A DNA stretch of 64,000 nt from Bradyrhizobium sp. (GCA_045811665.1 JBJMTO010000197.1:6613-70612); one strand, 5' to 3'; shown: positions 1 to 64,000, counted from the first letter of the stretch. Program-made: numbers and translations. The notes: generated from the sequence alone by a model not told the origin.

Positions 1-234
1 CAAGATGTCGATGCCGGTCATGTCCGGCAGATTCAAATCGAGCAAAATCAACAACGCCTGGCCCCTGTGATCAAGCCCGGAGCCATCGCTGCCGAACAGG
101 TAGTTTATCGCGTCCGTACCATTGGTGAAGGGTATGATTTCATTGTTGACACCGGATCTGCGAATATTTCGCTCGATCAGGCGGGCGTGGCCCGGATCGT
201 CCTCGATCATGATGATAGTGACGGGTTTGCTCAT
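1..234 (-). CDS. Single-domain response regulator receiver (partial, runs off window start)
   Basis: Not in the ORF track. Manual translation from ATG at 234 gives MSKPVTIIMIEDDPGHARLIERNIRRSG...LLILLDLNLPDMTGIDIL, with the receiver acidic pair and phospho-Asp motif. ATGA overlap with the kinase stop. Confidence 0.9.
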   Translation of the reverse strand, partial: MSKPVTIIMIEDDPGHARLIERNIRRSGVNNEIIPFTNGTDAINYLFGSDGSGLDHRGQALLILLDLNLPDMTGIDIL

Positions 235-1751
235 TTTTCTCTGTTCCGGTTACTGGTTGCCCAGGCGACGGGCAAGGTGATGACGAAGGTGCTGCCTTTG
301 TTGAGTTGCGATTCGACGGACATGGTTCCGCCCAGCCGCCGCACCAAGGCCCGCACATGGGCAAGGCCAATTCCCTGGCCTGGCTTGTCCTGAGCCCCGG
401 CGCGACGGAATAGTTCAAAGATCCGCTGATGGTCCTTCGGATCGATGCCTCGCCCGTTATCGGCCACCTCGAATATCGCAAAGCCCAGCTTGGGTCGGCC
501 GCGGATCGTGATCTCGCCGGGAACACCCGGCCTGAGGTATTTCAGCGCGTTATCGATCAGGTTGGAAAAGATCTGCTCCAGCGCGAGGCGGTCGCTGACG
601 ATGTCGGGTAGCGGCTCGATCCGGATCTCGGCTTGCGCCTCGGCGGCCTGGTGGGCAAGCGTAGCGACCACAGATTCAATCAATTCGCGGGTGTTGATGC
701 GTACCGGATCGAATTCGCGGCGTCCCTCCCGGGTCAGGTTGAGGATCGCTGTGATGAGGCGATCCATCTTGGCGATCGAAGACTTGATAAACCCGAGCGC
801 TTCGGAGAAATCCCGCGCGAGCTGCTTGTCGTGGCCCTCGAGCACCGGCTCGCTGACATCAGGGATTGCCGGCGCCGGCGCCGAACCGGCGGCACGACCG
901 AGTGCGGCGATCCGCTTGAAGATGTCGGTTCGCAGTTCCTCAAGTTCGCTCGTGAATCCCATGATGTTGACCAGCGGCGAACGCAAATCGTGGCTGACGA
1001 TGTAGGCGAAACGCTGGATTTCGTTATTGGCCTCCCGAAGGTCGGCGGTGCGCTCGTCGACCGTGGCCTCGAGATTCAGGTTGCTGTCCCGCAACAAAGC
1101 CTCGGCCTCGTCCCGTGCGCGGGCAGAGCGCCGCACCAAAAAAATAGAGAGCGCGGCGAGCGCGATCACCAGGCCGGAGCCGGCGATAGTTACCATGGAC
1201 GCCAGCTGCTGCGTGCGGTCAGCGCGCGCCGTTCGGAGCGCGAACAGCCGCTCTTCTTCGGCGCGCATCGTGAGCGCAAGATTTCGTATCGTCTCACTGA
1301 TTCCAGCTGCCGCCGCCTCGCGCACCAGGGCGACCGCGCGATCCGGTTGGTTCTGTTTCACGAAGTCCACTTCCTGAGCGAACTGCCGAAGCCGCGCTTC
1401 CACGGCCTGGCGCAACTTCCTGATGTTCTCGACCTGAAACGGATTGTCCGCCGTCAACCGTGCGAGTTTTTCGGCGTCGGGAATGATAGCTTGGACCGCA
1501 GCCTCATGATTACGCAGGAATTCCGGTCCCGCAGTGAGCAGAAAGCCCCGTGCGGCGCTTTCGGCTCGGCGAACTTCCAGCAGCAAGGTGTTGATCTGAT
1601 TTTCGACCTCGACGGTGTGCACCACACGGCTGCTGTCTTGCCGCGCCTTGTTGACGAGAACGATGGATGCGGCGCTGATCGCGACCAGCACCAGGAATCC
1701 CGCCGCAAGCAGCAGGATTTGCCAGATCGTGCGCCGGCGCGATGGCGTCAC
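231..1751 (-). CDS. Sensor histidine kinase, CHASE3-type periplasmic domain
   Basis: Two TM segments around a VHTVEV...AESAARGFLLT region; H-box SHDLRSPL, N-box NLIDNALKY, G boxes DNGRGI and GIGL. Confidence 0.9.
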   Translation of the reverse strand: MTPSRRRTIWQILLLAAGFLVLVAISAASIVLVNKARQDSSRVVHTVEVENQINTLLLEVRRAESAARGFLLTAGPEFLRNHEAAVQAIIPDAEKLARLTADNPFQVENIRKLRQAVEARLRQFAQEVDFVKQNQPDRAVALVREAAAAGISETIRNLALTMRAEEERLFALRTARADRTQQLASMVTIAGSGLVIALAALSIFLVRRSARARDEAEALLRDSNLNLEATVDERTADLREANNEIQRFAYIVSHDLRSPLVNIMGFTSELEELRTDIFKRIAALGRAAGSAPAPAIPDVSEPVLEGHDKQLARDFSEALGFIKSSIAKMDRLITAILNLTREGRREFDPVRINTRELIESVVATLAHQAAEAQAEIRIEPLPDIVSDRLALEQIFSNLIDNALKYLRPGVPGEITIRGRPKLGFAIFEVADNGRGIDPKDHQRIFELFRRAGAQDKPGQGIGLAHVRALVRRLGGTMSVESQLNKGSTFVITLPVAWATSNRNREK

Positions 1752-1816
1752 GACAATCTCACGTCCCGAAGTTGCGGAATCTAACAGTCCCCCCGCACGG
1801 CAAACGTTTCGGTTTG

Positions 1817-1841
1817 AACCGCTGGAGCGCCGTTTGGTTCC
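1817..1841 (-). promoter_or_regulatory. Putative sigma-EcfG (general stress) promoter of the kinase-regulator operon
   Basis: Minus strand reads GGAAC-N16-GGTT, about 65 nt upstream of the kinase start. Confidence 0.6.
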
Positions 1842-1871
1842 GGTCGACAGGTGTTTTTGGAACAGTCAGTC

Positions 1872-3221
1872 TCAGGCGGGCGGCTGGCCGTTCAGATACT
1901 GTTCGAGCCAGTGAATATGGTAATCGCCGTCAATAATGGCGGGTTCACGGACCAGCGCCCGAAACAGCGGCAACGTGGTCTCGATGCCTTCCACGACCAT
2001 CTCATCCAATGCGCGTCGCAACCGCATCAAGCACTCGGCGCGGGTTTTTCCGTGCACGATCAGCTTGCCGACCAGGGAGTCGTAATATGGCGGGATGACG
2101 TAGCCCTGGTAGACGGCGGAGTCTATCCGTACCCCAAGTCCGCCCGGCGGATGATATTGAAAAATCTTCCCGGGCGAGGGCCGGAAGGTGACGGGGTTTT
2201 CGGCATTGACCCGGCATTCGATGGAGTGGCCGACGATCATGACCTCGTCTTGAGTCATTGGCAGGTCGCCGCCGGCTGCGATCCGAATCTGCTCCAGCAC
2301 CAGATCGATGTCGGTGATCATTTCGGTTACGGGATGCTCAACCTGGATGCGGGTGTTCATCTCGATGAAGTAAAACTCGCCGTCCTCGTAGAGGAATTCC
2401 ACTGTGCCGACGCCGAGATATTTCATCTGCTGCATCGCTTGGGCGACCGTCGTGCCGATTTGTTTGCGCGCTGCTACATCGAGTGCGGGCGAGGGGCCTT
2501 CTTCCCAGACTTTCTGGTGACGGCGTTGCAGCGAGCAGTCGCGCTCGCCTAAATGGATTGCAGCACCGCGGCCGTCGCCGAGCACCTGGATTTCGATGTG
2601 ACGCGGCTTTTGCAGGTATTTTTCGAGATACACCGAGGCGTCACCGAATGCCGACTTGGCTTCGTTTGCCGCCGTCGAAAGCGCGAGCATCAAGTCGCCT
2701 TCGGTTTGAGCGACCTTCATACCGCGCCCGCCGCCGCCTGAGGCCGCCTTGACGAGCACCGGAAAGCCGATTGCTTGCGCGATCGCCATGGCATCCTCAT
2801 TGGGCCCGACGGCCCCCTCGGAGCCCGGCACCACCGGGATGCCAAGCTTCTTGGCGGTTTTCTTGGCCTCGATCTTGTCTCCCATCAGCCGGATATGTTC
2901 AGCCTTGGGCCCGATGAAATGCAAATTGTGCTCGGCCAGGATTTCGGCGAAACGCGCGTTTTCCGAGAGGAAGCCGTAACCAGGATGCACGGCGTCGGCG
3001 CCTGTGATCTCGCAAGCGGCGAGCAAAGCCGGCACGTTGAGGTAACTGTCTTTCGATGGCGGTGGACCGATGCAGACGCTCTCGTCGGCGAGGCGAACAT
3101 GCATCGCGTCGGCATCGGCGGTTGAATGCACCGCGACCGTGGCGATGCCCAACTCCTTGCACGCGCGCAAGATGCGCAACGCGATCTCGCCGCGATTGGC
3201 TATCAGGATCTTGTCGAACAT
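1872..3221 (-). CDS. accC: Acetyl-CoA carboxylase biotin carboxylase subunit
   Basis: MFDKILIANRGEIA, HPGYGFLSEN, GGGGRG, ERDCSLQRRHQK and MNTRIQVEH motifs. Confidence 0.97.
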   Translation of the reverse strand: MFDKILIANRGEIALRILRACKELGIATVAVHSTADADAMHVRLADESVCIGPPPSKDSYLNVPALLAACEITGADAVHPGYGFLSENARFAEILAEHNLHFIGPKAEHIRLMGDKIEAKKTAKKLGIPVVPGSEGAVGPNEDAMAIAQAIGFPVLVKAASGGGGRGMKVAQTEGDLMLALSTAANEAKSAFGDASVYLEKYLQKPRHIEIQVLGDGRGAAIHLGERDCSLQRRHQKVWEEGPSPALDVAARKQIGTTVAQAMQQMKYLGVGTVEFLYEDGEFYFIEMNTRIQVEHPVTEMITDIDLVLEQIRIAAGGDLPMTQDEVMIVGHSIECRVNAENPVTFRPSPGKIFQYHPPGGLGVRIDSAVYQGYVIPPYYDSLVGKLIVHGKTRAECLMRLRRALDEMVVEGIETTLPLFRALVREPAIIDGDYHIHWLEQYLNGQPPA

Positions 3222-3245
3222 CGCGGCGCCTGAGGTTGACGGATT

Positions 3246-3731
3246 CTATTCAATGATGACCAGCGGTTCGCCGAATTCGACCGGCTGACCGTCCTCGACG
3301 AGAATCTGGGTAACCACGCCCGCGCGCGGCGAGGGGATCTGGTTCATCGTTTTCATTGCTTCGATGATGACCAGCGTCTGCCCGATCGCCACCTTGGCGC
3401 CAACCTCGATGAACGGCTTCGCTCCGGGTTCGGAAGCCCAATAAGCGGTGCCTACCATCGGCGAGGGCACGATGCCGGGATGCTTGGCGAGTTCGGCGAT
3501 CGCAAGCGGAGCGGCGGCAAGCGCGGGCGCCGACGCGGCGACGCCTGCATAGCCGGCCGGCATCGATACGGCCATCGTACTGTTGCGGGCCACGCGCACC
3601 CGCAAGCCGGCGCGCTCGATCTCGATCTCAGTGAGATTGGTTTCGTCCAGCAGCAACGCCAGTTCGCGTATCAGCGAGTTGTCATCGCTTTTCGATTTAG
3701 CGGCTGTCTTTTCCTCAGGCTGGCGCGCCAT
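3246..3731 (-). CDS. accB: Acetyl-CoA carboxylase biotin carboxyl carrier protein
   Basis: SPMVGT and EAMKTMN biotinylation motif; start placed at MARQPEE. Confidence 0.95.
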
Positions 3732-3768
3732 GGTGTTCAATCCGGAATTCTGGAGGGAGGCGGATACG

Positions 3769-4236
3769 TCAGGCTTTTGCCTTGATCCCAATCTTGGCGG
3801 CAAGGCCGTTGATCGCGAGCCGGTAACCGTCGATGCCAAAGCCGCTCAGCGTGGCGAAAGCAGCGCGGGCAGTGAAGGAGTGATGACGGAAGTTCTCGCG
3901 TGCATAGATGTTGCTGATGTGCACTTCGATCGCTGGAGTTTTCACCGCCACAAGCGCATCGTGCAGCGCGATCGACGTGTGGGAGTATCCCCCGGCGTTG
4001 ATGACGATCCCGGCTGCCTTGACGGCATGGGCCTCGTGGATGAAGTCGATCAACTCGCCTTCTCGGCTGGACTGCCGGCAATCGGCTTTCAGCCCGAACA
4101 GCGCTGATGTGTCGGCGCAGAGTTTCTCGATGTCTGCAAGCGTCGCACGTCCGTAGGTCTCGGGCTCGCGGGTCCCCAATAGATTGAGGTTCGGACCGTT
4201 AAGCACGTAAATTGTGTCCGCAAGACTTTTGACCAT
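3769..4236 (-). CDS. aroQ: Type II 3-dehydroquinate dehydratase
   Basis: [18 protein letters not shown] and EVHISN motifs; conserved aroQ-accB-accC order. Confidence 0.95.
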
Positions 4237-4417
4237 CAAAATCCCGGCAATGTGGCGGCAGGTGGCCGGGTTATAGGTAACAACAGCGGCAAGGGGAAGC
4301 CTCTAGGGCCGCCATCGGATGCGTCAGATACGTCGTCCCGGTGGAAAAAGGCATGCAGAAGCCGGGAAGGTGCTCGTTAACCAATGCAGGGATATGGCTT
4401 CCGCGCTAGCACAAACG

Positions 4418-4443
4418 AAAAGGGCGGGCATTTCTGCCCGCCC
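4418..4443 (-). terminator. Intrinsic terminator after the DUF1236-like gene
   Basis: GGGCGGGCA-GAAA-TGCCCGCCC followed by TTTT on the minus strand. Confidence 0.8.
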
Positions 4444-4465
4444 GAACCCAGGACAATTCTGGGGT

Positions 4466-5380
4466 TTATGCTTCCAGTACAGCTACGATCTCGAGCGTGC
4501 GCGGATCAACCACCACGATCTGGTCGCGGACGAGGAAGTACTCATAACCGCGCCATTCCGGATAGAACGTCACGATTTGTGACGGGAGCCGATGGAAACG
4601 CACGTTGCGCGGGACACGGGTTCCGACCGAGATCGAGAAGTTGACGCGATCCACCGGGCGAACATGCTGCTGCCTGATCACGCTTGTGATCCGGGTGCGC
4701 TGCTCGGTTGAAAGCCTTGCGCCGCCACCGGCCTGACCGGTCGTGATCTGCGAGCGACCTTCTCGCGATTCCGTGTTCACGCTTCCGCCACGCCCTTCAC
4801 GGGTGTCGACGCTGCGATTGACGTCACGGCCTTCGCGCCCTTCGGCCTTCATGCCCCTGCGGTCTTCACGATCGCGGCCCTCAGCTTTCATGCCGTCCCG
4901 GCCTTCGCGTCCTTCGGCCTTCATGCCTCTGCGGTCTTCACGATCGCGGCCCTCGGCCTTCATGCCGTCGCGGTCCTGGCGGCCTTCGGCCTTCATGCCT
5001 TTTCGGTCCTCACGATCGCGACCTTCGGCCTTCATGCCGTCACGCCCTTCGCGTCCTTCGGCCTTCATGTTGCCGCCTCGGCCGCGGTCGCCCGAGGTCA
5101 TGCCCTTCGACTGCTGACCTTGTGTGCCTTCGCTGCGGTCGCCCTTACCGGTCGTCCCCGACCTCTGCTCGGATTGGCTGGACTTCATGCCCGATGACGG
5201 GCCGCTCGATCCGGTCGCGTCACGGTTCTGCGTGCTTGCGCCGGACGAAGGCGCGCTCTGCTGAGCGGACGAACCCGACTGCCCCTGTTGGCCCATTCCG
5301 CCGCTTCCCTGCGCGTGGGCGAACCCCGCGCCCGCGATCAGCGCCGCGGCTGCTACCGAAATCATATAGCGATTGATCAT
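4466..5380 (-). CDS. Secreted low-complexity protein with C-terminal DUF1236-like domain
   Basis: Signal peptide ending AHA, Gly/Ser/Arg/Glu-rich middle, and C-terminal ISVGTRVP...YPEWRGYEYF...IVVVDPRT. Confidence 0.8.
   Translation of the reverse strand: MINRYMISVAAAALIAGAGFAHAQGSGGMGQQGQSGSSAQQSAPSSGASTQNRDATGSSGPSSGMKSSQSEQRSGTTGKGDRSEGTQGQQSKGMTSGDRGRGGNMKAEGREGRDGMKAEGRDREDRKGMKAEGRQDRDGMKAEGRDREDRRGMKAEGREGRDGMKAEGRDREDRRGMKAEGREGRDVNRSVDTREGRGGSVNTESREGRSQITTGQAGGGARLSTEQRTRITSVIRQQHVRPVDRVNFSISVGTRVPRNVRFHRLPSQIVTFYPEWRGYEYFLVRDQIVVVDPRTLEIVAVLEA
4820..5068 (-). repeat. In-frame tandem repeat: seven MKAEGR units, alternating 33 and 39 nt
   Basis: Recurrent CCTTCGGCCTTCATG on the plus strand; first and last Met are 216 nt apart (3 x 72). 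Confidence 0.9.
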
Positions 5381-5420
5381 TGAGTGTCTCCTCACGTCTG
5401 TTGGCATTGCCCGCGCCGAC

Positions 5421-5445
5421 AACGAAAGGACTGGGGAGGGGTTCC
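5421..5445 (-). promoter_or_regulatory. Sigma-EcfG-type promoter of the DUF1236-like gene
   Basis: Exact GGAAC-N16-CGTT on the minus strand, 40 nt upstream of the ATG; GAGGAG RBS downstream. Confidence 0.75.
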
Positions 5446-5583
5446 CAGGAACGGCAGGTTCCATCCGGTTTGTTTTCTAAACGCGCGATGAACAGGCTTG
5501 CCGCAATTGCCCAAAAATCATTCGCGTGAGATTGCAAACGCAATGCTCGTCTCGCGAACAGACGGTTTTGCTTGAAGTAGCGC

Positions 5584-6351
5584 TCAGCAAGTCGCCTTGC
5601 CGCAGCGCGCGATGCCGATCTTTTCTTTCAGGCTTTCGACACCGACCGCGCCGATCACCACCTGGTTGCCGATCACGTAGCTGGGCGTGCCGTTCATTCC
5701 CATCGATTCAGCCAGCTTGAAGTTCTCTTCGATGGTGGCGCGCACTTCCGGGCTGCTGAGATCCTTCTCGATCTTGGCGGTATCGAGCCCGGCCTCCTTG
5801 GCTGCCGCCAGCGCGTGCGCCTTGTCGGCTTGACCCCGACCACTAAGCAGCCGCTGGTGGAAGTCGAGATATTTCTTGCCAGTCGGATCTTGCATGCGCA
5901 CCGCCACTCCAACCTGCGCAGCTTCTATCGACGCCTGACTCAGGACGGGGAATTCCTTCAATACGACCTTCAGTTTGGGATCCGCCTTCATCAGCTCCAA
6001 CATGTCCGTCATCGCACGTTTGCAGTAGCCGCAGTTGTAGTCGAAGAACTCGACGAAGGTGACGTCGCCGTCCTTGTTGCCAAGCACGACTCCGCGCGGG
6101 GAGTTGAAAATCGTCTGGGCGTTCTTGGCTATGCCTGCCTCATGCTTCGCCGCCTCGGCGGCGACCTGGCGCTTGTTAAGTTCGGCCATCGCCTCTTCCA
6201 ATACCTCGGGATGAGCGATCAGGTAGTTCCTGACCATGCTCTCGATCTCGCCGCGCTGGCTGTCGGAGAAGCTCTGCGCCGATGCGTTCGGAGGCATGCC
6301 GCACAAGGCGAACGCGAGCAAGGCGGGAAGGAGCAAGCGGAACGAAGGCAT
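5584..6351 (-). CDS. DsbA-family thiol-disulfide oxidoreductase
   Basis: Signal peptide, FFDYNCGYC active site and GTP cis-Pro motif. Confidence 0.92.
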   Translation of the reverse strand: MPSFRLLLPALLAFALCGMPPNASAQSFSDSQRGEIESMVRNYLIAHPEVLEEAMAELNKRQVAAEAAKHEAGIAKNAQTIFNSPRGVVLGNKDGDVTFVEFFDYNCGYCKRAMTDMLELMKADPKLKVVLKEFPVLSQASIEAAQVGVAVRMQDPTGKKYLDFHQRLLSGRGQADKAHALAAAKEAGLDTAKIEKDLSSPEVRATIEENFKLAESMGMNGTPSYVIGNQVVIGAVGVESLKEKIGIARCGKATC

Positions 6352-6395
6352 AGGCAGAATCCTTTAGGTCAAATCGGGCAACAGGCCCTGTCAAT

Positions 6396-7802
6396 TTAGT
6401 TGCTCTTCTGCCCCGGCAATAGCTTTGCAGCAACAATATCGTCGGCCTTGACCCAGCCGGGGGTGCCGATGGCGAATCGGGTTTTCGCGCGTGAAGCCAG
6501 TTCGCGTGCGGTCTTGTTATCGCCACGAAGGTAGGCGGCCTGGGCCGATGCGAGGTCGGCCTCCGCATAGTCACCCTTACGGCCGTATGCCATCGCCAAC
6601 TGAGTATATCCTATCGGAGCCTCCGTCTCGCGCGCCACAGCCGCGCGAAGCAACGAAATCGCCTCGTCGGTGTACGCCTTGTTGGCGGTCCCGACGAGCG
6701 CCTGGCCCAGTAACATCTCGATCAGCGGGGAATTGTTGGATAGCTGCACCGCCTTCCGCAGCGGAGCGATGGCCTCGGCCGGCTTGCCGCCCTCAAGGAG
6801 AGCCTGGCCCCGCAATTCATGGAAGTAGGGGTTGTTCGGCTGGAGCTGGATCAGTCCATCGATCTGGGCGAGTGCGGAGCGAAGGTCTCCATGCAGGTAG
6901 GTGGCAATCGCGTGCGCGTACCGAGATGGAAGAGTTTCGCTCGACATCGGGTAGCGCCGATACACGGTGTCCTGGCGCTCCATGAACGCGGAGATTTTGG
7001 CCCGCACCATGTCATGACGGAGCTGCAAGGCCGGCTCGTCCTTCTTGTCCCAATAGGGACTCGAACGTGCCAATTCCTCAAGCCCCGCAACGCGCTCGGC
7101 CGGCATCGGATGGGACTGCAGGTACGGATCGGCGCCACGAGCGGCGAACATGCTGTCACTCGTGAATCGTTTGAAAGTCTCGTACATGCCTCTGGCGGAT
7201 TGGCCGTTCGCAGTCAAAAACTTTACGCCTGCCCGGTCTGCGTTTTCCTCTTGCTGGCGCACATAGGAGATCAGCGTGCGGCGGATCATCTCCTGTGGGC
7301 CGGACACGGCGGCTGCTCCGGCATTGGCCAAGCCGCTATTGGTGTTGCCGCCTCTGGCGCCGGCCACCATCGCGCCTGCGCCGAGCAGCATGGCGATCAC
7401 CATCTGGGTCTGTGCGCGGGCCATTTGCTCGCGCATCTTGGCAAGATGACCCCCGGCAAGATGCCCTGTTTCATGCGCCAGCACGCCGATGATCTGGTTC
7501 GGTGTTTCCGATTGCATGATCGCGCCATGGTTCACGAAGATGCGGCGACCGTCGGCGACAAAAGCGTTGAAAGCACCTTCGTTGAGAATGACTACCTGGA
7601 TGTTCTGCTTTTCCAGACCGGCCGCGCGCAGGATCGGCCGCGTGTACTCGCGCAGCAATTGCTCGGCCTCGGTGTCGCGGATCACGCGGGGACTTTTTTC
7701 CTGTGCGGACGCCGGTGTGATCGGCCATAGCGCGAGCGCTGCCGCCGTCGTAACGGCTGTCAATTTCCAGGATTTCTTGCGCAATGCGAGGCGAAGCAGC
7801 AT
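6396..7802 (-). CDS. M48-family metalloprotease with TPR repeats (BepA/YfgC-like)
   Basis: NAF, HETGH (HExxH), EENAD and SHP motifs; TPR-like C-terminus; start placed at MLLRLAL. Confidence 0.9.
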   Translation of the reverse strand: MLLRLALRKKSWKLTAVTTAAALALWPITPASAQEKSPRVIRDTEAEQLLREYTRPILRAAGLEKQNIQVVILNEGAFNAFVADGRRIFVNHGAIMQSETPNQIIGVLAHETGHLAGGHLAKMREQMARAQTQMVIAMLLGAGAMVAGARGGNTNSGLANAGAAAVSGPQEMIRRTLISYVRQQEENADRAGVKFLTANGQSARGMYETFKRFTSDSMFAARGADPYLQSHPMPAERVAGLEELARSSPYWDKKDEPALQLRHDMVRAKISAFMERQDTVYRRYPMSSETLPSRYAHAIATYLHGDLRSALAQIDGLIQLQPNNPYFHELRGQALLEGGKPAEAIAPLRKAVQLSNNSPLIEMLLGQALVGTANKAYTDEAISLLRAAVARETEAPIGYTQLAMAYGRKGDYAEADLASAQAAYLRGDNKTARELASRAKTRFAIGTPGWVKADDIVAAKLLPGQKSN

Positions 7803-7901
7803 CAGGGTCTTTATTCGTTGGCGGGGAAGCGGATCGGAGCTATGCCTACCAAACGACGGAATACGGCTAGTCTGGGGCACCGAGCGAAATAGCAGATCAC
7901 G

Positions 7902-9089
7902 ATGCTGGAAGCGACACTTAGAGAACGCGCAAAAGGCCTGATGATGGCCTCGGGACGAGGCGATGTTCCGCCATTCATGGTGATGGATGTGATGGCGGCG
8001 GCGGCGCGCCTGGAGGCCGCCGGAAAGCACGTCGTTCACATGGAAGTCGGCCAACCCTGGGCCCCGGCGCCGAAACCGGCTATTTCAGCCGCCCAAGCGG
8101 CGCTCGAAGGTACGCGGATCGACTACACCTCGGCGCTCGGCGTGACCTCGTTGCGGTCGCGCATCGCCAGACATTACCGCGAGACCTACGGCTGCGAGGT
8201 GGATCCCGAGCGCGTCGTGATCACTACGGGATCTTCAGGTGCATTCATCCTGGCGTTTCTGGCGATGTTCGAGCCCGGCGATCGGGTGGCGGTCACCGTG
8301 CCGGGTTATCCGCCGTACCGGCACATCCTGAGTGCGCTCGGATGCGAGCCGGTGCTGATTGAGACATCGAGCGAAAACCGGCATGCGCTGACGGGGGAGG
8401 CGTTGCTCGCGGCACATCGTAAGAGGCCACTGAAGGGAGTACTGGTCGCAAGCCCGGCCAATCCCACCGGCACGATGATGTCCAGGGAGGCGCTCGCCGA
8501 TGTCATCGGAGCCGCTGAAGGAGCAGGCATTCGTTTCATTTCCGACGAAATATACCACGGGCTCGACTATGCATTCGCCGCGACGACCGCCACTGAGCTT
8601 TCCCCGCATGCGGTCGTGATCAATTCGTTCTCCAAATATTTCTGCATGACCGGCTGGCGCGTGGGCTGGATGGTAGTCCCGGAGCCCCTGGTACGGCCGA
8701 TCGAGCGATTGCAGCAGAATCTTGCGATTTCGGTGCCTACGCTCTCGCAGATTGCGGCCGAAGCGGCGTTCGAGGGACGCGAGGAAATGGAGGCGGTGAA
8801 ACACGGCTATGAGGAAAATCGCCGCGTCCTGATCGAGGGACTGCCGCGCGCCGGGCTCGACAAGTTTCTGCCAGCCGATGGGGCGTTTTACCTGTACGCG
8901 GACGTCTCCGCATTCACCTCCGACAGTCTCGACTTTGCCAAGCAAATGCTGGAGCAGGCACATGTCGCGGCAACACCGGGCATCGATTTCGATCCGGTTC
9001 GAGGCCATCAATTCATACGCTTTTCCTACGCGCGTTCAGTCGAGGACATGCGCGAAGCCGTCGCCCGCATTGGACGTTGGCTCGGGTAG
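7902..9089 (+). CDS. PLP-dependent class I/II aminotransferase
   Basis: SPANPTG, DEIY and SFSKYFCMTGWRVG motifs. Confidence 0.92.
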   Translation: MLEATLRERAKGLMMASGRGDVPPFMVMDVMAAAARLEAAGKHVVHMEVGQPWAPAPKPAISAAQAALEGTRIDYTSALGVTSLRSRIARHYRETYGCEVDPERVVITTGSSGAFILAFLAMFEPGDRVAVTVPGYPPYRHILSALGCEPVLIETSSENRHALTGEALLAAHRKRPLKGVLVASPANPTGTMMSREALADVIGAAEGAGIRFISDEIYHGLDYAFAATTATELSPHAVVINSFSKYFCMTGWRVGWMVVPEPLVRPIERLQQNLAISVPTLSQIAAEAAFEGREEMEAVKHGYEENRRVLIEGLPRAGLDKFLPADGAFYLYADVSAFTSDSLDFAKQMLEQAHVAATPGIDFDPVRGHQFIRFSYARSVEDMREAVARIGRWLG

Positions 9090-9278
9090 GCGTACGCCGC
9101 CGCGCAAGATATACGGCTAAGCGGCAGACATCAGCGCAACGGGTTGGCTATCAAATATGCCGGGGGGTATCGAGCTGCCTCATTGACTCCGATCAGGCAA
9201 TTGATCTTGGCTGTAGCCCTTGGACGACCGTCGGGAACGATGGGTCGATCCCTGTGTTCTCAGCGGGGAGTGAACGTC

Positions 9279-10598
9279 ATGACGGCTGTGACCAGCTCGC
9301 AAGTTCGCGCGGCTAAACCCTGGTACAAGATCCTCTATCTCCAGGTGCTGATTGCCATCATCGTCGGCGTCCTCGTGGGCTGGCTCTGGCCCGATTTCGC
9401 CACTAACGACTGGATCAAGGCGCTTGGTGACGGCTTCATCAAGCTGATCAAAATGGTGATCGCGCCGATCATCTTCTGCACCGTCGTGTCAGGGATCGCA
9501 CATATCCAGGACGCCCGGAAAGTCGGCCGCGTCGGCGTAAAGGCGCTGATCTACTTCGAGGTCGTGTCGTCGTTTGCCCTCATCCTGGGTCTTATCGTCG
9601 GGAATCTTATTCCCGTCGGGCAGGGGCTTGCGGCCAAGCCGGATGCCGCAGCGGTCGCCACTTACGTCAAGCAGGCGGAAGCCCACAAGTCCGTCGACTT
9701 CGTCCTCAACATCATTCCCGACAGCGTTGTTGGCGCATTGGCGCGGGGAGACATACTCCAGGTGCTGCTGTTCGCTATTCTGTTCGGTTTTGCCCTGATG
9801 GCGCTCGGCGAACGCGGCCACCGCCTGCGTGACGTCATCGACGACACCGCGCATGGAGTGTTCGGCGTCATCGCGATCGTCATGAAGGCGGCGCCGATCG
9901 GGGCCTTTGGCGCGATGGCCTATACTATTGGCAAATACGGGCCGGCAGCGCTTGGCAACCTTGTAGGGCTGATTGCCGTGTTCTATGCGACGGCGGCGCT
10001 GTTCGTCTTCGTGGTGCTCGGCCTGATTGCGCGGTTCGTCGGCTTCAGCATTTTCAGGTTCCTCGCCTATATCAAGGACGAACTTCTGATCGTGCTCGGC
10101 ACCAGTTCATCGGAAAGCGCGCTCCCGCAGCTCATGGAGAAGCTGGAGCGGCTTGGCTGCTCCAAGCCGGTGGTCGGATTGGTGGTGCCGACCGGGTACT
10201 CATTCAATCTGGACGGCACTAACATCTACATGACGCTCGCCACGCTGTTTATCGCCCAGGCCCTCGGGGTCGAACTTTCGTTCACCCAGCAGGCAACCAT
10301 CCTGGTGGTGGCCATGCTGACGTCAAAGGGCGCGAGCGGCGTGACCGGCGCGGGTTTCATCACGCTGGCCGCGACGCTGACGGTCGTCAACCCGGTGCTG
10401 GTGCCCGGCATGGCGATCGTGTTTTCCGTGGACAAGTTCATGAGCGAGGTTCGCGCGCTCACCAACATCACCGGCAACGGCATCGCCGCCGTGTTTGTGT
10501 CCTGGTGGGAAGGCGAACTCGATTACGACAAGCTGCACGTCAACCTCAACAAAGCAATCGATCCGTCCGACGTGGAGACGGCGATTACCACGGGCTGA
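9279..10598 (+). CDS. dctA: C4-dicarboxylate/H+ symporter
   Basis: [22 protein letters not shown] and [10 protein letters not shown] motifs; GGGGAG RBS before the ATG at 9279. Confidence 0.92.
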
Positions 10599-10714
10599 AG
10601 TTGTTCGGTTTCGGGGCTGAGGCTTTCCCGAAGAAACCGTCCGGGTTGGATCAATGTTTGCGGATTCGTGATGGCGTTGATGTCATGAGAAAACGTCAAG
10701 TGCGATCCGCGTGC

Positions 10715-13700
10715 TCACCACGCATATCGCACCACGCCCTTGCCGGCGTAGCTGCGCGTGACGTGCGAGAACTCGCCCTCGAAGGTGGCGGCAAGCGAGA
10801 AGCCGTTCAGCCATCTGCGTTCGGCTGAGGCGCTGACGAGCGCCGCGTCGGGAGCAGGCTTCGCGCCGTCAACGATGAAAGAGACACCGGGCAGTGCCTG
10901 AAAGGTCGCGGCGATGCTGCGATCGCTGTTGTAGTCGTGCGCCCAGGCGGCGCGTCCGCGCAAGGTGAGGATGCCGTCGCGCATCGCAAACGACTTGTCG
11001 GTGCGCAGGCCGAGCTCGCTGCGGGGCGCGGTTGTGGTTTTAGAATTGTAGCTCAACGCAAAGCTATCGACGCCGGAAACGACGCTCTCGGCATAGCCGG
11101 GCAGACTGAGGAGCGTGAACTGCCCGGCCGCGTAGGGCGTGAGCCCGAGCCCGCCCATCCATGGCGTCACCAAGCGGTAACCACTCTCGAGCCGGCCCGA
11201 GAATGCATTCGCGTTGAACTCCGCGCGGAGACGATCGACGCCCAATATACTCAAGGTGCGGTCGGTGGTGATGTCCTGCCAGGCATAGGCGAGCGCGGCG
11301 GAGAGGTAAGCCGGGCCCACCGCGTGGTGCACAAACCCGCCGGCCTGGAACAAATCGCTGCGGCCGCTGCCGCCGTTGGCGATCGAGAAGTTAGTCCCGC
11401 CGCCGGCCAGCGCGAAGCCGGCAACGGTGTTCGGCGAGAACAGATAATCCACGCCCACGGCGGTGCCGAAGATGCGGCTGGTGGTGTCGTTCGATCCGAG
11501 CGTCGCATTGCCGTTGGTCGTCTGGGAGCCTCCGAAACCTGACGCCCAGACGCTCCAGCGCGGCTCGTAAGCGCGTGCCCGCGGGGCCTTGGTGAACATC
11601 GCATAGGCCTCGCGTTCGGAAGCCTTGCGTTGCCGACCCGCGGAAACATAAGCGCTCGCACCTTCGCTCTCCCCGGCAAAGGGCATCGCGCCCGCAACCG
11701 AGATAGCCATGCCGCCGCGCCCGGCCACGAAGGGATCGCCCATTATCGCCATGAACTGGTTCATGGCGTTGATCGTGGTCTGCTGCGAGCCGGTCGCGGT
11801 TTCGCCCGAGATTTGAGTGACCGCATTGGTAAGGCCAGGGCCGCTCAGCCCGAACAGCGCGGTGAAGCCCGGCGGCAGCGTGCCTCCACCGTTAAAGAAA
11901 GTATTGATCCCGTTCGCGAGGTCTTGCTGTCTCGCGGGGAGTGAGTTCCCGACGCCGAGCTGCGCGGTGAGATTCAGGAACACATCGGTGCTGCTCTGGC
12001 TCAGCGTGCTCGTAAAGCCCGGCGAATTGGTGCTGCTCCCCGCGAAGCTCCCGCTCAATCCACCCGCGTGCAGGATGTTGTTTTGCTTCGTCGTGGACCC
12101 GCCGAAGATGGCGTTCACGTCACCGGCGAGCGCGGCCGAGCCCGTGACATTGGTCCGGGCCGTTGCAGAAGAGGTGAACTGCAGCAAATAGTTCGCTCCG
12201 GGGATGAACAGGAGATTGCCCTGCACGGTCAGCGTGCCCTGTGAACTGCTTACGGGGGCGAGCGTGCCGCCAGGGTTGATCGTGGTACCTCGCACTGTTC
12301 CAAAGCCGCTGAGGGTGCCGCCGTCATTGACCCTCGTGCTCTGCGGCGAAGTGATCGAGCCATTCACCACAAGCGTGCCGCCGTCCACGTTGGTACGGCG
12401 GGTATAAGTGTTGATGCCTGACAGCGTCAGGGTGCCGGTCCCGGTTTTCGTCAGCGACCCCCCCGTACTCATGATCACGCCGCCATCCTGGATGACTCCG
12501 GAAAACGTCGTCGAACGATTGTTGCCGCCCACGGCCAGGTTCCGTGAGCCGAGGGCAACCACGCCGTCACCCTCGATCGACCCGGCTGTGGTGCCGTTGG
12601 ACGAGAGCTGTGAAATATCGAGGGTACTGCCGCGATTCACGATAAACCGCGCGGTTCCGCCGCTGGCGTTGCCCAGCATCTGAGTGGAAGTGCCGGCGTC
12701 AGTCGTAGTGATGGTGGCGCTGCCCGCGGTGCTGTTGTCGTCGAAGACAAGGATGGCGCCATTGTTGTTTACGATGGTCGCGCCCGCCGCCTTGCTGTCA
12801 TTCGCGAATATCACCGCACCGTGCACGTTGGTGATGGTCGCCCTGTCGGCAGAGCTGGTCTGGAAGAAGATCAGGCTGGTGTTCGCGTTAATGATGGTAG
12901 CGTTGCCTGCCGTGCTGGCGTTGCTAAAGAGCAGGTCGGCACTATTGACGATCGTTGCGCTGCCAGCCGTGCTCGTTTGCACGAAGTTCAGCGCGTGATT
13001 GTTGATGATAGTAGCGCCGCCGCCCGTGCTGGTGTCCTTGAAGACAATATCGCGATTGTTGATGATGCTGGCGCCGTCGGCGCTGCTGGTATCGTTGAAG
13101 GCCAGGTTGCGATCGTTGGTAATGGTAGCCCTGCCGGCCGTGCTGCTATCGTTGAAGGCCAGGTTGCGATCGTTGGTAATGGTGGCCCTGTCGGCCGAGC
13201 TGGCGTTGTTGAAGCGCATAGTGGCGCGGTTGGCGATGGTCGCGGTCCCGGCCATGCTGGTGTTGAGGAAGTCCAGGAAACCGCTGTTGTTCGCGATGGT
13301 AGCGCTGGCGGCCGTGGCAGTGCCGGAAAAGAACATGATGGTGGTATTCGTGATGTTGGCATCGCCGGCGCTGCTGCTGTTGTTGAAAGAAAAGCTTCCG
13401 TTGTTCACGACCGTGGTGCTGCGCGTCGTGCCATTTGCAAAAACCAGGTTACCATTGTTGGTGATGTCGACGCTGCCGCCGTCGACGAAGATGCCGGCGC
13501 CCACGAAAAATATTCCGTGCGGGCCGGTATCGAACGTATACGCGCCCGAATTGAACCTCCAGCTACCGACCAGGGTGTCCTCGGAGAACGTCAGGTGCGT
13601 GTTGTTGGACGCGCCGAAGACGGCAGTATCGACCGGTACCTCGTTCGTGTTCCAATTGGCCCGGGTGTTGTAGTCCCCGGACCCGGGAGCGAATTGCCAG

Positions 13701-13807
13701 GTTGCATCCTGGGCTGCCACTGGCAGAGACAAGGCGACTATCGCGGAGGCCGCCAGCAGGAGTTGGCGCGGTCCAGGGAACGAGAACCAAAGAGAGAGAA
13801 TCGGCAC
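10715..13807 (-). CDS. Autotransporter with repetitive beta-helical passenger
   Basis: Signal peptide; Asn/Thr/Ser-rich repeats; LTKTGTGTLTLSGINTY autotransporter-associated repeat; beta-barrel ending YAW. Start (GTG 13807) uncertain. Confidence 0.92.
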   Translation of the reverse strand: MPILSLWFSFPGPRQLLLAASAIVALSLPVAAQDATWQFAPGSGDYNTRANWNTNEVPVDTAVFGASNNTHLTFSEDTLVGSWRFNSGAYTFDTGPHGIFFVGAGIFVDGGSVDITNNGNLVFANGTTRSTTVVNNGSFSFNNSSSAGDANITNTTIMFFSGTATAASATIANNSGFLDFLNTSMAGTATIANRATMRFNNASSADRATITNDRNLAFNDSSTAGRATITNDRNLAFNDTSSADGASIINNRDIVFKDTSTGGGATIINNHALNFVQTSTAGSATIVNSADLLFSNASTAGNATIINANTSLIFFQTSSADRATITNVHGAVIFANDSKAAGATIVNNNGAILVFDDNSTAGSATITTTDAGTSTQMLGNASGGTARFIVNRGSTLDISQLSSNGTTAGSIEGDGVVALGSRNLAVGGNNRSTTFSGVIQDGGVIMSTGGSLTKTGTGTLTLSGINTYTRRTNVDGGTLVVNGSITSPQSTRVNDGGTLSGFGTVRGTTINPGGTLAPVSSSQGTLTVQGNLLFIPGANYLLQFTSSATARTNVTGSAALAGDVNAIFGGSTTKQNNILHAGGLSGSFAGSSTNSPGFTSTLSQSSTDVFLNLTAQLGVGNSLPARQQDLANGINTFFNGGGTLPPGFTALFGLSGPGLTNAVTQISGETATGSQQTTINAMNQFMAIMGDPFVAGRGGMAISVAGAMPFAGESEGASAYVSAGRQRKASEREAYAMFTKAPRARAYEPRWSVWASGFGGSQTTNGNATLGSNDTTSRIFGTAVGVDYLFSPNTVAGFALAGGGTNFSIANGGSGRSDLFQAGGFVHHAVGPAYLSAALAYAWQDITTDRTLSILGVDRLRAEFNANAFSGRLESGYRLVTPWMGGLGLTPYAAGQFTLLSLPGYAESVVSGVDSFALSYNSKTTTAPRSELGLRTDKSFAMRDGILTLRGRAAWAHDYNSDRSIAATFQALPGVSFIVDGAKPAPDAALVSASAERRWLNGFSLAATFEGEFSHVTRSYAGKGVVRYAW
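12700..13460 (-). repeat. Passenger repeats of about 19-21 aa (F-x-D/N-x-S-T/S-A-G/D-x-A-T-I-x-N)
   Basis: Visible in the translation; exact 37-nt duplicate at 13090-13126 and 13147-13183. Confidence 0.85.
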
Positions 13808-13933
13808 AATTGTAACTTCCAGTTGTGTTGGTGTTCGTAGCAGCGGAGGCGGCAAATAGACACCAACAAAGCTCTTTCGTGCTCAGTTTTCCCGGCTTCG
13901 CTTTGGCACGTCGGCAACAGACGCGCTGCGGCT

Positions 13934-14120
13934 CTAACTGCGCCCTTGCCGGCGTAGCTGCGGAACGCTTGTGAGAACTCGCCCTCGAAGGTGGCAGCCC
14001 GAGGCGGCGACGAGCGCGGCGTCAGGCGCCGGCGCGGCGCTGCCGACCACCGGCATTGCCAAGGCGACCAGCACGGACGATGCAAGCAGGCTTTCGCGCG
14101 GTCCGCGAGACCAGAGTCGA
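13934..14120 (-). pseudogene. Internally deleted remnant of an autotransporter paralogue (signal peptide joined to last barrel strands)
   Basis: 13941-13998 matches 10735-10792 at 50/58 nt; the 5' part encodes GPRESLLASSVLVALAMPV, similar to GPRQLLLAASAIVALSLPV of the intact gene. Confidence 0.8.
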
Positions 14121-14148
14121 AACTCCCTCGGGGAATCTGCCTCTTTTC

Positions 14149-17139
14149 TTATTCGCCGCCGCCGAATCTGCGCGACCACCATCCGGCGCGTCGGGGCGGC
14201 GCCTGGGTGCTCGTCTCTGCAGGAGGGGGGACCGGCGCGGGTTCGGGTGCCTTTGTCGCGGGGGGCACCGGTGCTGCGGCGGCGGGTTGCGGATCGGCCA
14301 GAAAGCTCACCTTCTCGCGCACCGTGGAACGCCGACGAGCGGCTCTTTCCGCTTCCTGAGCAGTGTCGGCCTCGACCGTGGTACGCGGGCTTTCCTGCTG
14401 AGCGCGATCGAGCTGATGCTGTTCCGGCGTTGGCGCAAACGACTCAGCCTGCACGGTGGGCGGCGAGGGTTCGGATGGAGGCCCGTCGAAATCGGCCACG
14501 GCATTCGAGGCTTCCGGAGCCGATGACGGTCCGAGTTCGTCGGAAATCGACCCGGCGAGGCCATCCTCCAGCGCGCCGCGCCGGCGGCGTCCACCGCGAC
14601 GTCCACGGCGGCGAGGCCGACGTTCGCCGTTCGGACCCTGGTCGGAGCGGGCCGCGCCGGGGTGATCCTCGGATTCCTCTTCTTCGGATTCACTTTCTTC
14701 GGCAATGACGCCGGGGATCGCAGCGCCTTCGAACGGCGTGCGGGCGGTCTCGCTCTCGTCGCGGGCAGGGGCACCTTCACGTGCCTCGCCGGAACGCCCG
14801 CGTCGCCGCCTTCGTCGCTTGCGCCTGGGGCCGCCATCCGCATCGGAGTCGCTGGCGCTCTCTTCGCCGGCAGTCGCTTCCTCGGTCAGTCCTTCGGTCT
14901 CCTCGGTCTCCACTTCCGATTCGACCTCGATGTCGAACGGCTCTTCCTCCTCCTGCGGTTCTTCCACCTGCACCGGGTAAGCGGCGACCTGCGCGGCAAG
15001 CAGCGCCTTGGCGGCCTCCAGCGTGTGCACCTGTTCGCCGCGATCGATGATGAACGACTGCTGTCCGCTCACGGTCGGGTCGGCGATGACAGCCAACGTC
15101 ACCTTGAAGCTGCTTTCGAGATCGCGCAGATGGCCTCGCTTGTGGTTGAGGACGTACAGCGCGACGTCTGTTCGGGTGCGCACCACCAGATTGTGGGTCG
15201 CACCCTTCATCAAGATTTCCTCAAGTCCGCGCAGCAATTGCAGAGCCACCGAAGACACCGACCGTACATGGCCGCTGCCCCCGCATTGCGGGCACGGCTC
15301 GGTCGAACTCTCCAGCACGCTGGCGCGAATGCGCTGGCGCGACATCTCGAGCAGGCCGAAATGAGAGATGCGCCCCACCTGTATACGGGCGCGGTCCTGA
15401 CGCAGACAATCGCTCAGCTTGCGTTCCACCGAACGGTTGTTGCGCTTCTCGTCCATGTCGATGAAGTCGATGACGATGAGCCCCGCGAGGTCGCGCAGGC
15501 GAAGCTGTCTTGCGACTTCCTCCGCGGCCTCCATGTTGGTCTTGAGCGCGGTATCCTCGATGTGATGTTCGCGCGTGGAGCGACCGGAATTGACGTCGAT
15601 CGAGACCAGCGCCTCGGTCTGGTTGATGACGATGTAGCCGCCCGATCGCAATTGCACAGTAGGCGAGAACATCGCGTCGAGCTGGCTCTCCACGCCCATT
15701 CGCGAGAACAGCGGCTGGCCGTCCCGATACTGCTTCACCATGCGCACATTCGACGGCATCAGCATCTTCATGAATTCGCGCGCTTCCTGGTAGCCCGCTT
15801 CGCCGGCGACCAAGATCTCGTCGATCTCCTTGTTGTAGAGATCGCGCAGCGAACGCTTGATCAGCGAGCCTTCCTCATAGACCAGGGTCGGCGCCTGCGA
15901 CTTCAAGGTCATGTCGCGGACGGTTTCCCACATCCGGATCAGATACTCGAAATCGCGCTTGATCTCCGGCTTGGTGCGGGAAGCTCCGGCGGTCCGCAGG
16001 ATGATGCCCATGCCCTCCGGCACGTCGAGGTCCTGCACCACTTCCTTTAACCGCGAGCGATCCTGCGCGGACGTGATTTTGCGGCTGATGCCGCCGCCGC
16101 GCGCAGTGTTCGGCATCAGAACGGCGTAGCGGCCGGCCAGCGAAAGATAGGTAGTCAGCGCCGCGCCCTTGTTGCCGCGCTCTTCCTTGACGACCTGCAC
16201 CAGCATCACCTGCCGGCGCTTGATGACCTCCTGGATCTTGTACTGTCGACGCGGCCGGAAGGCGCGCTCGGGCACTTCTTCCAGCACGTCGTCGCCGCCG
16301 ACGGACTCGACTACTTCCTCCTCGGCCTCGTCAGCGTCATCTTCATCGTCGTCCGGCTCATCCCCATTGGCGTGAGCGGCATCGTGACCTGCGGTACCTT
16401 CCGCGGCCGTAACTGCAGCGTGCTCGTCGCCTTCTTGATGGTGAGAATCCTCCGCGTCGCCCGCGTTCCGGTTCGCATCTGACGCGCCATGTTCGTCACG
16501 CGGCTGCGCTTCGTGAGTTTCCGCTCGTTGTTCCGGCGCGGCATCCGCGTTGGCCGTCTCTAAACCCTCACCGGCGTGAACCTCCCCGTGCGTGTGGGCG
16601 TGTTCGTCGTGCTCATCCGCATGTTGATGATGAGGGTCGTCATGCAGATGCGCGTCGGCATGCTCGTCCGCAGGCGAATGGGTGTCCGGGTTTTCCTGAC
16701 TTTCATATGGCTGAGCAGCATGGAGCGGATCGCCCGAGCCCTCCACGATCTCGCTCTGGATCCGCTCGCCATTGCCGCGGCGGCGCGAATCCCGACGGCG
16801 GGGGCGGCGGCGGTTCGAACGGTTCTCGCTCTCCTCCTCGGCCTCGCGGTGGGCACGCTCGTCGGCCTCGATCAGCGCCTGACGATCGGCAACCGGTATC
16901 TGGTAGTAGTCGGGGTGGATTTCGCTGAAGGCCAGAAAGCCATGACGGTTGCCGCCATACTCAATGAAGGCAGCCTGCAGCGACGGTTCTACGCGCGTGA
17001 CCTTGGCGAGGTAGATGTTGCCGCGCAGCTGCTTGCGCTGGGCGGTCTCGAAATCAAACTCTTCGACGCGATTGCCGCGGACCACAACGACCCGGGTCTC
17101 CTCCGGGTGGGTGGCATCGATCAACATTTTGTTGGGCAT
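14149..17139 (-). CDS. rne: Ribonuclease E
   Basis: MPNKMLIDA...GNIYLAKVTRVEPSLQAAF, IDVNSG and DFIDM motifs; CPQC zinc link; Arg-rich disordered C-terminus ending GWW. Confidence 0.96.
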   Translation of the reverse strand: MPNKMLIDATHPEETRVVVVRGNRVEEFDFETAQRKQLRGNIYLAKVTRVEPSLQAAFIEYGGNRHGFLAFSEIHPDYYQIPVADRQALIEADERAHREAEEESENRSNRRRPRRRDSRRRGNGERIQSEIVEGSGDPLHAAQPYESQENPDTHSPADEHADAHLHDDPHHQHADEHDEHAHTHGEVHAGEGLETANADAAPEQRAETHEAQPRDEHGASDANRNAGDAEDSHHQEGDEHAAVTAAEGTAGHDAAHANGDEPDDDEDDADEAEEEVVESVGGDDVLEEVPERAFRPRRQYKIQEVIKRRQVMLVQVVKEERGNKGAALTTYLSLAGRYAVLMPNTARGGGISRKITSAQDRSRLKEVVQDLDVPEGMGIILRTAGASRTKPEIKRDFEYLIRMWETVRDMTLKSQAPTLVYEEGSLIKRSLRDLYNKEIDEILVAGEAGYQEAREFMKMLMPSNVRMVKQYRDGQPLFSRMGVESQLDAMFSPTVQLRSGGYIVINQTEALVSIDVNSGRSTREHHIEDTALKTNMEAAEEVARQLRLRDLAGLIVIDFIDMDEKRNNRSVERKLSDCLRQDRARIQVGRISHFGLLEMSRQRIRASVLESSTEPCPQCGGSGHVRSVSSVALQLLRGLEEILMKGATHNLVVRTRTDVALYVLNHKRGHLRDLESSFKVTLAVIADPTVSGQQSFIIDRGEQVHTLEAAKALLAAQVAAYPVQVEEPQEEEEPFDIEVESEVETEETEGLTEEATAGEESASDSDADGGPRRKRRRRRRGRSGEAREGAPARDESETARTPFEGAAIPGVIAEESESEEEESEDHPGAARSDQGPNGERRPRRRGRRGGRRRRGALEDGLAGSISDELGPSSAPEASNAVADFDGPPSEPSPPTVQAESFAPTPEQHQLDRAQQESPRTTVEADTAQEAERAARRRSTVREKVSFLADPQPAAAAPVPPATKAPEPAPVPPPAETSTQAPPRRAGWWSRRFGGGE

Positions 17140-17771
17140 TTTGGAACTCATGACGGCGGCGGGCGCGTATAGCGGTAAGCGCGTGTCGCGCCGCCGGGTG
17201 ACGCGACGGTCCACCTGATTCGGGGGTGAGGGGAAGGCCAAAACGCAACCCGGGGCGCCCGTCCGAAATGGATCCTGGCGGAGCAAAACGACGCGCGGAG
17301 CTTTCGCTCCGCATCGGCGCGATTCTTCCGTGGATCTGATTCGGCAACACAGTCTGGCGCATCAAGCGTCGGCCCGTCTAAAAACACGTGGCGGCAAAGC
17401 CGCTTACCTTCGCTGAAGGCCCGGCGGGGCGCCGAAGCGCTCGCCGGCTGTTCGCATATCCAGCCCTTAGGCCGGATATCGGTTTTGCCGTTTCTGAAAC
17501 CGTCCCTCGAAGAAGATGGTACCGTGGGACCGGACGCCGCTCGGGCTCGAAACCGCCGCTCCTTGTCAGCCGCGCGCTGCGCTGGCCGTGGAGGGATCGG
17601 AAAGACGCTGGAATCTTCAGAATTCGAAGAATCCGGCGCTGCACCGGGAGGCTGAACGCGACACAACCGGGAGTTTTAGCCGTCAGCACCCCGTACATAC
17701 GAGGATTGGGGTCGGCGTGCAAGCAAAGCGTCGCAGGCCCGCAACAGTGCCGCTTATTCACAAAAAACGAC

Positions 17772-17787
17772 TTAAGGTCCAGTTAAC
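17772..17787. promoter_or_regulatory. CtrA-binding site
   Basis: TTAA-GGTCCAG-TTAAC is an exact TTAA-N7-TTAAC match, 46 nt before the likely amiC start. Confidence 0.75.
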
Positions 17788-17833
17788 CCTGTGGTTCTAT
17801 TCCGGTAAGAGGCTCCTCGGAGGCACGGATTCA

Positions 17834-19135
17834 TTGGCGAACCGCGTTAATCGTGGCGTTTTGCTTAAAGGCGCGGCATTGTGCGTCGCAGCATTTCTGT
17901 GTTCCATGTCCGGACTGGTCGCCGCTGAAAATGAGGGCGCCGGTGCTGTGGGCACCCCGAACCTTCCTCTCGCTTCCGAAGCTCGCCTCGCCGGCGACAA
18001 CCAGCAAACACGCTTCGTTTTGGATCTGGACAAAACCATCCAGTTTCGGGCGTTCACACTGGCCGACCCATATCGGGTCGTTGTGGACCTCCAGCAAATC
18101 AGCTTTCAGCTTCGGCCGGGCGTAGGAGTATCCGGGCGCGGGTTGGTCAAGGCATTCCGATATGGCTTGCTGATGCCGGGCAGCTCGCGGATCGTATTCG
18201 ACCTCACGGGGCCCGCCAAAATTGCGAAATCGTACGTGCTCGATGCGGCGAACGGTCAGCCTGCAAAGCTGGTGCTCGAATTCGAAGAGGTCGACCGCAC
18301 CTCGTTTGTCCAGTCCCTCGCGCCCGAAAGCCGCCCTGAATTGCGACAGGCACTCGGCGCGGTACCCGGCCCCAGGGCGGCTGCGGCGTCAGCGGAGAGT
18401 GCCGCGCCGAAAGCTGCAACTCCGCCCGATTTGCGTCCGGTCGTGGTGATCGATCCCGGCCATGGCGGCATCGATAACGGCACCCAGGCAGGCAACGAAA
18501 GCGAGAAGAACCTGGTGCTGGGCTTCGGGGTGGCCTTGCGCGAGCGCCTCGAAAAAAGCGGTAGATACCGCGTCGTCATGACACGCACGGATGATACTTT
18601 CATTGCGTTGAACGATCGGGTCAGGATCGCGCGCAATCACTCGGCGGCCCTGTTCGTATCGATTCATGCCGATGCCTTGCCGCGCGGCGAGGGCGATGCT
18701 CAAGGTGCGACGATCTACACGCTGTCTGACCGCGCCTCCGATGCCGAAGCCGAACGGCTGGCCGAGGCGGAGAACAAGGCTGACGCGATCGGTGGTGTAA
18801 ACCTGACGGAAGAGGCCACCGATGTGGCCGATATTCTGATCGATCTGGCGCAGCGCGAGACCCGGACGTTTTCGAACCGATTCGCGCGCCTGTTGATCGG
18901 GGAGATGAAGACCACGGTCCGAATGCATAAGCATCCGTTGAAGTCAGCGCGCTTCCGCGTGCTGAAAGCGCCCGACGTGCCGTCCGTGCTTATCGAACTC
19001 GGTTATGTCTCGAACAAGGGCGACCTTGAACATCTGGTCTCCGAAAGCTGGCGTTCCCGAACGGTCGGATCGATTGCGCAGGCGATCGATGCCTTCCTGG
19101 TCAAACGATTGATCAAGGCTGCACAGGCCAACTAA
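17834..19135 (+). CDS. amiC: N-acetylmuramoyl-L-alanine amidase
   Basis: AMIN-like N-terminus; IDPGHGG, SIHAD and IELGY motifs. TTG start after GGAGG is inferred. Confidence 0.9.
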   Translation: MANRVNRGVLLKGAALCVAAFLCSMSGLVAAENEGAGAVGTPNLPLASEARLAGDNQQTRFVLDLDKTIQFRAFTLADPYRVVVDLQQISFQLRPGVGVSGRGLVKAFRYGLLMPGSSRIVFDLTGPAKIAKSYVLDAANGQPAKLVLEFEEVDRTSFVQSLAPESRPELRQALGAVPGPRAAAASAESAAPKAATPPDLRPVVVIDPGHGGIDNGTQAGNESEKNLVLGFGVALRERLEKSGRYRVVMTRTDDTFIALNDRVRIARNHSAALFVSIHADALPRGEGDAQGATIYTLSDRASDAEAERLAEAENKADAIGGVNLTEEATDVADILIDLAQRETRTFSNRFARLLIGEMKTTVRMHKHPLKSARFRVLKAPDVPSVLIELGYVSNKGDLEHLVSESWRSRTVGSIAQAIDAFLVKRLIKAAQAN

Positions 19136-19337
19136 GGGGGTTTCCCGCTCGGAAGCCCTAGTTTGGCCACAGCGGGGGCTCTATAGAAAACAGGCGTGAG
19201 GCTTTGGGAATCGTTCAAAACTTTTGTCGGACCAACGTATTATAGGCCCGGCGCGGAACGGCGGACGTTCCGCAGAGGGCTCACACGGAGCGATGTGCCG
19301 GTCTTCACGTCGCACGGGTAGAAACGGATATTGCTAG

Positions 19338-21824
19338 ATGCGCTTGCTGGTGCGGTTCTTGGGTTTCCTGTTTGCCGCGGGAACCGTCCTTTTTCTGGTG
19401 GGCGTCGCCGCCGCGGCCGGGATGATCTGGCATTTCTCGAGGGACTTGCCCGAGTATTCGCAGCTCCAGGATTATGAGCCGCCGGTGATGACCCGGGTCC
19501 ATGCGACCGACGGCGCGCTGCTCGGCGAGTATTCCAAAGAGCGGCGATTGTACCTGCCCATTCAGGCGGTGCCGAAACTGGTCATCAATGCGTTTCTGGC
19601 GGCCGAGGACAAGAACTTCTACGAGCACGGCGGCATCGATTTCTCCGGCATGGCTCGCGCCGCCGTAGTCTACATCCAGAATTACGGCTCCAACCGTAGG
19701 CCGCAAGGCGCGTCCACCATCACCCAGCAGGTCGCAAAGAACTTCCTGCTGACCAATGAGGTGTCGTTCACGCGCAAGATCAAGGAAGCATTGCTCGCGA
19801 TGCGCCTGGAGCGCGCCTACTCCAAAGACAAGATCCTCGAACTCTATCTCAACGAGATCTACCTCGGGCTCGGTGCTTATGGTGTCGCGGCGGCATCGCT
19901 GGTGTATTTCGACAAGTCGGTGAATGAGCTGACGGTGTCCGAGGCTTCTTACCTGGCGGCGCTGCCGAAGGCGCCCGCGGTGCTGCATCCGGTCCGCAAC
20001 CGCGACCGTGCGATTGAGCGCCGCAACTACGTCGTCGATCGTCTTCTGGAAAATGGCTGGATCAAGCAGGCGGACGCCGACAAGGCGCGCAAGGATCCGC
20101 TGAACGTCACCAGCCGCACCAATGCCGCACACATTTTCGCGGGCGAGTATTTTGCAGAGGAAGTTCGCCGCGACATCTTTGAGCGATACGGCGAGAAGAA
20201 GCTGTACGAAGGCGGGCTGTCCGTACGCACCACGCTCGACCCGAAGCTTCAGGTGATGGCGCGCAAGACGATGGCGGCCGGGCTCGTCACTTTCGACGAA
20301 CAGCAGGGCTGGCGCGGCGCAGCAAGCAAAATCGATGTTTCCGGCGACTGGGGAGTCAAGCTCGCGGACGTCAAATCGCTTTCGGACATATCGCCGTGGC
20401 GCTTGGCTGTCGTGTTGGAGACCAGCGATCAGTCCGCGCGGATCGGCTTCCAGCCGGGCCGGGAATTGGGAGGAGCGATCAGCAAGGAACGGCAAACTGG
20501 AATCATCACGCTCGAGGGCGTCAAATGGGCCAAGGCGGCATCGGGACCGACGCGATCGAGGACGCCGACTTCGGTCTCGAATGTGATTTCGCCCGGTGAT
20601 GTGATCTATGCCGATCCCCTGATCAGGGATGGCAATCCACTCGAAGGGCAGTATCGCCTGCGCCAATTGCCGGAAGTTTCCGGCGCAATGGTTGCAATGG
20701 ACCCGTGGACCGGCCGCGTGCTCGCCATGGTCGGCGGGTTCTCGTTCGACCAAAGCCAGTTCAATCGCGCGACGCAGGCCTACCGGCAGCCGGGCTCGTC
20801 CTTCAAGCCGATCGTGTACTCTTCCGCGCTCGATAACGGTTATACGCCCTCCACTGTTGTCGTCGATGCGCCGATAGAAATCGATCAGGGGCAGGGCGCC
20901 GGGGTATGGCGTCCGGAAAACTATTCGTCCGGCAAATATAACGGCCCGGTGACGCTGCGAAACGCGCTGCGGTTGTCGCTGAATACGGTCACCGTGCGAT
21001 TGGCGCAGGACATCGGCATGCCCTTGATCGGCGAGTACGCCAAGCGCTTTGGGGTCTATGACGAACTGCCGAACTATCTGTCGTATGCGCTGGGCGCCGG
21101 CGAGACCACGGTCATGCGGATGGTCACGGCGTATTCGATGTTCGCCAATGGCGGACGGCGCGTGAAGGCCACGTTGATCGACCGCATTCAGGACCGTTAC
21201 GGCCGTACCATATTCAGGCACGACGCTCGCGAGTGTCGCGGCTGTGATGCGGCCGGCGGCTGGAAGAATCAGCCCGAGCCCCAGCTCATCGATCGCCGCG
21301 AGCAGGTGCTCGATTCAATGACGGCCTATCAGATCACCTCGATGATGGAAGGCGTGGTGCAGGCCGGCACGGCGACGGTGGTGAAGGAGGTCGGCAAGCC
21401 GATCGCAGGAAAGACCGGCACGACCAACGACGAAAAGGATGCATGGTTCATCGGCTTCTCGCCGGACATCGTGGTCGGCATCTACATGGGTTATGACAAG
21501 CCTCGCAATCTTGGCAAAGGTGCAACCGGCGGTCATTTGGCGGCGCCGATTGCACGCGACTTCCTCAAGCTCGCGCTCGCGGACAAGCCTGCGATCCCGT
21601 TCCGGGTCCCGGCTGGAATCAAGCTGATCCGCGTCGAGGCAAAAAGCGGCATGCGGGTCGGCCCCGGCGAGGGCGGCAGGACCATTCTGGAAGCTTTCAA
21701 GCCGGGCACTGCTCCGCCAGATAATTACTCCGTGATCGGTGTTGCCGATGCCGATGGGCGTTCCATGATGGCCCCGCCCGACGCAGGCTACATTATACGC
21801 CCCGGCACCGGCGGACTGTATTAA
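19338..21824 (+). CDS. mrcA: Penicillin-binding protein 1A
   Basis: EDKNFYEH and GASTITQQ transglycosylase motifs; SSFK, SLN and KTG transpeptidase motifs. Confidence 0.95.
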   Translation: MRLLVRFLGFLFAAGTVLFLVGVAAAAGMIWHFSRDLPEYSQLQDYEPPVMTRVHATDGALLGEYSKERRLYLPIQAVPKLVINAFLAAEDKNFYEHGGIDFSGMARAAVVYIQNYGSNRRPQGASTITQQVAKNFLLTNEVSFTRKIKEALLAMRLERAYSKDKILELYLNEIYLGLGAYGVAAASLVYFDKSVNELTVSEASYLAALPKAPAVLHPVRNRDRAIERRNYVVDRLLENGWIKQADADKARKDPLNVTSRTNAAHIFAGEYFAEEVRRDIFERYGEKKLYEGGLSVRTTLDPKLQVMARKTMAAGLVTFDEQQGWRGAASKIDVSGDWGVKLADVKSLSDISPWRLAVVLETSDQSARIGFQPGRELGGAISKERQTGIITLEGVKWAKAASGPTRSRTPTSVSNVISPGDVIYADPLIRDGNPLEGQYRLRQLPEVSGAMVAMDPWTGRVLAMVGGFSFDQSQFNRATQAYRQPGSSFKPIVYSSALDNGYTPSTVVVDAPIEIDQGQGAGVWRPENYSSGKYNGPVTLRNALRLSLNTVTVRLAQDIGMPLIGEYAKRFGVYDELPNYLSYALGAGETTVMRMVTAYSMFANGGRRVKATLIDRIQDRYGRTIFRHDARECRGCDAAGGWKNQPEPQLIDRREQVLDSMTAYQITSMMEGVVQAGTATVVKEVGKPIAGKTGTTNDEKDAWFIGFSPDIVVGIYMGYDKPRNLGKGATGGHLAAPIARDFLKLALADKPAIPFRVPAGIKLIRVEAKSGMRVGPGEGGRTILEAFKPGTAPPDNYSVIGVADADGRSMMAPPDAGYIIRPGTGGLY

Positions 21825-21888
21825 GGGCTTTTCAAACACATTAGACTCGGTTCGCGTGCGGAACGCGCCAACGAATGCGCTATGCCGA

Positions 21889-21917
21889 TTGCACTTCGCG
21901 GTGCTCACCGCTACATC
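21889..21917 (+). promoter_or_regulatory. Putative sigma70 promoter of prfB
   Basis: TTGCAC-N17-TACATC about 80 nt upstream of the prfB ATG. Confidence 0.45.
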
Positions 21918-21997
21918 CTCGCTGCCATCCGGTTTCATCAAGTAGAGAAACCAGCAAAGAAACGAAAAGCGGCGATGCGCCGCAGATCAGAGATCCC

Positions 21998-23129
21998 ATG
22001 CGCGCCGAGGTCGAACGATTAGTTGAAGAGATCAAGCAGTCAGTCGGGCTGCTGAGGAGGCATCTTTGACGTCGAAGCATCCACTGCGCGCCTCGCGGAG
22101 CTGAACAAGCTCGCCGAACATCCTGATCTCTGGAACGATCCCCAGAAAGCCCAGAAGCTGATGCAGGAGCGGACCTCGCTGGAGGATTCGCTTGCCGGCA
22201 TCGGCAAGGTCGAGCGCGAACTCGACGACCATGTGGGCATGATCGAACTCGGCGAGGCCGAGAACGATGAGGCCGTGGTCGCCGAGGCGGAAACCGCCCT
22301 GAAGAACCTGAAAAAAGAAGTCGCCCGGCGCGAACTGGAGGCACTGCTCTCCGGGGAAGCCGACCGGTTCGACTCCTATCTGGAGGTCCATGCCGGTGCG
22401 GGCGGTACCGAAAGCCAGGACTGGGCCGCGATGCTATTGCGCATGTACACGCGGTGGGCGGAGAAGCACGGCTTCAAGATCGAATATCTGGAAGAGACGC
22501 AAGGCGAAGAAGCCGGCATCAAATCGGCCACCATTCAAATCAGCGGCCACAACGCCTACGGCTGGCTCAAGACCGAAGGCGGTGTGCACCGGCTGGTGCG
22601 GATATCGCCGTTCGACTCGAACGCGCGCCGGCATACTTCCTTTTCCAGCGTCGCGGTATTTCCGGTCGTCGACGACAGCATCAAGATCGACATCAAGGAA
22701 TCCGATGTGCGCACCGATACGATGCGCTCAGGCGGAGCAGGCGGTCAGCACGTCAACAAGACCGAATCCGCGGTAAGACTAACGCACATTCCAACCGGGG
22801 TCGCCGTGGTTTGCCAGGCAGGACGCTCGCAGCACAAGAATAGAGCCCAGGCATGGGACATGCTGCGCGCTCGCCTGTACGAAATCGAGCTCAAGAAGCG
22901 CGAGGAGCAGGCAGCCGCCGATCAGGCCGCCAAGACCGATATCGGGTGGGGCCATCAGATCCGCTCGTACGTCCTGCAGCCCTACCAGATGGTCAAGGAC
23001 TTGCGCACCGGCGTGCAGACATCGGATACCGCCGGCGTGCTCGACGGAGACCTCGACGAATTCATGGCCGCGACGTTGGCGCAGCGCGCTTTCGGCACCA
23101 CGCCCGGAGCGGTTGAGGATGTGGATTGA
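21998..23129 (+). CDS. prfB: Peptide chain release factor 2 with programmed +1 frameshift
   Basis: ORF1 MRAEVE...LLRRHL ends at CTT-TGA-C (22064-22070), preceded by an internal SD GAGGAGG; the +1 frame carries SPF and GGQ motifs. Confidence 0.97.
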
Positions 23130-23132
23130 TCC

Positions 23133-24005
23133 ATGAGGAAAGTGGCGTTCATTGGCTTGGGGCGAATGGGGCACGGCATGGCCGGCCGCTATCTCGAAGC
23201 CGGTTATGCAGTCGCGGTTTGGAACCGCAGCAAGTCGAAGGCCGAAGATCTGATCGCGCGCGGTGCGCGCTGGGCGTCTTCGCCGGCGGACGCGGCCGAG
23301 GGCGCGGACGCGATCGTGACGATGGTGGCGGATGACGAGGCGTCCCGTGCGGTTTGGATTGGGCAGGATGGCGCGGCCACGCGCGCCAAAGCCGGAGCGT
23401 TCGCAATCGAATGCTCCACGATCTCCTATAATCATGCGCTCGATCTTGCACGCGAGCTTCGCGGACGCGGTCTCATCTATATCGATTGTCCGGTAACCGG
23501 ACTGCCGGACGCGGCGGCGAGCGGAAAATTGACGCTGTTGGTCGGCGCGGAGCCGGCCGACCTCGAATCCGCGAGGCCCTTTCTCGAACCGCTCTCCACC
23601 ACTATCCGGCATTTCGGCGCGGTTGGCAGCGGCACCGTGTACAAGCTGATCAATAATCTGATGGGCGCGATCCAGATCGCCGGGATTGCCGAGGGTCTCG
23701 CGATTGCGGAGCAGGCCGGGCTGGACATGAACCTGGTGCTCGACGCCGTTGAAAGCGGTGTCGCTGCAAGCCCGCAGGTGATCCGTCATTCGCGGCGGAT
23801 GGCGGCGCGCAATTTTTCCGGCGCAACGTTCACCGCAGCGCTTCGCCACAAGGACGCCGCCTATGCCGTAGCGCTCGCTGAAAGCCTTCTCTCCGATGCA
23901 CCCTTGATGGGACGCGCCGCAGTGCAGGCGTATAGCCGCGCGAAAGCTTACGCGGCCGACGATGACGAAGGAAAGATGATCGAGATCGTCTCGCGACCGA
24001 AATAG
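23133..24005 (+). CDS. NAD(P)-dependent oxidoreductase, 3-hydroxyisobutyrate dehydrogenase family
   Basis: FIGLGRMG, DCPVTG and KLINN motifs. Confidence 0.9.
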   Translation: MRKVAFIGLGRMGHGMAGRYLEAGYAVAVWNRSKSKAEDLIARGARWASSPADAAEGADAIVTMVADDEASRAVWIGQDGAATRAKAGAFAIECSTISYNHALDLARELRGRGLIYIDCPVTGLPDAAASGKLTLLVGAEPADLESARPFLEPLSTTIRHFGAVGSGTVYKLINNLMGAIQIAGIAEGLAIAEQAGLDMNLVLDAVESGVAASPQVIRHSRRMAARNFSGATFTAALRHKDAAYAVALAESLLSDAPLMGRAAVQAYSRAKAYAADDDEGKMIEIVSRPK

Positions 24006-24090
24006 CCGGGCCGTTTTGCGTAGCGGGAATCGGGTGGAAAAAGCCGCGTTGCCGGGCTAAGCGAATGTCTGACGCCGAATGTGAGACGCA

Positions 24091-25002
24091 ATGGCCGCGG
24101 ACGATGGTCGGATTGACACCCGTGATTGGTGGCTGCTCGGGCTGCTCTCATTGCTTTGGGGTGGCTCGTTCTTCTTGAACGCCGTGGTTCTGAAGGAGCT
24201 GCCGCCGCTGACGGTGGTGTTCCTCCGGGTGGCAATTGCCGCGTTGTTGTTGCTACCGCTGCTGTGGATCTACCGAATTCGATTTCCGAAAAGCGTGTCG
24301 GCGTGGAAACCGTTCCTGGCGATGGGGCTGCTCAACAACGTGCTGCCGTTTTCCCTGGTGTTGTCAGGACAAACCTACATCCCGAGCGGGTTGGCCTCGA
24401 TCCTGAACGCCACCACTCCCTTGTTCACCGTCGTCGTGATGGCCGTGGCCGGCGAGGAACGAGCGCAGGCGCGGCGGATCGCGGGCGTTATTGCGGGATT
24501 GATCGGCGTCATGATCCTGCATGGTGCAAGCGTTGACTTTGCGACCGCTCAAGGCATCGGCATCCTGTTCTGTCTGGCAGCCGCCTTCAGTTACGCTTTG
24601 TCGGCGCTGCTGGCGCGCCGTCTGTTGTCCAACTCGCCACCGCTTGCGACCGCGACCTTTCAGATGCTGGCTTCGACCGCGGTGGTATCGATCGTCGCCG
24701 CTGTCGTTGAGCGGCCATGGCAGCTGCCGATGCCAGGCCCAGCAACGTGGTTGGCCGTTTTCGGACTGGCGGCGCTGTCGACGGCGCTCGCCTACATCGT
24801 TTTTTTCCAGGTGCTGCGTCGCTCCGGAGCAACCAACGTAATGTTGGTTACGCTGCTGATTCCAGTGACCGCGATACTGCTCGGATATCTGTTGCTGGGT
24901 GAACAGATTACAGCGCGTGAGATCGTCGGGGCCATCGTCATAGGCAGCGCGCTGCTGTTGATCGATGGGCGCGCCATCATATGGTTTCGACGGCTAGCTT
25001 GA
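24091..25002 (+). CDS. DMT/EamA-family transporter
   Basis: About 10 TM segments; LLWGGSF and NATTPLFT motifs. Confidence 0.9.
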   Translation: MAADDGRIDTRDWWLLGLLSLLWGGSFFLNAVVLKELPPLTVVFLRVAIAALLLLPLLWIYRIRFPKSVSAWKPFLAMGLLNNVLPFSLVLSGQTYIPSGLASILNATTPLFTVVVMAVAGEERAQARRIAGVIAGLIGVMILHGASVDFATAQGIGILFCLAAAFSYALSALLARRLLSNSPPLATATFQMLASTAVVSIVAAVVERPWQLPMPGPATWLAVFGLAALSTALAYIVFFQVLRRSGATNVMLVTLLIPVTAILLGYLLLGEQITAREIVGAIVIGSALLLIDGRAIIWFRRLA

Positions 25003-27150
25003 GCGGATGCCGGATATCCATTGCGCCAGCCAGCCGGCAAACCGGCCGCTGTCGCGTTCCCCGCCGTGCCATGCGGCGTAAACAGCGCCGTCGCTTGCGA
25101 TCAGCAACACCACATCCATGCCTTTGGAACGCCGTAACGTATCGATCGCCTGACCAGCGGTCTGGGCAATAGGACCCGCGACGTTAAAGGAGGTGTTGAC
25201 GGATATCTCGACGCCGATCCGGCGCCCGAGCGCCTTCAGGTAGGCGTAAGTGAGCGGATCGTCTTTTTCCCGGACGATCTGAATCCGACCGGTGCCGTCG
25301 GCGTGGATGACCGCGGGAATTTTTGCACGGGCGGCGGGTTTCGATTGCGCGGTCAGAACCATGTAATTGTAGGCGTTGTAATCGGCATCGGAGGCTCCCT
25401 CCAGCAGATCGAAGTATTGTTTTGCCGCTTCCAGGGTCGCCATCGGGGCCAACGGGCGGATTGCTTCACGATACTTCACGCGCTCGTTGAGAAGCTCGCG
25501 TGCCTTGGGGTCGCAAGGGTTGGCGAGGATTGAGCGGTGACCCAGGGCGCGAGGGCCGGTCTCCGCCGCGCCTTGGTACAGCGCGACGACTCCGTTTTGC
25601 GCCACGATGAACGCCATCAGATCGGCGATGGACTCGCGGCCCTCGGCGCTCGCGATGTCCCCAATCCGCTGCGAAGCGATGTCCTCTGCGTCAATCGCAA
25701 GTTCGATCTCGGCAGGCGTTGCCGGCAAACCGCAATAGAACGCGTGCGTCATGGGAGCCCCCCGGGGCGAACCTGAAAGATGCGCAAACAGCCAGGCCGC
25801 CCCGATCGTGACGCCCGGGTCACCTGGCGTCGGCGGCACCCATAGATGCAGGCGCGCCTTGCGTCGTTGCGAGCGTGCAAACCAGGCATCGTCAAAACGC
25901 TCCAGCAGCCGCATGTTCGCGATTGCGTTCAACGCCACGCCACCCGTAAGCACCAGCCGGTTCGCGCCGCTACTGCGCAAGAGATGATCGACGATGTGCA
26001 CCAGCGCATCCTCGAACACCAGTTGAGTTGCGGCGGCCTTGTCGAGACGATCTTTGGTGTCCGCGCGGTGGTTGATGTCCTCGACCCGAAGAACCGCATC
26101 GGGATTCCACAGTTGCGCCGGCCTCAGCGGCTCGCCCAGTATTTCAATCAATGCCGCCTTGTAGGGCCGGTCGAACGGATCGCAGTACCAGTTGGCAAGA
26201 GTCCGGTTGATCCTGACTTCGCCATTGCCGCCGAAATGCAAAATCTCCTTCAGGCGTCCGTAATACGGATTGGTGCGGCGGTTCATGTCGCCCCAAGCCG
26301 CCGCGCCCATGTAGCGGCCTTCGCTCGATAACCAGGTCCAGCCTCCCTGGGTGGAAGAAATCACGCTGTAGAAAGCGCCTAACGAGTCGAACATGCTCTC
26401 GTTGCAGTACAGCCGCCGCATCGCTCCATGCTCAACGACGTAGAGCGAAATCGATCCCAGATCGCCCGTACCATCGAGCACCGCGACCGCGACCGGTTCA
26501 TCATTGTCCGCAAAGGGGGAGGCGGCAAAGGAAAACCACGCATGATTGTCATGGTGCGGCATGCAGATCAGCGGCACCGGCTCCGACAGGCCGAGTTGTC
26601 GTGCCAGAATCTTCGGGACGCGAGTCATCTGATCGAGCCGTCGAGCTTCAAAACCGGCCGCTTGGGTGGTGCGGAGCAGCTTCAAGCTTTGCGGCAGTTC
26701 CTCCAGCACCGAGCGCGCCAGGGTTCCGGCCAATGTCGGATAATCCCAGCTTGTCAGCCAGGCGCTGATGTCCTCGAGGTCGCCACCGATACTCCGCAGG
26801 GTCTTGATCATGGCGTCGATGGAAGCGCGCGGATATTCCGTGGTGTGTTTGTTGCCGGAAAAGCGCTCTTCCTCGTTGTTGACGATCAGGCGCGGACCGT
26901 TGGTCGCGGACACCTCAACCAGCGCCGCGCCCGAATTGTGCGTACCGGGAAGGCCGAGCCCCGCGAGATACACTGTCTCGCCACGCGCAAGCTTGTCGCG
27001 CGTAGCCGCGATCCGCGCGTTGGCAAAGTCGGACCCGAGCTGATGGAAGCCTAGAGGGGACATCAATCGAGACGCAAGCCATCGCGCGGCCCGGAAACCA
27101 GCTTCGCCCAGCTTGGGAAATCGCGCACCAATTCGTTTATTCGGTTCCAA
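24994..27150 (-). CDS. Carbamoyltransferase, NodU/CmcH/TobZ family
   Basis: EEERF, HHDNHA, DGTGD, GGVALN, GPRALGHRS and NTSFN motifs; start uncertain. Confidence 0.9.
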   Translation of the reverse strand: MEPNKRIGARFPKLGEAGFRAARWLASRLMSPLGFHQLGSDFANARIAATRDKLARGETVYLAGLGLPGTHNSGAALVEVSATNGPRLIVNNEEERFSGNKHTTEYPRASIDAMIKTLRSIGGDLEDISAWLTSWDYPTLAGTLARSVLEELPQSLKLLRTTQAAGFEARRLDQMTRVPKILARQLGLSEPVPLICMPHHDNHAWFSFAASPFADNDEPVAVAVLDGTGDLGSISLYVVEHGAMRRLYCNESMFDSLGAFYSVISSTQGGWTWLSSEGRYMGAAAWGDMNRRTNPYYGRLKEILHFGGNGEVRINRTLANWYCDPFDRPYKAALIEILGEPLRPAQLWNPDAVLRVEDINHRADTKDRLDKAAATQLVFEDALVHIVDHLLRSSGANRLVLTGGVALNAIANMRLLERFDDAWFARSQRRKARLHLWVPPTPGDPGVTIGAAWLFAHLSGSPRGAPMTHAFYCGLPATPAEIELAIDAEDIASQRIGDIASAEGRESIADLMAFIVAQNGVVALYQGAAETGPRALGHRSILANPCDPKARELLNERVKYREAIRPLAPMATLEAAKQYFDLLEGASDADYNAYNYMVLTAQSKPAARAKIPAVIHADGTGRIQIVREKDDPLTYAYLKALGRRIGVEISVNTSFNVAGPIAQTAGQAIDTLRRSKGMDVVLLIASDGAVYAAWHGGERDSGRFAGWLAQWISGIRSS

Positions 27151-27410
27151 GCGGGTCGGCCTTGCGAGTGGCAGTTTATCGCAGCTTCAACCATAGTTGA
27201 CGGCGAGCAACAATGCTGTTTCGCGGCGAGTGCCGATGCTTGCATCGGCGTGCACGTCTTGCGACACTTGCCCAAAGCAAAAATACTCAGGAGGCGATGA
27301 CGATGCCGACACTGACAAGGGCTGTTCGGTGATGTCATTACAGGTGAGGTCGGCCACTAGCGCGTATGCCCGACGTGAAACCCGGAGGGTGAAGCGAGCG
27401 TGAGCGCTAA

Positions 27411-28775
27411 TCAACCCGCGCTCAGTCGGACGCCTGCGCGCAGAAACTTTTGCGGATCGACAGCTTCGCCGTCGATCCTGGTTTCGTAGTGAAGATGGGG
27501 ACCGGTCGATCGGCCCGTTGAGCCGACTTCTCCGATCACCTGTCCGATTTTGATCTGATCGCCTACCTTTACGTTGATCTCGGACAGATGGCCGTACCGG
27601 GTGGATAGGCCGTTGCCATGGTCGATCTCGACCATGCGGCCATAGCCACCCGCTGATCCGGAGGACACGACTTTACCGTTCGCGGTAGCACGCACGGGGT
27701 CGCCGGTCGCGGCGCGGAAGTCGAGCCCGGTGTGCATTGCTGGGCGGCCGAGGAATGGGTCGCTGCGGACGCCGAACCCGCTGGTGAACTCGACTTCGCC
27801 GACGACGGGCTTGCGGTATGGCACAAGGGAAAGCGTGCGGCTCAGCCGTTCAACCTGGCCGCGGGTGATATTGATCCGGTAAAGCTGGCGCTCGAAGGCA
27901 CCCGCATCGGAAGAAAGCTTCAGTGGAACGAACGGACCGCCTATGCCGGGGCGGGGCGTCGTGGGCTCCAATTGCGCCATGTCGAGCCCAAGATCGCTGA
28001 AGACGCCACGCATCCGCCTGACGCGCGCCTCCATGCTGTCTTCGACCGCATTGAGCGCCGCCATCTGACGGCTTTCAATCTTATCGAGCGAGGTCTGCAG
28101 GCGGACGAGTACGTTATCGACACCCTGGATTTTGGCAGATTGGTGGGTTCGCGCAGCGGCTGTGACAGGCGCTCGCGATTCCAGCCGCGCCTCGCGATCC
28201 GGCGGCGCGACGAAGATCACCGTATCGCTGATCGGTGACGGTTTGGTCGCCGGGCCGCTAGAAGCAGGCTCGTTTGCGGCGGCGCCCCGCGGCCTGATCG
28301 ATCCAGTCACGGAAGAATCCGGGATGCTGCCAAGCGCCGTGGCACGCGACTCCAGCGCCGCCTGGCGCCGGGAGATCTGCTCGAGTTTTTGGTCGAATTG
28401 TTCCTGGTCCAGCAATTGACGGCTGGTGGTGCGATCTATCTTGGCGCGCAGTTCCGCGATGCGGTCCTCATACGCGTATTGCATGTCGGTTTGGCGAGCG
28501 ATCAGCCGTGTCAGGACATCGTCGCGAAACGCGAAGTAGGTCGCAGTGGCCGCCGACCACATGCCGAGCAGTACGACCGTGCCGACAACGATCCAGAATA
28601 CCACCGGGCCAAAACGGACCTGTTTGCCGGCGTGTACCAGCGTGTACCCGTCCTCCTCCCGCGGCGAGGACTTGGCATGCTTTGGCTGCGCGCGGCGGGC
28701 GGATGGCCTGCCGTGCTCATGAGGATGGTGCTGGGGGTTCTCGGAATGGTGACCGGAACGAAACGACATCGGCAC
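27411..28775 (-). CDS. M23-family endopeptidase with TM anchor and coiled coil
   Basis: HTGLD, YGH and STGPHLHYE LytM motifs. Confidence 0.92.
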   Translation of the reverse strand: MPMSFRSGHHSENPQHHPHEHGRPSARRAQPKHAKSSPREEDGYTLVHAGKQVRFGPVVFWIVVGTVVLLGMWSAATATYFAFRDDVLTRLIARQTDMQYAYEDRIAELRAKIDRTTSRQLLDQEQFDQKLEQISRRQAALESRATALGSIPDSSVTGSIRPRGAAANEPASSGPATKPSPISDTVIFVAPPDREARLESRAPVTAAARTHQSAKIQGVDNVLVRLQTSLDKIESRQMAALNAVEDSMEARVRRMRGVFSDLGLDMAQLEPTTPRPGIGGPFVPLKLSSDAGAFERQLYRINITRGQVERLSRTLSLVPYRKPVVGEVEFTSGFGVRSDPFLGRPAMHTGLDFRAATGDPVRATANGKVVSSGSAGGYGRMVEIDHGNGLSTRYGHLSEINVKVGDQIKIGQVIGEVGSTGRSTGPHLHYETRIDGEAVDPQKFLRAGVRLSAG

Positions 28776-28838
28776 TCCCGCGCCGTTCGGAGGGGAGTTC
28801 CGCCACGGCTAAATTCGCGCCGGTGATTTGACCTTCTC

Positions 28839-28846
28839 ATGGTTAA
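28839..28846 (-). promoter_or_regulatory. CtrA-associated TTAACCAT motif upstream of the M23 gene
   Basis: Exact TTAACCAT on the minus strand, about 65 nt upstream of the start. Confidence 0.5.
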
Positions 28847-28871
28847 TTTTTGGAGAACGGAGCAGCTCAAA

Positions 28872-29690
28872 TCACAAGGCCTGCACCTGCGCCAGCACTG
28901 CCTCGGCATGGCCATCGACCTTCACGTTGCGCCAGATTTTCAGGATGCGTCCATCGGGACCGACAACCATCGTGGTACGAAGAACGCCTTGGAAGGTCTT
29001 GCCATACATCGATTTCTCGCCCCAGACGCCATACGCTTCCAGCGTCGTGTGCTGCTCATCCGACAAAAGTGGGGTCGCGAGCTGGTGTTTGTCTCGAAAA
29101 GCTTCCTGCGCCTTTGGCGGGTCCGCGGAAATACCGAGTAGCGCCGTCTGTTTTTCGGCGAAGGCGCTCGACAGCCGCGAGAAGTCGATGGCCTCCCTCG
29201 TACAGCCCGGCGTGTCGGCCCGGGGATAGAAAAACAGGACCAGCTTTTTCCCGGCATAGTCCGACAACGAGACCGTGCCGCCACCGTCGCGCGGCAGGTG
29301 GAAGGCGGGCGCTTTGCCTCCTTCGCTCACGCCGGACGGGCGGGCGGCGGGCGCGTGATTCGTTTCGGGTGGCGAGTGATTCTTTGTCGAAGTGTCCAGC
29401 AGCATTGAGGCTGCTGCCGCCTTTGGCCGTCTCGGTCGGGTAGGGCCGGCGGATTTTAACTGTTTTGAGCGAGCCTTCTGCGATGCTCTGCCGCCAGCAC
29501 TGGTGCTTTTCTGACTTGCTTTCTTGCCTGACTTGCTCGCTTTGCCCGGTCGGGTCTGTGCTGCCTGCTTCTTCGTCGCCTGCTTCTTTGTTGATCTGTC
29601 CGATTGAGCGCGAACGGTGTTCCGAGTGACTACCCCCGGGGTTTTCCTGGTGGGCTTCTTTCGGGTTTTCTTGGGGGATTTCTTGGACAT
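28872..29690 (-). CDS. bcp: BCP/PrxQ peroxiredoxin with Lys-rich N-terminal extension
   Basis: FYPRADTPGCTREA and YGVW motifs; GAAAGGAAGG RBS before MSKKSPKK. Confidence 0.88.
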   Translation of the reverse strand: MSKKSPKKTRKKPTRKTPGVVTRNTVRAQSDRSTKKQATKKQAAQTRPGKASKSGKKASQKSTSAGGRASQKARSKQLKSAGPTRPRRPKAAAASMLLDTSTKNHSPPETNHAPAARPSGVSEGGKAPAFHLPRDGGGTVSLSDYAGKKLVLFFYPRADTPGCTREAIDFSRLSSAFAEKQTALLGISADPPKAQEAFRDKHQLATPLLSDEQHTTLEAYGVWGEKSMYGKTFQGVLRTTMVVGPDGRILKIWRNVKVDGHAEAVLAQVQAL

Positions 29691-29982
29691 ACGCCTTCCT
29701 TTCGTCGCTTTCGGCGGATCAATCATAAGCTATTGCAGGCTTGTTGTGGCGGGTCGGATTCGGGCTATCGCTGGGGGGCAGGTCTGATGGGGTTGGGGTA
29801 TGCTCACAAGGGATTCGATGCACCATCCGCCGGCTGGTTGATCGCGCCGCTTGGGCCGAATGCGGAGTAGCAGTACTATCGAAGGATCGGCAACGATGCC
29901 GTCGCAGGAGCGCTCGGTACCTGTCGACCGGCAAGGTGTTCGCAGCGATCAAACCTATACTCAGCGCCAGCACCGAGAGGCA

Positions 29983-32900
29983 ATGGCAACCAATTCATCG
30001 CCCAAGGAATCCAATCCGCGTGCTGACCTCCCGCCATCCCAATGGGATGATGGCGATTGGGATCAGGACCATGACGAGGCGGCCGGTCATCGCGCGCGCC
30101 GGCTATTGTCCGGCTCGAGGTCGGGATTTCATCGGCTCGGCGATTACTTCGGAGCTTTGCGCGGATGGCTGGCGGGTGAGCGCTGGGTAAAACGTCTGGC
30201 GGTTGTGATCGCCGCGTTGATGGTGATCTTCACGATGTGCTTCGGTGGCCTTTGGTGGCGGCTGGGCGCGGGTCCGATCAACCTGGAGATGGCCACGCCG
30301 TGGTTAGCGGCGGCAATCGAGGAAAACATCGGCGACGGCAACACGGTCGAAGTCGGCGGCACGCAGATCGAGCGTGCGGGCAGGATTCGGATTGCGGTGC
30401 GGATCCGCGACATTGTCGTCAGGGATCGCGATCGTGCGATCGTGGCAAGCGCGCCCAAGGCAGAGGTCAAACTTTCGGGCGCCGCGCTGTTGATGGGGCG
30501 GCTGCGCGCTGAAAGCCTCAATCTCGTGGACGCGGAACTGGCGATTCGGATCACGCCGGACGGCTACGTCACAGTATCTACCGGCGATAACGCCCGCCCG
30601 CTTGCGACCGGCGTTGCCTCCAAAAAACAAGCTGCCGCGAACTCGGCATCGCCGGGTCCGTCGCTTGCACCAGCGCCTGTGTTCCCACCATCCGCGCCAT
30701 CGACAGCGGCGCCGGCCGCGCCGGCCAAGAGCCCGGACACCACCAATGGGCTGCTTGCCGGCCTCGATTGGCTCGACGGCTTGAGCCTCACGGGGCTGGA
30801 CGGACAGAACCTGAACGAGATCGGGCTGAAGAACGGGACCCTGCTCATCGATGATCAGCAGCGCGGCAGTAAATGGAATTTCGAAAACATCTCGTTGAGC
30901 CTGCGCCGCCCGCGCGGCGGCGGTGTCGCCCTGAGCGTTGGTGAAGAGGGCAGCCGGGCGTGGTCGCTTCGCGTCGTGGTTGGGCCGCCAGAGAACGGTG
31001 TCCGCTCGGTGGATATCCGCGCGGATAAGGTTTCCACCAGCAATATTCTGCTCGCGCTGCGGCTCAAGGACCTGACCTATGGCGCGGACCTGCCGCTCAC
31101 CGGAGAGTTGAAGGGCGAACTCGGCCGGGACGGGCTGCCGACCTATTTCCGCGGCAAGCTGACGGCAGCGGCCGGTAACATCACCGACAGCGATACGCCC
31201 GATTATCCGATGGCAATCGATTCCGCGGAAATCAATGTCGAATGGGATTCCGCACGTCGGGTGATGGTTGCGCCGTTCAAGATCGTTTCGGGCCAGAATC
31301 GGATCACATTGCTCGCGCACCTTGAGCCGCCCAACGACAGCGTTCCTGATTGGCAACTCGGCTTCAGCGGCGGCACCATCGTGCTCGCCGCAATCGACCC
31401 CGAGCAGCCGCCGCTGATTTTCAACCGCATCGCCGTGCGTGTGCGTTTCGACACGGATCGACGGCGGGTGCTGCTGACCCAGGCCGATATCAGCAACGGC
31501 GAGATCGGCATTGCCGGAACCGGGGGCGTCGACTACTCGGCCGAGCCCCGGTTGACGCTGGGGTTCGCCGGTACGCCGATGTCGGCGTCCGCGCTCAAAC
31601 GGATGTGGCCCGTGCTGATCGTGCCGGAAGTGCGCGAATGGGTGATCGAACGCATCGAACGCGGCTCCGTTCAACGCATCGAAGTTGGCGTCAACTCGCC
31701 GGTTCGCAACCTGTCGAGACGCGGACCGCCGATCCCGGATGACGGTCTTGCGGTCAATATCGTTGCGAGCGGTGTGACCTTGCACCCGGTGGACCAACTC
31801 CCGGCCGTGCGCGATGCGGACCTGAAAGCTCACGTCACTGGTCGCACGGCAACGGTAACCATCGGCCAGGCGGCGTCAGATACGCCCGCAGGGCGCAAGC
31901 TCAACATCACCGATTTCCTGTTCGAGGTGCCGGATATGGCGCCGAAGCCGTCGCCCGCCAAGGTCAGATTCCGGATCGATGGCCAGGTACCCGCGGCCGC
32001 TGAAATTCTGGCGTCCGATCGGCTGAGTGAATTTTCCGGAACATTGATCGATCCTGGTTCGAGCAAGGGAACGGTTTCGGCAGTGATCACGCTCGGGCTG
32101 CCGATCAAGCGCGAACTGACCAAGGCAGACACGACCTACACGGTCAGCGCCGAACTGGGCCAATTTGCCGCCGACAAGCTGGTGATGAATCAGAAGCTGG
32201 AAGCCAACACCCTAAAGGTCGTCGCCAACAACGCGGGATTTCAGGTGAGGGGCGACGTCAAGATAAACGGGCAGTCCGCAACGCTGGATTACCGGAAGCC
32301 GGCGGAAGGTGACGCCGACATCAAGTTGCAGGCGACGCTCGACGATAGCAGCCGCGCGAAGCTCGGACTGGATCTCGGGCCTGCGGTGAGCGGTTCTGTT
32401 CCGGTCAAAGTAACCGGCAAGATCGGAAACTCGGACAGCCGGGTCGGCATCGACGCGGATTTGACGTCCTTGAAGCTCGACAACATTCTGCCGGGCTGGG
32501 TCAAGTTGCCGGGCAAGTCCAGCCGCGCTGCCTTCAATGTGGTGCAAAAGCCGCAATCCACCCGGTTCGAAGACATCGTCATCGATGGAGCCGGAACGTT
32601 GATCAAGGGCTCGATCGAGGTGGATCAGAACGGCGAGTTGATCAGCGCCAACTTCCCGACCTATTCGCCGTCCGACGGCGACAAGACCTCGCTGAGGGCT
32701 GAACGCGGTTCAGACGGCGTGGTGAAAGTCATCATGCGGGGCGATGTCTTCGATGGCCGCGGCTTTCTCAAGTCCGCGATTTCGGGCAGGGACGCGGATG
32801 CCAAGAGCAAAACCAAGAACATCGACATCGATCTGGACTTGAAGCTCGGCGCGGTCGCCGGACATTACGGTGAAGCGTTGCGCAGCCTCGATTGCAAGTT

Positions 32901-33606
32901 GTCGCGACGCAATGGAGTGATCAGAAACTTCGCGCTTAGCGGCCGCCTGGGGCGCGATACGCCGCTGGTCGGGGATTTGCGCGGCAAAGGGCAGGGGCGC
33001 GACGTCATCTATCTCGATACCAATGACGCGGGAGCATTCTTCCGCTTCACCGACACTTACTCCAAGATGATCGGCGGTCAGCTTCAATTGGCGATGGATC
33101 CGCCGACCGTCGAACCCAGCGCAAAGGACGGGCTCATCAACGTCCGTGATTTCTCCGTCAAAGGGGAGAGTGCGCTCGATCGGGTCGCCGCCGGCGCGTC
33201 GACCGCTGCGCAAAACGGCATTTCGTTCTCTCGGCTCCGCGCGGAGTTCACGCGCCAGAACGGCCAACTCTCGATCCGGGAGGGTGTCGTGAAAGGCCCG
33301 ACCATCGGAGCCACCATCGAGGGCAGCATAGATTATCCGGGCAATCAGGTGCGCATGAGCGGCACCTTCGTTCCGATGTACGGGCTGAACAACATGTTCG
33401 GTCAAATTCCCATCGTCGGCCTCTTCCTCGGCGGCGGCAGCAATGAGGGTCTCATCGGCGTAACCTACGAGGTGGTGGGTACGCCCGGCCAACCGGTGCT
33501 CCGCGTCAATCCGATTTCGGCGATGGCGCCAGGAGTGCTCAGGAAGATCTTCGAATTCGGGACTGGCAAGCAAAACACTCCGGCCGAATTTCCACCGAAC
33601 AATTGA
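29983..33606 (+). CDS. AsmA-like/YhdP-family envelope-spanning protein
   Basis: About 1200 aa, single N-terminal TM, beta-rich body, C-terminal VNPISAMAPGVLRKIF; start uncertain. Confidence 0.8.
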   Translation: MATNSSPKESNPRADLPPSQWDDGDWDQDHDEAAGHRARRLLSGSRSGFHRLGDYFGALRGWLAGERWVKRLAVVIAALMVIFTMCFGGLWWRLGAGPINLEMATPWLAAAIEENIGDGNTVEVGGTQIERAGRIRIAVRIRDIVVRDRDRAIVASAPKAEVKLSGAALLMGRLRAESLNLVDAELAIRITPDGYVTVSTGDNARPLATGVASKKQAAANSASPGPSLAPAPVFPPSAPSTAAPAAPAKSPDTTNGLLAGLDWLDGLSLTGLDGQNLNEIGLKNGTLLIDDQQRGSKWNFENISLSLRRPRGGGVALSVGEEGSRAWSLRVVVGPPENGVRSVDIRADKVSTSNILLALRLKDLTYGADLPLTGELKGELGRDGLPTYFRGKLTAAAGNITDSDTPDYPMAIDSAEINVEWDSARRVMVAPFKIVSGQNRITLLAHLEPPNDSVPDWQLGFSGGTIVLAAIDPEQPPLIFNRIAVRVRFDTDRRRVLLTQADISNGEIGIAGTGGVDYSAEPRLTLGFAGTPMSASALKRMWPVLIVPEVREWVIERIERGSVQRIEVGVNSPVRNLSRRGPPIPDDGLAVNIVASGVTLHPVDQLPAVRDADLKAHVTGRTATVTIGQAASDTPAGRKLNITDFLFEVPDMAPKPSPAKVRFRIDGQVPAAAEILASDRLSEFSGTLIDPGSSKGTVSAVITLGLPIKRELTKADTTYTVSAELGQFAADKLVMNQKLEANTLKVVANNAGFQVRGDVKINGQSATLDYRKPAEGDADIKLQATLDDSSRAKLGLDLGPAVSGSVPVKVTGKIGNSDSRVGIDADLTSLKLDNILPGWVKLPGKSSRAAFNVVQKPQSTRFEDIVIDGAGTLIKGSIEVDQNGELISANFPTYSPSDGDKTSLRAERGSDGVVKVIMRGDVFDGRGFLKSAISGRDADAKSKTKNIDIDLDLKLGAVAGHYGEALRSLDCKLSRRNGVIRNFALSGRLGRDTPLVGDLRGKGQGRDVIYLDTNDAGAFFRFTDTYSKMIGGQLQLAMDPPTVEPSAKDGLINVRDFSVKGESALDRVAAGASTAAQNGISFSRLRAEFTRQNGQLSIREGVVKGPTIGATIEGSIDYPGNQVRMSGTFVPMYGLNNMFGQIPIVGLFLGGGSNEGLIGVTYEVVGTPGQPVLRVNPISAMAPGVLRKIFEFGTGKQNTPAEFPPNN

Positions 33607-33739
33607 TCCCGCCATTTTGACGCGCGGCACGCGGCGTCAGTTCGCCCATTCGACAGCATCCGCAAACTCCAAGCTGACTTTGCTTTTGATCGGTAGCCGA
33701 CTCACGCATGTCGGACCGCCCGTCACGGCCACGAACAAG

Positions 33740-33764
33740 GGAACTTTCCTTTCCCGGTACGATT
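33740..33764 (+). promoter_or_regulatory. Putative sigma-EcfG-type promoter
   Basis: GGAAC-N16-GATT (GGAAC-N18-TT), 29 nt upstream of the microprotein ATG. Confidence 0.55.
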
Positions 33765-33793
33765 ATCTGGGCAGGGCGGAATAGGAGGCTGAT

Positions 33794-33868
33794 ATGAACG
33801 GATTGATTTATCTAGTGGGCCTTATCGTGGTGATCCTGGCGGTGCTTTCGTTCTTCGGTCTGCGATAA
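33794..33868 (+). CDS. 24-aa single-TM microprotein MNGLIYLVGLIVVILAVLSFFGLR
   Basis: Not in the ORF track; AGGAGG RBS 5 nt upstream; entirely hydrophobic helix. Confidence 0.8.
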   Translation: MNGLIYLVGLIVVILAVLSFFGLR

Positions 33869-33880
33869 AGGGCTGACACC

Positions 33881-34729
33881 ATGACAATGGAAGCCGCGAC
33901 GCGTGCCGATGCGGAAAACCGGTATTTGCAGTGGACACCTGTGTTTGCCGGTGCAATCGGCGGCGCAGCTCTCTCTTTCATCTTTCTGACGTTCGCCATC
34001 GCTGTTGGCCTGGGTGTGAGCTCCGCCTCGCCCACGTGGCGAGATGCTTCAGCCGCGCTCGCAATTCTTTCAGGCATTTATCTGATCCTTCAGGCGATCA
34101 TAAGCTTTGGATTTGGCGGTTACATTGCCGGACGGACAAGAAGGCCCGAAGGTGCGCACGCCACCGAAGAAGTTGAAAACCGCGATGGATTTCACGGTCT
34201 GGCGTCCTGGGCCTTGGCGGTCCTGTTGGGCGCCGCGTTGGCGGCGATCATCGGCGCTGCGACCCTCACTCGTTCGTCGCCGAGCTCCGCAAACGCGAGC
34301 GCCGCTGAGCCGCTCTTGAGTTACGAACTCGACCGCCTGTTCCGGTCCGCGCGACGACCGGCCAATGTCGATCTCAGTGCGGAGCGCGCTGAGGCTGGGC
34401 GCATTCTGCTGACATCATCGAGCCATAGCGGCGTCAGCAATGAGGATAGGACTCATCTTGTTCAACAGGTCGCGGCTACCTCGGGGGTTTCCCCGGCCGA
34501 CTCCGAGCGGAGGGTCGACAGCGTGATCGCAAGTTCGAAGGCCGCAATCGCGCGATCGCGTCGTAGCACCATCATCATGGCTTTCTCGTTGGCCGCCGCC
34601 ACATTGCTCGGAGCTGTCGCCGCTTGGGCCGGAGCCGCCGCCGGTGGCAGGCATCGTGACGGCGCGCCACTGCCTGAATGGATGACGCACGCAAATCGAC
34701 TCGAACAAAGGAGGATCGTGCCGCGATAG
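33881..34729 (+). CDS. Hypothetical multi-pass membrane protein
   Basis: About four hydrophobic segments; GFGGYIAGR and RDGFHGLASWA motifs; 12 nt after the microprotein stop. Confidence 0.8.
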   Translation: MTMEAATRADAENRYLQWTPVFAGAIGGAALSFIFLTFAIAVGLGVSSASPTWRDASAALAILSGIYLILQAIISFGFGGYIAGRTRRPEGAHATEEVENRDGFHGLASWALAVLLGAALAAIIGAATLTRSSPSSANASAAEPLLSYELDRLFRSARRPANVDLSAERAEAGRILLTSSSHSGVSNEDRTHLVQQVAATSGVSPADSERRVDSVIASSKAAIARSRRSTIIMAFSLAAATLLGAVAAWAGAAAGGRHRDGAPLPEWMTHANRLEQRRIVPR

Positions 34730-34742
34730 ATGAACCGGCCGG

Positions 34743-35987
34743 TTAGCGCCGCAACGCCGGCACGACCAAAAACGGAATCATCCCGAGCAGCACGCTCACG
34801 AGCGAAAACGCAATCAACGGATTGTAGCTGTGAGCCCAATCGTGGATCAGGCCTCCGCCCCAGGAGCCGATCGCCGAACCTAGTCCGCTACCGATTGTGA
34901 TGGCGCCGTAAATGGTCCCGACCCGCTCGCCGCGGAATATCTTCATGGCGGTCGCCGTCAAAAGAGGACCGCGTGAGCCGATCATGCTGCCGAAACAAAC
35001 GACGAAGCCGCTCAGCAGCCAGAAGTTCGGGTACCACTGCAACAGCCAGAGCATGACGATGCCGAGGATCGAAACAGCGTAGCTGAGCAGCACCGATGGC
35101 CGCCGGCCGATGATCCCATCGAGCCAGCTGACGCCCAGCATCCCGAATAGCAGCACGATGCCACTGAAACCCCAGGCGGTGGCGGCCTGCAATGGCTTGA
35201 AGCCTGCATCTATCAGGTACGCAACGACCTGCGGCGCGATCGCATACATCCCTATGGCGGTGAAGAAGAATGTCGAAAACAACGCCCAGAAAGCGTGGTG
35301 CCGCATCGCCCGCAGCAATGTCCAGCCTTCGCCCGCGACATCGCTGACGTCGCTTGTTGTCAGGTTGGGCGAACCACCCGAGAACAAGCGCCACGGCAGG
35401 ATCAATAGCGGCAGCAACAGCAACAGCGCCACCGCGCCGAAGATCTGGTAGGCCTCGCGCCAGCCGATGTGATCGATGAGGAGCTGCGAGGCCGGAAGCA
35501 GGATCAGCACGCCGGCACCGGTGGCGGAGTAAACGACAGCCATTGCGGTCGGCAGTCGCGGGCCGAACCAGCGGCCGAGCAGTATGGAATTGGGGACATT
35601 GCCGATGAAGGCGATGCCGATGCCGACGCAGATCCCCACGCTCAACTGGAATTGCCAAAGCTGTTGCGCGTGGCCGGCGATCAGGAACGCGCCGCCGAGC
35701 AGCAACAGCCCGATCGAATAAACCGTTCGAGGTCCCGATCGGTCGAACATCCGGCCGATCAGCGGCGCGGCGATCGCGCCGGAGAGCGCGGTCAGCGAAT
35801 AAACTGAGACCACCTGCGCGCGGTCCCAGCCAAAACTCTCCGAAATCGGCTTCAGGAATACGGTGAAGCTTTCGCCAAGTCCGCGCCCGATCACCGATAG
35901 CATGAAACATAGCGCGAGCACGTTGAGCGCAACCCGCGTCGGCTTCACCGCGCCGGGCACGTCCTTTTCTCGCGAGTTTCCTTCCAT
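34743..35987 (-). CDS. MFS transporter
   Basis: About 12 TM segments; GRMFDRSGPR and DGIIGRR loop motifs. Confidence 0.9.
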   Translation of the reverse strand: MEGNSREKDVPGAVKPTRVALNVLALCFMLSVIGRGLGESFTVFLKPISESFGWDRAQVVSVYSLTALSGAIAAPLIGRMFDRSGPRTVYSIGLLLLGGAFLIAGHAQQLWQFQLSVGICVGIGIAFIGNVPNSILLGRWFGPRLPTAMAVVYSATGAGVLILLPASQLLIDHIGWREAYQIFGAVALLLLLPLLILPWRLFSGGSPNLTTSDVSDVAGEGWTLLRAMRHHAFWALFSTFFFTAIGMYAIAPQVVAYLIDAGFKPLQAATAWGFSGIVLLFGMLGVSWLDGIIGRRPSVLLSYAVSILGIVMLWLLQWYPNFWLLSGFVVCFGSMIGSRGPLLTATAMKIFRGERVGTIYGAITIGSGLGSAIGSWGGGLIHDWAHSYNPLIAFSLVSVLLGMIPFLVVPALRR

Positions 35988-36041
35988 GGCAGAAAGGAGC
36001 GCGCTTTCGTGCCCCGGAGCAAGGGTGGAAACCGAATGCGC

Positions 36042-37295
36042 CTATGCAGGCCTGAGCAGGACGTGGCGCTTTTTGCCGACAGACAACTTGATGACGCCCT
36101 CGGGCGTGAGATCTGCCGGCTTCAGGATCATCTTGTCGTCGCTAGCCGGGATGTCGTTGACACGGAGTCCGCCGCCGCTGATCTGACGGCGAGCTTCGCC
36201 ATTCGAGGCTACAAGGCCGGCCTTGACGAACGCCGTCAGCACGCCGAGCCCTGCCTCGAGTTCGGCACGGCCGATTTCTACGTGTGGAAGATTCTGCGCG
36301 ATGGCGCCTTCCTCAAAGGTTTGCCGCGCGGTTTCGGCCGCGAGCCGGGCGGCCTCAGGGCCATGCAGGAGTGTGGTCGCGGCGTCGGCAAGCGCTTTCT
36401 TGGCCTCGTTGATCTCGGCCCCTTGCAGCCTTGCCAGGCGCTCGATCTCGTCCAGCGGCAGCGTCGTGAACAGCTTGAGAAAACGCTCGACATCGGTGTC
36501 GTCGGTATTGCGCCAGAACTGCCAGTATTCGTACGGGCTCTTCATGTCCGGGTTGAGCCAGACCGCGCCGCTTGCGGTCTTGCCCATCTTCTCGCCTGAC
36601 GAAGTGGTGATCAGCGGTGTCGTCAGCGCGTGCAACTGCGGCCTGCCCATGCGCCGGCCCAGGTCGATGCCGTTGACGATATTACCCCACTGGTCCGAAC
36701 CGCCCATCTGCAGCCGGCAGTCGTAGCGCTGATTCAGCACCACGTAGTCGTAGGCTTGCAGGATCATGTAGTTGAATTCGATGAAGCTCATCTCCTGGTC
36801 GCGCTCTAGCCTGAGCTTGACGGAATCCATCGCCAGCATGCGATTGACCGAGAAATGCCGGCCGATGTCGCGCAGCATCTCGATCCAGTTCAGCTTGGTC
36901 AGCCACTCGGCGTTGTCAGGCATGATCGCATCATGCTTTCCATCGCCAAAGCGCAGGAAACGCGAGAACACCTGCTTGATGCCCTCCTTATTGTGCTCGA
37001 TGTCCTCGATGGACAGGATCTTGCGGCTCTCATCCTTGCCGGAAGGGTCGCCGACGCGCGTGGTTCCGCCGCCCATCAGGGCGATCGGTTTGTTGCCGGT
37101 CTGCTGCAACCAATAGAGGCACATGATCTGCACCATCGAGCCGACATGCAGGGAAGGCGCGGTGCAGTCGAAGCCGATATAGCCGACGAGCTCTCGTTTC
37201 GTCGCGAGCGCATCGAGCGACTCCGGGTCCGAAATCTGATGAATAAACCCGCGGCTTTGCAGCACATTGAGAAAATCAGATTTAAAGGCAGTCAT
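36042..37295 (-). CDS. tyrS: Tyrosine--tRNA ligase
   Basis: [21 protein letters not shown] and KMGKT motifs; S4-like C-terminus. Confidence 0.97.
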
Positions 37296-37450
37296 TTGGG
37301 GGCGACTCTGATTATACAAATATCACGGTATTTTCGCTGATTGCGGAACCCCCGACGGAAGAGGCTGCCGGGATGCGGCGCGTTGTGGCATTATAAGAAG
37401 TGCTAGTTCGACACAAGCTGGTCGTCGAGGGCAGGAAGCCTGCGGACAAT

Positions 37451-38560
37451 ATGACGATGATGATGACGGCGATAGGCTTGATGAGCGGGACGTCGCTCGA
37501 CGGTGTTGACGTCGCGTTGATCGAAACTGACGGCAAGCGCGTCAAGGCGTTCGGACCCTCCGGGTACAGGCCTTATACCGATCAAGAGCGCGGTCTCCTG
37601 CGCCAGGCCTTGACTGAAGCCGTCAACCTGCCGCAGCGCGATGCCCGTCCCGGCATCCTGCGCGAGGCGGAGCGCGCCGTCACCATTGCCCACGCGGAGG
37701 CGGTCGCCGCATTTACCTCGCAAAACCACATCTCACGCGATGGCGTCGATATCGTCGGTTTTCACGGCCAGACGGTGCTGCACCGACCCGAGCAGCGCAT
37801 GACCGTTCAGATTGGCGACGCCACCGCGCTCGCCAAGGCCATCCATATTCCCGTCATGCACGATTTCCGCGCGGCCGATGTCGCCGCCGGCGGGCAGGGC
37901 GCCCCTTTTGTGCCGGTGTATCACCGGGCGCTGGCCCAGTCGCTGGATCGCGACGGGCCGATGGTGGTCGTCAACATCGGTGGCGTCTCCAACATCACCT
38001 ACATCGATGGGCCGGACGTCCTGATTGCCTGCGATACCGGCCCCGGCAATGCGCTGCTCGACGACTTCATGTTTCGGACCATGGCTCAGCCGTTCGATTG
38101 TGAGGGCCGCACGGCCTCTCAAGGCGTCGTGGACGTGGCATGGATCATTCGTGCCATGCAGCATCCGTTTTTCGCGCTGCCCCCGCCCAAATCGCTCGAC
38201 CGTAATCATTTTGCGTCCCTTGCTCTGCCCGCAGGATCTCCCGCCGATGTTGCGGCGACCCTGACCGCCTTCACCGTCGAGGCGATCGCAGGAATCGTTT
38301 CGTTGCTGCCGAAGGAGCCGAAGAGCTGGATCGTGACGGGCGGCGGCGCCCGCAACTTGACGATGCTGCGCATGTTGCGGGAGAGGCTTGTGCCTTCGAC
38401 AGTGGAGGCGGCCGACGCGCTGGGTTGGGCGGGCGACGCCATTGAGGCGCAGGCGTTCGGCTTTCTCGCAGCCCGCGGTCTGAGGGGCTTGCCGCTGAGC
38501 TACCCCGCCACCACCGGTGTCCCGATTCCGATGACGGGCGGGGTTGTTGCCCACCCTTGA
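37451..38560 (+). CDS. anmK: Anhydro-N-acetylmuramic acid kinase
   Basis: GLMSGTSLDGVD, GFHGQT, GGQGAP, NIGG and DTGPGN motifs. Confidence 0.95.
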   Translation: MTMMMTAIGLMSGTSLDGVDVALIETDGKRVKAFGPSGYRPYTDQERGLLRQALTEAVNLPQRDARPGILREAERAVTIAHAEAVAAFTSQNHISRDGVDIVGFHGQTVLHRPEQRMTVQIGDATALAKAIHIPVMHDFRAADVAAGGQGAPFVPVYHRALAQSLDRDGPMVVVNIGGVSNITYIDGPDVLIACDTGPGNALLDDFMFRTMAQPFDCEGRTASQGVVDVAWIIRAMQHPFFALPPPKSLDRNHFASLALPAGSPADVAATLTAFTVEAIAGIVSLLPKEPKSWIVTGGGARNLTMLRMLRERLVPSTVEAADALGWAGDAIEAQAFGFLAARGLRGLPLSYPATTGVPIPMTGGVVAHP

Positions 38561-38577
38561 ATGACGACGGCAGCCGC

Positions 38578-38625
38578 TTGACAATTCATGCATTTGCATG
38601 CAATTTTATATGCAGATGCATGAAT
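38578..38625 (+). promoter_or_regulatory. GST promoter with tandem palindromic operators
   Basis: TTGACA at 38578-38583; ATGCA-N2-TGCAT at 38588-38599 and 38610-38621. Confidence 0.65.
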
Positions 38626-38637
38626 CGTGAGATTCCA

Positions 38638-39312
38638 ATGGCCGCTCCCCTGAAACTGATCAGCCACAAGCTTTGCCCCTATGTGCAACGAGCAGTGATC
38701 GCGCTCACGGAAAAGGGTGTCGCGTTCGAGCGGATCGATATCGATCTTGCGAACAAGCCGGACTGGTTCCTGGCGGTTTCTCCGCTTGGAAAGACGCCGG
38801 TGCTGCAGGTCGGTGAGGCCGCCATTTTCGAGTCCGCTGTCATTCTCGAATACCTGGAGGAAACCGAGCCGAAGCCGCTGCATCCGGCCGATCCCCTGGG
38901 CCGCGCTACCCACCGTGGCTGGATCGATTTCGGTTCCGTTATCCTCAACGATATCGCGGGTTTCTACTCGGCGCCCGATCAACAGGCGTTCGAACTGAAG
39001 ACGTCGCAGCTTGCGGGGCGGTTTGCGCAACTGGAGGCACGCGTTGCAGCTGCGCCATGGTTCGCCGGAGAAAACTTTTCGCTGGTCGATGCGGTGTACG
39101 GTCCGGTGTTCCGCTATTTCGACGTGTTCGACCAGATCGCGGATTTCGGAATTCTGACCGGCAAGCCGAAGCTGGCTCGTTGGCGCAAGTCGCTCGCGGC
39201 CCGGCCATCGGTGCGTGGCGCCGTCGGTGCCGATTATCCGGCGCTGCTCCGCGATTTCCTCGACCGCCGGAATTCACGGATATCACGGCTTCAGGCGCAC
39301 GCCGCCGCGTGA
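38638..39312 (+). CDS. Glutathione S-transferase family protein
   Basis: CPYVQR, PLGKTP and FESAVILEYL motifs; start at 38638 or 38620. Confidence 0.92.
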   Translation: MAAPLKLISHKLCPYVQRAVIALTEKGVAFERIDIDLANKPDWFLAVSPLGKTPVLQVGEAAIFESAVILEYLEETEPKPLHPADPLGRATHRGWIDFGSVILNDIAGFYSAPDQQAFELKTSQLAGRFAQLEARVAAAPWFAGENFSLVDAVYGPVFRYFDVFDQIADFGILTGKPKLARWRKSLAARPSVRGAVGADYPALLRDFLDRRNSRISRLQAHAAA

Positions 39313-39331
39313 TTGTCGTCGTCCGCGTGGC

Positions 39332-39979
39332 TTATCTGACGTTGGCGAGCCGCATGTCGAGATAACCGGTCACCGTCTCCATCAACGGCTCCAGCTTGCC
39401 GTCGAAAAAGTGGTTCGCCCCGGGAATGATCTGCTGATCGATCACGATCCCCTTTTGCGTCTTCAGCTTCTCGACCAGCGTATTAACGTCCTTTGGAGGC
39501 ACCACCGCGTCTCTCTCACCATGCACGATCAGGCCTGACGAGGGGCAGGGCGCGAGGAACGAGAAATCGTAGAGGTTGGCCGGTGGAGCGATCGAGATAA
39601 AACCCTCAACCTCCGGGCGGCGCATCAACAACTGCATCCCGATCCACGCCCCGAAAGAGAAGCCTGCGACCCAGCAGGCTCGCGCTTCGGGATTGATAGT
39701 CTGCGCCCAGTCGAGCGCCGAAGCCGCATCCGAAAGTTCACCGGTGCCATGGTCGAATGCGCCCTGGCTACGCCCGACTCCGCGAAAGTTGAAGCGAAGC
39801 ACCGAGAATCCACGATGCGCGAATGCATAGTAACACTGGTAGATGATCTGGTGGTTCATCGTGCCGTGAAACTGCGGGTGCGGATGCAGCACCATCGCGA
39901 TAGGCGCATTCTTCTGCTTCGCCGGATGATAGCGGCCCTCGAGACGGCCTGCGGGGCCGGTGAAAATAACTTCAGGCAT
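39332..39979 (-). CDS. Alpha/beta hydrolase
   Basis: HPHPQFHG, FNFRGVG, GFSFG and ANHFF motifs; divergent from the suf cluster. Confidence 0.92.
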   Translation of the reverse strand: MPEVIFTGPAGRLEGRYHPAKQKNAPIAMVLHPHPQFHGTMNHQIIYQCYYAFAHRGFSVLRFNFRGVGRSQGAFDHGTGELSDAASALDWAQTINPEARACWVAGFSFGAWIGMQLLMRRPEVEGFISIAPPANLYDFSFLAPCPSSGLIVHGERDAVVPPKDVNTLVEKLKTQKGIVIDQQIIPGANHFFDGKLEPLMETVTGYLDMRLANVR

Positions 39980-40310
39980 TGATGGTCCTTGGCAAATCAA
40001 TCCCGCTTTGTGCTGGTTCTGGCTTGCGCAGACAAAACATGCATCGAGGGTTGATTGGGCGCCGTGAGGCGAGACGCGACGGCGCTTGGTGAACTCGTGG
40101 CGCGTTCTACCATGGGGCGAGGGGCAAAAAGCAAGGGTTTTGTGCGCCTTAGCGAGGTCGCAACGGGCTTAGTATAGAAACGTGTGGTCGATCGCCATCG
40201 ACCATGACAAGGCCTCTGGAGTTAGCGCGGGCTGCACCATTCCAACGGAACCTACGTTCGCCGGCACCGCGTAGCCGTTGGCCCGAATACGAAAAGTGCT
40301 AAGACGGCCT

Positions 40311-41468
40311 ATGCCCGACCGCGTCTATCTGGACTGGAATGCCACCACGCCGCTGCGCCACGAGGCCAGGGAGGCCATGGCCGCGGCGTGGGATCTCTCG
40401 GGCAATCCCTCGTCGGTCCATGCGGAAGGGCGGCAAGCGCGGCGGATGGTCGAGGACGCCAGGGGAGCTATCGCAGCCGCGGTAGGCGCGCTCCCCCGCA
40501 ATGTCATTTTTACGTCAGGCGGAACCGAAGCTAACACATTCGCTCTCACACCAGGGCTGATGAAGGAGTCCGGATCTCCAGTGCAACGGCTGCTTGTGTC
40601 GGCCATCGAACATCCTTCCGTCATGGCCGGGGGACGATTTCCCCAGGGATCGCTCAGCACCGTAGAGGTAGCGCGCTCGGGCGTGCTCGATCTAAGCCGT
40701 CTCGCAGCCGCGCTCCACAAACCACCACCGGCGCTGGTTTCGATAATGTTGGCAAACAACGAAACCGGGTCCATTCAGCCGGTGGGTGAGGCCGCGGAAA
40801 TCGTCCACGCCGCGGGTGGATTGCTGCACGTCGACGCGATTCAGGCGTTCGGGAAGATTCCGGCCGATATCAATGCTTTAGGCGCGGATCTGATGACGAT
40901 TTCCGCACACAAGATTGGCGGCCCGAAAGGGGCCGGCGCACTGATTGTGGCGGAAGGAGTGCAGGGGCTGGCTCCGATCCTGCGCGGGGGCGGCCAGGAG
41001 CGGGGGTACCGCGCTGGCACCGAGAACGTTGCCGGAATCGCGGGCTTTGGGGCCGCCGTAAGGGCCGCAGTGTCTGGGCTACCCACCGAGGCGATCAGGT
41101 TGGAAAACTTGCGGAGGAAGCTGGAGACCGGCCTGCGGCAGGCCGCCGGTGTGATCGTGTTCTCGGAGGAGGCGGCGCGCTTGCCTAACACGACGCTGTT
41201 TACGGTTCCTGGGCTCCGGGCCGAAACCGCCGTAATTGGCTTCGATTTGGCCGGAATTGCCGTGTCCTCAGGCTCTGCTTGTTCCTCTGGCAAAGTACAA
41301 CCATCGCATGTACTGGAAGCGATGGGATTTGGCCGCGAAGTTGCCAGTGGAGCGGTGCGGCTCAGTCTGGGCTGGTTTACGTCAGACGCGGACATCGATC
41401 GCTGCCTGGAGGCTTGGCGAAAGCTCGCCGGTACCCTAACTAGAGGAGAGCGACGAAACACGGCTTGA
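40311..41468 (+). CDS. Group I (NifS/IscS-like) cysteine desulfurase
   Basis: YLDWNATT, SAHKIGGPKG and SSGSACSS motifs. Confidence 0.93.
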   Translation: MPDRVYLDWNATTPLRHEAREAMAAAWDLSGNPSSVHAEGRQARRMVEDARGAIAAAVGALPRNVIFTSGGTEANTFALTPGLMKESGSPVQRLLVSAIEHPSVMAGGRFPQGSLSTVEVARSGVLDLSRLAAALHKPPPALVSIMLANNETGSIQPVGEAAEIVHAAGGLLHVDAIQAFGKIPADINALGADLMTISAHKIGGPKGAGALIVAEGVQGLAPILRGGGQERGYRAGTENVAGIAGFGAAVRAAVSGLPTEAIRLENLRRKLETGLRQAAGVIVFSEEAARLPNTTLFTVPGLRAETAVIGFDLAGIAVSSGSACSSGKVQPSHVLEAMGFGREVASGAVRLSLGWFTSDADIDRCLEAWRKLAGTLTRGERRNTA

Positions 41469-41528
41469 ACGGTTCTAAGCAGGTGATTTTCGCGCCGAAA
41501 CGTCGTAAAGCTTTGGAATTGATCCACC
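41463..41528. promoter_or_regulatory. Two ICE (Irr box)-like elements upstream of sufB
   Basis: GCTTGAACGGTTCTAAG (41463-41479) and TTTGGAATTGATCCACC (41512-41528), compared with consensus TTTRGAAYNRTTCYAAA. Confidence 0.55.
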
Positions 41529-41559
41529 GCGGTCCTTGAAACCGCGAGCGGAGGATGGA

Positions 41560-43041
<1,482 letters not shown>

Positions 43042-43097
43042 ACGTCGTCATGCCGCGCCTGCGAAGGGTCGTTGGATGACAGGTTAGGAAATAAGAA

Positions 43098-43850
43098 ATG
43101 GCACTACTCCAAGTCAAAAACCTGCAGGTTCGCGTCGAGGATCGTGAGATTCTCCACGGGCTGTCGCTGACCGTGAACAAGGGCGAGGTCCACGCCATCA
43201 TGGGACCGAACGGGTCTGGAAAGTCGACCCTGAGCCACGTGATTGCGGGCAAGCCGGGCTACGAAGTGACGGCCGGGGAAATTCTGTTCGATGGCGAGGA
43301 CCTGCTTGAGATGTCGCCGGACGAGCGCGCCGCGAAGGGCGTGTTTCTCGCCTTCCAGTATCCGGTGGAGATTCCCGGCGTCGCGACCATGACGTTCCTG
43401 CGAACAGCATTAAACGCGCAGCGCAAGGCCCGCGGCGAAAGCGAATTCTCCACGCCCGACTTTCTGAAGAAGGTTCGCGAGGTCGCGGCACGATTGAACA
43501 TTCCGCAGGAGATGCTTCGGCGGGGCGTGAACGTTGGATTCTCCGGCGGCGAAAAGAAGCGGAACGAGATTCTGCAGATGGCATTGTTCGAGCCCAGCCT
43601 GTGTGTTCTCGATGAAATGGATTCGGGGTTGGACATCGACGCGCTACGGATCGCCGCGGACGGGGTCAACGCACTGCGCTCGCCTGATCGGGCGATGGTC
43701 GTGATCACGCATTACCAGCGACTGCTGAACTATATCGTGCCTGACTTCGTTCACGTGATGTCCAGAGGTCGGGTCGTGAAGAGCGGCGACAAGCAGCTTG
43801 CACTGGAGCTCGAAGCTTCCGGGTACGCGCAGTTCGAAGACGCGGCCTGA
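43098..43850 (+). CDS. sufC: Fe-S cluster assembly ATPase SufC
   Basis: GPNGSGKS, FSGGEKKR and DSGLDID motifs. Confidence 0.97.
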   Translation: MALLQVKNLQVRVEDREILHGLSLTVNKGEVHAIMGPNGSGKSTLSHVIAGKPGYEVTAGEILFDGEDLLEMSPDERAAKGVFLAFQYPVEIPGVATMTFLRTALNAQRKARGESEFSTPDFLKKVREVAARLNIPQEMLRRGVNVGFSGGEKKRNEILQMALFEPSLCVLDEMDSGLDIDALRIAADGVNALRSPDRAMVVITHYQRLLNYIVPDFVHVMSRGRVVKSGDKQLALELEASGYAQFEDAA

Positions 43851-43867
43851 GGTTTGAAGCGGATTTC

Positions 43868-45193
43868 ATGATGAATGTTGCACTGGCAAAAGCCGAAACC
43901 GAACGCACGGGCGATGCCTTCACCGTCGCGCGCGACCGGCTGCCCGGCAGCGGCAAGGTCGCGGAGTTAAGGCGAAAGGCGTTTGAAAGCTACAAGAGCA
44001 TTGGCCTCCCGCACCGGCGCATCGAGGACTGGAAGTACACCGATCTGCGCGTACTGATGCGGGAAGTACTGCCGCTTGCGCCGGAGCCGGATGCGGCGGC
44101 GCTGGCACGGGCAGCGACTGCCAGCAAACTGCATGCCATTAAAGGCGTGCGCCGGCTAGTACTCGTGGATGGCGTGTTTGCGCCAATGCTTTCCGACGTC
44201 GGCGATCCCGAACAGGGGCTGGTCTTTCGCACGCTCCGTGAGGCGCTGGAGGGCGGCGATGCCAAGCTGCAGGCCCAGTTGTTCCAGCCCGGTGATTCCG
44301 ATCCGATGGTGGCGCTGAACGCGGCGATGATGACCGACGGCCTGGTGATCGAGGTCGCCGATAGATCCGCGCTTGCCCAGCCGCTCCACATTGTCCACGT
44401 CGCCACCGGCGGGCAGCCGTCCGCGATGTTCACCCGTTCCTTGCTCAGGATTGGCAATGGCGCCGCGGCGACGCTGGTGGAGAGCTATATCGCCGATGCC
44501 GGCGCGAAAGCGTATCAGGTTCATGACTCCCTCGTGGTTTCGATCGGCGACGGCGCACGGCTTGATCATGTGCGTCTGATCGAGGACAGCCGCGATGCCT
44601 TCAATATCTCGTCGGCCTCGATCACGTTGGGTGCAAAAGCCCATTTCAACACATTTGCCCTGTCGAGCGGGTCGAGTGTCAGCCGCTATCAGGCGGTCAT
44701 AACGTTTGCGGGCGAGGGATCGCGGGTCGAGACCAATGGAGTCAACCTGCTGAACGGGCGTCAGCATGCAGACAGCACGCTGTTCCTGGACCACGCGGTG
44801 CCGAACTGCGACAGCCGCGAAATCTTTCGCGCGGTCGTCGACGAGCGCGGACATTCGGTGTTTCAGGGCCGCATCATCGTTCGCCCGAACGCACAAAAGA
44901 CAGACGCCAAGATGATGACGCGGGCGCTACTTTTGTCCGACGAGGCCGAAGCGGACAACAAGCCGGAACTGGAAATCTTCGCCGATGACGTAACCTGTGG
45001 TCATGGCGCGACCACGGGCGCGCTGGATCAAAGCCTGCTGTTTTATCTTCGCGCGCGCGGCCTTTCCGAAAAGGAAGCGCAGGCACTCCTGATCCAGGCA
45101 TTCGTAGGCGAGGCGATCGAGTCGATCGCCAACGACTCCTTGCGCGAACTGGCCGTGTCGGGGGCGGAGCGCTGGCTGGAGGCACGGGGATGA
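43868..45193 (+). CDS. sufD: Fe-S cluster assembly protein SufD
   Basis: EDWKYT and KPELEIFADDVTCGHGAT motifs. Confidence 0.96.
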   Translation: MMNVALAKAETERTGDAFTVARDRLPGSGKVAELRRKAFESYKSIGLPHRRIEDWKYTDLRVLMREVLPLAPEPDAAALARAATASKLHAIKGVRRLVLVDGVFAPMLSDVGDPEQGLVFRTLREALEGGDAKLQAQLFQPGDSDPMVALNAAMMTDGLVIEVADRSALAQPLHIVHVATGGQPSAMFTRSLLRIGNGAAATLVESYIADAGAKAYQVHDSLVVSIGDGARLDHVRLIEDSRDAFNISSASITLGAKAHFNTFALSSGSSVSRYQAVITFAGEGSRVETNGVNLLNGRQHADSTLFLDHAVPNCDSREIFRAVVDERGHSVFQGRIIVRPNAQKTDAKMMTRALLLSDEAEADNKPELEIFADDVTCGHGATTGALDQSLLFYLRARGLSEKEAQALLIQAFVGEAIESIANDSLRELAVSGAERWLEARG

Positions 45194-46437
45194 CCATGCA
45201 TCCGGCTGTCCTGAATGGCTCATATGACGTAGCGCGAGTCCGGGAAGACTTTCCGGCATTGTCGCTCAAGATCTTCGGCAAGCCGCTGGTCTACCTGGAC
45301 AACGCCGCATCGGCGCAGAAGCCGAACTTCGTGCTCGATCGCATGACCCAGGCCTACAAGACCGAATACGCCAACGTGCATCGCGGACTGCACTATCTCG
45401 CGAACGCGGCGACGGAGGCCTACGAAGGTGCGCGCATCAAGGTCGCACAGTTCATCAACGCCGGGCGCTCTGAGGAGATTGTCTTCACCCGCAACGCCAC
45501 CGAGGCGATCAACCTTGTTGCGTCGTCCTGGGGCCAGGAGAATATCAAAGCCGGCGACGAGATCGTGCTCTCCATCATGGAGCACCATTCCAATATCGTT
45601 CCCTGGCATTTCCTCAGGGAGCGCCATGGCGCAGTCATCAAGTGGGTCGACGTCGACGATGAAGGAAATTTCCTGCTCGACGAATTCGAGAAAGCGCTGA
45701 CCCCGCGTACCAAGCTGGTCGCGATCACGCAGATGTCGAACGCGCTGGGTACGATCGTGCCCGTCAAGGACGTTGTAAAAATTGCTCACGCCCGCGGCAT
45801 CCCGGTGCTGGTCGACGGAAGCCAGGCCGCGGTGCATCTGGCTATCGACGTCAAGGACATTGACTGCGATTTCTACGTCTTCACCGGTCACAAGCTGTAC
45901 GGCCCGACCGGGATCGGCGTGCTCTACGCCAAGCACGAGCATCTGGTCGCGATGCGACCCTACAACGGTGGCGGCGAGATGATCCGCGAAGTGGCCCGGG
46001 ACTGGGTCACCTATGGCGACCCGCCGCACAAGTTCGAGGCCGGAACGCCTGCGATCGTAGAGGCGATCGGTCTGGCTGCGGCAATCGACTACGTCGGTTC
46101 GATCGGGAAGGAGCGCATTGCCGCGCACGAGCACGATCTGTTGAGCTACGCCCAAGGGCGACTGCGCGAGATCAATTCGCTGCGTCTGATCGGCACGGCT
46201 CGCGACAAGGGACCGGTGATCTCGTTCGAGATGAAGGGCGCGCATCCGCATGACGTCGCAACCGTGATCGACCGCCAAGGCATCGCCGTGCGCGCGGGCA
46301 CGCATTGCGTGATGCCGCTTTTAGAGCGGTTCAACGTGACCGCGACGTGCCGGGCCTCGTTCGGCATGTATAATACCCGTGAAGAAGTCGACCATCTGGC
46401 ACAAGCACTGGTCAAGGCGCGGGAACTGTTTTCATGA
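45190..46437 (+). CDS. sufS: Group II cysteine desulfurase SufS
   Basis: YLDNAAS, GHKLYGPTG and RAGTHC motifs. Confidence 0.96.
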   Translation: MTMHPAVLNGSYDVARVREDFPALSLKIFGKPLVYLDNAASAQKPNFVLDRMTQAYKTEYANVHRGLHYLANAATEAYEGARIKVAQFINAGRSEEIVFTRNATEAINLVASSWGQENIKAGDEIVLSIMEHHSNIVPWHFLRERHGAVIKWVDVDDEGNFLLDEFEKALTPRTKLVAITQMSNALGTIVPVKDVVKIAHARGIPVLVDGSQAAVHLAIDVKDIDCDFYVFTGHKLYGPTGIGVLYAKHEHLVAMRPYNGGGEMIREVARDWVTYGDPPHKFEAGTPAIVEAIGLAAAIDYVGSIGKERIAAHEHDLLSYAQGRLREINSLRLIGTARDKGPVISFEMKGAHPHDVATVIDRQGIAVRAGTHCVMPLLERFNVTATCRASFGMYNTREEVDHLAQALVKARELFS

Positions 46438-46805
46438 GCGATACCGCTGAAGTCAAAACCAGCAACATGGAGACTCAATCGGCACTGCCGCCGGAGGAGA
46501 CCGAGCGGCTGGGCGCCGAGATCGTGGCGTCGCTGAAGACGGTGTTCGACCCGGAAATTCCGGCCGACATTTACGAACTCGGCCTGATCTACAAGGTCGA
46601 CATCAAGGATGATCGCAGCATTGATGTTGTAATGACGCTTACGACCCCGAACTGTCCGGCGGCCGGGGAATTGCCGCAGATGGTGGAGAACGCGGTCGCC
46701 AGCGTGCCCGGAGTGGGCATAGTGAACGTCAATCTTGTCTGGGACCCGCCCTGGTCCCCGGATCGAATGAGCGACGAGGCGCGCCTCGTCCTGAATATGT
46801 GGTGA
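46434..46805 (+). CDS. sufT: SUF-associated DUF59 protein (SufT)
   Basis: DPEIPADIYELGLIY, TTPNCP and WDPPW motifs. Confidence 0.9.
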   Translation: MSDTAEVKTSNMETQSALPPEETERLGAEIVASLKTVFDPEIPADIYELGLIYKVDIKDDRSIDVVMTLTTPNCPAAGELPQMVENAVASVPGVGIVNVNLVWDPPWSPDRMSDEARLVLNMW

Positions 46806-46809
46806 AGCG

Positions 46810-47220
46810 ATGATAGACATGACGCCCAAACCTTCGACACCCGGCTCCAAGCCGAAGCCACGGCCGCGCCCGCAAGTGATGAAGCTGACCGAAGCCGCCG
46901 CGCAGCGGATTGCGGAGCTGACCAAGCGAGCGGACTCGGAAATCGTGGGATTGCGCGTCGGCATCAAGAATGGCGGCTGCGCAGGGCAGTCCTATACGGT
47001 CGAATATGCCCATGATATCCGGCCGACCGACGAGGTGGTCGAAGACAAGGGCGTCAAGATCCTGGTCGATCCCAAGGCGGTGCTGTTTCTGCTGGGCACC
47101 GAGATGGACTACAAAGTCGACAGGATGTCGGCTCAATTCATCTTCAACAATCCCAACCAGACCAGTGCCTGCGGTTGTGGCGAGTCCGTGCAGCTCACGC
47201 CTGCGAAGTTGGACGGCTAG
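46810..47220 (+). CDS. sufA: A-type Fe-S carrier (SufA/IscA/HesB)
   Basis: GGCAG and CGCGES motifs. Confidence 0.92.
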   Translation: MIDMTPKPSTPGSKPKPRPRPQVMKLTEAAAQRIAELTKRADSEIVGLRVGIKNGGCAGQSYTVEYAHDIRPTDEVVEDKGVKILVDPKAVLFLLGTEMDYKVDRMSAQFIFNNPNQTSACGCGESVQLTPAKLDG

Positions 47221-47264
47221 ATACGGTTCAGCGCGTCAGGCTGATCGACGGCGAGCCAGCGCCC

Positions 47265-47717
47265 ATGGACCGCGACTTCCTCCTCGACCTGTTCTCCGAC
47301 TTCGGACCTGTGACCATCCGGCGGATGTTCTCAGGCTTTGGCATTTCAGTCGACGGCGTCAACTTCGCGCTGTCATTGCGGGGTGGACTTTATTTTCGGG
47401 CCGACGATCAAACGATCCCGCGCTTCGAGTCGGAAGGCTCGACGCCGTTTCAATATCAAACCAGGGCCAAGACCGTCACCGTCGCCTCTTACTGGCGGTT
47501 GCCGGAACGGTTGTATGACGATCCGCAGGAGTTGACGGGGTGGGCGAGGGATGCCCTGGCGGCGGCGCAACGAGCGGCGCTCTCGAAGAGAGTTGGATCG
47601 CGCAAACGGCCCAAGCGGCCCGCTAAAAAACAAACGAAGGAGAAGGCAGCTTCGCGCGCGCCCGTGCCCGCCTCAAGCTTGATGCCTCGAGGGCGCGGCA
47701 GGATTGCACCACGCTGA
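47265..47717 (+). CDS. TfoX/Sxy N-terminal domain protein
   Basis: RRMFSGFG, LYFRAD and SYWRLP motifs; basic C-terminal tail. Confidence 0.85.
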   Translation: MDRDFLLDLFSDFGPVTIRRMFSGFGISVDGVNFALSLRGGLYFRADDQTIPRFESEGSTPFQYQTRAKTVTVASYWRLPERLYDDPQELTGWARDALAAAQRAALSKRVGSRKRPKRPAKKQTKEKAASRAPVPASSLMPRGRGRIAPR

Positions 47718-47741
47718 CGGAAATACCGCCACCAGTGCGGC

Positions 47742-48809
47742 TCAGGCGACCTGACACTGCATTTCGGCCGCGTATTCGGGGTCGGCTTCACAGATGACGC
47801 GGTTGCGGCCGTTGCGCTTTGCGGCGTAGAGGCAGGCGTCGGCGCGTTCGATCAAGGCATCGGTATCGTCGCCCGGCTTGAGCATCGACACGCCCACGGA
47901 AATAGTCACGCGGCCGAGAATTTCGCCGCTGGATTTTTTCTTCAATTCTTTCGCCATCACGGCGCGGCGGATGTGGTCCGCGACCGTCAGTGCCTGGCGC
48001 AGGGCGGTATTGGGGAGCACCACAGCGAATTCCTCGCCGCCGTACCGCGCGGTGATGTCCTGGCCTTTTATGGTCTGCTTCAGCGACATGCCGACCAGCC
48101 GCAGCACCTGATCGCCCGTGAGGTGACCGTAATTGTCGTTGAACGATTTAAAATGATCGATGTCGAACATCATCAGCGAAAGCGGCTCGCCGTTTGCGAG
48201 AGCAGTCTGCACGGCAGCCTCAATGGATTGGTCGAAATGTTTCCGGTTGCCTAGCCCGGTCAGCGGATCGGTGAGGCTTTCGGCGCGAATAGCTTCCAGA
48301 CTCTGATGCAGGTTGCTGATCTCGGCTTTGGAGAGTGACAGCCGGTCCTGAAGCGCCTTGTTGGTGTTGTGCATCTGGCGGGTGGAGGCCAGCAGCGTTT
48401 CGGCGATCGCCTTGACCTGCTCACGTGTGTGCGCGCCGGTGAGCTGCTGCGTGGCGCCGGACAGGGTCGCATCATAGCTGGTCGACATTCCAAGCGCGTC
48501 GCTGATCAGCGACATGACGTCATCGATTTCGCCGATGACGCGTGCGCCTACCTTGTCGATACGTTCGCTGGTCTTGATCTGGGAAAGATAGGCGTCGTAG
48601 ATCTGCTCGAGATCGGCTTCGGTAAGCTTGCCGTTGCGCGCCAGCGTCTCGTTGATAATCTGGTTGAGAGGCGCGTTGTATCCGGTCGCGTAGACATACC
48701 AGATTTCATAATTGCGAGGGACGGCGGTTTGTCGGAGGCACTTGATCTGGCCCAGCGCGACTTCGGCGAAAGCCATCGTGCGCTCGTGGTCGTCAAGCAA
48801 CTTGATCAC
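47742..48809 (-). CDS. GGDEF diguanylate cyclase
   Basis: DPLTGLGN, DIDHFKSFNDNYGH and RYGGEEF motifs; GTG start inferred. Confidence 0.92.
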   Translation of the reverse strand: MIKLLDDHERTMAFAEVALGQIKCLRQTAVPRNYEIWYVYATGYNAPLNQIINETLARNGKLTEADLEQIYDAYLSQIKTSERIDKVGARVIGEIDDVMSLISDALGMSTSYDATLSGATQQLTGAHTREQVKAIAETLLASTRQMHNTNKALQDRLSLSKAEISNLHQSLEAIRAESLTDPLTGLGNRKHFDQSIEAAVQTALANGEPLSLMMFDIDHFKSFNDNYGHLTGDQVLRLVGMSLKQTIKGQDITARYGGEEFAVVLPNTALRQALTVADHIRRAVMAKELKKKSSGEILGRVTISVGVSMLKPGDDTDALIERADACLYAAKRNGRNRVICEADPEYAAEMQCQVA

Positions 48810-48926
48810 CCCTTGTCCCCAAGCAGCGTGACACCGCTGGCCGCATTTGCAGCAGTGACGAAGCGCTCGCAAGTTAACGGACGGAAATGAACGACCCGTA
48901 AACGGCTGCTCGCCTTGGCTTGGCCG

Positions 48927-50414
48927 TCAGACTCTGGCGCGAACGGGACGCAGCAGAAACGCCGGCAGATGCGAGTGATCGGCAGGTTCTGACGATGAAT
49001 CGCGAGACGTCTGCGGTGTCGGCTCGCGGCCGATCGAAGGCGTTCGTGACGGTGGCGGCGGGACCGGCGGGCTAAATGCCGCAACGGGAGCCTGCGTTTT
49101 TGGTTCGGAGTGGCGATTGGTGTTTGATCGCCGCGGCTCGCGCTCGCGGCGGGGCTTGCGGCCGCCGCGTGAACCCTCACGTGCTCCTTCTCTTGCACCC
49201 TCTCGGCTCCCATCGCGTCCACGCGATCGCCGCGGCTGTTCGGTCTCGGCGGTAGAGACGGATTCCGAGGTATCGTCGGCAATGCTGTCGGAGCCAGTGT
49301 CGATGCGCGGAATGTTTTGCCCGATCAATTTCTCGATCGCGGCGATCGACTTATGATCGAGCGGCCCGACGATGGAGATTGCGGTGCCGGCGCGACCGGC
49401 ACGACCGGTTCGCCCGATGCGATGGACATAGTCATCGGCGTGATGGGGCACGTCGAAATTGAAGACGTGGCTGACCGCCGGAATATCCAGGCCGCGCGCG
49501 GCGACGTCGGAGGCAACCAGAAGCGGGATTTCACCTTTGCGGAATTGATCGAGCGCCGCGGTGCGGGCCGACTGATCCATGTCGCCGTGCAGGGCACCGA
49601 CACTGAAGCCATGCTTCAAAAGCGACTTGTGCAAGAGCGCAACCTCGCGCTTGCGATTGCAGAAAATGATCGCGTTGTTGAGGTCTTTTGCCTCGCCCAA
49701 CAGGCGGCGCAGCGTCTCGCGTTTTTGGTGCGGCTCGCGCCCGACGCCGACCTGGAATTGGGCTACTCCTACGGCGGTGGTCGCGGGCCTCGAAACCTCG
49801 ATCTTTTCAGGGTTGTGCAGAAAGGTTTCGGTGATGCGTGCGATTTCGGGCGGCATGGTCGCGGTGAAGAACAGCGTCTGCCGCGTAAACGGAATCATCT
49901 TGCAGATCCGTTCAATGTCAGGAATGAAGCCCATGTCCAGCATGCGGTCGGCTTCGTCGATGACCAGAAGTTCGACGCCTGTAAGCAACAGCCCGCCGCG
50001 CTCGGTATGATCGAGCAGCCGGCCGGGAGTTGCGATCAGCACATCGACGCCGCGGGTCAGCTTGACGTCCTGGTCGCCGAACGAGACGCCACCGATCAGG
50101 AGGGCGACATTGAGCTTCTGGCCTGCACCATATTTGTCGAACTGTTCCTTGACTTGGGCCGCCAGTTCACGGGTCGGTTCCAGGATCAGGGTTCGTGGCA
50201 TTCGCGCCCGGGCACGGCCCTTTTCAAGCAGGGTGAGCATCGGCAGCACGAAAGCAGCAGTCTTGCCCGTGCCGGTCTGGGCGATGCCGAGAACATCGCG
50301 CCGCGCCAGAACGTGGGGAATCGCTTGTTCCTGAATGGGGGTCGGGGTGGTGTAGCCGGTGGCCGCAACGGCGGCGAGCACCTTTTCGGACAAGCCGAGA
50401 TGGGAAAAGGACAT
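48927..50414 (-). CDS. DEAD-box RNA helicase
   Basis: AQTGTGKT, PTRELA, DEAD, ARGLD and HRIGRTGR motifs. Confidence 0.96.
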   Translation of the reverse strand: MSFSHLGLSEKVLAAVAATGYTTPTPIQEQAIPHVLARRDVLGIAQTGTGKTAAFVLPMLTLLEKGRARARMPRTLILEPTRELAAQVKEQFDKYGAGQKLNVALLIGGVSFGDQDVKLTRGVDVLIATPGRLLDHTERGGLLLTGVELLVIDEADRMLDMGFIPDIERICKMIPFTRQTLFFTATMPPEIARITETFLHNPEKIEVSRPATTAVGVAQFQVGVGREPHQKRETLRRLLGEAKDLNNAIIFCNRKREVALLHKSLLKHGFSVGALHGDMDQSARTAALDQFRKGEIPLLVASDVAARGLDIPAVSHVFNFDVPHHADDYVHRIGRTGRAGRAGTAISIVGPLDHKSIAAIEKLIGQNIPRIDTGSDSIADDTSESVSTAETEQPRRSRGRDGSREGAREGAREGSRGGRKPRREREPRRSNTNRHSEPKTQAPVAAFSPPVPPPPSRTPSIGREPTPQTSRDSSSEPADHSHLPAFLLRPVRARV

Positions 50415-50936
50415 TGAGCCTCTGGTGGAAACCGCCGCTTGGAATCCCGGAAATAACTGTCTCGCTCAACCCCGGAACGGCACGCAAATTTGCTCGGGGT
50501 GTTGGATACGCAGACAGGCGGCTTACTCAAGATATCGCGTTTCGATACCGGGCCGCGTCGATGCGGAACATAGGGGCGAATTGGCCAAAGTCAATGGAGC
50601 AGGCGCGGGAAGTACCGAAAAACCTTAACGGTTCTGCACAATTACTGGCCCAGCAGAGGGATTATCCATGTCCGCGAAGGCCAGTGGCTTGTTAGTCTAT
50701 TACACGCGCTGGTGTCGTTCGGTCCCGCGATAGCTGAGGTCCGGGTTGGGATCGGCTCGACCGTGCCCGATCCGCAGGAACTCTCAGCCGTACATCAAAC
50801 TCGCGCCATCTACTTGTTTCAGTCGAGTTGTCCTGTCGCGATGAAGCATTTCCGAGATCAAGAGCTTTCCGCGTTGAGAGAACAACGCGGCGCTTTCCGG
50901 GCCCGTGCGCTTAGGTAGCCGGCGCCAACGCTACAG

Positions 50937-51707
50937 CTATCCCATGATCGAAAAGCCGCCATCGACGGGGATCGCGGTGCCGGTCACGAATTCAGAAGCT
51001 CGGGAGGCTAGAAAGACCGCGATGCCGGCGAAGTCGGCCGACACGCCCCAGCGCGATGCCGGGGTGCGCGCGAGGACCCTGTCGTGCAACCCGCCGATCT
51101 GCTCGCGCGCGCGCTTTGTCAGATCGGTATCGATCCAGCCTGGCAGCACCGCATTGACCTGGATGTTGTCGGTCGCCCATGCACACGCGCAGGAGCGCGT
51201 GAACTGAACGATGCCGCCCTTGCTCGCGGCATAGGCCGGCGTAAAGCTGGCGCCGAAAATCGACATCATCGAACCGATGTTGATGATCTTGCCGCCACCG
51301 GCGGCTTTCATGGCTGGGTAAGCCGCCTTCGAGCACAGGAACGCACTGGTCAGGTTCGTCTTGATGACGCTGTCCCACTCATCGAGTTCGAGCGCATCCG
51401 GTGGCTTGCGAATGTTGATACCGGCGTTGTTGACGAGAATATCGAGCCGGCCAAGCTCGCGTACGGTCCGCTCGATCATCGCGGCGACGGCTGCCTTGTC
51501 GGTCACATCGGCGGTGATCGAGATTGCCCGGACGCCGCAGGCTTTGAGATCGGTAACTGCGGACGACGACTTGGCTTCATTTCGTCCGACCACGACGATA
51601 TCAGCGCCGGCCTCGGCAAGTCCGCGCGCGATGCCCAATCCAATGCCGCCATTGCCGCCGGTAACAATGGCTACCTTTCCGGTAAGGTCGAAGAGACCGC
51701 TTTTCAT
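50937..51707 (-). CDS. SDR-family oxidoreductase (KduD-like)
   Basis: TGGNGGIG, NNAG and YAASK motifs. Confidence 0.92.
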   Translation of the reverse strand: MKSGLFDLTGKVAIVTGGNGGIGLGIARGLAEAGADIVVVGRNEAKSSSAVTDLKACGVRAISITADVTDKAAVAAMIERTVRELGRLDILVNNAGINIRKPPDALELDEWDSVIKTNLTSAFLCSKAAYPAMKAAGGGKIINIGSMMSIFGASFTPAYAASKGGIVQFTRSCACAWATDNIQVNAVLPGWIDTDLTKRAREQIGGLHDRVLARTPASRWGVSADFAGIAVFLASRASEFVTGTAIPVDGGFSIMG

Positions 51708-51727
51708 GATTCATTCCTGACGACTAT

Positions 51728-51913
51728 TTAGCGCTTGCTCTGCCAGATCAGAATCAAACCGACCGCAGCGAGCGCCGCCCCGTAGCCGGCCCATTGCAGT
51801 TGCCTGATCATGAAGCTCGATTGCGGCCAGTCGATCGTGCCCGTGCCCTGACCAATCCACAACAGCCCGATCGCGAGCGCAACAAGACCGAGGATCAGAA
51901 GTAGTCTACGCAT
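51728..51913 (-). CDS. Small two-TM membrane protein
   Basis: MRRLLLILGL...WIGQGTG...SSFMI...; GGGGA RBS. Confidence 0.75.
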   Translation of the reverse strand: MRRLLLILGLVALAIGLLWIGQGTGTIDWPQSSFMIRQLQWAGYGAALAAVGLILIWQSKR

Positions 51914-52033
51914 TCGGACATCCCCAATCGCGCGCACGCGCGGCCATTTTGCACCCGGACTCAGAGTGGCGCGAGGCCCGAGCTGGCGCAAGAGCAGGGT
52001 GGAGGTTTGAGCGATGCGCATTCAACGGCGCAC

Positions 52034-52063
52034 AAAAAAGCCCCGGACGATGCCGGGGCTTTT
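52034..52063 (-). terminator. Intrinsic (possibly bidirectional) terminator after OMP 1
   Basis: A6-GCCCCGG-ACGATG-CCGGGGC-T4. Confidence 0.85.
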
Positions 52064-52086
52064 GAGTAGCTGGAGCTTAGCTCAGA

Positions 52087-52890
52087 TCAGTACCGGGCAC
52101 CACCGACGCCGCTCCAGTTGAAGCGGTAGACCAGCTCGCTGCGAACGGTGTGGACGAATTTCTTGGAGTCGATCGTATCGCCAAGCAAACCACCACCTGG
52201 GAACACTCGGAGGGGATTGCTTGCGACATCGAACTCGGAGAAGCGGTATTCGGTTTTCCAAAACAGGCCCGGGACGAAGCTGAGCGCATATTCGTCGCCA
52301 GCGCCAAGGAACCAGCCTTTATAGGTTCGCTTGTCTATGAAAGCGAACGGGCCACCGGGCTGGATCGGAAATGCGACGCTGCTAAAGTCCGTCCGGTCGA
52401 AGGTCGCTTCGGTATAACCACCCGAGAAGTAGACCAGAAGGCTCGGAAGTGCCACCCAACCAATCCGGCCACCCACAGCCCACGCTGAGCTCATCTTCTC
52501 GTGGCCGATCAATCCAGGGAAAGGACCGACGTCGCCTTTAAGATCGGCGAAATCGTAATCGGCGAACGCGCCGAGCACGATGCCGCCCCCCCCTAAAAAC
52601 CCGCCGGCCGAGAGTTGATAATCGCAACCGCCCTGGACCGTGCCGAACCAACCCCGGCCGCCCTCAGTTGTTGTCCGCAACGCTTGAATGCGCGGCGGAC
52701 CGTCGATAAACACTGTATTTTCCTGATTCCAGAGGCCATAGCCACCGCCGCCGCCGATGTAACACCCGGTGAACGACGGTGCATACGCGACTGGGGCTGC
52801 CATCATGGGCGCCTTCGCTGCCATGTCAGCGGCGAGAGCCGGGGCCGTGAACGCCGCAACGGCGGCCAGAGCAAGTACCATTCTTTTCAT
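52087..52890 (-). CDS. Outer-membrane beta-barrel protein (Omp25/RopB-like)
   Basis: Signal peptide ALA-ADM; alternating beta-strands; ends YRFNW...ARY. Confidence 0.9.
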   Translation of the reverse strand: MKRMVLALAAVAAFTAPALAADMAAKAPMMAAPVAYAPSFTGCYIGGGGGYGLWNQENTVFIDGPPRIQALRTTTEGGRGWFGTVQGGCDYQLSAGGFLGGGGIVLGAFADYDFADLKGDVGPFPGLIGHEKMSSAWAVGGRIGWVALPSLLVYFSGGYTEATFDRTDFSSVAFPIQPGGPFAFIDKRTYKGWFLGAGDEYALSFVPGLFWKTEYRFSEFDVASNPLRVFPGGGLLGDTIDSKKFVHTVRSELVYRFNWSGVGGARY

Positions 52891-53140
52891 CGTCAATCCC
52901 TCATTTAAAAGCGTTCAGCCCGATCGCGTGAAAGGGGGTGGAAATCAGAGAATCTCAAGGAACGTTCGAGGACTATACCGGCTTCGATCTGAAATGCTGT
53001 TGCCGGGCGGGCACACCCAATGGAAAACGTCCGTATAATTACGGATGTGCAAGGGTTGAATGGACACGAGGGGGAGTTGCAGAATGTCTATGCAATGCTC
53101 AGGCCCCGGGCCGAGCCTTTTAGAGAGCACCACGAACGAG

Positions 53141-53165
53141 AAAGCCCCGGACGATGCCGGGGCTT
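53141..53165 (-). terminator. Terminator hairpin after OMP 2
   Basis: Identical 25 nt to 52037-52061. Confidence 0.75.
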
Positions 53166-53186
53166 CAAGTTTTAGCTCGCAATCGG

Positions 53187-53999
53187 TTACTTCGCCGGCA
53201 CGACCGGACCGCCCCAATTGAAGCGATAAACCAGTTCCGTTGTCGCGGCCTGTTCGTAAACGTGATTTCGATCAAGCGAGTGAACAGTGCCCGCCGTGCC
53301 ACAAGTTCCGCTCACAAGGCACCTTTGAGAATCGGTTCGGCTACCGAAGTCCGAGAAACGAACCTCGCTCTTCCAGAACAGGCCTGGGAGTTGAGTGATC
53401 GCGTATTCAGTGCCCGCCCCGAGAAAGTAGCCATTCATGCGCCGACTATCCAGCACGGGTCCGCCCGGCGCTCCGTCAGAAGCCACAACGTAGTTGGCCC
53501 GCTCGAAGTTTGCTTGAGTGAATCCGCCATTAAAGTAAGTGAGCAGTCCGGGAAGGGCTACGTAGCCAACGCGGCCACCTACGCTCCACGACCAATCATT
53601 CTTGATCTGTCCACTATATCCCTGCGTCGGGCCGCTACAAATGCCGGGGCAGGTGAACGAATTCTGGCCCTTGATGTCCGACCACTGCGCGTCCGCAAAG
53701 GCGCCGATTACAAAATTGCCGATGAACTGATGATCGTATCCCAGGCCTACTTTGCCAAGCCAACCCTTGCCACCGGTGTCATGCCCGGAATCAAAAACCG
53801 TTGTGCCCGCGACGCTAGTGACGGACGTGTTGTACTCCATCATTCCAAAACCGAAGCCGCCGGAAACCCATAGGCCAGTCCAACTCGGCGCCATCATCAG
53901 AGCAGGTGCCTTGGAGTAAGCGCGCGGCGCCATGTCGGCCGCCACAGCCGATCCGGTGAATGCTGCTACTATGGCGAGAGCGAGTCCTAGCTTTTTCAT
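53187..53999 (-). CDS. Outer-membrane beta-barrel protein (Omp25/RopB-like), paralogue
   Basis: Signal peptide AVA-ADM; shares PGLFWK and ELVYRFNW with its neighbour. Confidence 0.9.
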   Translation of the reverse strand: MKKLGLALAIVAAFTGSAVAADMAPRAYSKAPALMMAPSWTGLWVSGGFGFGMMEYNTSVTSVAGTTVFDSGHDTGGKGWLGKVGLGYDHQFIGNFVIGAFADAQWSDIKGQNSFTCPGICSGPTQGYSGQIKNDWSWSVGGRVGYVALPGLLTYFNGGFTQANFERANYVVASDGAPGGPVLDSRRMNGYFLGAGTEYAITQLPGLFWKSEVRFSDFGSRTDSQRCLVSGTCGTAGTVHSLDRNHVYEQAATTELVYRFNWGGPVVPAK

Positions 54000-54217
54000 T
54001 TGCCATCCCTTTATCAGCGGCCGGACCCAATCGCGCTGCAAACGCAAATGCAGGGAATCTCAACCTAAGGTGACCTTAGCAGGTACCGCCGCCAATGCTG
54101 TTGCAGGGATGTTACACCTTACTAAAAAACGTGTGTTAAACAGCTAATTCGGCTGGCTGGGACCCGGCTTGCATTTGGCGCGTGCGTCGAGGGATCGTGA
54201 GGTTTGTCGGCGCTGGG

Positions 54218-56272
54218 CTACACGTCCAGCAGGTCGTCGCTGGCGAATTCCGCCTTGTCGGAAATGAAGGCGAAACGCGCCTCGGCCTTGGTGCCCATCA
54301 GGCGCTCCACCGAATCGGCCGTACCCTCGCGGTCGTCGGCCAACAGCACGACCCGAAGCAGGGATCGCTTCGCCGGGTCCATGGTGGTCTGCTTGAGCTG
54401 CGCCGGCATCATTTCGCCCAACCCTTTGAAGCGGCCGATCTCGACCTTGGCGTTGGCGTTGAATTCGCTCTTAAGGAGGGCGTCCTTATGGGCATCGTCG
54501 CGGGCATACACGGTCTTGCCGCCATGGTTCAGGCGGTACAGCGGCGGCACGGCGAGATAGAGGTGCCCCTCGTCAATGAGCCGGGGCATCTGCCGATAAA
54601 AAAACGTGATCAGGAGCGAGGCGATATGCGCGCCGTCGACGTCAGCGTCCGTCATGATGACGATCCGGGAGTAGCGTAAATCTTCCTCGCGGTAGTGCGC
54701 TCCCGTGCCGCAACCCATGGCCTGCACAAGGTCTGCAAGTTGCGCGTTCGCCGTTAGCTTGTCCTTGGTCGCGGATGCGACGTTCAATATTTTTCCACGC
54801 AACGGCAGGACCGCTTGGGTTTGGCGGTCGCGGGCCTGCTTAGCGCTGCCGCCGGCCGAGTCGCCTTCCACAATGAACAGTTCCGAGCCCTCGGCCGCGG
54901 TGTTGATGCAATCCGACAGCTTGCCTGGCAGACGGAGTCTCTTGACTGCGGTCTTGCGTGCAATCTCTTTTTCGGCGCGGCGCCGCAGCCGCTCGTCCGC
55001 CCGATCGACCACGAAATCGAGCAGCCTATTCGCGTGCGCCGGGTTGCCCGAAAGCCAATGGTCGAACGGATCCTTGATGGCCTGCTCGACGATCCGTTGC
55101 GCTTCGGCGGTCGCAAGACGGTCCTTGGTCTGGCCCTGGAATTCAGGTTCTCGCACGAAGACCGAAAGCATCACCGCCGCGCCAACCATGACGTCCTCTG
55201 AAACGACATTCGCCGCGCGCTTGCCTTGACCGACCCGCTCCGCATGATCTTTCAAGCCGCGCAACATCGCGCTTCGCATTCCGGACTCGTGGGTGCCGCC
55301 GTCCTGCGTAGGCACGGTGTTGCAGTAAGAGGAGAGAAATCCGTCGGCGTCCGCCGTCCACGCTACAGCCCACTCGCAGGAGCCGTGAGCGCCGACGCGT
55401 CCCGACTTGCCGGAGAAAATTTCGGGGTGCACCAGGGTGTCATTATGGATCGCGGCCGCGAGGAAGTCCTTCAGCCCGCCCGGGAAATGAAAACTGTCCT
55501 CCGCGGGCACATCCTCCAACCCCTTCAACAAAGCAGGGTCGCAATGCCAGCGGATTTCGACACCGCCAAATAGATAGGCCTTGGAGCGTGCCATCTTGAA
55601 GAGGCGCTGCGGTTTGAAGGAAGCCTTCGCGCCAAAAATATCCGGGTCCGGCTTGAACCGGATCCTGGTGCCGCGTCGGTTGTTGATCTTACCGAGATCC
55701 TCAAGCTTGCCTTTGGGGTGACCGCGCTCGAACGCCATCCGAAACAGCTTTTGGCCGCGGGCAACCTCTACTTCCAGGCGCGACGAAAGAGCATTTACCA
55801 CCGATACGCCGACGCCATGCAGTCCGCCCGACGTCTCGTAAACCTTCGAGTCGAACTTGCCGCCGGAATGCAGCGTGCACATGATCACTTCGAGCGCAGA
55901 CTTCTTTGGAAATTTCGGATGCGGATCGACCGGAATGCCCCGGCCGTTGTCGGTAACGGTCAAGAACCCGTCCGCGCTCAACTCCACTTCGATAAAGGAC
56001 GCGTGTCCGGCCAACGCTTCGTCCATCGCGTTGTCGATCACTTCGGCGAACAGGTGATGCAGCGCCTTTTCATCGGTGCCGCCGATGTACATCCCGGGCC
56101 GGCGCCGTACCGGTTCGAGGCCTTCCAGCACTTCGATGTCTCGGGCGGTGTAGCCGGCTTCCGCGCTGGAGCCGCGCGCCGGCATCTTCAGTGGCCGGCC
56201 TTGCGGTTCTGAAGCGCCAAAAAGGTCACTGGCGGGTTTGTTTTTGATAGGCAATTTCAAAGGTTTGGGCAT
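54218..56272 (-). CDS. parE: DNA topoisomerase IV subunit B
   Basis: LEPVRRRPGMYIG, EGDSAGG, PLRGKILN, DADVDG and RFKGLGEM motifs; lacks the GyrB insert. Confidence 0.93.
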   Translation of the reverse strand: MPKPLKLPIKNKPASDLFGASEPQGRPLKMPARGSSAEAGYTARDIEVLEGLEPVRRRPGMYIGGTDEKALHHLFAEVIDNAMDEALAGHASFIEVELSADGFLTVTDNGRGIPVDPHPKFPKKSALEVIMCTLHSGGKFDSKVYETSGGLHGVGVSVVNALSSRLEVEVARGQKLFRMAFERGHPKGKLEDLGKINNRRGTRIRFKPDPDIFGAKASFKPQRLFKMARSKAYLFGGVEIRWHCDPALLKGLEDVPAEDSFHFPGGLKDFLAAAIHNDTLVHPEIFSGKSGRVGAHGSCEWAVAWTADADGFLSSYCNTVPTQDGGTHESGMRSAMLRGLKDHAERVGQGKRAANVVSEDVMVGAAVMLSVFVREPEFQGQTKDRLATAEAQRIVEQAIKDPFDHWLSGNPAHANRLLDFVVDRADERLRRRAEKEIARKTAVKRLRLPGKLSDCINTAAEGSELFIVEGDSAGGSAKQARDRQTQAVLPLRGKILNVASATKDKLTANAQLADLVQAMGCGTGAHYREEDLRYSRIVIMTDADVDGAHIASLLITFFYRQMPRLIDEGHLYLAVPPLYRLNHGGKTVYARDDAHKDALLKSEFNANAKVEIGRFKGLGEMMPAQLKQTTMDPAKRSLLRVVLLADDREGTADSVERLMGTKAEARFAFISDKAEFASDDLLDV

Positions 56273-56487
56273 GTCATTTCATGTAAGCAGCGCGGCCGCG
56301 CGGTGCGAATCGGTCCGCCTGACTATGCCACGGTTGGGCTCAAAAGGTGACCGAACGAGCACCCGTGACTGGCACCAGCCGTGTTTTTCGCTTCGAACAC
56401 GAACTTTTCGTGCTAAGCGCGAGAGTTTTCTTGCTTTCAGCCTTAGATTGCGAAACGGTTCTTTGTGGGTGGTTGGGGAATCAGCGC

Positions 56488-56916
56488 ATGCGACTCTTGA
56501 TGACCGTGGTGCTAAGCCCCACCGTGGTTGGCTGTGCCGGTCGAGCGCCAGCGCCCGTTGCTGTTGTCCAAGCAACGGACCGCTACATGGATTGCGCCGC
56601 GATTTTGGCTGAGGTCACCGCCAACAATGAGAAAGTAAAGCAACTCGCATCCGACAAGGGGCTGAAGACGACACAAAATGTGGCGGCGGGAGTCGCCGGT
56701 TTGTTCATTCCCGTGCTTTGGTTCGGAATGGATTTCCAAGGTACGGCTGACACTGAAATCGCTGCACTCCAGAACCGCCAGCAGTACCTGTCTACGATGG
56801 CCGATCAGAAACGATGCGGCGCAGAACCGGAACCCTTGCCACCCCCGGCGAGGACGAAGCGAACCGCCAAACCTTCACAGCCACCGCCGTTGGCAGAGAC
56901 GCGATCCAAGCAGTAG
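56488..56916 (+). CDS. Putative lipoprotein, hypothetical
   Basis: Lipobox-like VVG-C, two further Cys and a Pro-rich tail. Confidence 0.7.
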   Translation: MRLLMTVVLSPTVVGCAGRAPAPVAVVQATDRYMDCAAILAEVTANNEKVKQLASDKGLKTTQNVAAGVAGLFIPVLWFGMDFQGTADTEIAALQNRQQYLSTMADQKRCGAEPEPLPPPARTKRTAKPSQPPPLAETRSKQ

Positions 56917-57099
56917 ATGGGCCGGCTCAGCTCGCTCCCGGACCTCGTTCGTTTGGTTGTCTGCAAGGCCATCCGGACAGCCGAGGCCATGTCGTCGCCT
57001 TTGTGACTTGATGTAACTAAGGGCGCTGGCGTACCTGTTCCGAGGCATCGGATCCGCAGGAGGGTTCAACGCTTAATTCGCGGGGGAAGGGCGTTCGGA

Positions 57100-57630
57100 A
57101 TGGAAGATTTTGCGCGCGCCCTGGCCGATCTGGTCCGCGACCATCAGGTCTGGGCGGCACCGATCGTTCTGCTGCTTGCGTTCGGCGAGTCGCTCGCCTT
57201 CATTTCACTACTGGTTCCAGCATGGGGAGCGCTGGTTGCGATCGGCGCGTTGATCGGGGTGAGCGGGATCAGCGTCTGGCCCGTCTGGATTGCCGGAGCG
57301 ATCGGTGCGGCGCTCGGTGATTGGGTCTCGTACTGGTTTGGTTTTCGCTACAAGGAACAGGTGGCGCAGATCTGGCCGCTGTCGCGTTATCCGGAGATAC
57401 TGCCGCGCGGTGAGGCCTTTGTGAAACGCTGGGGCGTTCCCAGCATCTTCATCGGCCGCTTTTTCGGACCACTACGGGCGTCCGTGCCGCTCGCGGCCGG
57501 CATATTCGAGATGCCTTACTGGCCGTTTCAGATCGCCAATTTCGTCTCCGCGCTGGTCTGGTCAGCCGCCCTGCTGCTCTTCGGCGACGTCATTGGGGAG
57601 GCTCTCCAGTGGCTTTGGCGCGCCGTCTAG
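57100..57630 (+). CDS. DedA-family membrane protein
   Basis: ESLA...P, GDWVSYWFG and GRFFGPLR motifs. Confidence 0.92.
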   Translation: MEDFARALADLVRDHQVWAAPIVLLLAFGESLAFISLLVPAWGALVAIGALIGVSGISVWPVWIAGAIGAALGDWVSYWFGFRYKEQVAQIWPLSRYPEILPRGEAFVKRWGVPSIFIGRFFGPLRASVPLAAGIFEMPYWPFQIANFVSALVWSAALLLFGDVIGEALQWLWRAV

Positions 57631-57791
57631 GTGGTGCGTCGGAATAAGGGCGATGCCGGGGTGTTGGTCCACTTGACTACCGGGGCCGACGTCGCGCCGA
57701 CATGATCGCGTGGCAGCAGGAAATCTGGTAAAAACCGCCCCGTCATATGCCAAGAAGCGGGGAATCCGCATCACATCTATGGGAGAGCATC

Positions 57792-58781
57792 ATGGAATTG
57801 ACACGACGTCACGCACTTGCCGGGGCCGCTGCGCTCGCAGCCACCCCCTTGCTGCCAACCGCGCCTGCCGGAGCGGCAGTGCCGCTCGCCGACAAGCAGG
57901 CGCCCAGCTTCTATCGCTACAAGGTTGGCGAGGCACAGGTGAACGCTATTTCGGATGGCGTGAATACTTTCCCGCTCCCCGATACGTTGGTCCTCAATGC
58001 CAAAAAAGACGAAGTCAACGCCGCGCTCGATAAGGCTTTCCTGCCGAAAGACAAGATGAGCGTCCATTTCGCGCCGCTGGTCATCAATACCGGGGGCAAG
58101 CTGGTCATCGTCGATACCGGCAACGGCCCTGGCGCTTTTGCATCCAGCAAGGGCAATGTCGGACAATTCGCAAACAACATGGCGGCAGCGGGCTTCGACC
58201 CGAAAGCCGTCGATATGGTGGTGATCTCTCACTTCCATGGCGACCACATCAACGGCCTGCTTACGGCGGACAATGTTCTGGCCTTCCCGAATGCTGAAGT
58301 GTTGGTGCCTGCCGCCGAGTGGAAGTACTTCATGGATGACGGCGAGATGAGCCGCCAGACCACCGAGCGCATGCAGGGCGTGTTCAAGAACGCGCGCCGG
58401 GTTTTCGAAGCCGGCCTCAAGAAGAAGGTCACCCCTTACGAGTGGGGCAAGGACGTCGCTCCCGGACTGGCAGCGGTGTCTACCGTCGGTCACACCCCGG
58501 GACACACCTCGTTCGTGCTGTCCTCCGGCTCGGACAAGCTGTTCATCCAGTCCGACGTGACCAACCACCCGTCATTGTTCGTCGCCAACCCAGGCTGGCA
58601 CCTGATGTTCGATCAGGACCCCACCATGGCTGAGGCGACCCGGCGCAAGGTCTATGACATGCTTGTCGCGGACCGGATGCGCGTCCAGGGCTTCCACTAT
58701 CCGTTCCCGGCCAACGGCTATGTCGAGAAGGACGGTAATGGGTACCGGCTGGTCCCGGCGCCCTGGAGCCCTGTGATCTGA
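57792..58781 (+). CDS. Tat-exported MBL-fold metallohydrolase
   Basis: TRRHAL twin-arginine signal; HFHGDH and GHTPGH motifs. Confidence 0.92.
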   Translation: MELTRRHALAGAAALAATPLLPTAPAGAAVPLADKQAPSFYRYKVGEAQVNAISDGVNTFPLPDTLVLNAKKDEVNAALDKAFLPKDKMSVHFAPLVINTGGKLVIVDTGNGPGAFASSKGNVGQFANNMAAAGFDPKAVDMVVISHFHGDHINGLLTADNVLAFPNAEVLVPAAEWKYFMDDGEMSRQTTERMQGVFKNARRVFEAGLKKKVTPYEWGKDVAPGLAAVSTVGHTPGHTSFVLSSGSDKLFIQSDVTNHPSLFVANPGWHLMFDQDPTMAEATRRKVYDMLVADRMRVQGFHYPFPANGYVEKDGNGYRLVPAPWSPVI

Positions 58782-58791
58782 TGATCTGCAA

Positions 58792-58822
58792 TCCCGGGGC
58801 GACATCAGACGTCGCCCCGGGA
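58792..58822 (+). terminator. 12-bp hairpin after the MBL gene
   Basis: TCCCGGGGCGAC / GTCGCCCCGGGA perfect stem, without an adjacent U tract. Confidence 0.55.
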
Positions 58823-58853
58823 CGGCCTCCTTTGCAATAAGCGATCGAGCATC

Positions 58854-58882
58854 TTGACGACGAACGGGCGCGGCCTTATAGC
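58854..58882 (+). promoter_or_regulatory. Sigma70-type promoter of the leader-paiB-argC unit
   Basis: cTTGACG-N17-TATAGC; predicted start site at about 58889. Confidence 0.75.
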
Positions 58883-58888
58883 CGCGCC

Positions 58889-58963
58889 ATGATCAACGCA
58901 GTGACCATTGTCATCGCTCGCCGCCGCCGCACCTCAGCGGTTTGGGCCGATATCTGCGTTTAA
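58889..58963 (+). CDS. Putative leaderless leader peptide MINAVTIVIARRRRTSAVWADICV
   Basis: ATG 7 nt after the -10 box; four tandem CGC codons at 58919-58930; lies upstream of the argC unit. Confidence 0.7.
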   Translation: MINAVTIVIARRRRTSAVWADICV

Positions 58964-59054
58964 GATTTCAGCCTTCGCCGCCGGATCCACTCCGCGGCTT
59001 CTCTCCCCAAACGCGGTTTCATCTGGCGGCTCCTACTTCAAGCAGGAGTTTGAG

Positions 59055-59738
59055 ATGTACACGCCTCCCGTATTCAAGCCGGATCGAGCCGCTAGTCTCG
59101 CGTTCGCCCAGGCGCGCGGATTTGGAACTGTCACGGCGTGGAACGGCACGAGGCCGATTGCATCGCCGCTGCCGTTTGACCTTACTTACGGGGAGGACGG
59201 CGCGCCGAAGGTCGCTTTTCACCTCGCGCGCCACAATCCACTCGCGAAGCTCGCCGACGGTAAATCGCCTTGGTTGATTGGGGTTGGCGGCGCCGATGCC
59301 TATGTTTCGGCTGACTGGTACACCTCGGCGGAACAAGTGCCGACCTGGCTTTATCAGGCCGTGCATCTCGCGGGTCCTGTGCGCATGCTGCCCGATGATC
59401 AACTCGCCGCGCATTTGGATGCGCTCAGCGCAAGGTTTGAAGGTTGGCTGGCGCCCAAGCCGCCTTGGACGGTGTCGAAGATAACTGGCGCTCGTTTCGC
59501 TGCGCTGAAGAAGGCGATTGTAGGCTTCGTGATGTCGGTGGATGAGGTGGAGGGCAGCTTCAAGCTCAACCAGCACAAGTCCGACGCCGATCACGTGACT
59601 GTTGCCGCCGCGCTGGTATCGGGGAACGAGGCTGGCGCGCGATCGATTGGAGAACAGATGGTCGCTCTGCGGCCGCAGTTGAACTACAACTCACCTGCGA
59701 GCGCCGGTGAACCCGCGGATGAAAGGAACGCGCTATGA
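59055..59738 (+). CDS. PaiB-family protein ('FMN-binding negative transcriptional regulator')
   Basis: [25 protein letters not shown] and KLNQ motifs; AGGAG RBS. Confidence 0.88.
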
Positions 59739-60727
59739 CCCTCTCGGACACACAGCGGCCCAACCGCCAAGCTCCGACCGCTGGTAGCTCAACGAGACCG
59801 GCCGTCTTCGTCGATGGCGCGTCCGGCACCACTGGCCTCGGCATTCGCGAGCGCCTCGGCCTGCAGCATGACGTGACGGTGAAAAGCCTCTCCGAGGAGA
59901 AGCGAAAGGACGTAGGTGCGAAGCGGGCGCTGATGGATGAAGTAGACCTCGTGATCCTCTGCCTTCCGGATGACGCCGCAAAAGAAACCGTCGCAATGAT
60001 CGACACCATGGGGGCTGCGGCTCCCAAGGTTCTCGATGCCTCGACGGCCTTTCGCGTCGCAAGCGGCTGGACCTATGGCTTTCCCGAGCTCGTGCCGGGT
60101 CAGGCGGACAAGCTGCGGACTGCGCGGAAAGTATCCAACCCTGGTTGTTATCCGACCGGGGCGGTGGCGTTGCTCCGCCCGCTGGTCGATGGCGGCATCA
60201 TGCCGGCCGACTACCCGGTGACCATCAATGCCGTCAGCGGCTATTCGGGCGGCGGCAAGTCCATGATCGCAAGTTTCGAGGACGGCACCGCGCCAGCGTT
60301 CGAACTTTACGGTCTCGGCTTTGAGCACAAGCACGTGCCTGAGACCCAGCTTTACGCAAACCTCACGCGCCGGCCCATTTTCGTGCCGTCGGTCGGCAAT
60401 TACCGGCAGGGAATGCTGGTATCCGTTCCGTTGCATCTGGACACGTTGCCGGGCAAGCCGGATGGCACCGATCTGCATGCCGCGCTTGCCAGGCGTTACG
60501 GCGAAAGCAAAGACGTCTCGGTGATGCCGCTGGACAACGCGGCTGCAAAGAGCGGACGGATCGAACCGGAAGCGCTGAACGAGACCAACATGCTCGAGCT
60601 TTATGTGTTTGCGAGCGAGAAACACCGACAGGCGCTTCTCGTCGCCCGTCTCGACAACCTCGGTAAAGGTGCCTCCGGCGCGGCCGTTCAGAACATGCGC
60701 CTGATGCTGGGCATCGGCGAGCCCTGA
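59735..60727 (+). CDS. argC: N-acetyl-gamma-glutamyl-phosphate reductase (type 2)
   Basis: [22 protein letters not shown] and DNLGKGASG motifs. Confidence 0.95.
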
Positions 60728-60732
60728 CCGCC

Positions 60733-61323
60733 GTGGACAGGGAAACCCTCGAATTCTACGAGAGCAATGCGCAAGCGTATGCGGCGCGCGAGATCGCCAA
60801 GCATCAGCGGCTGAGCCGTTTTCTCGCGCTGCTTCCGAGCGCGGCTCGCATTCTCGAACTTGGATGCGGCGCCGGCGCGGATTCAGCGCAGATGCTGGCC
60901 GAAGGATTCGATGTTTGTCCGACTGACGGATCGCCGGAAATGGCGCAGCAGGCATCGCGTCGTCTCGGTCGTCACGTCCAGACGTTGCTGTTCCATGATT
61001 TGCACGAGGTGGAAGCCTATGACGGCGTGTGGGCCAACGCCTGCCTGCTTCATGTCCCGAGACCTGAGCTTGGTCCGGTGCTGGCGCGGATCTGGCGCGC
61101 GCTGACGCCCGGAGGGTACTTTTACGCGAGCTTCAAGGCGGGCGAGGCGGACGGACGGGATAGCCTCAATCGCTACTACAACTATCCATCGTCCGATTGG
61201 CTGCGAGCTACGTACTCCAGCGCCGGCAACTGGAGTTCACTGTCGATCGAGACAGGCAAGGTCAGAGGCTTTGACGGCGAATGGGCCGAGATGCTGTTCG
61301 TGGTCGCGCGCAAAATCTCCTGA
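60733..61323 (+). CDS. Class I SAM-dependent methyltransferase
   Basis: ILELGCGAG and DGVWANACLLH motifs. Confidence 0.9.
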   Translation: MDRETLEFYESNAQAYAAREIAKHQRLSRFLALLPSAARILELGCGAGADSAQMLAEGFDVCPTDGSPEMAQQASRRLGRHVQTLLFHDLHEVEAYDGVWANACLLHVPRPELGPVLARIWRALTPGGYFYASFKAGEADGRDSLNRYYNYPSSDWLRATYSSAGNWSSLSIETGKVRGFDGEWAEMLFVVARKIS

Positions 61324-61335
61324 GCTCATGCGCTC

Positions 61336-61734
61336 TCAAAGCACCTTGAATATCGCCAGCGCCAGCACGGCCTGGGCGATGAATCCGACCGTGAACGCCA
61401 GCGTCCGGAATATCGGTAAGCCCAGCGTGTAGACGATCAGATGCGCCACGCGCGACCAGAAATACACGGCGGAGGCGAGGACGGTCCATTTGGTCGAATA
61501 GTCGATCTGGGCGAGGATGAGCACCAACGGCGCGAAGATAATGAGGTTCTCCACCGCGTTGTCGTGCGCGAACATCATGCGGGTCGCCCACTCGGCGTGC
61601 GGCTTGTCGTTCCGGGACGGATTTGCCATCGCGCCGGCGAGGCCGCGGACCTGACACCGATTGATCACGTAGGGCACCCACATCACGCCTGTCAGTATCA
61701 CCGTCAGCGTCAGCCAGAACAATTCGCGCGTCAT
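61336..61734 (-). CDS. MAPEG-family membrane protein
   Basis: AHDNAVEN and SRVAH motifs; about four TM segments. Confidence 0.88.
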   Translation of the reverse strand: MTRELFWLTLTVILTGVMWVPYVINRCQVRGLAGAMANPSRNDKPHAEWATRMMFAHDNAVENLIIFAPLVLILAQIDYSTKWTVLASAVYFWSRVAHLIVYTLGLPIFRTLAFTVGFIAQAVLALAIFKVL

Positions 61735-61799
61735 TGGTTCCCCCTCTGTCGGATTCGAATCTGGGACGGCAGACTATAACCCGATCGGGCGACGCCGCG

Positions 61800-63599
61800 C
61801 TACGCGCGGACCCTTACGTAGCTGCCGGGCGCGTCTTCGATCGGCGGCAGCGCCTCGCTGCCGACCGGGCGCGCAGGCACCTGTTCCGCGTCTATGCTCT
61901 CGAGCCATTCGCGCCAGTCTGGCCACCACGACCCCGTGTGCTCGTTGGCGCTCTTGAGCCATTCCGAAAGCGTCAGCTCCTCGGTTCTGTCATTGGTCCA
62001 GTACTGGTACTTGCCCAGTGACGGCGGATTGACCACGCCGGCGATGTGTCCGGACCCCGCAAGCACGAACTTCACCGGTCCGCCGAAGAACTGTGAGCCG
62101 TACAGCACGGAATCCGCGGGCGCGATATGGTCCTCGCGGGTCGCCAGATTATAGATCGGCACCTTGACCTTGGAGAGGTCGAGCAGCGTGTTTTCCAGCA
62201 CCATGCTGCCGGTCGATAGGCGGTTCTCCAGATAGCAGTTGCGCAGGTAATACGAATGGTTCGCGGCCGGCATCCGCGTCGCATCCGAATTCCAGTGCAG
62301 CAAGTCGAATGACGAGGGTGGCTGTCCCTTCAGATAATTGCTGACCACGTAAGACCAGATCAGGTCGTTCGAGCGCAGCATGTTGAAGGCCATCGCCATC
62401 TTGCTGCCTTCGAGCACGCCCGAGACCTGCATCTCGCGCTCCAGCGACGAAATCTGGCCTTCGTCGACGAACACGAGGAGATCGCCGGCGTGCGTGAAAT
62501 CGACCTGCGCGGCCATGAATGTCGCCGACGTCACGCGCACGCGGCGTTTTGCCGCCAGCCACGCGAGAGTCGAGGCGAGCATCGTCCCGCCTACGCAATA
62601 GCCCAGGGTATGCACCTTCATCTCGCCGGTGGCGCGCTCGATGGCTTCCATCGCGGCGAGGGGGCCTTCCTTCATGTAGTCTTCGAAAGTCTTCGTCCCC
62701 AGGGCTTTGTCCGGGTTGACCCAGGAGATGACGAACACGGTGACCCCCTGATCGACGCACCATTTGACAAAGGATTTTTCCGGCCGGAGGTCGAGGATGT
62801 AGAACTTGTTGATCCAGGGCGGAATGATCAGAAGCGGCGTGCGAAGAACCTTCTCCGTGGTCGGTTCGTACTGGATCAGTTGCATCAACTCATTCTGAAA
62901 GATCACCTTGCCGGGCGTGGTCGCCATGTTGACCCCGACCACCAGATTGGCCGGGTCCGATTGACGGATTCGCAAACTGCCGCCGCCGGCCTCGATGTCC
63001 TCGGCCAGCATTTTCATGCCGCGAACGAGATTGTTGCCGCTCGACGCCAGCGTCTCTCGTAAAACTTCAGGGTTGGTCAGAATGAAATTGGAAGGCGCCA
63101 ACGCGTTGCTGATTTGCTGGACGTAGAAATCGGCCTTCTTGCGGGTGTGCGCATCGAGCCCTTCGGCGTTGCGTACGAGGTCGTGTGCCCAGCGCGTGGT
63201 GAGCAGATAAAGCTGCATCACGAATTCGAAGAATTGGTTGGTTTTCCATTCGGGATCTTTGAAGCGCTTGTCACGCGGCGACGGCTCGATCACCGGCGGG
63301 ACTTGCTCGCCGGCCAGACGGCGCACCGAGGAACCCCACAGCTCGAGATAGGCGCTCGCAATCTTTTTCTGCAGTTCCGCTGAGCGTTGGCTGTCCGAGA
63401 GCCAGTATTCAGCCACTGCGGTGAAGGTCTTTATTACTTCGCCAACCTCGCTAGGTGGCGTGGCGGGTTCGCCATCGCGGGCCTTCAGATAGGCAGCGAG
63501 CGCTTGGCCAGTGCTTTCCATCGCCTGCGCGAGGTTCATCGCGAAGGCTTCGGGGTCGAATTTCTTTGCTGCCTGGGTCTCGACCGTAACTTCGCTCAT
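61800..63599 (-). CDS. phaC: Class I polyhydroxyalkanoate synthase
   Basis: PPWINKFYILDL, GYCVG lipase box, DHIAP and SGHIAG motifs. Confidence 0.96.
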   Translation of the reverse strand: MSEVTVETQAAKKFDPEAFAMNLAQAMESTGQALAAYLKARDGEPATPPSEVGEVIKTFTAVAEYWLSDSQRSAELQKKIASAYLELWGSSVRRLAGEQVPPVIEPSPRDKRFKDPEWKTNQFFEFVMQLYLLTTRWAHDLVRNAEGLDAHTRKKADFYVQQISNALAPSNFILTNPEVLRETLASSGNNLVRGMKMLAEDIEAGGGSLRIRQSDPANLVVGVNMATTPGKVIFQNELMQLIQYEPTTEKVLRTPLLIIPPWINKFYILDLRPEKSFVKWCVDQGVTVFVISWVNPDKALGTKTFEDYMKEGPLAAMEAIERATGEMKVHTLGYCVGGTMLASTLAWLAAKRRVRVTSATFMAAQVDFTHAGDLLVFVDEGQISSLEREMQVSGVLEGSKMAMAFNMLRSNDLIWSYVVSNYLKGQPPSSFDLLHWNSDATRMPAANHSYYLRNCYLENRLSTGSMVLENTLLDLSKVKVPIYNLATREDHIAPADSVLYGSQFFGGPVKFVLAGSGHIAGVVNPPSLGKYQYWTNDRTEELTLSEWLKSANEHTGSWWPDWREWLESIDAEQVPARPVGSEALPPIEDAPGSYVRVRA

Positions 63600-63849
63600 G
63601 TCGTTAACACTATAGGTTCATTTCAACTTCGTCACCGCGCCGATGGTCCCACGGTGCTTCGAGGTTAACATCTGAAGCGGGCTTGTTGCGGTGCGTCAAA
63701 GCATCTTGCTTCCGTCATATTGAAGCCTCAACACTTGGATTTCCTGCATTGGCCTTAATCGTTCAGGGCGGCAATAGTTTGGTCATTTGTCGCGACCGTC
63801 GAATAAAAAGAGCGTGCGCCTTTCAAGGGCCGAGAGGAAGACCGGACGG

Positions 63850-64000
63850 ATGTCCATGGATCGAAACAAGGGATCGGCCTTGGTTGCGCTGCTAATGTCC
63901 GCGCTTGCGCTGGCCGGCTGCTCGACTTCGATCGCGGATTTACCGCTGGGGACCCCTGCCGACGCGCCGCCGCGTTCCAAGGAGGCTGGATCGTACCTTC
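63850..64000 (+). CDS. Putative lipoprotein (partial, runs off window end)
   Basis: MSMDRNKGSALVALLMSALALAG-CSTS with lipobox LAGC; GAGGA upstream. Confidence 0.7.
   Translation, partial: MSMDRNKGSALVALLMSALALAGCSTSIADLPLGTPADAPPRSKEAGSYL

What the first reader, a model, noticed from the sequence alone, without database searches (positions are those of the whole stretch)
58854..59057. Candidate arginine-sensing leaderless leader-peptide attenuator upstream of paiB-argC
Seen: TTGACG-N17-TATAGC would place the transcription start on the A of ATG 58889. That ORF has no RBS and encodes MINAVTIVIARRRRTSAVWADICV, with four consecutive CGC Arg codons. Downstream, GCCGCCGGAT (58977-58986) can pair with ATCTGGCGGC (59021-59030), and the Arg-codon run (GCCGCC) can compete for the same GGCGGC. 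CTCCT (59030-59034) can pair with the paiB RBS AGGAG (59044-59048). A pyrimidine/C-rich tract lies between, and there is no U-tailed terminator. Known: amino-acid leader peptides carry runs of the end-product codon, and argC is an arginine biosynthesis gene. Arg genes are classically controlled by ArgR rather than by attenuation, and I know of no described Arg-codon attenuator in this lineage. Inference: ribosome stalling at RRRR under Arg limitation controls paiB-argC by RBS occlusion or Rho-dependent termination. Caveats: CGC runs arise easily in GC-rich DNA, and the Ile/Val-rich N-terminus could indicate a different or second signal.
Basis: partly seen in the sequence, partly recalled or inferred. 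Interest (0 to 1): 0.88.

Follow-up and report, generated by a model that had tools for sequence, protein, structure and literature searches.

The report
Arginine-sensing leader peptide before argC
A 24-codon mini-gene with four arginine codons in a row, starting right at the transcript's 5' end, sits before the arginine-synthesis gene argC in nearly all Bradyrhizobium and many related genera, and most likely lets a stalling ribosome report arginine shortage in bacteria where no ArgR repressor was found.

Summary
The promoter, the ATG 6-9 nt after the -10 box, the 24-25-codon uORF, its Arg run and the downstream GC-rich segments recur in 390 of 400 Bradyrhizobium species genomes. A covariance model finds them in 39 of 62 genera of the family. 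No real match turned up in about 147 genomes of other families in the order.

- **Translation:** 134 of 135 loci keep at least three consecutive Arg codons. All three stop codons are used at one site. All 9 indels inside the uORF are multiples of three, against 13 of 43 just downstream.
- **Target:** argC always follows the leader, in two distantly related forms, with or without paiB.
- **ArgR:** not found in 60 near-complete family genomes.
an invariant local hairpin (58977-58998) lies 13 nt after the stop codon and is followed by a pyrimidine tract. An upstream alternative helix competes with it. In silico, only a ribosome stalled at the first Arg codon switches between them.

The output step (termination or RBS occlusion) is unresolved, and no transcription start or expression data could be obtained. 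This scan noted the same element before on other DNA (e1-4232639). I found no published description.

The parts
58854..58859 (+). -35 box TTGACG
   Evidence: Read. TTGAC is invariant in 26 of 26 aligned same-genus loci, and no similarity exists upstream of it.
58877..58882 (+). -10 box TATAGC, 17-nt spacer
   Evidence: The spacer is 17 nt in 123 of 134 loci, and the -10 box ends 6-9 nt before the ATG in 125 of 134.
58889..58963 (+). Leaderless uORF of 24 codons plus TAA (MINAVTIVIARRRRTSAVWADICV)
   Evidence: It is conserved in 134 of 135 loci. Stops are TGA 68, TAA 55 and TAG 11 at one site. All 9 indels are multiples of 3.
58919..58930 (+). Segment 1: four CGC Arg codons (the sensor)
   Evidence: Across relatives the run uses 482 CGC, 85 CGT, 1 CGA and no CGG, although CGG makes up 24% of Arg codons in long ORFs of this genome. 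It pairs with segment 2 in the consensus fold.
58937..58941 (+). Segment 2a, GCGGU: pairs either with the Arg codons or with GCCGC of segment 3
   Evidence: Pairing with segment 1. Pairing with segment 3: 100% or nearly 100% of cells in 67 sequences.
58944..58974 (+). Hairpin holding the uORF stop codon; with 2a:3 it forms the anti-terminator-like domain
   Evidence: There are 27 cells with changes on both sides, against 10.6 +/- 2.7 in shuffles (0 of 500 shuffles reach it).
58977..58998 (+). Local hairpin H3: GCCGCCGG, 7-nt loop, CCGCGGC (candidate terminator or pause hairpin)
   Evidence: All 7 pairs form in 67 of 67 sequences and almost never vary. Stability is about -12 kcal/mol, and it starts 13 nt after the stop codon in 57 of 90 variants.
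58999..59008 (+). Pyrimidine tract TTCTCTCCCC directly after H3
   Evidence: Positions 2-9 are about 95% pyrimidine and about 50% T across 90 variants. At least 5 T in 8 occurs in 41 of 90, and the window has 4. The tract is also complementary to the downstream SD.
59012..59030 (+). CGCGG and ATCTGGCGGC: 3' arms of the long hairpin with 58977-58998
   Evidence: the outer helix forms in 95% of cells and the inner helix in 98%.
59030..59048 (+). CTCCT ... AGGAG: possible anti-SD/SD pairing and the paiB ribosome-binding site
   Evidence: The pairs can form in 86.6% of cells, but covariation is not above shuffles.
59055..59738 (+). paiB-like gene (PF04299 FMN_bind_2)
   Evidence: The leader sits directly upstream of all 80 paiB loci examined.
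59735..60727 (+). [quoted passage not shown]

Best explanation
This is a ribosome-mediated, arginine-sensing leader-peptide attenuator of the paiB-argC transcript.

**Transcription and translation (inferred from geometry).** Transcription starts at or within 1-2 nt of the A of ATG 58889. The 24-codon uORF is therefore translated as a leaderless message.

**Arginine plentiful.** The ribosome runs to the stop codon. There it covers segment 2 and melts the stop-codon hairpin. Segment 3 (GCCGCCGG) then folds with CCGCGGC into the invariant local hairpin H3 (58977-58998), which is followed by a pyrimidine/U-rich tract. With no translation at all, the Arg codons themselves pair with segment 2 and H3 also forms.

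**Charged tRNA-Arg scarce.** The ribosome stalls at the first CGC codon. GCGGU (58937-58941) is left free to pair with GCCGC of segment 3 on top of the stop-codon hairpin, and H3 cannot form.

**What is shown and what is inferred.** Shown by comparison: a conserved promoter, a translated frame, the Arg run, the segments, and linkage to argC. Shown only in silico: the stall-dependent switch. Inferred: H3 plus its tract stops or pauses RNA polymerase, so that stalling raises argC expression. Also inferred: in read-through transcripts the long hairpin (58977-58998 with 59012-59030) and the two SD-complementary pyrimidine tracts add a translational layer.
For: **Conservation**
- DNA similarity starts at the -35 box in 24 of 24 same-genus genomes.
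- The region is present in 390 of 400 Bradyrhizobium species genomes, and in 283 of 286 high-quality ones.
- The covariance model hits 39 of 62 genera of the family.
- It gives only false hits inside coding regions in about 147 genomes of other families.

**Coding signature**
- 134 of 135 loci have a uORF with at least 3 Arg, and 116 have at least 4.
- There are 97 distinct peptides, 119 of 134 of them 24-25 aa long.
- All three stop codons occur at one site.
- All 9 indels in the uORF are multiples of 3, against 13 of 43 in the next 75 nt.

**Arg codons**
- 567 of 568 are CGC or CGT and none is CGG, although CGG makes up 24% of Arg codons in this genome.
- This fits pairing with segment 2, sensing of one tRNA, or both.

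**Target**
- argC always follows the leader: TIGR01851 in the window, TIGR01850 in other genera, with or without paiB.
- As a control, only 1 of 29 argC loci from other families has an RRR uORF upstream.
- ArgR (PF01316) was found in 0 of 60 family genomes at least 95% complete.

**Structure**
- H3 pairs in 67 of 67 sequences.
- The competing domain pairs in 90.5% of cells, with 27 double-sided changes against 10.6 in shuffles.
- It is on average 2.5 kcal/mol more stable than the H3 state once segment 1 is masked (the two labels printed in that output are swapped).

**Switch test on 118 unique leaders**
- H3 is in the minimum-energy fold in 90 with no ribosome.
- It is in 8 with the A site on the first Arg codon.
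- It is in 82 with the ribosome at the stop codon.

**Precedent**
- trpL of Sinorhizobium meliloti is a leaderless leader peptide in the same order (PMC10117765).
Against: - There is no experimental transcription start, ribosome footprint or arginine response. The RNA-library contigs laid on the USDA 110 locus span the whole region and say nothing, and the published TSS tables are truncated in the held copy.
- No canonical intrinsic terminator is present. The pattern scan finds none in the window or in USDA 110.
- The tract after H3 is mixed C/U. The window has 4 T in 8, and only 41 of 90 variants have at least 5.
- The key helices (H3, 2a:3, the outer long hairpin) are invariant, so they carry no covariation evidence.
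- The in-silico switch works only for a stall at the first Arg codon and partly the second. It also depends on an assumed ribosome footprint.
- At equilibrium the full-length leader keeps the long hairpin whatever is masked, so any effect must be kinetic.
Confidence: 0.72

Rival explanations
1. The sensor is the same (ribosome stalling at the Arg run), but the output is not termination at H3. Either the ribosome-binding site of paiB or argC is occluded by one of two pyrimidine tracts (58999-59008, or CTCCT at 59030-59034), depending on which hairpin holds them. Or Rho loads on the C/U-rich untranslated stretch.
For: - No canonical U-tract terminator is present.
- Purines are almost excluded from the tract after H3.
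- Both tracts are more complementary to the SD than shuffled versions: -8.9 and -8.0 kcal/mol against -6.9 and -5.6, with 0 of 200 shuffles as good.
- The two tracts trade off across lineages (r = -0.52). Lineages with a different SD (GAAGGAG, AAGGAC) have matching tracts.
- The hairpin-to-start distance is tightly kept at 23-30 nt in most loci.
Against: - A column-based test of CTCCT:AGGAG shows no covariation above shuffles.
- Nested-fold modelling predicts the SD to be less accessible when segment 3 is held upstream, which is the wrong sign for a biosynthetic gene.
- Pseudoknots could not be modelled.
- The partner-permutation result is inflated by relatedness.
- Rho dependence is untestable here.
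Confidence: 0.2
2. The conserved peptide itself is the functional product. It could be a small protein acting in trans. Or it could be a nascent peptide that stalls the ribosome in response to free arginine, as the fungal arginine attenuator peptide does. In either case the codon run would not be a tRNA-charging sensor.
For: - Length is tightly kept at 24-25 aa.
- Several positions besides the Arg run recur within Bradyrhizobium (MINAAT..., AVWA).
- The leader peptide peTrpL of S. meliloti has a function in trans (PMC7298713).
Against: - Across the family only the Arg run is conserved among 97 distinct peptides.
- The recurring residues coincide with RNA segments that pair (AACGC with GCGTT, and the GCGGU/GGGCGG segments).
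- Arg codons are restricted to CGC and CGT, which is a nucleotide-level constraint and not a protein-level one.
Confidence: 0.05
3. The region is a structured RNA (a riboswitch or protein-binding leader), or its inverted repeat is a DNA operator. On this view the open frame and the CGC run are by-products of GC-rich pairing segments.
For: - Both arms of the hairpins are very strongly conserved.
- ArgR was not found, so some other arginine regulator must exist.
Against: - The frame, the start at a fixed distance from the -10 box, the stop position with all three stop codons, and codon-sized indels are not expected of a non-coding element.
- The arms of the long repeat are 36-60 nt apart with variable spacing, unlike an operator.
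- There is no Rfam match even at E = 10.
Confidence: 0.03

Closest known systems
Classical leader-peptide transcription attenuators of enterobacterial amino-acid operons (trpL, hisL, leuL, thrL, pheL, ilvL; textbook knowledge)
   Same: - A short ORF in the 5' leader with a run of codons for the end-product amino acid.
- Three mutually exclusive pairings (1:2, 2:3, 3:4).
- A stop codon placed so that a terminating ribosome masks segment 2.
- The regulated gene belongs to that amino acid's pathway.
   Different: - The amino acid sensed is arginine. I found no description of this for an arg biosynthetic gene in the literature searched or in Rfam.
- The uORF has no 5' UTR or RBS.
- The 3:4 hairpin is followed by a mixed C/U tract and not a U run.
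- A further conserved pair of segments downstream refolds the terminator arms into a long hairpin.
Sinorhizobium meliloti trpL / rnTrpL attenuator upstream of trpE(G) (PMC6614838, PMC10117765)
   Same: - It is in the same order of Alphaproteobacteria.
- The leader ORF is leaderless and the transcript starts with its AUG.
- Control is ribosome-dependent.
   Different: - It senses Trp and has a canonical terminator.
- It is experimentally shown, and its released RNA and peptide act in trans.
- None of this is known for the present element.
Polycysteine leaderless short ORFs of mycobacteria (bioRxiv 10.1101/834739)
   Same: - Leaderless uORFs with runs of one codon.
- They act as amino-acid-responsive attenuators of the operon behind them, in a GC-rich organism.
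   Different: - They sense cysteine.
- They occur in another phylum.
- No sequence or structure is shared.
Salmonella speF leader orf34 (PMC6386406)
   Same: Ribosome pausing at consecutive arginine codons in a uORF changes the fold of the downstream mRNA according to arginine supply.
   Different: - It has two Arg codons in a 34-codon ORF with a normal RBS.
- It controls a polyamine gene through RNase G sensitivity, Rho and RBS unfolding.
- It does not control arginine biosynthesis.
ArgR repressor with ARG boxes (classical arginine control; textbook knowledge)
   Same: It provides feedback control of arg biosynthetic genes by arginine supply.
   Different: - It is a protein repressor acting on DNA.
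- Its DNA-binding domain PF01316 was not found in the window's genome or in 60 near-complete genomes of the family, while the control genomes scored.

Membership tests
Ribosome-mediated leader-peptide attenuator | Short translated ORF in the 5' leader of the regulated transcript | tested here: met
   - The frame is conserved in 134 of 135 loci.
- All three stop codons are used at one site.
- All 9 indels are codon-sized, against 13 of 43 downstream.
- Translation itself was not observed.
Ribosome-mediated leader-peptide attenuator | Run of codons for the amino acid made by the regulated pathway | tested here: met
   - There are 3-5 consecutive Arg codons in 134 of 135 loci.
- The gene behind the leader is argC in every architecture seen.
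Ribosome-mediated leader-peptide attenuator | Mutually exclusive hairpins whose choice depends on ribosome position | tested here: met
   - The pairings 1:2, 2a:3 with the stop-codon hairpin, and H3 can all form in 90-100% of cells.
- In silico, H3 is present in 90 of 118 leaders without a ribosome, in 8 of 118 with a stall at the first Arg codon, and in 82 of 118 with the ribosome at the stop codon.
- Covariation supports only the stop-codon hairpin.
Ribosome-mediated leader-peptide attenuator | Intrinsic terminator (GC-rich stem plus U run) as the 3:4 element | tested here: inconclusive
   - The GC-rich stem is invariant.
- Its tail is mixed C/U. At least 5 T in 8 occurs in 41 of 90 variants, and the window has 4.
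- The pattern scan calls no terminator in the window or in USDA 110.
Ribosome-mediated leader-peptide attenuator | Expression of the downstream genes rises on starvation for the amino acid | not testable with these tools
   This needs reporter or transcript measurements under arginine limitation.
Leaderless mRNA | Transcription start at the A of the start codon | tested here: inconclusive
   - The -10 box ends 6-9 nt before the ATG in 125 of 134 loci, and there is no room for an RBS.
- Leaderless mRNAs are common in B. japonicum, where 192 starts map on the start codon (PMC4842269).
- The start of this transcript could not be read: the supplements are truncated and only contigs were available.
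Any Rfam family | Match to a curated covariance model | tested here: not met
   There is no match in 58000-60000 even at E = 10.

The most novel reading that the evidence does not exclude
In a large alphaproteobacterial family in which no ArgR was found, arginine biosynthesis is gated mainly at argC by a leaderless Arg-codon leader peptide driving a two-layer switch. The first layer is a terminator-like hairpin with no proper U tract. The second is a refolding into a long hairpin that controls two anti-SD tracts. Such an architecture has not been described for any amino-acid attenuator.
Probability: 0.2. Interest if true: 0.8.

Novelty: new variant of a known kind. Interest (0 to 1): 0.62.

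Why it matters
- **Textbook gap.** Arginine is the textbook case of an amino acid controlled by a repressor and not by attenuation. Here a trp/his-style codon sensor sits before argC in nearly every Bradyrhizobium genome and in Rhodopseudomonas, Tardiphaga and other genera, where the ArgR DNA-binding domain was not found.
- **Testable hypothesis.** It offers a concrete hypothesis for how these agriculturally important nitrogen fixers set arginine synthesis.
- **Annotation.** It adds an unannotated 24-25-codon gene to hundreds of genomes.
- **Control point.** The leader stays while the argC type behind it changes, which points to argC as the control point.
- **Mechanism.** It is a compact natural example of a leaderless leader peptide with an atypical, U-poor output element.

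Tried and rejected
- **Rfam.** A scan of 58000-60000 at E up to 10 found nothing.
- **Pattern scans.** The sigma-70 and terminator scans made no call for the leader in the window or in USDA 110. The promoter rule requires T at the last -10 position, and the terminator rule does not allow the bulge in H3.
- **Expression and start site.**
  - RNA-library contigs of four runs laid on the USDA 110 locus span the upstream gene, the leader and paiB-argC in one piece. They show no start, end or level.
  - The TSS and sORF supplements of PMC4842269 and PMC5082802 are truncated or lack the locus.
- **Model hits outside the family.** Four weak hits all lie inside coding regions away from argC, so they are false.
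- **Alternative pairing.** I tried GGGCGG and GCGG with segment 3 and CCGC. It is compatible in 89.5% of cells but shows no covariation. The GCGGU:GCCGC register found by constrained folding supersedes it.
- **Equilibrium folding.** The full-length leader, folded with a masked ribosome, keeps the long hairpin in the window, so no switch appears.
- **SD-accessibility modelling.** It gave the opposite sign to that expected and cannot handle pseudoknots.
- **First duplex analysis.** My first analysis of anti-SD tracts mislocated segment 4 in one clade and was redone.
- **Paralogous leaders.** The own genome has no other copy; the next best model hit has E = 0.047.
- **Literature.** Searches for an arginine leader peptide of argC found none.

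Full report
**1. Observation**

- TTGACG is at 58854-58859. After 17 nt comes TATAGC at 58877-58882, and 6 nt later ATG 58889.
- The ORF 58889-58963 encodes MINAVTIVIARRRRTSAVWADICV. Its four CGC codons are at 58919-58930, and no RBS precedes it.
- GCCGCCGGAT (58977-58986) is complementary to ATCTGGCGGC (59021-59030).
- CTCCT is at 59030-59034 and AGGAG at 59044-59048.
- The downstream genes are a PF04299 (PaiB-like) gene at 59055-59738 and argC at 59735-60727 (TIGR01851, 400 bits against a cut-off of 230). A methyltransferase gene follows.

That can be set aside. In the whole 4.79-Mb genome only 10 short ATG-ORFs carry four consecutive CGY codons. Six of them lie inside longer frames, and only this one has a promoter ending 4-9 nt before its ATG.

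**2. Conservation**

- A DNA search of 24 same-genus genomes found the region in all. The alignments begin at the -35 box, and nothing upstream is alike.
- Named records show that the genus is Bradyrhizobium.
- The region is in 390 of 400 species genomes of the genus, and in 283 of 286 high-quality ones.
- A covariance model built from 26 leaders finds one copy in the window's own genome. It finds matches in 39 of 62 genera of the family, including Rhodopseudomonas and Tardiphaga.
- In about 147 genomes of other families of the order it gives only four weak hits. All four lie inside coding regions and are false.
- All 80 PaiB loci fetched by protein similarity carry the leader 21-30 nt before the paiB start.

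**3. Is the uORF translated?**

Across 135 loci:
- 134 have a uORF with at least three consecutive Arg codons, and 116 have at least four.
- There are 97 distinct peptides, and 119 of 134 are 24 or 25 aa long. The eight ORFs of 27-28 aa come from an extra in-frame ATG upstream of the conserved one. In the loci whose upstream sequence I inspected that ATG lies inside the -10 box.
- The stop falls at one alignment position but is TGA in 68 loci, TAA in 55 and TAG in 11.

All nine distinct indels inside the uORF are multiples of three, against 13 of 43 in the 75 nt that follow. The -10 box ends 6-9 nt before the ATG in 125 of 134 loci, which leaves no room for an RBS.

Leaderless messages are common in B. 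japonicum, where 192 mapped starts fall on the start codon (PMC4842269). The trpL leader peptide of Sinorhizobium meliloti is itself leaderless (PMC10117765).

Only the Arg run is conserved across the family. The Ile/Val-rich N-terminus is not.

Of 568 Arg codons in the runs, 482 are CGC, 85 CGT, 1 CGA and none CGG. CGG makes up 24% of Arg codons in long ORFs of this genome. This fits pairing of the run with G-rich partners, where C-to-U changes keep G-U pairs. It also fits sensing of the one tRNA that reads CGU, CGC and CGA, which is textbook knowledge.

**4. What does it control?**

argC is the constant partner. Four arrangements occur:
- leader, paiB, argC (TIGR01851), as in the window;
- leader directly before argC (TIGR01851), in one Bradyrhizobium that lacks paiB (L025);
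- leader, paiB, argC (TIGR01850);
- leader directly before argC (TIGR01850).

The two ArgC types are only 28-30% identical, so the leader has stayed while the enzyme gene behind it was exchanged.

As a control, 29 argC loci from other families of the order were checked. Only one has any ATG-ORF with three Arg codons within 350 nt upstream.

The ArgR DNA-binding domain (PF01316) was not found in the window's genome (81.7% complete). It was also not found in 60 family genomes at least 95% complete, from 48 genera. The same search scored in E. coli, B. subtilis and other control genomes.

**5. Anatomy of the RNA**

The consensus fold pairs the Arg codons (segment 1) with GCGGU and GGGCGG (segment 2). 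These helices hardly vary, so they carry little covariation evidence.

Two further elements emerged.
- **Hairpin H3.** GCCGCYGG and CCGCGGC are complementary to each other. They form a local hairpin, H3 (window 58977-58998), with a 6-8-nt loop in 88 of 90 variants (7 nt in 60) and a stability of about -12 kcal/mol.
  - H3 begins 13 nt after the stop codon in 57 of 90 variants.
  - All seven pairs form in 67 of 67 diverse sequences.
  - It is followed by a tract that is about 95% pyrimidine and about half U. At least 5 U in 8 occurs in 41 of 90 variants, and the window has 4.
- **Competing domain.** When segment 1 is masked, GCGGU (58937-58941) pairs with GCCGC of segment 3. This helix sits on top of a hairpin (58944-58974) that holds the stop codon.
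  - The domain pairs in 90.5% of cells.
  - It shows 27 double-sided changes, against 10.6 +/- 2.7 in shuffles (0 of 500 reach it). Slid controls are far lower. Relatedness inflates such figures.

**6. Switch test**

For 118 unique leaders, each cut at the end of H3, I folded with an assumed ribosome footprint masked.

| Ribosome position | Leaders with H3 in the minimum-energy fold | Mean probability of H3 |
|---|---|---|
| No ribosome | 90 of 118 | 0.71 |
| A site on first Arg codon | 8 of 118 | 0.10 |
| A site on second Arg codon | 28 of 118 | 0.25 |
| A site on last Arg codon | 106 of 118 | 0.85 |
| At the stop codon | 82 of 118 | 0.74 |

With the A site on the first Arg codon, segment 3 is paired upstream in 89 of the 118 leaders.

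With segment 1 masked, the upstream-paired state is on average 2.5 kcal/mol more stable than the H3 state. It is the more stable state in 92 of 103 leaders (the two labels printed in that output are swapped, because the constraint symbols mean the opposite of what I assumed).

This is the logic of the trp attenuator. Segments 1:2 form without translation, 2:3 forms on stalling, and 3:4 (here H3) forms when translation runs through. The result depends on the footprint assumed, and it holds for stalling at the first Arg codon and only partly at the second.

**7. The output step is open**

H3 with its C/U tract looks only partly like an intrinsic terminator, and the pattern scan calls none. The hairpin after the neighbouring upstream gene (58793-58822) also lacks a U run. 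U-poor terminators may therefore be usual here, but that is a guess.

Both pyrimidine tracts are more complementary to the SD than shuffled versions. One is the tract after H3, and the other follows GGCGGC.
- The two trade off across lineages (r = -0.52).
- Lineages with other SD sequences have matching tracts.
- A column-wise test of CTCCT:AGGAG shows nothing beyond shuffles.
- Nested-fold modelling gives the wrong sign.

I therefore rank termination or pausing at H3 first, with a possible second, translational layer.

**8. Comparison with known systems and novelty**

The element works like a classical leader-peptide attenuator. It differs from one in four ways:
- the amino acid sensed is arginine;
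- the uORF is leaderless;
- the terminator-like element is U-poor;
- extra refolding segments lie downstream.

Searches of the held literature found no arginine leader peptide for an arg biosynthetic gene. The closest published cases are:
- the speF orf34 Arg-codon pause in Salmonella (PMC6386406);
- leaderless trpL in S. meliloti;
- leaderless poly-Cys uORFs in mycobacteria (bioRxiv 10.1101/834739).

Earlier notes of this scan record the same paiB-argC leader in another genome (e1-4232639). They also record Arg-codon leaders before argC in unrelated phyla. These are unverified AI notes and are not independent support.

**9. Limits**

- No transcription start, 3' end, ribosome footprint or arginine response could be obtained.
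- All mechanistic statements beyond conservation are inference from sequence and thermodynamic folding.

Noticed in passing
window 58793-58822: A perfect GC-rich inverted repeat (CCCGGGGCGAC ... GTCGCCCCGGG) lies 12 nt after the stop of the MBL-fold gene (57747-58781). It is probably that gene's terminator, yet it has no U run after it.
   Followed up: no
window 59735-59738 and 60727-60733: paiB and argC overlap by ATGA. A methyltransferase-domain ORF (60733-61323) starts 5 nt after argC. The leader may therefore govern three genes.
   Followed up: partly
L025:1400-1660 (-): One Bradyrhizobium genome (G013) lacks paiB. The same leader sits 51 nt before argC (TIGR01851) with a different SD (GAAGGAA). 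This shows that argC, not paiB, is the constant target.
   Followed up: yes
L046:1650-1720 (+): In one other genus, a canonical terminator-like hairpin with a T6 run (GGTCGGCCGACC then TTTTTT) lies between the leader and argC (TIGR01850). A helix also links the last leader segment to a downstream CTTGCGCC.
   Followed up: partly
L149:500-535 (+) and the B. japonicum/diazoefficiens clade: This clade carries a second SD-like AAGGAGG about 20 nt before the paiB start, inside a small GGCC...GGCC hairpin that overlaps the last leader segment. Its loop tract TCTCCTG is a perfect 7-nt complement of the real SD, CAGGAGA.
   Followed up: partly
L179, 88 nt upstream of argC: In a genome of another family of the order, a 13-codon ORF (MIYLGLLAERRRS) with three Arg codons precedes argC. 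It may be an independent Arg leader.
   Followed up: no
G021 (L008, L028) and G670: Two genomes hold two copies of the leader-paiB region. In G021 the two copies lie on separate contigs and differ slightly.
   Followed up: no
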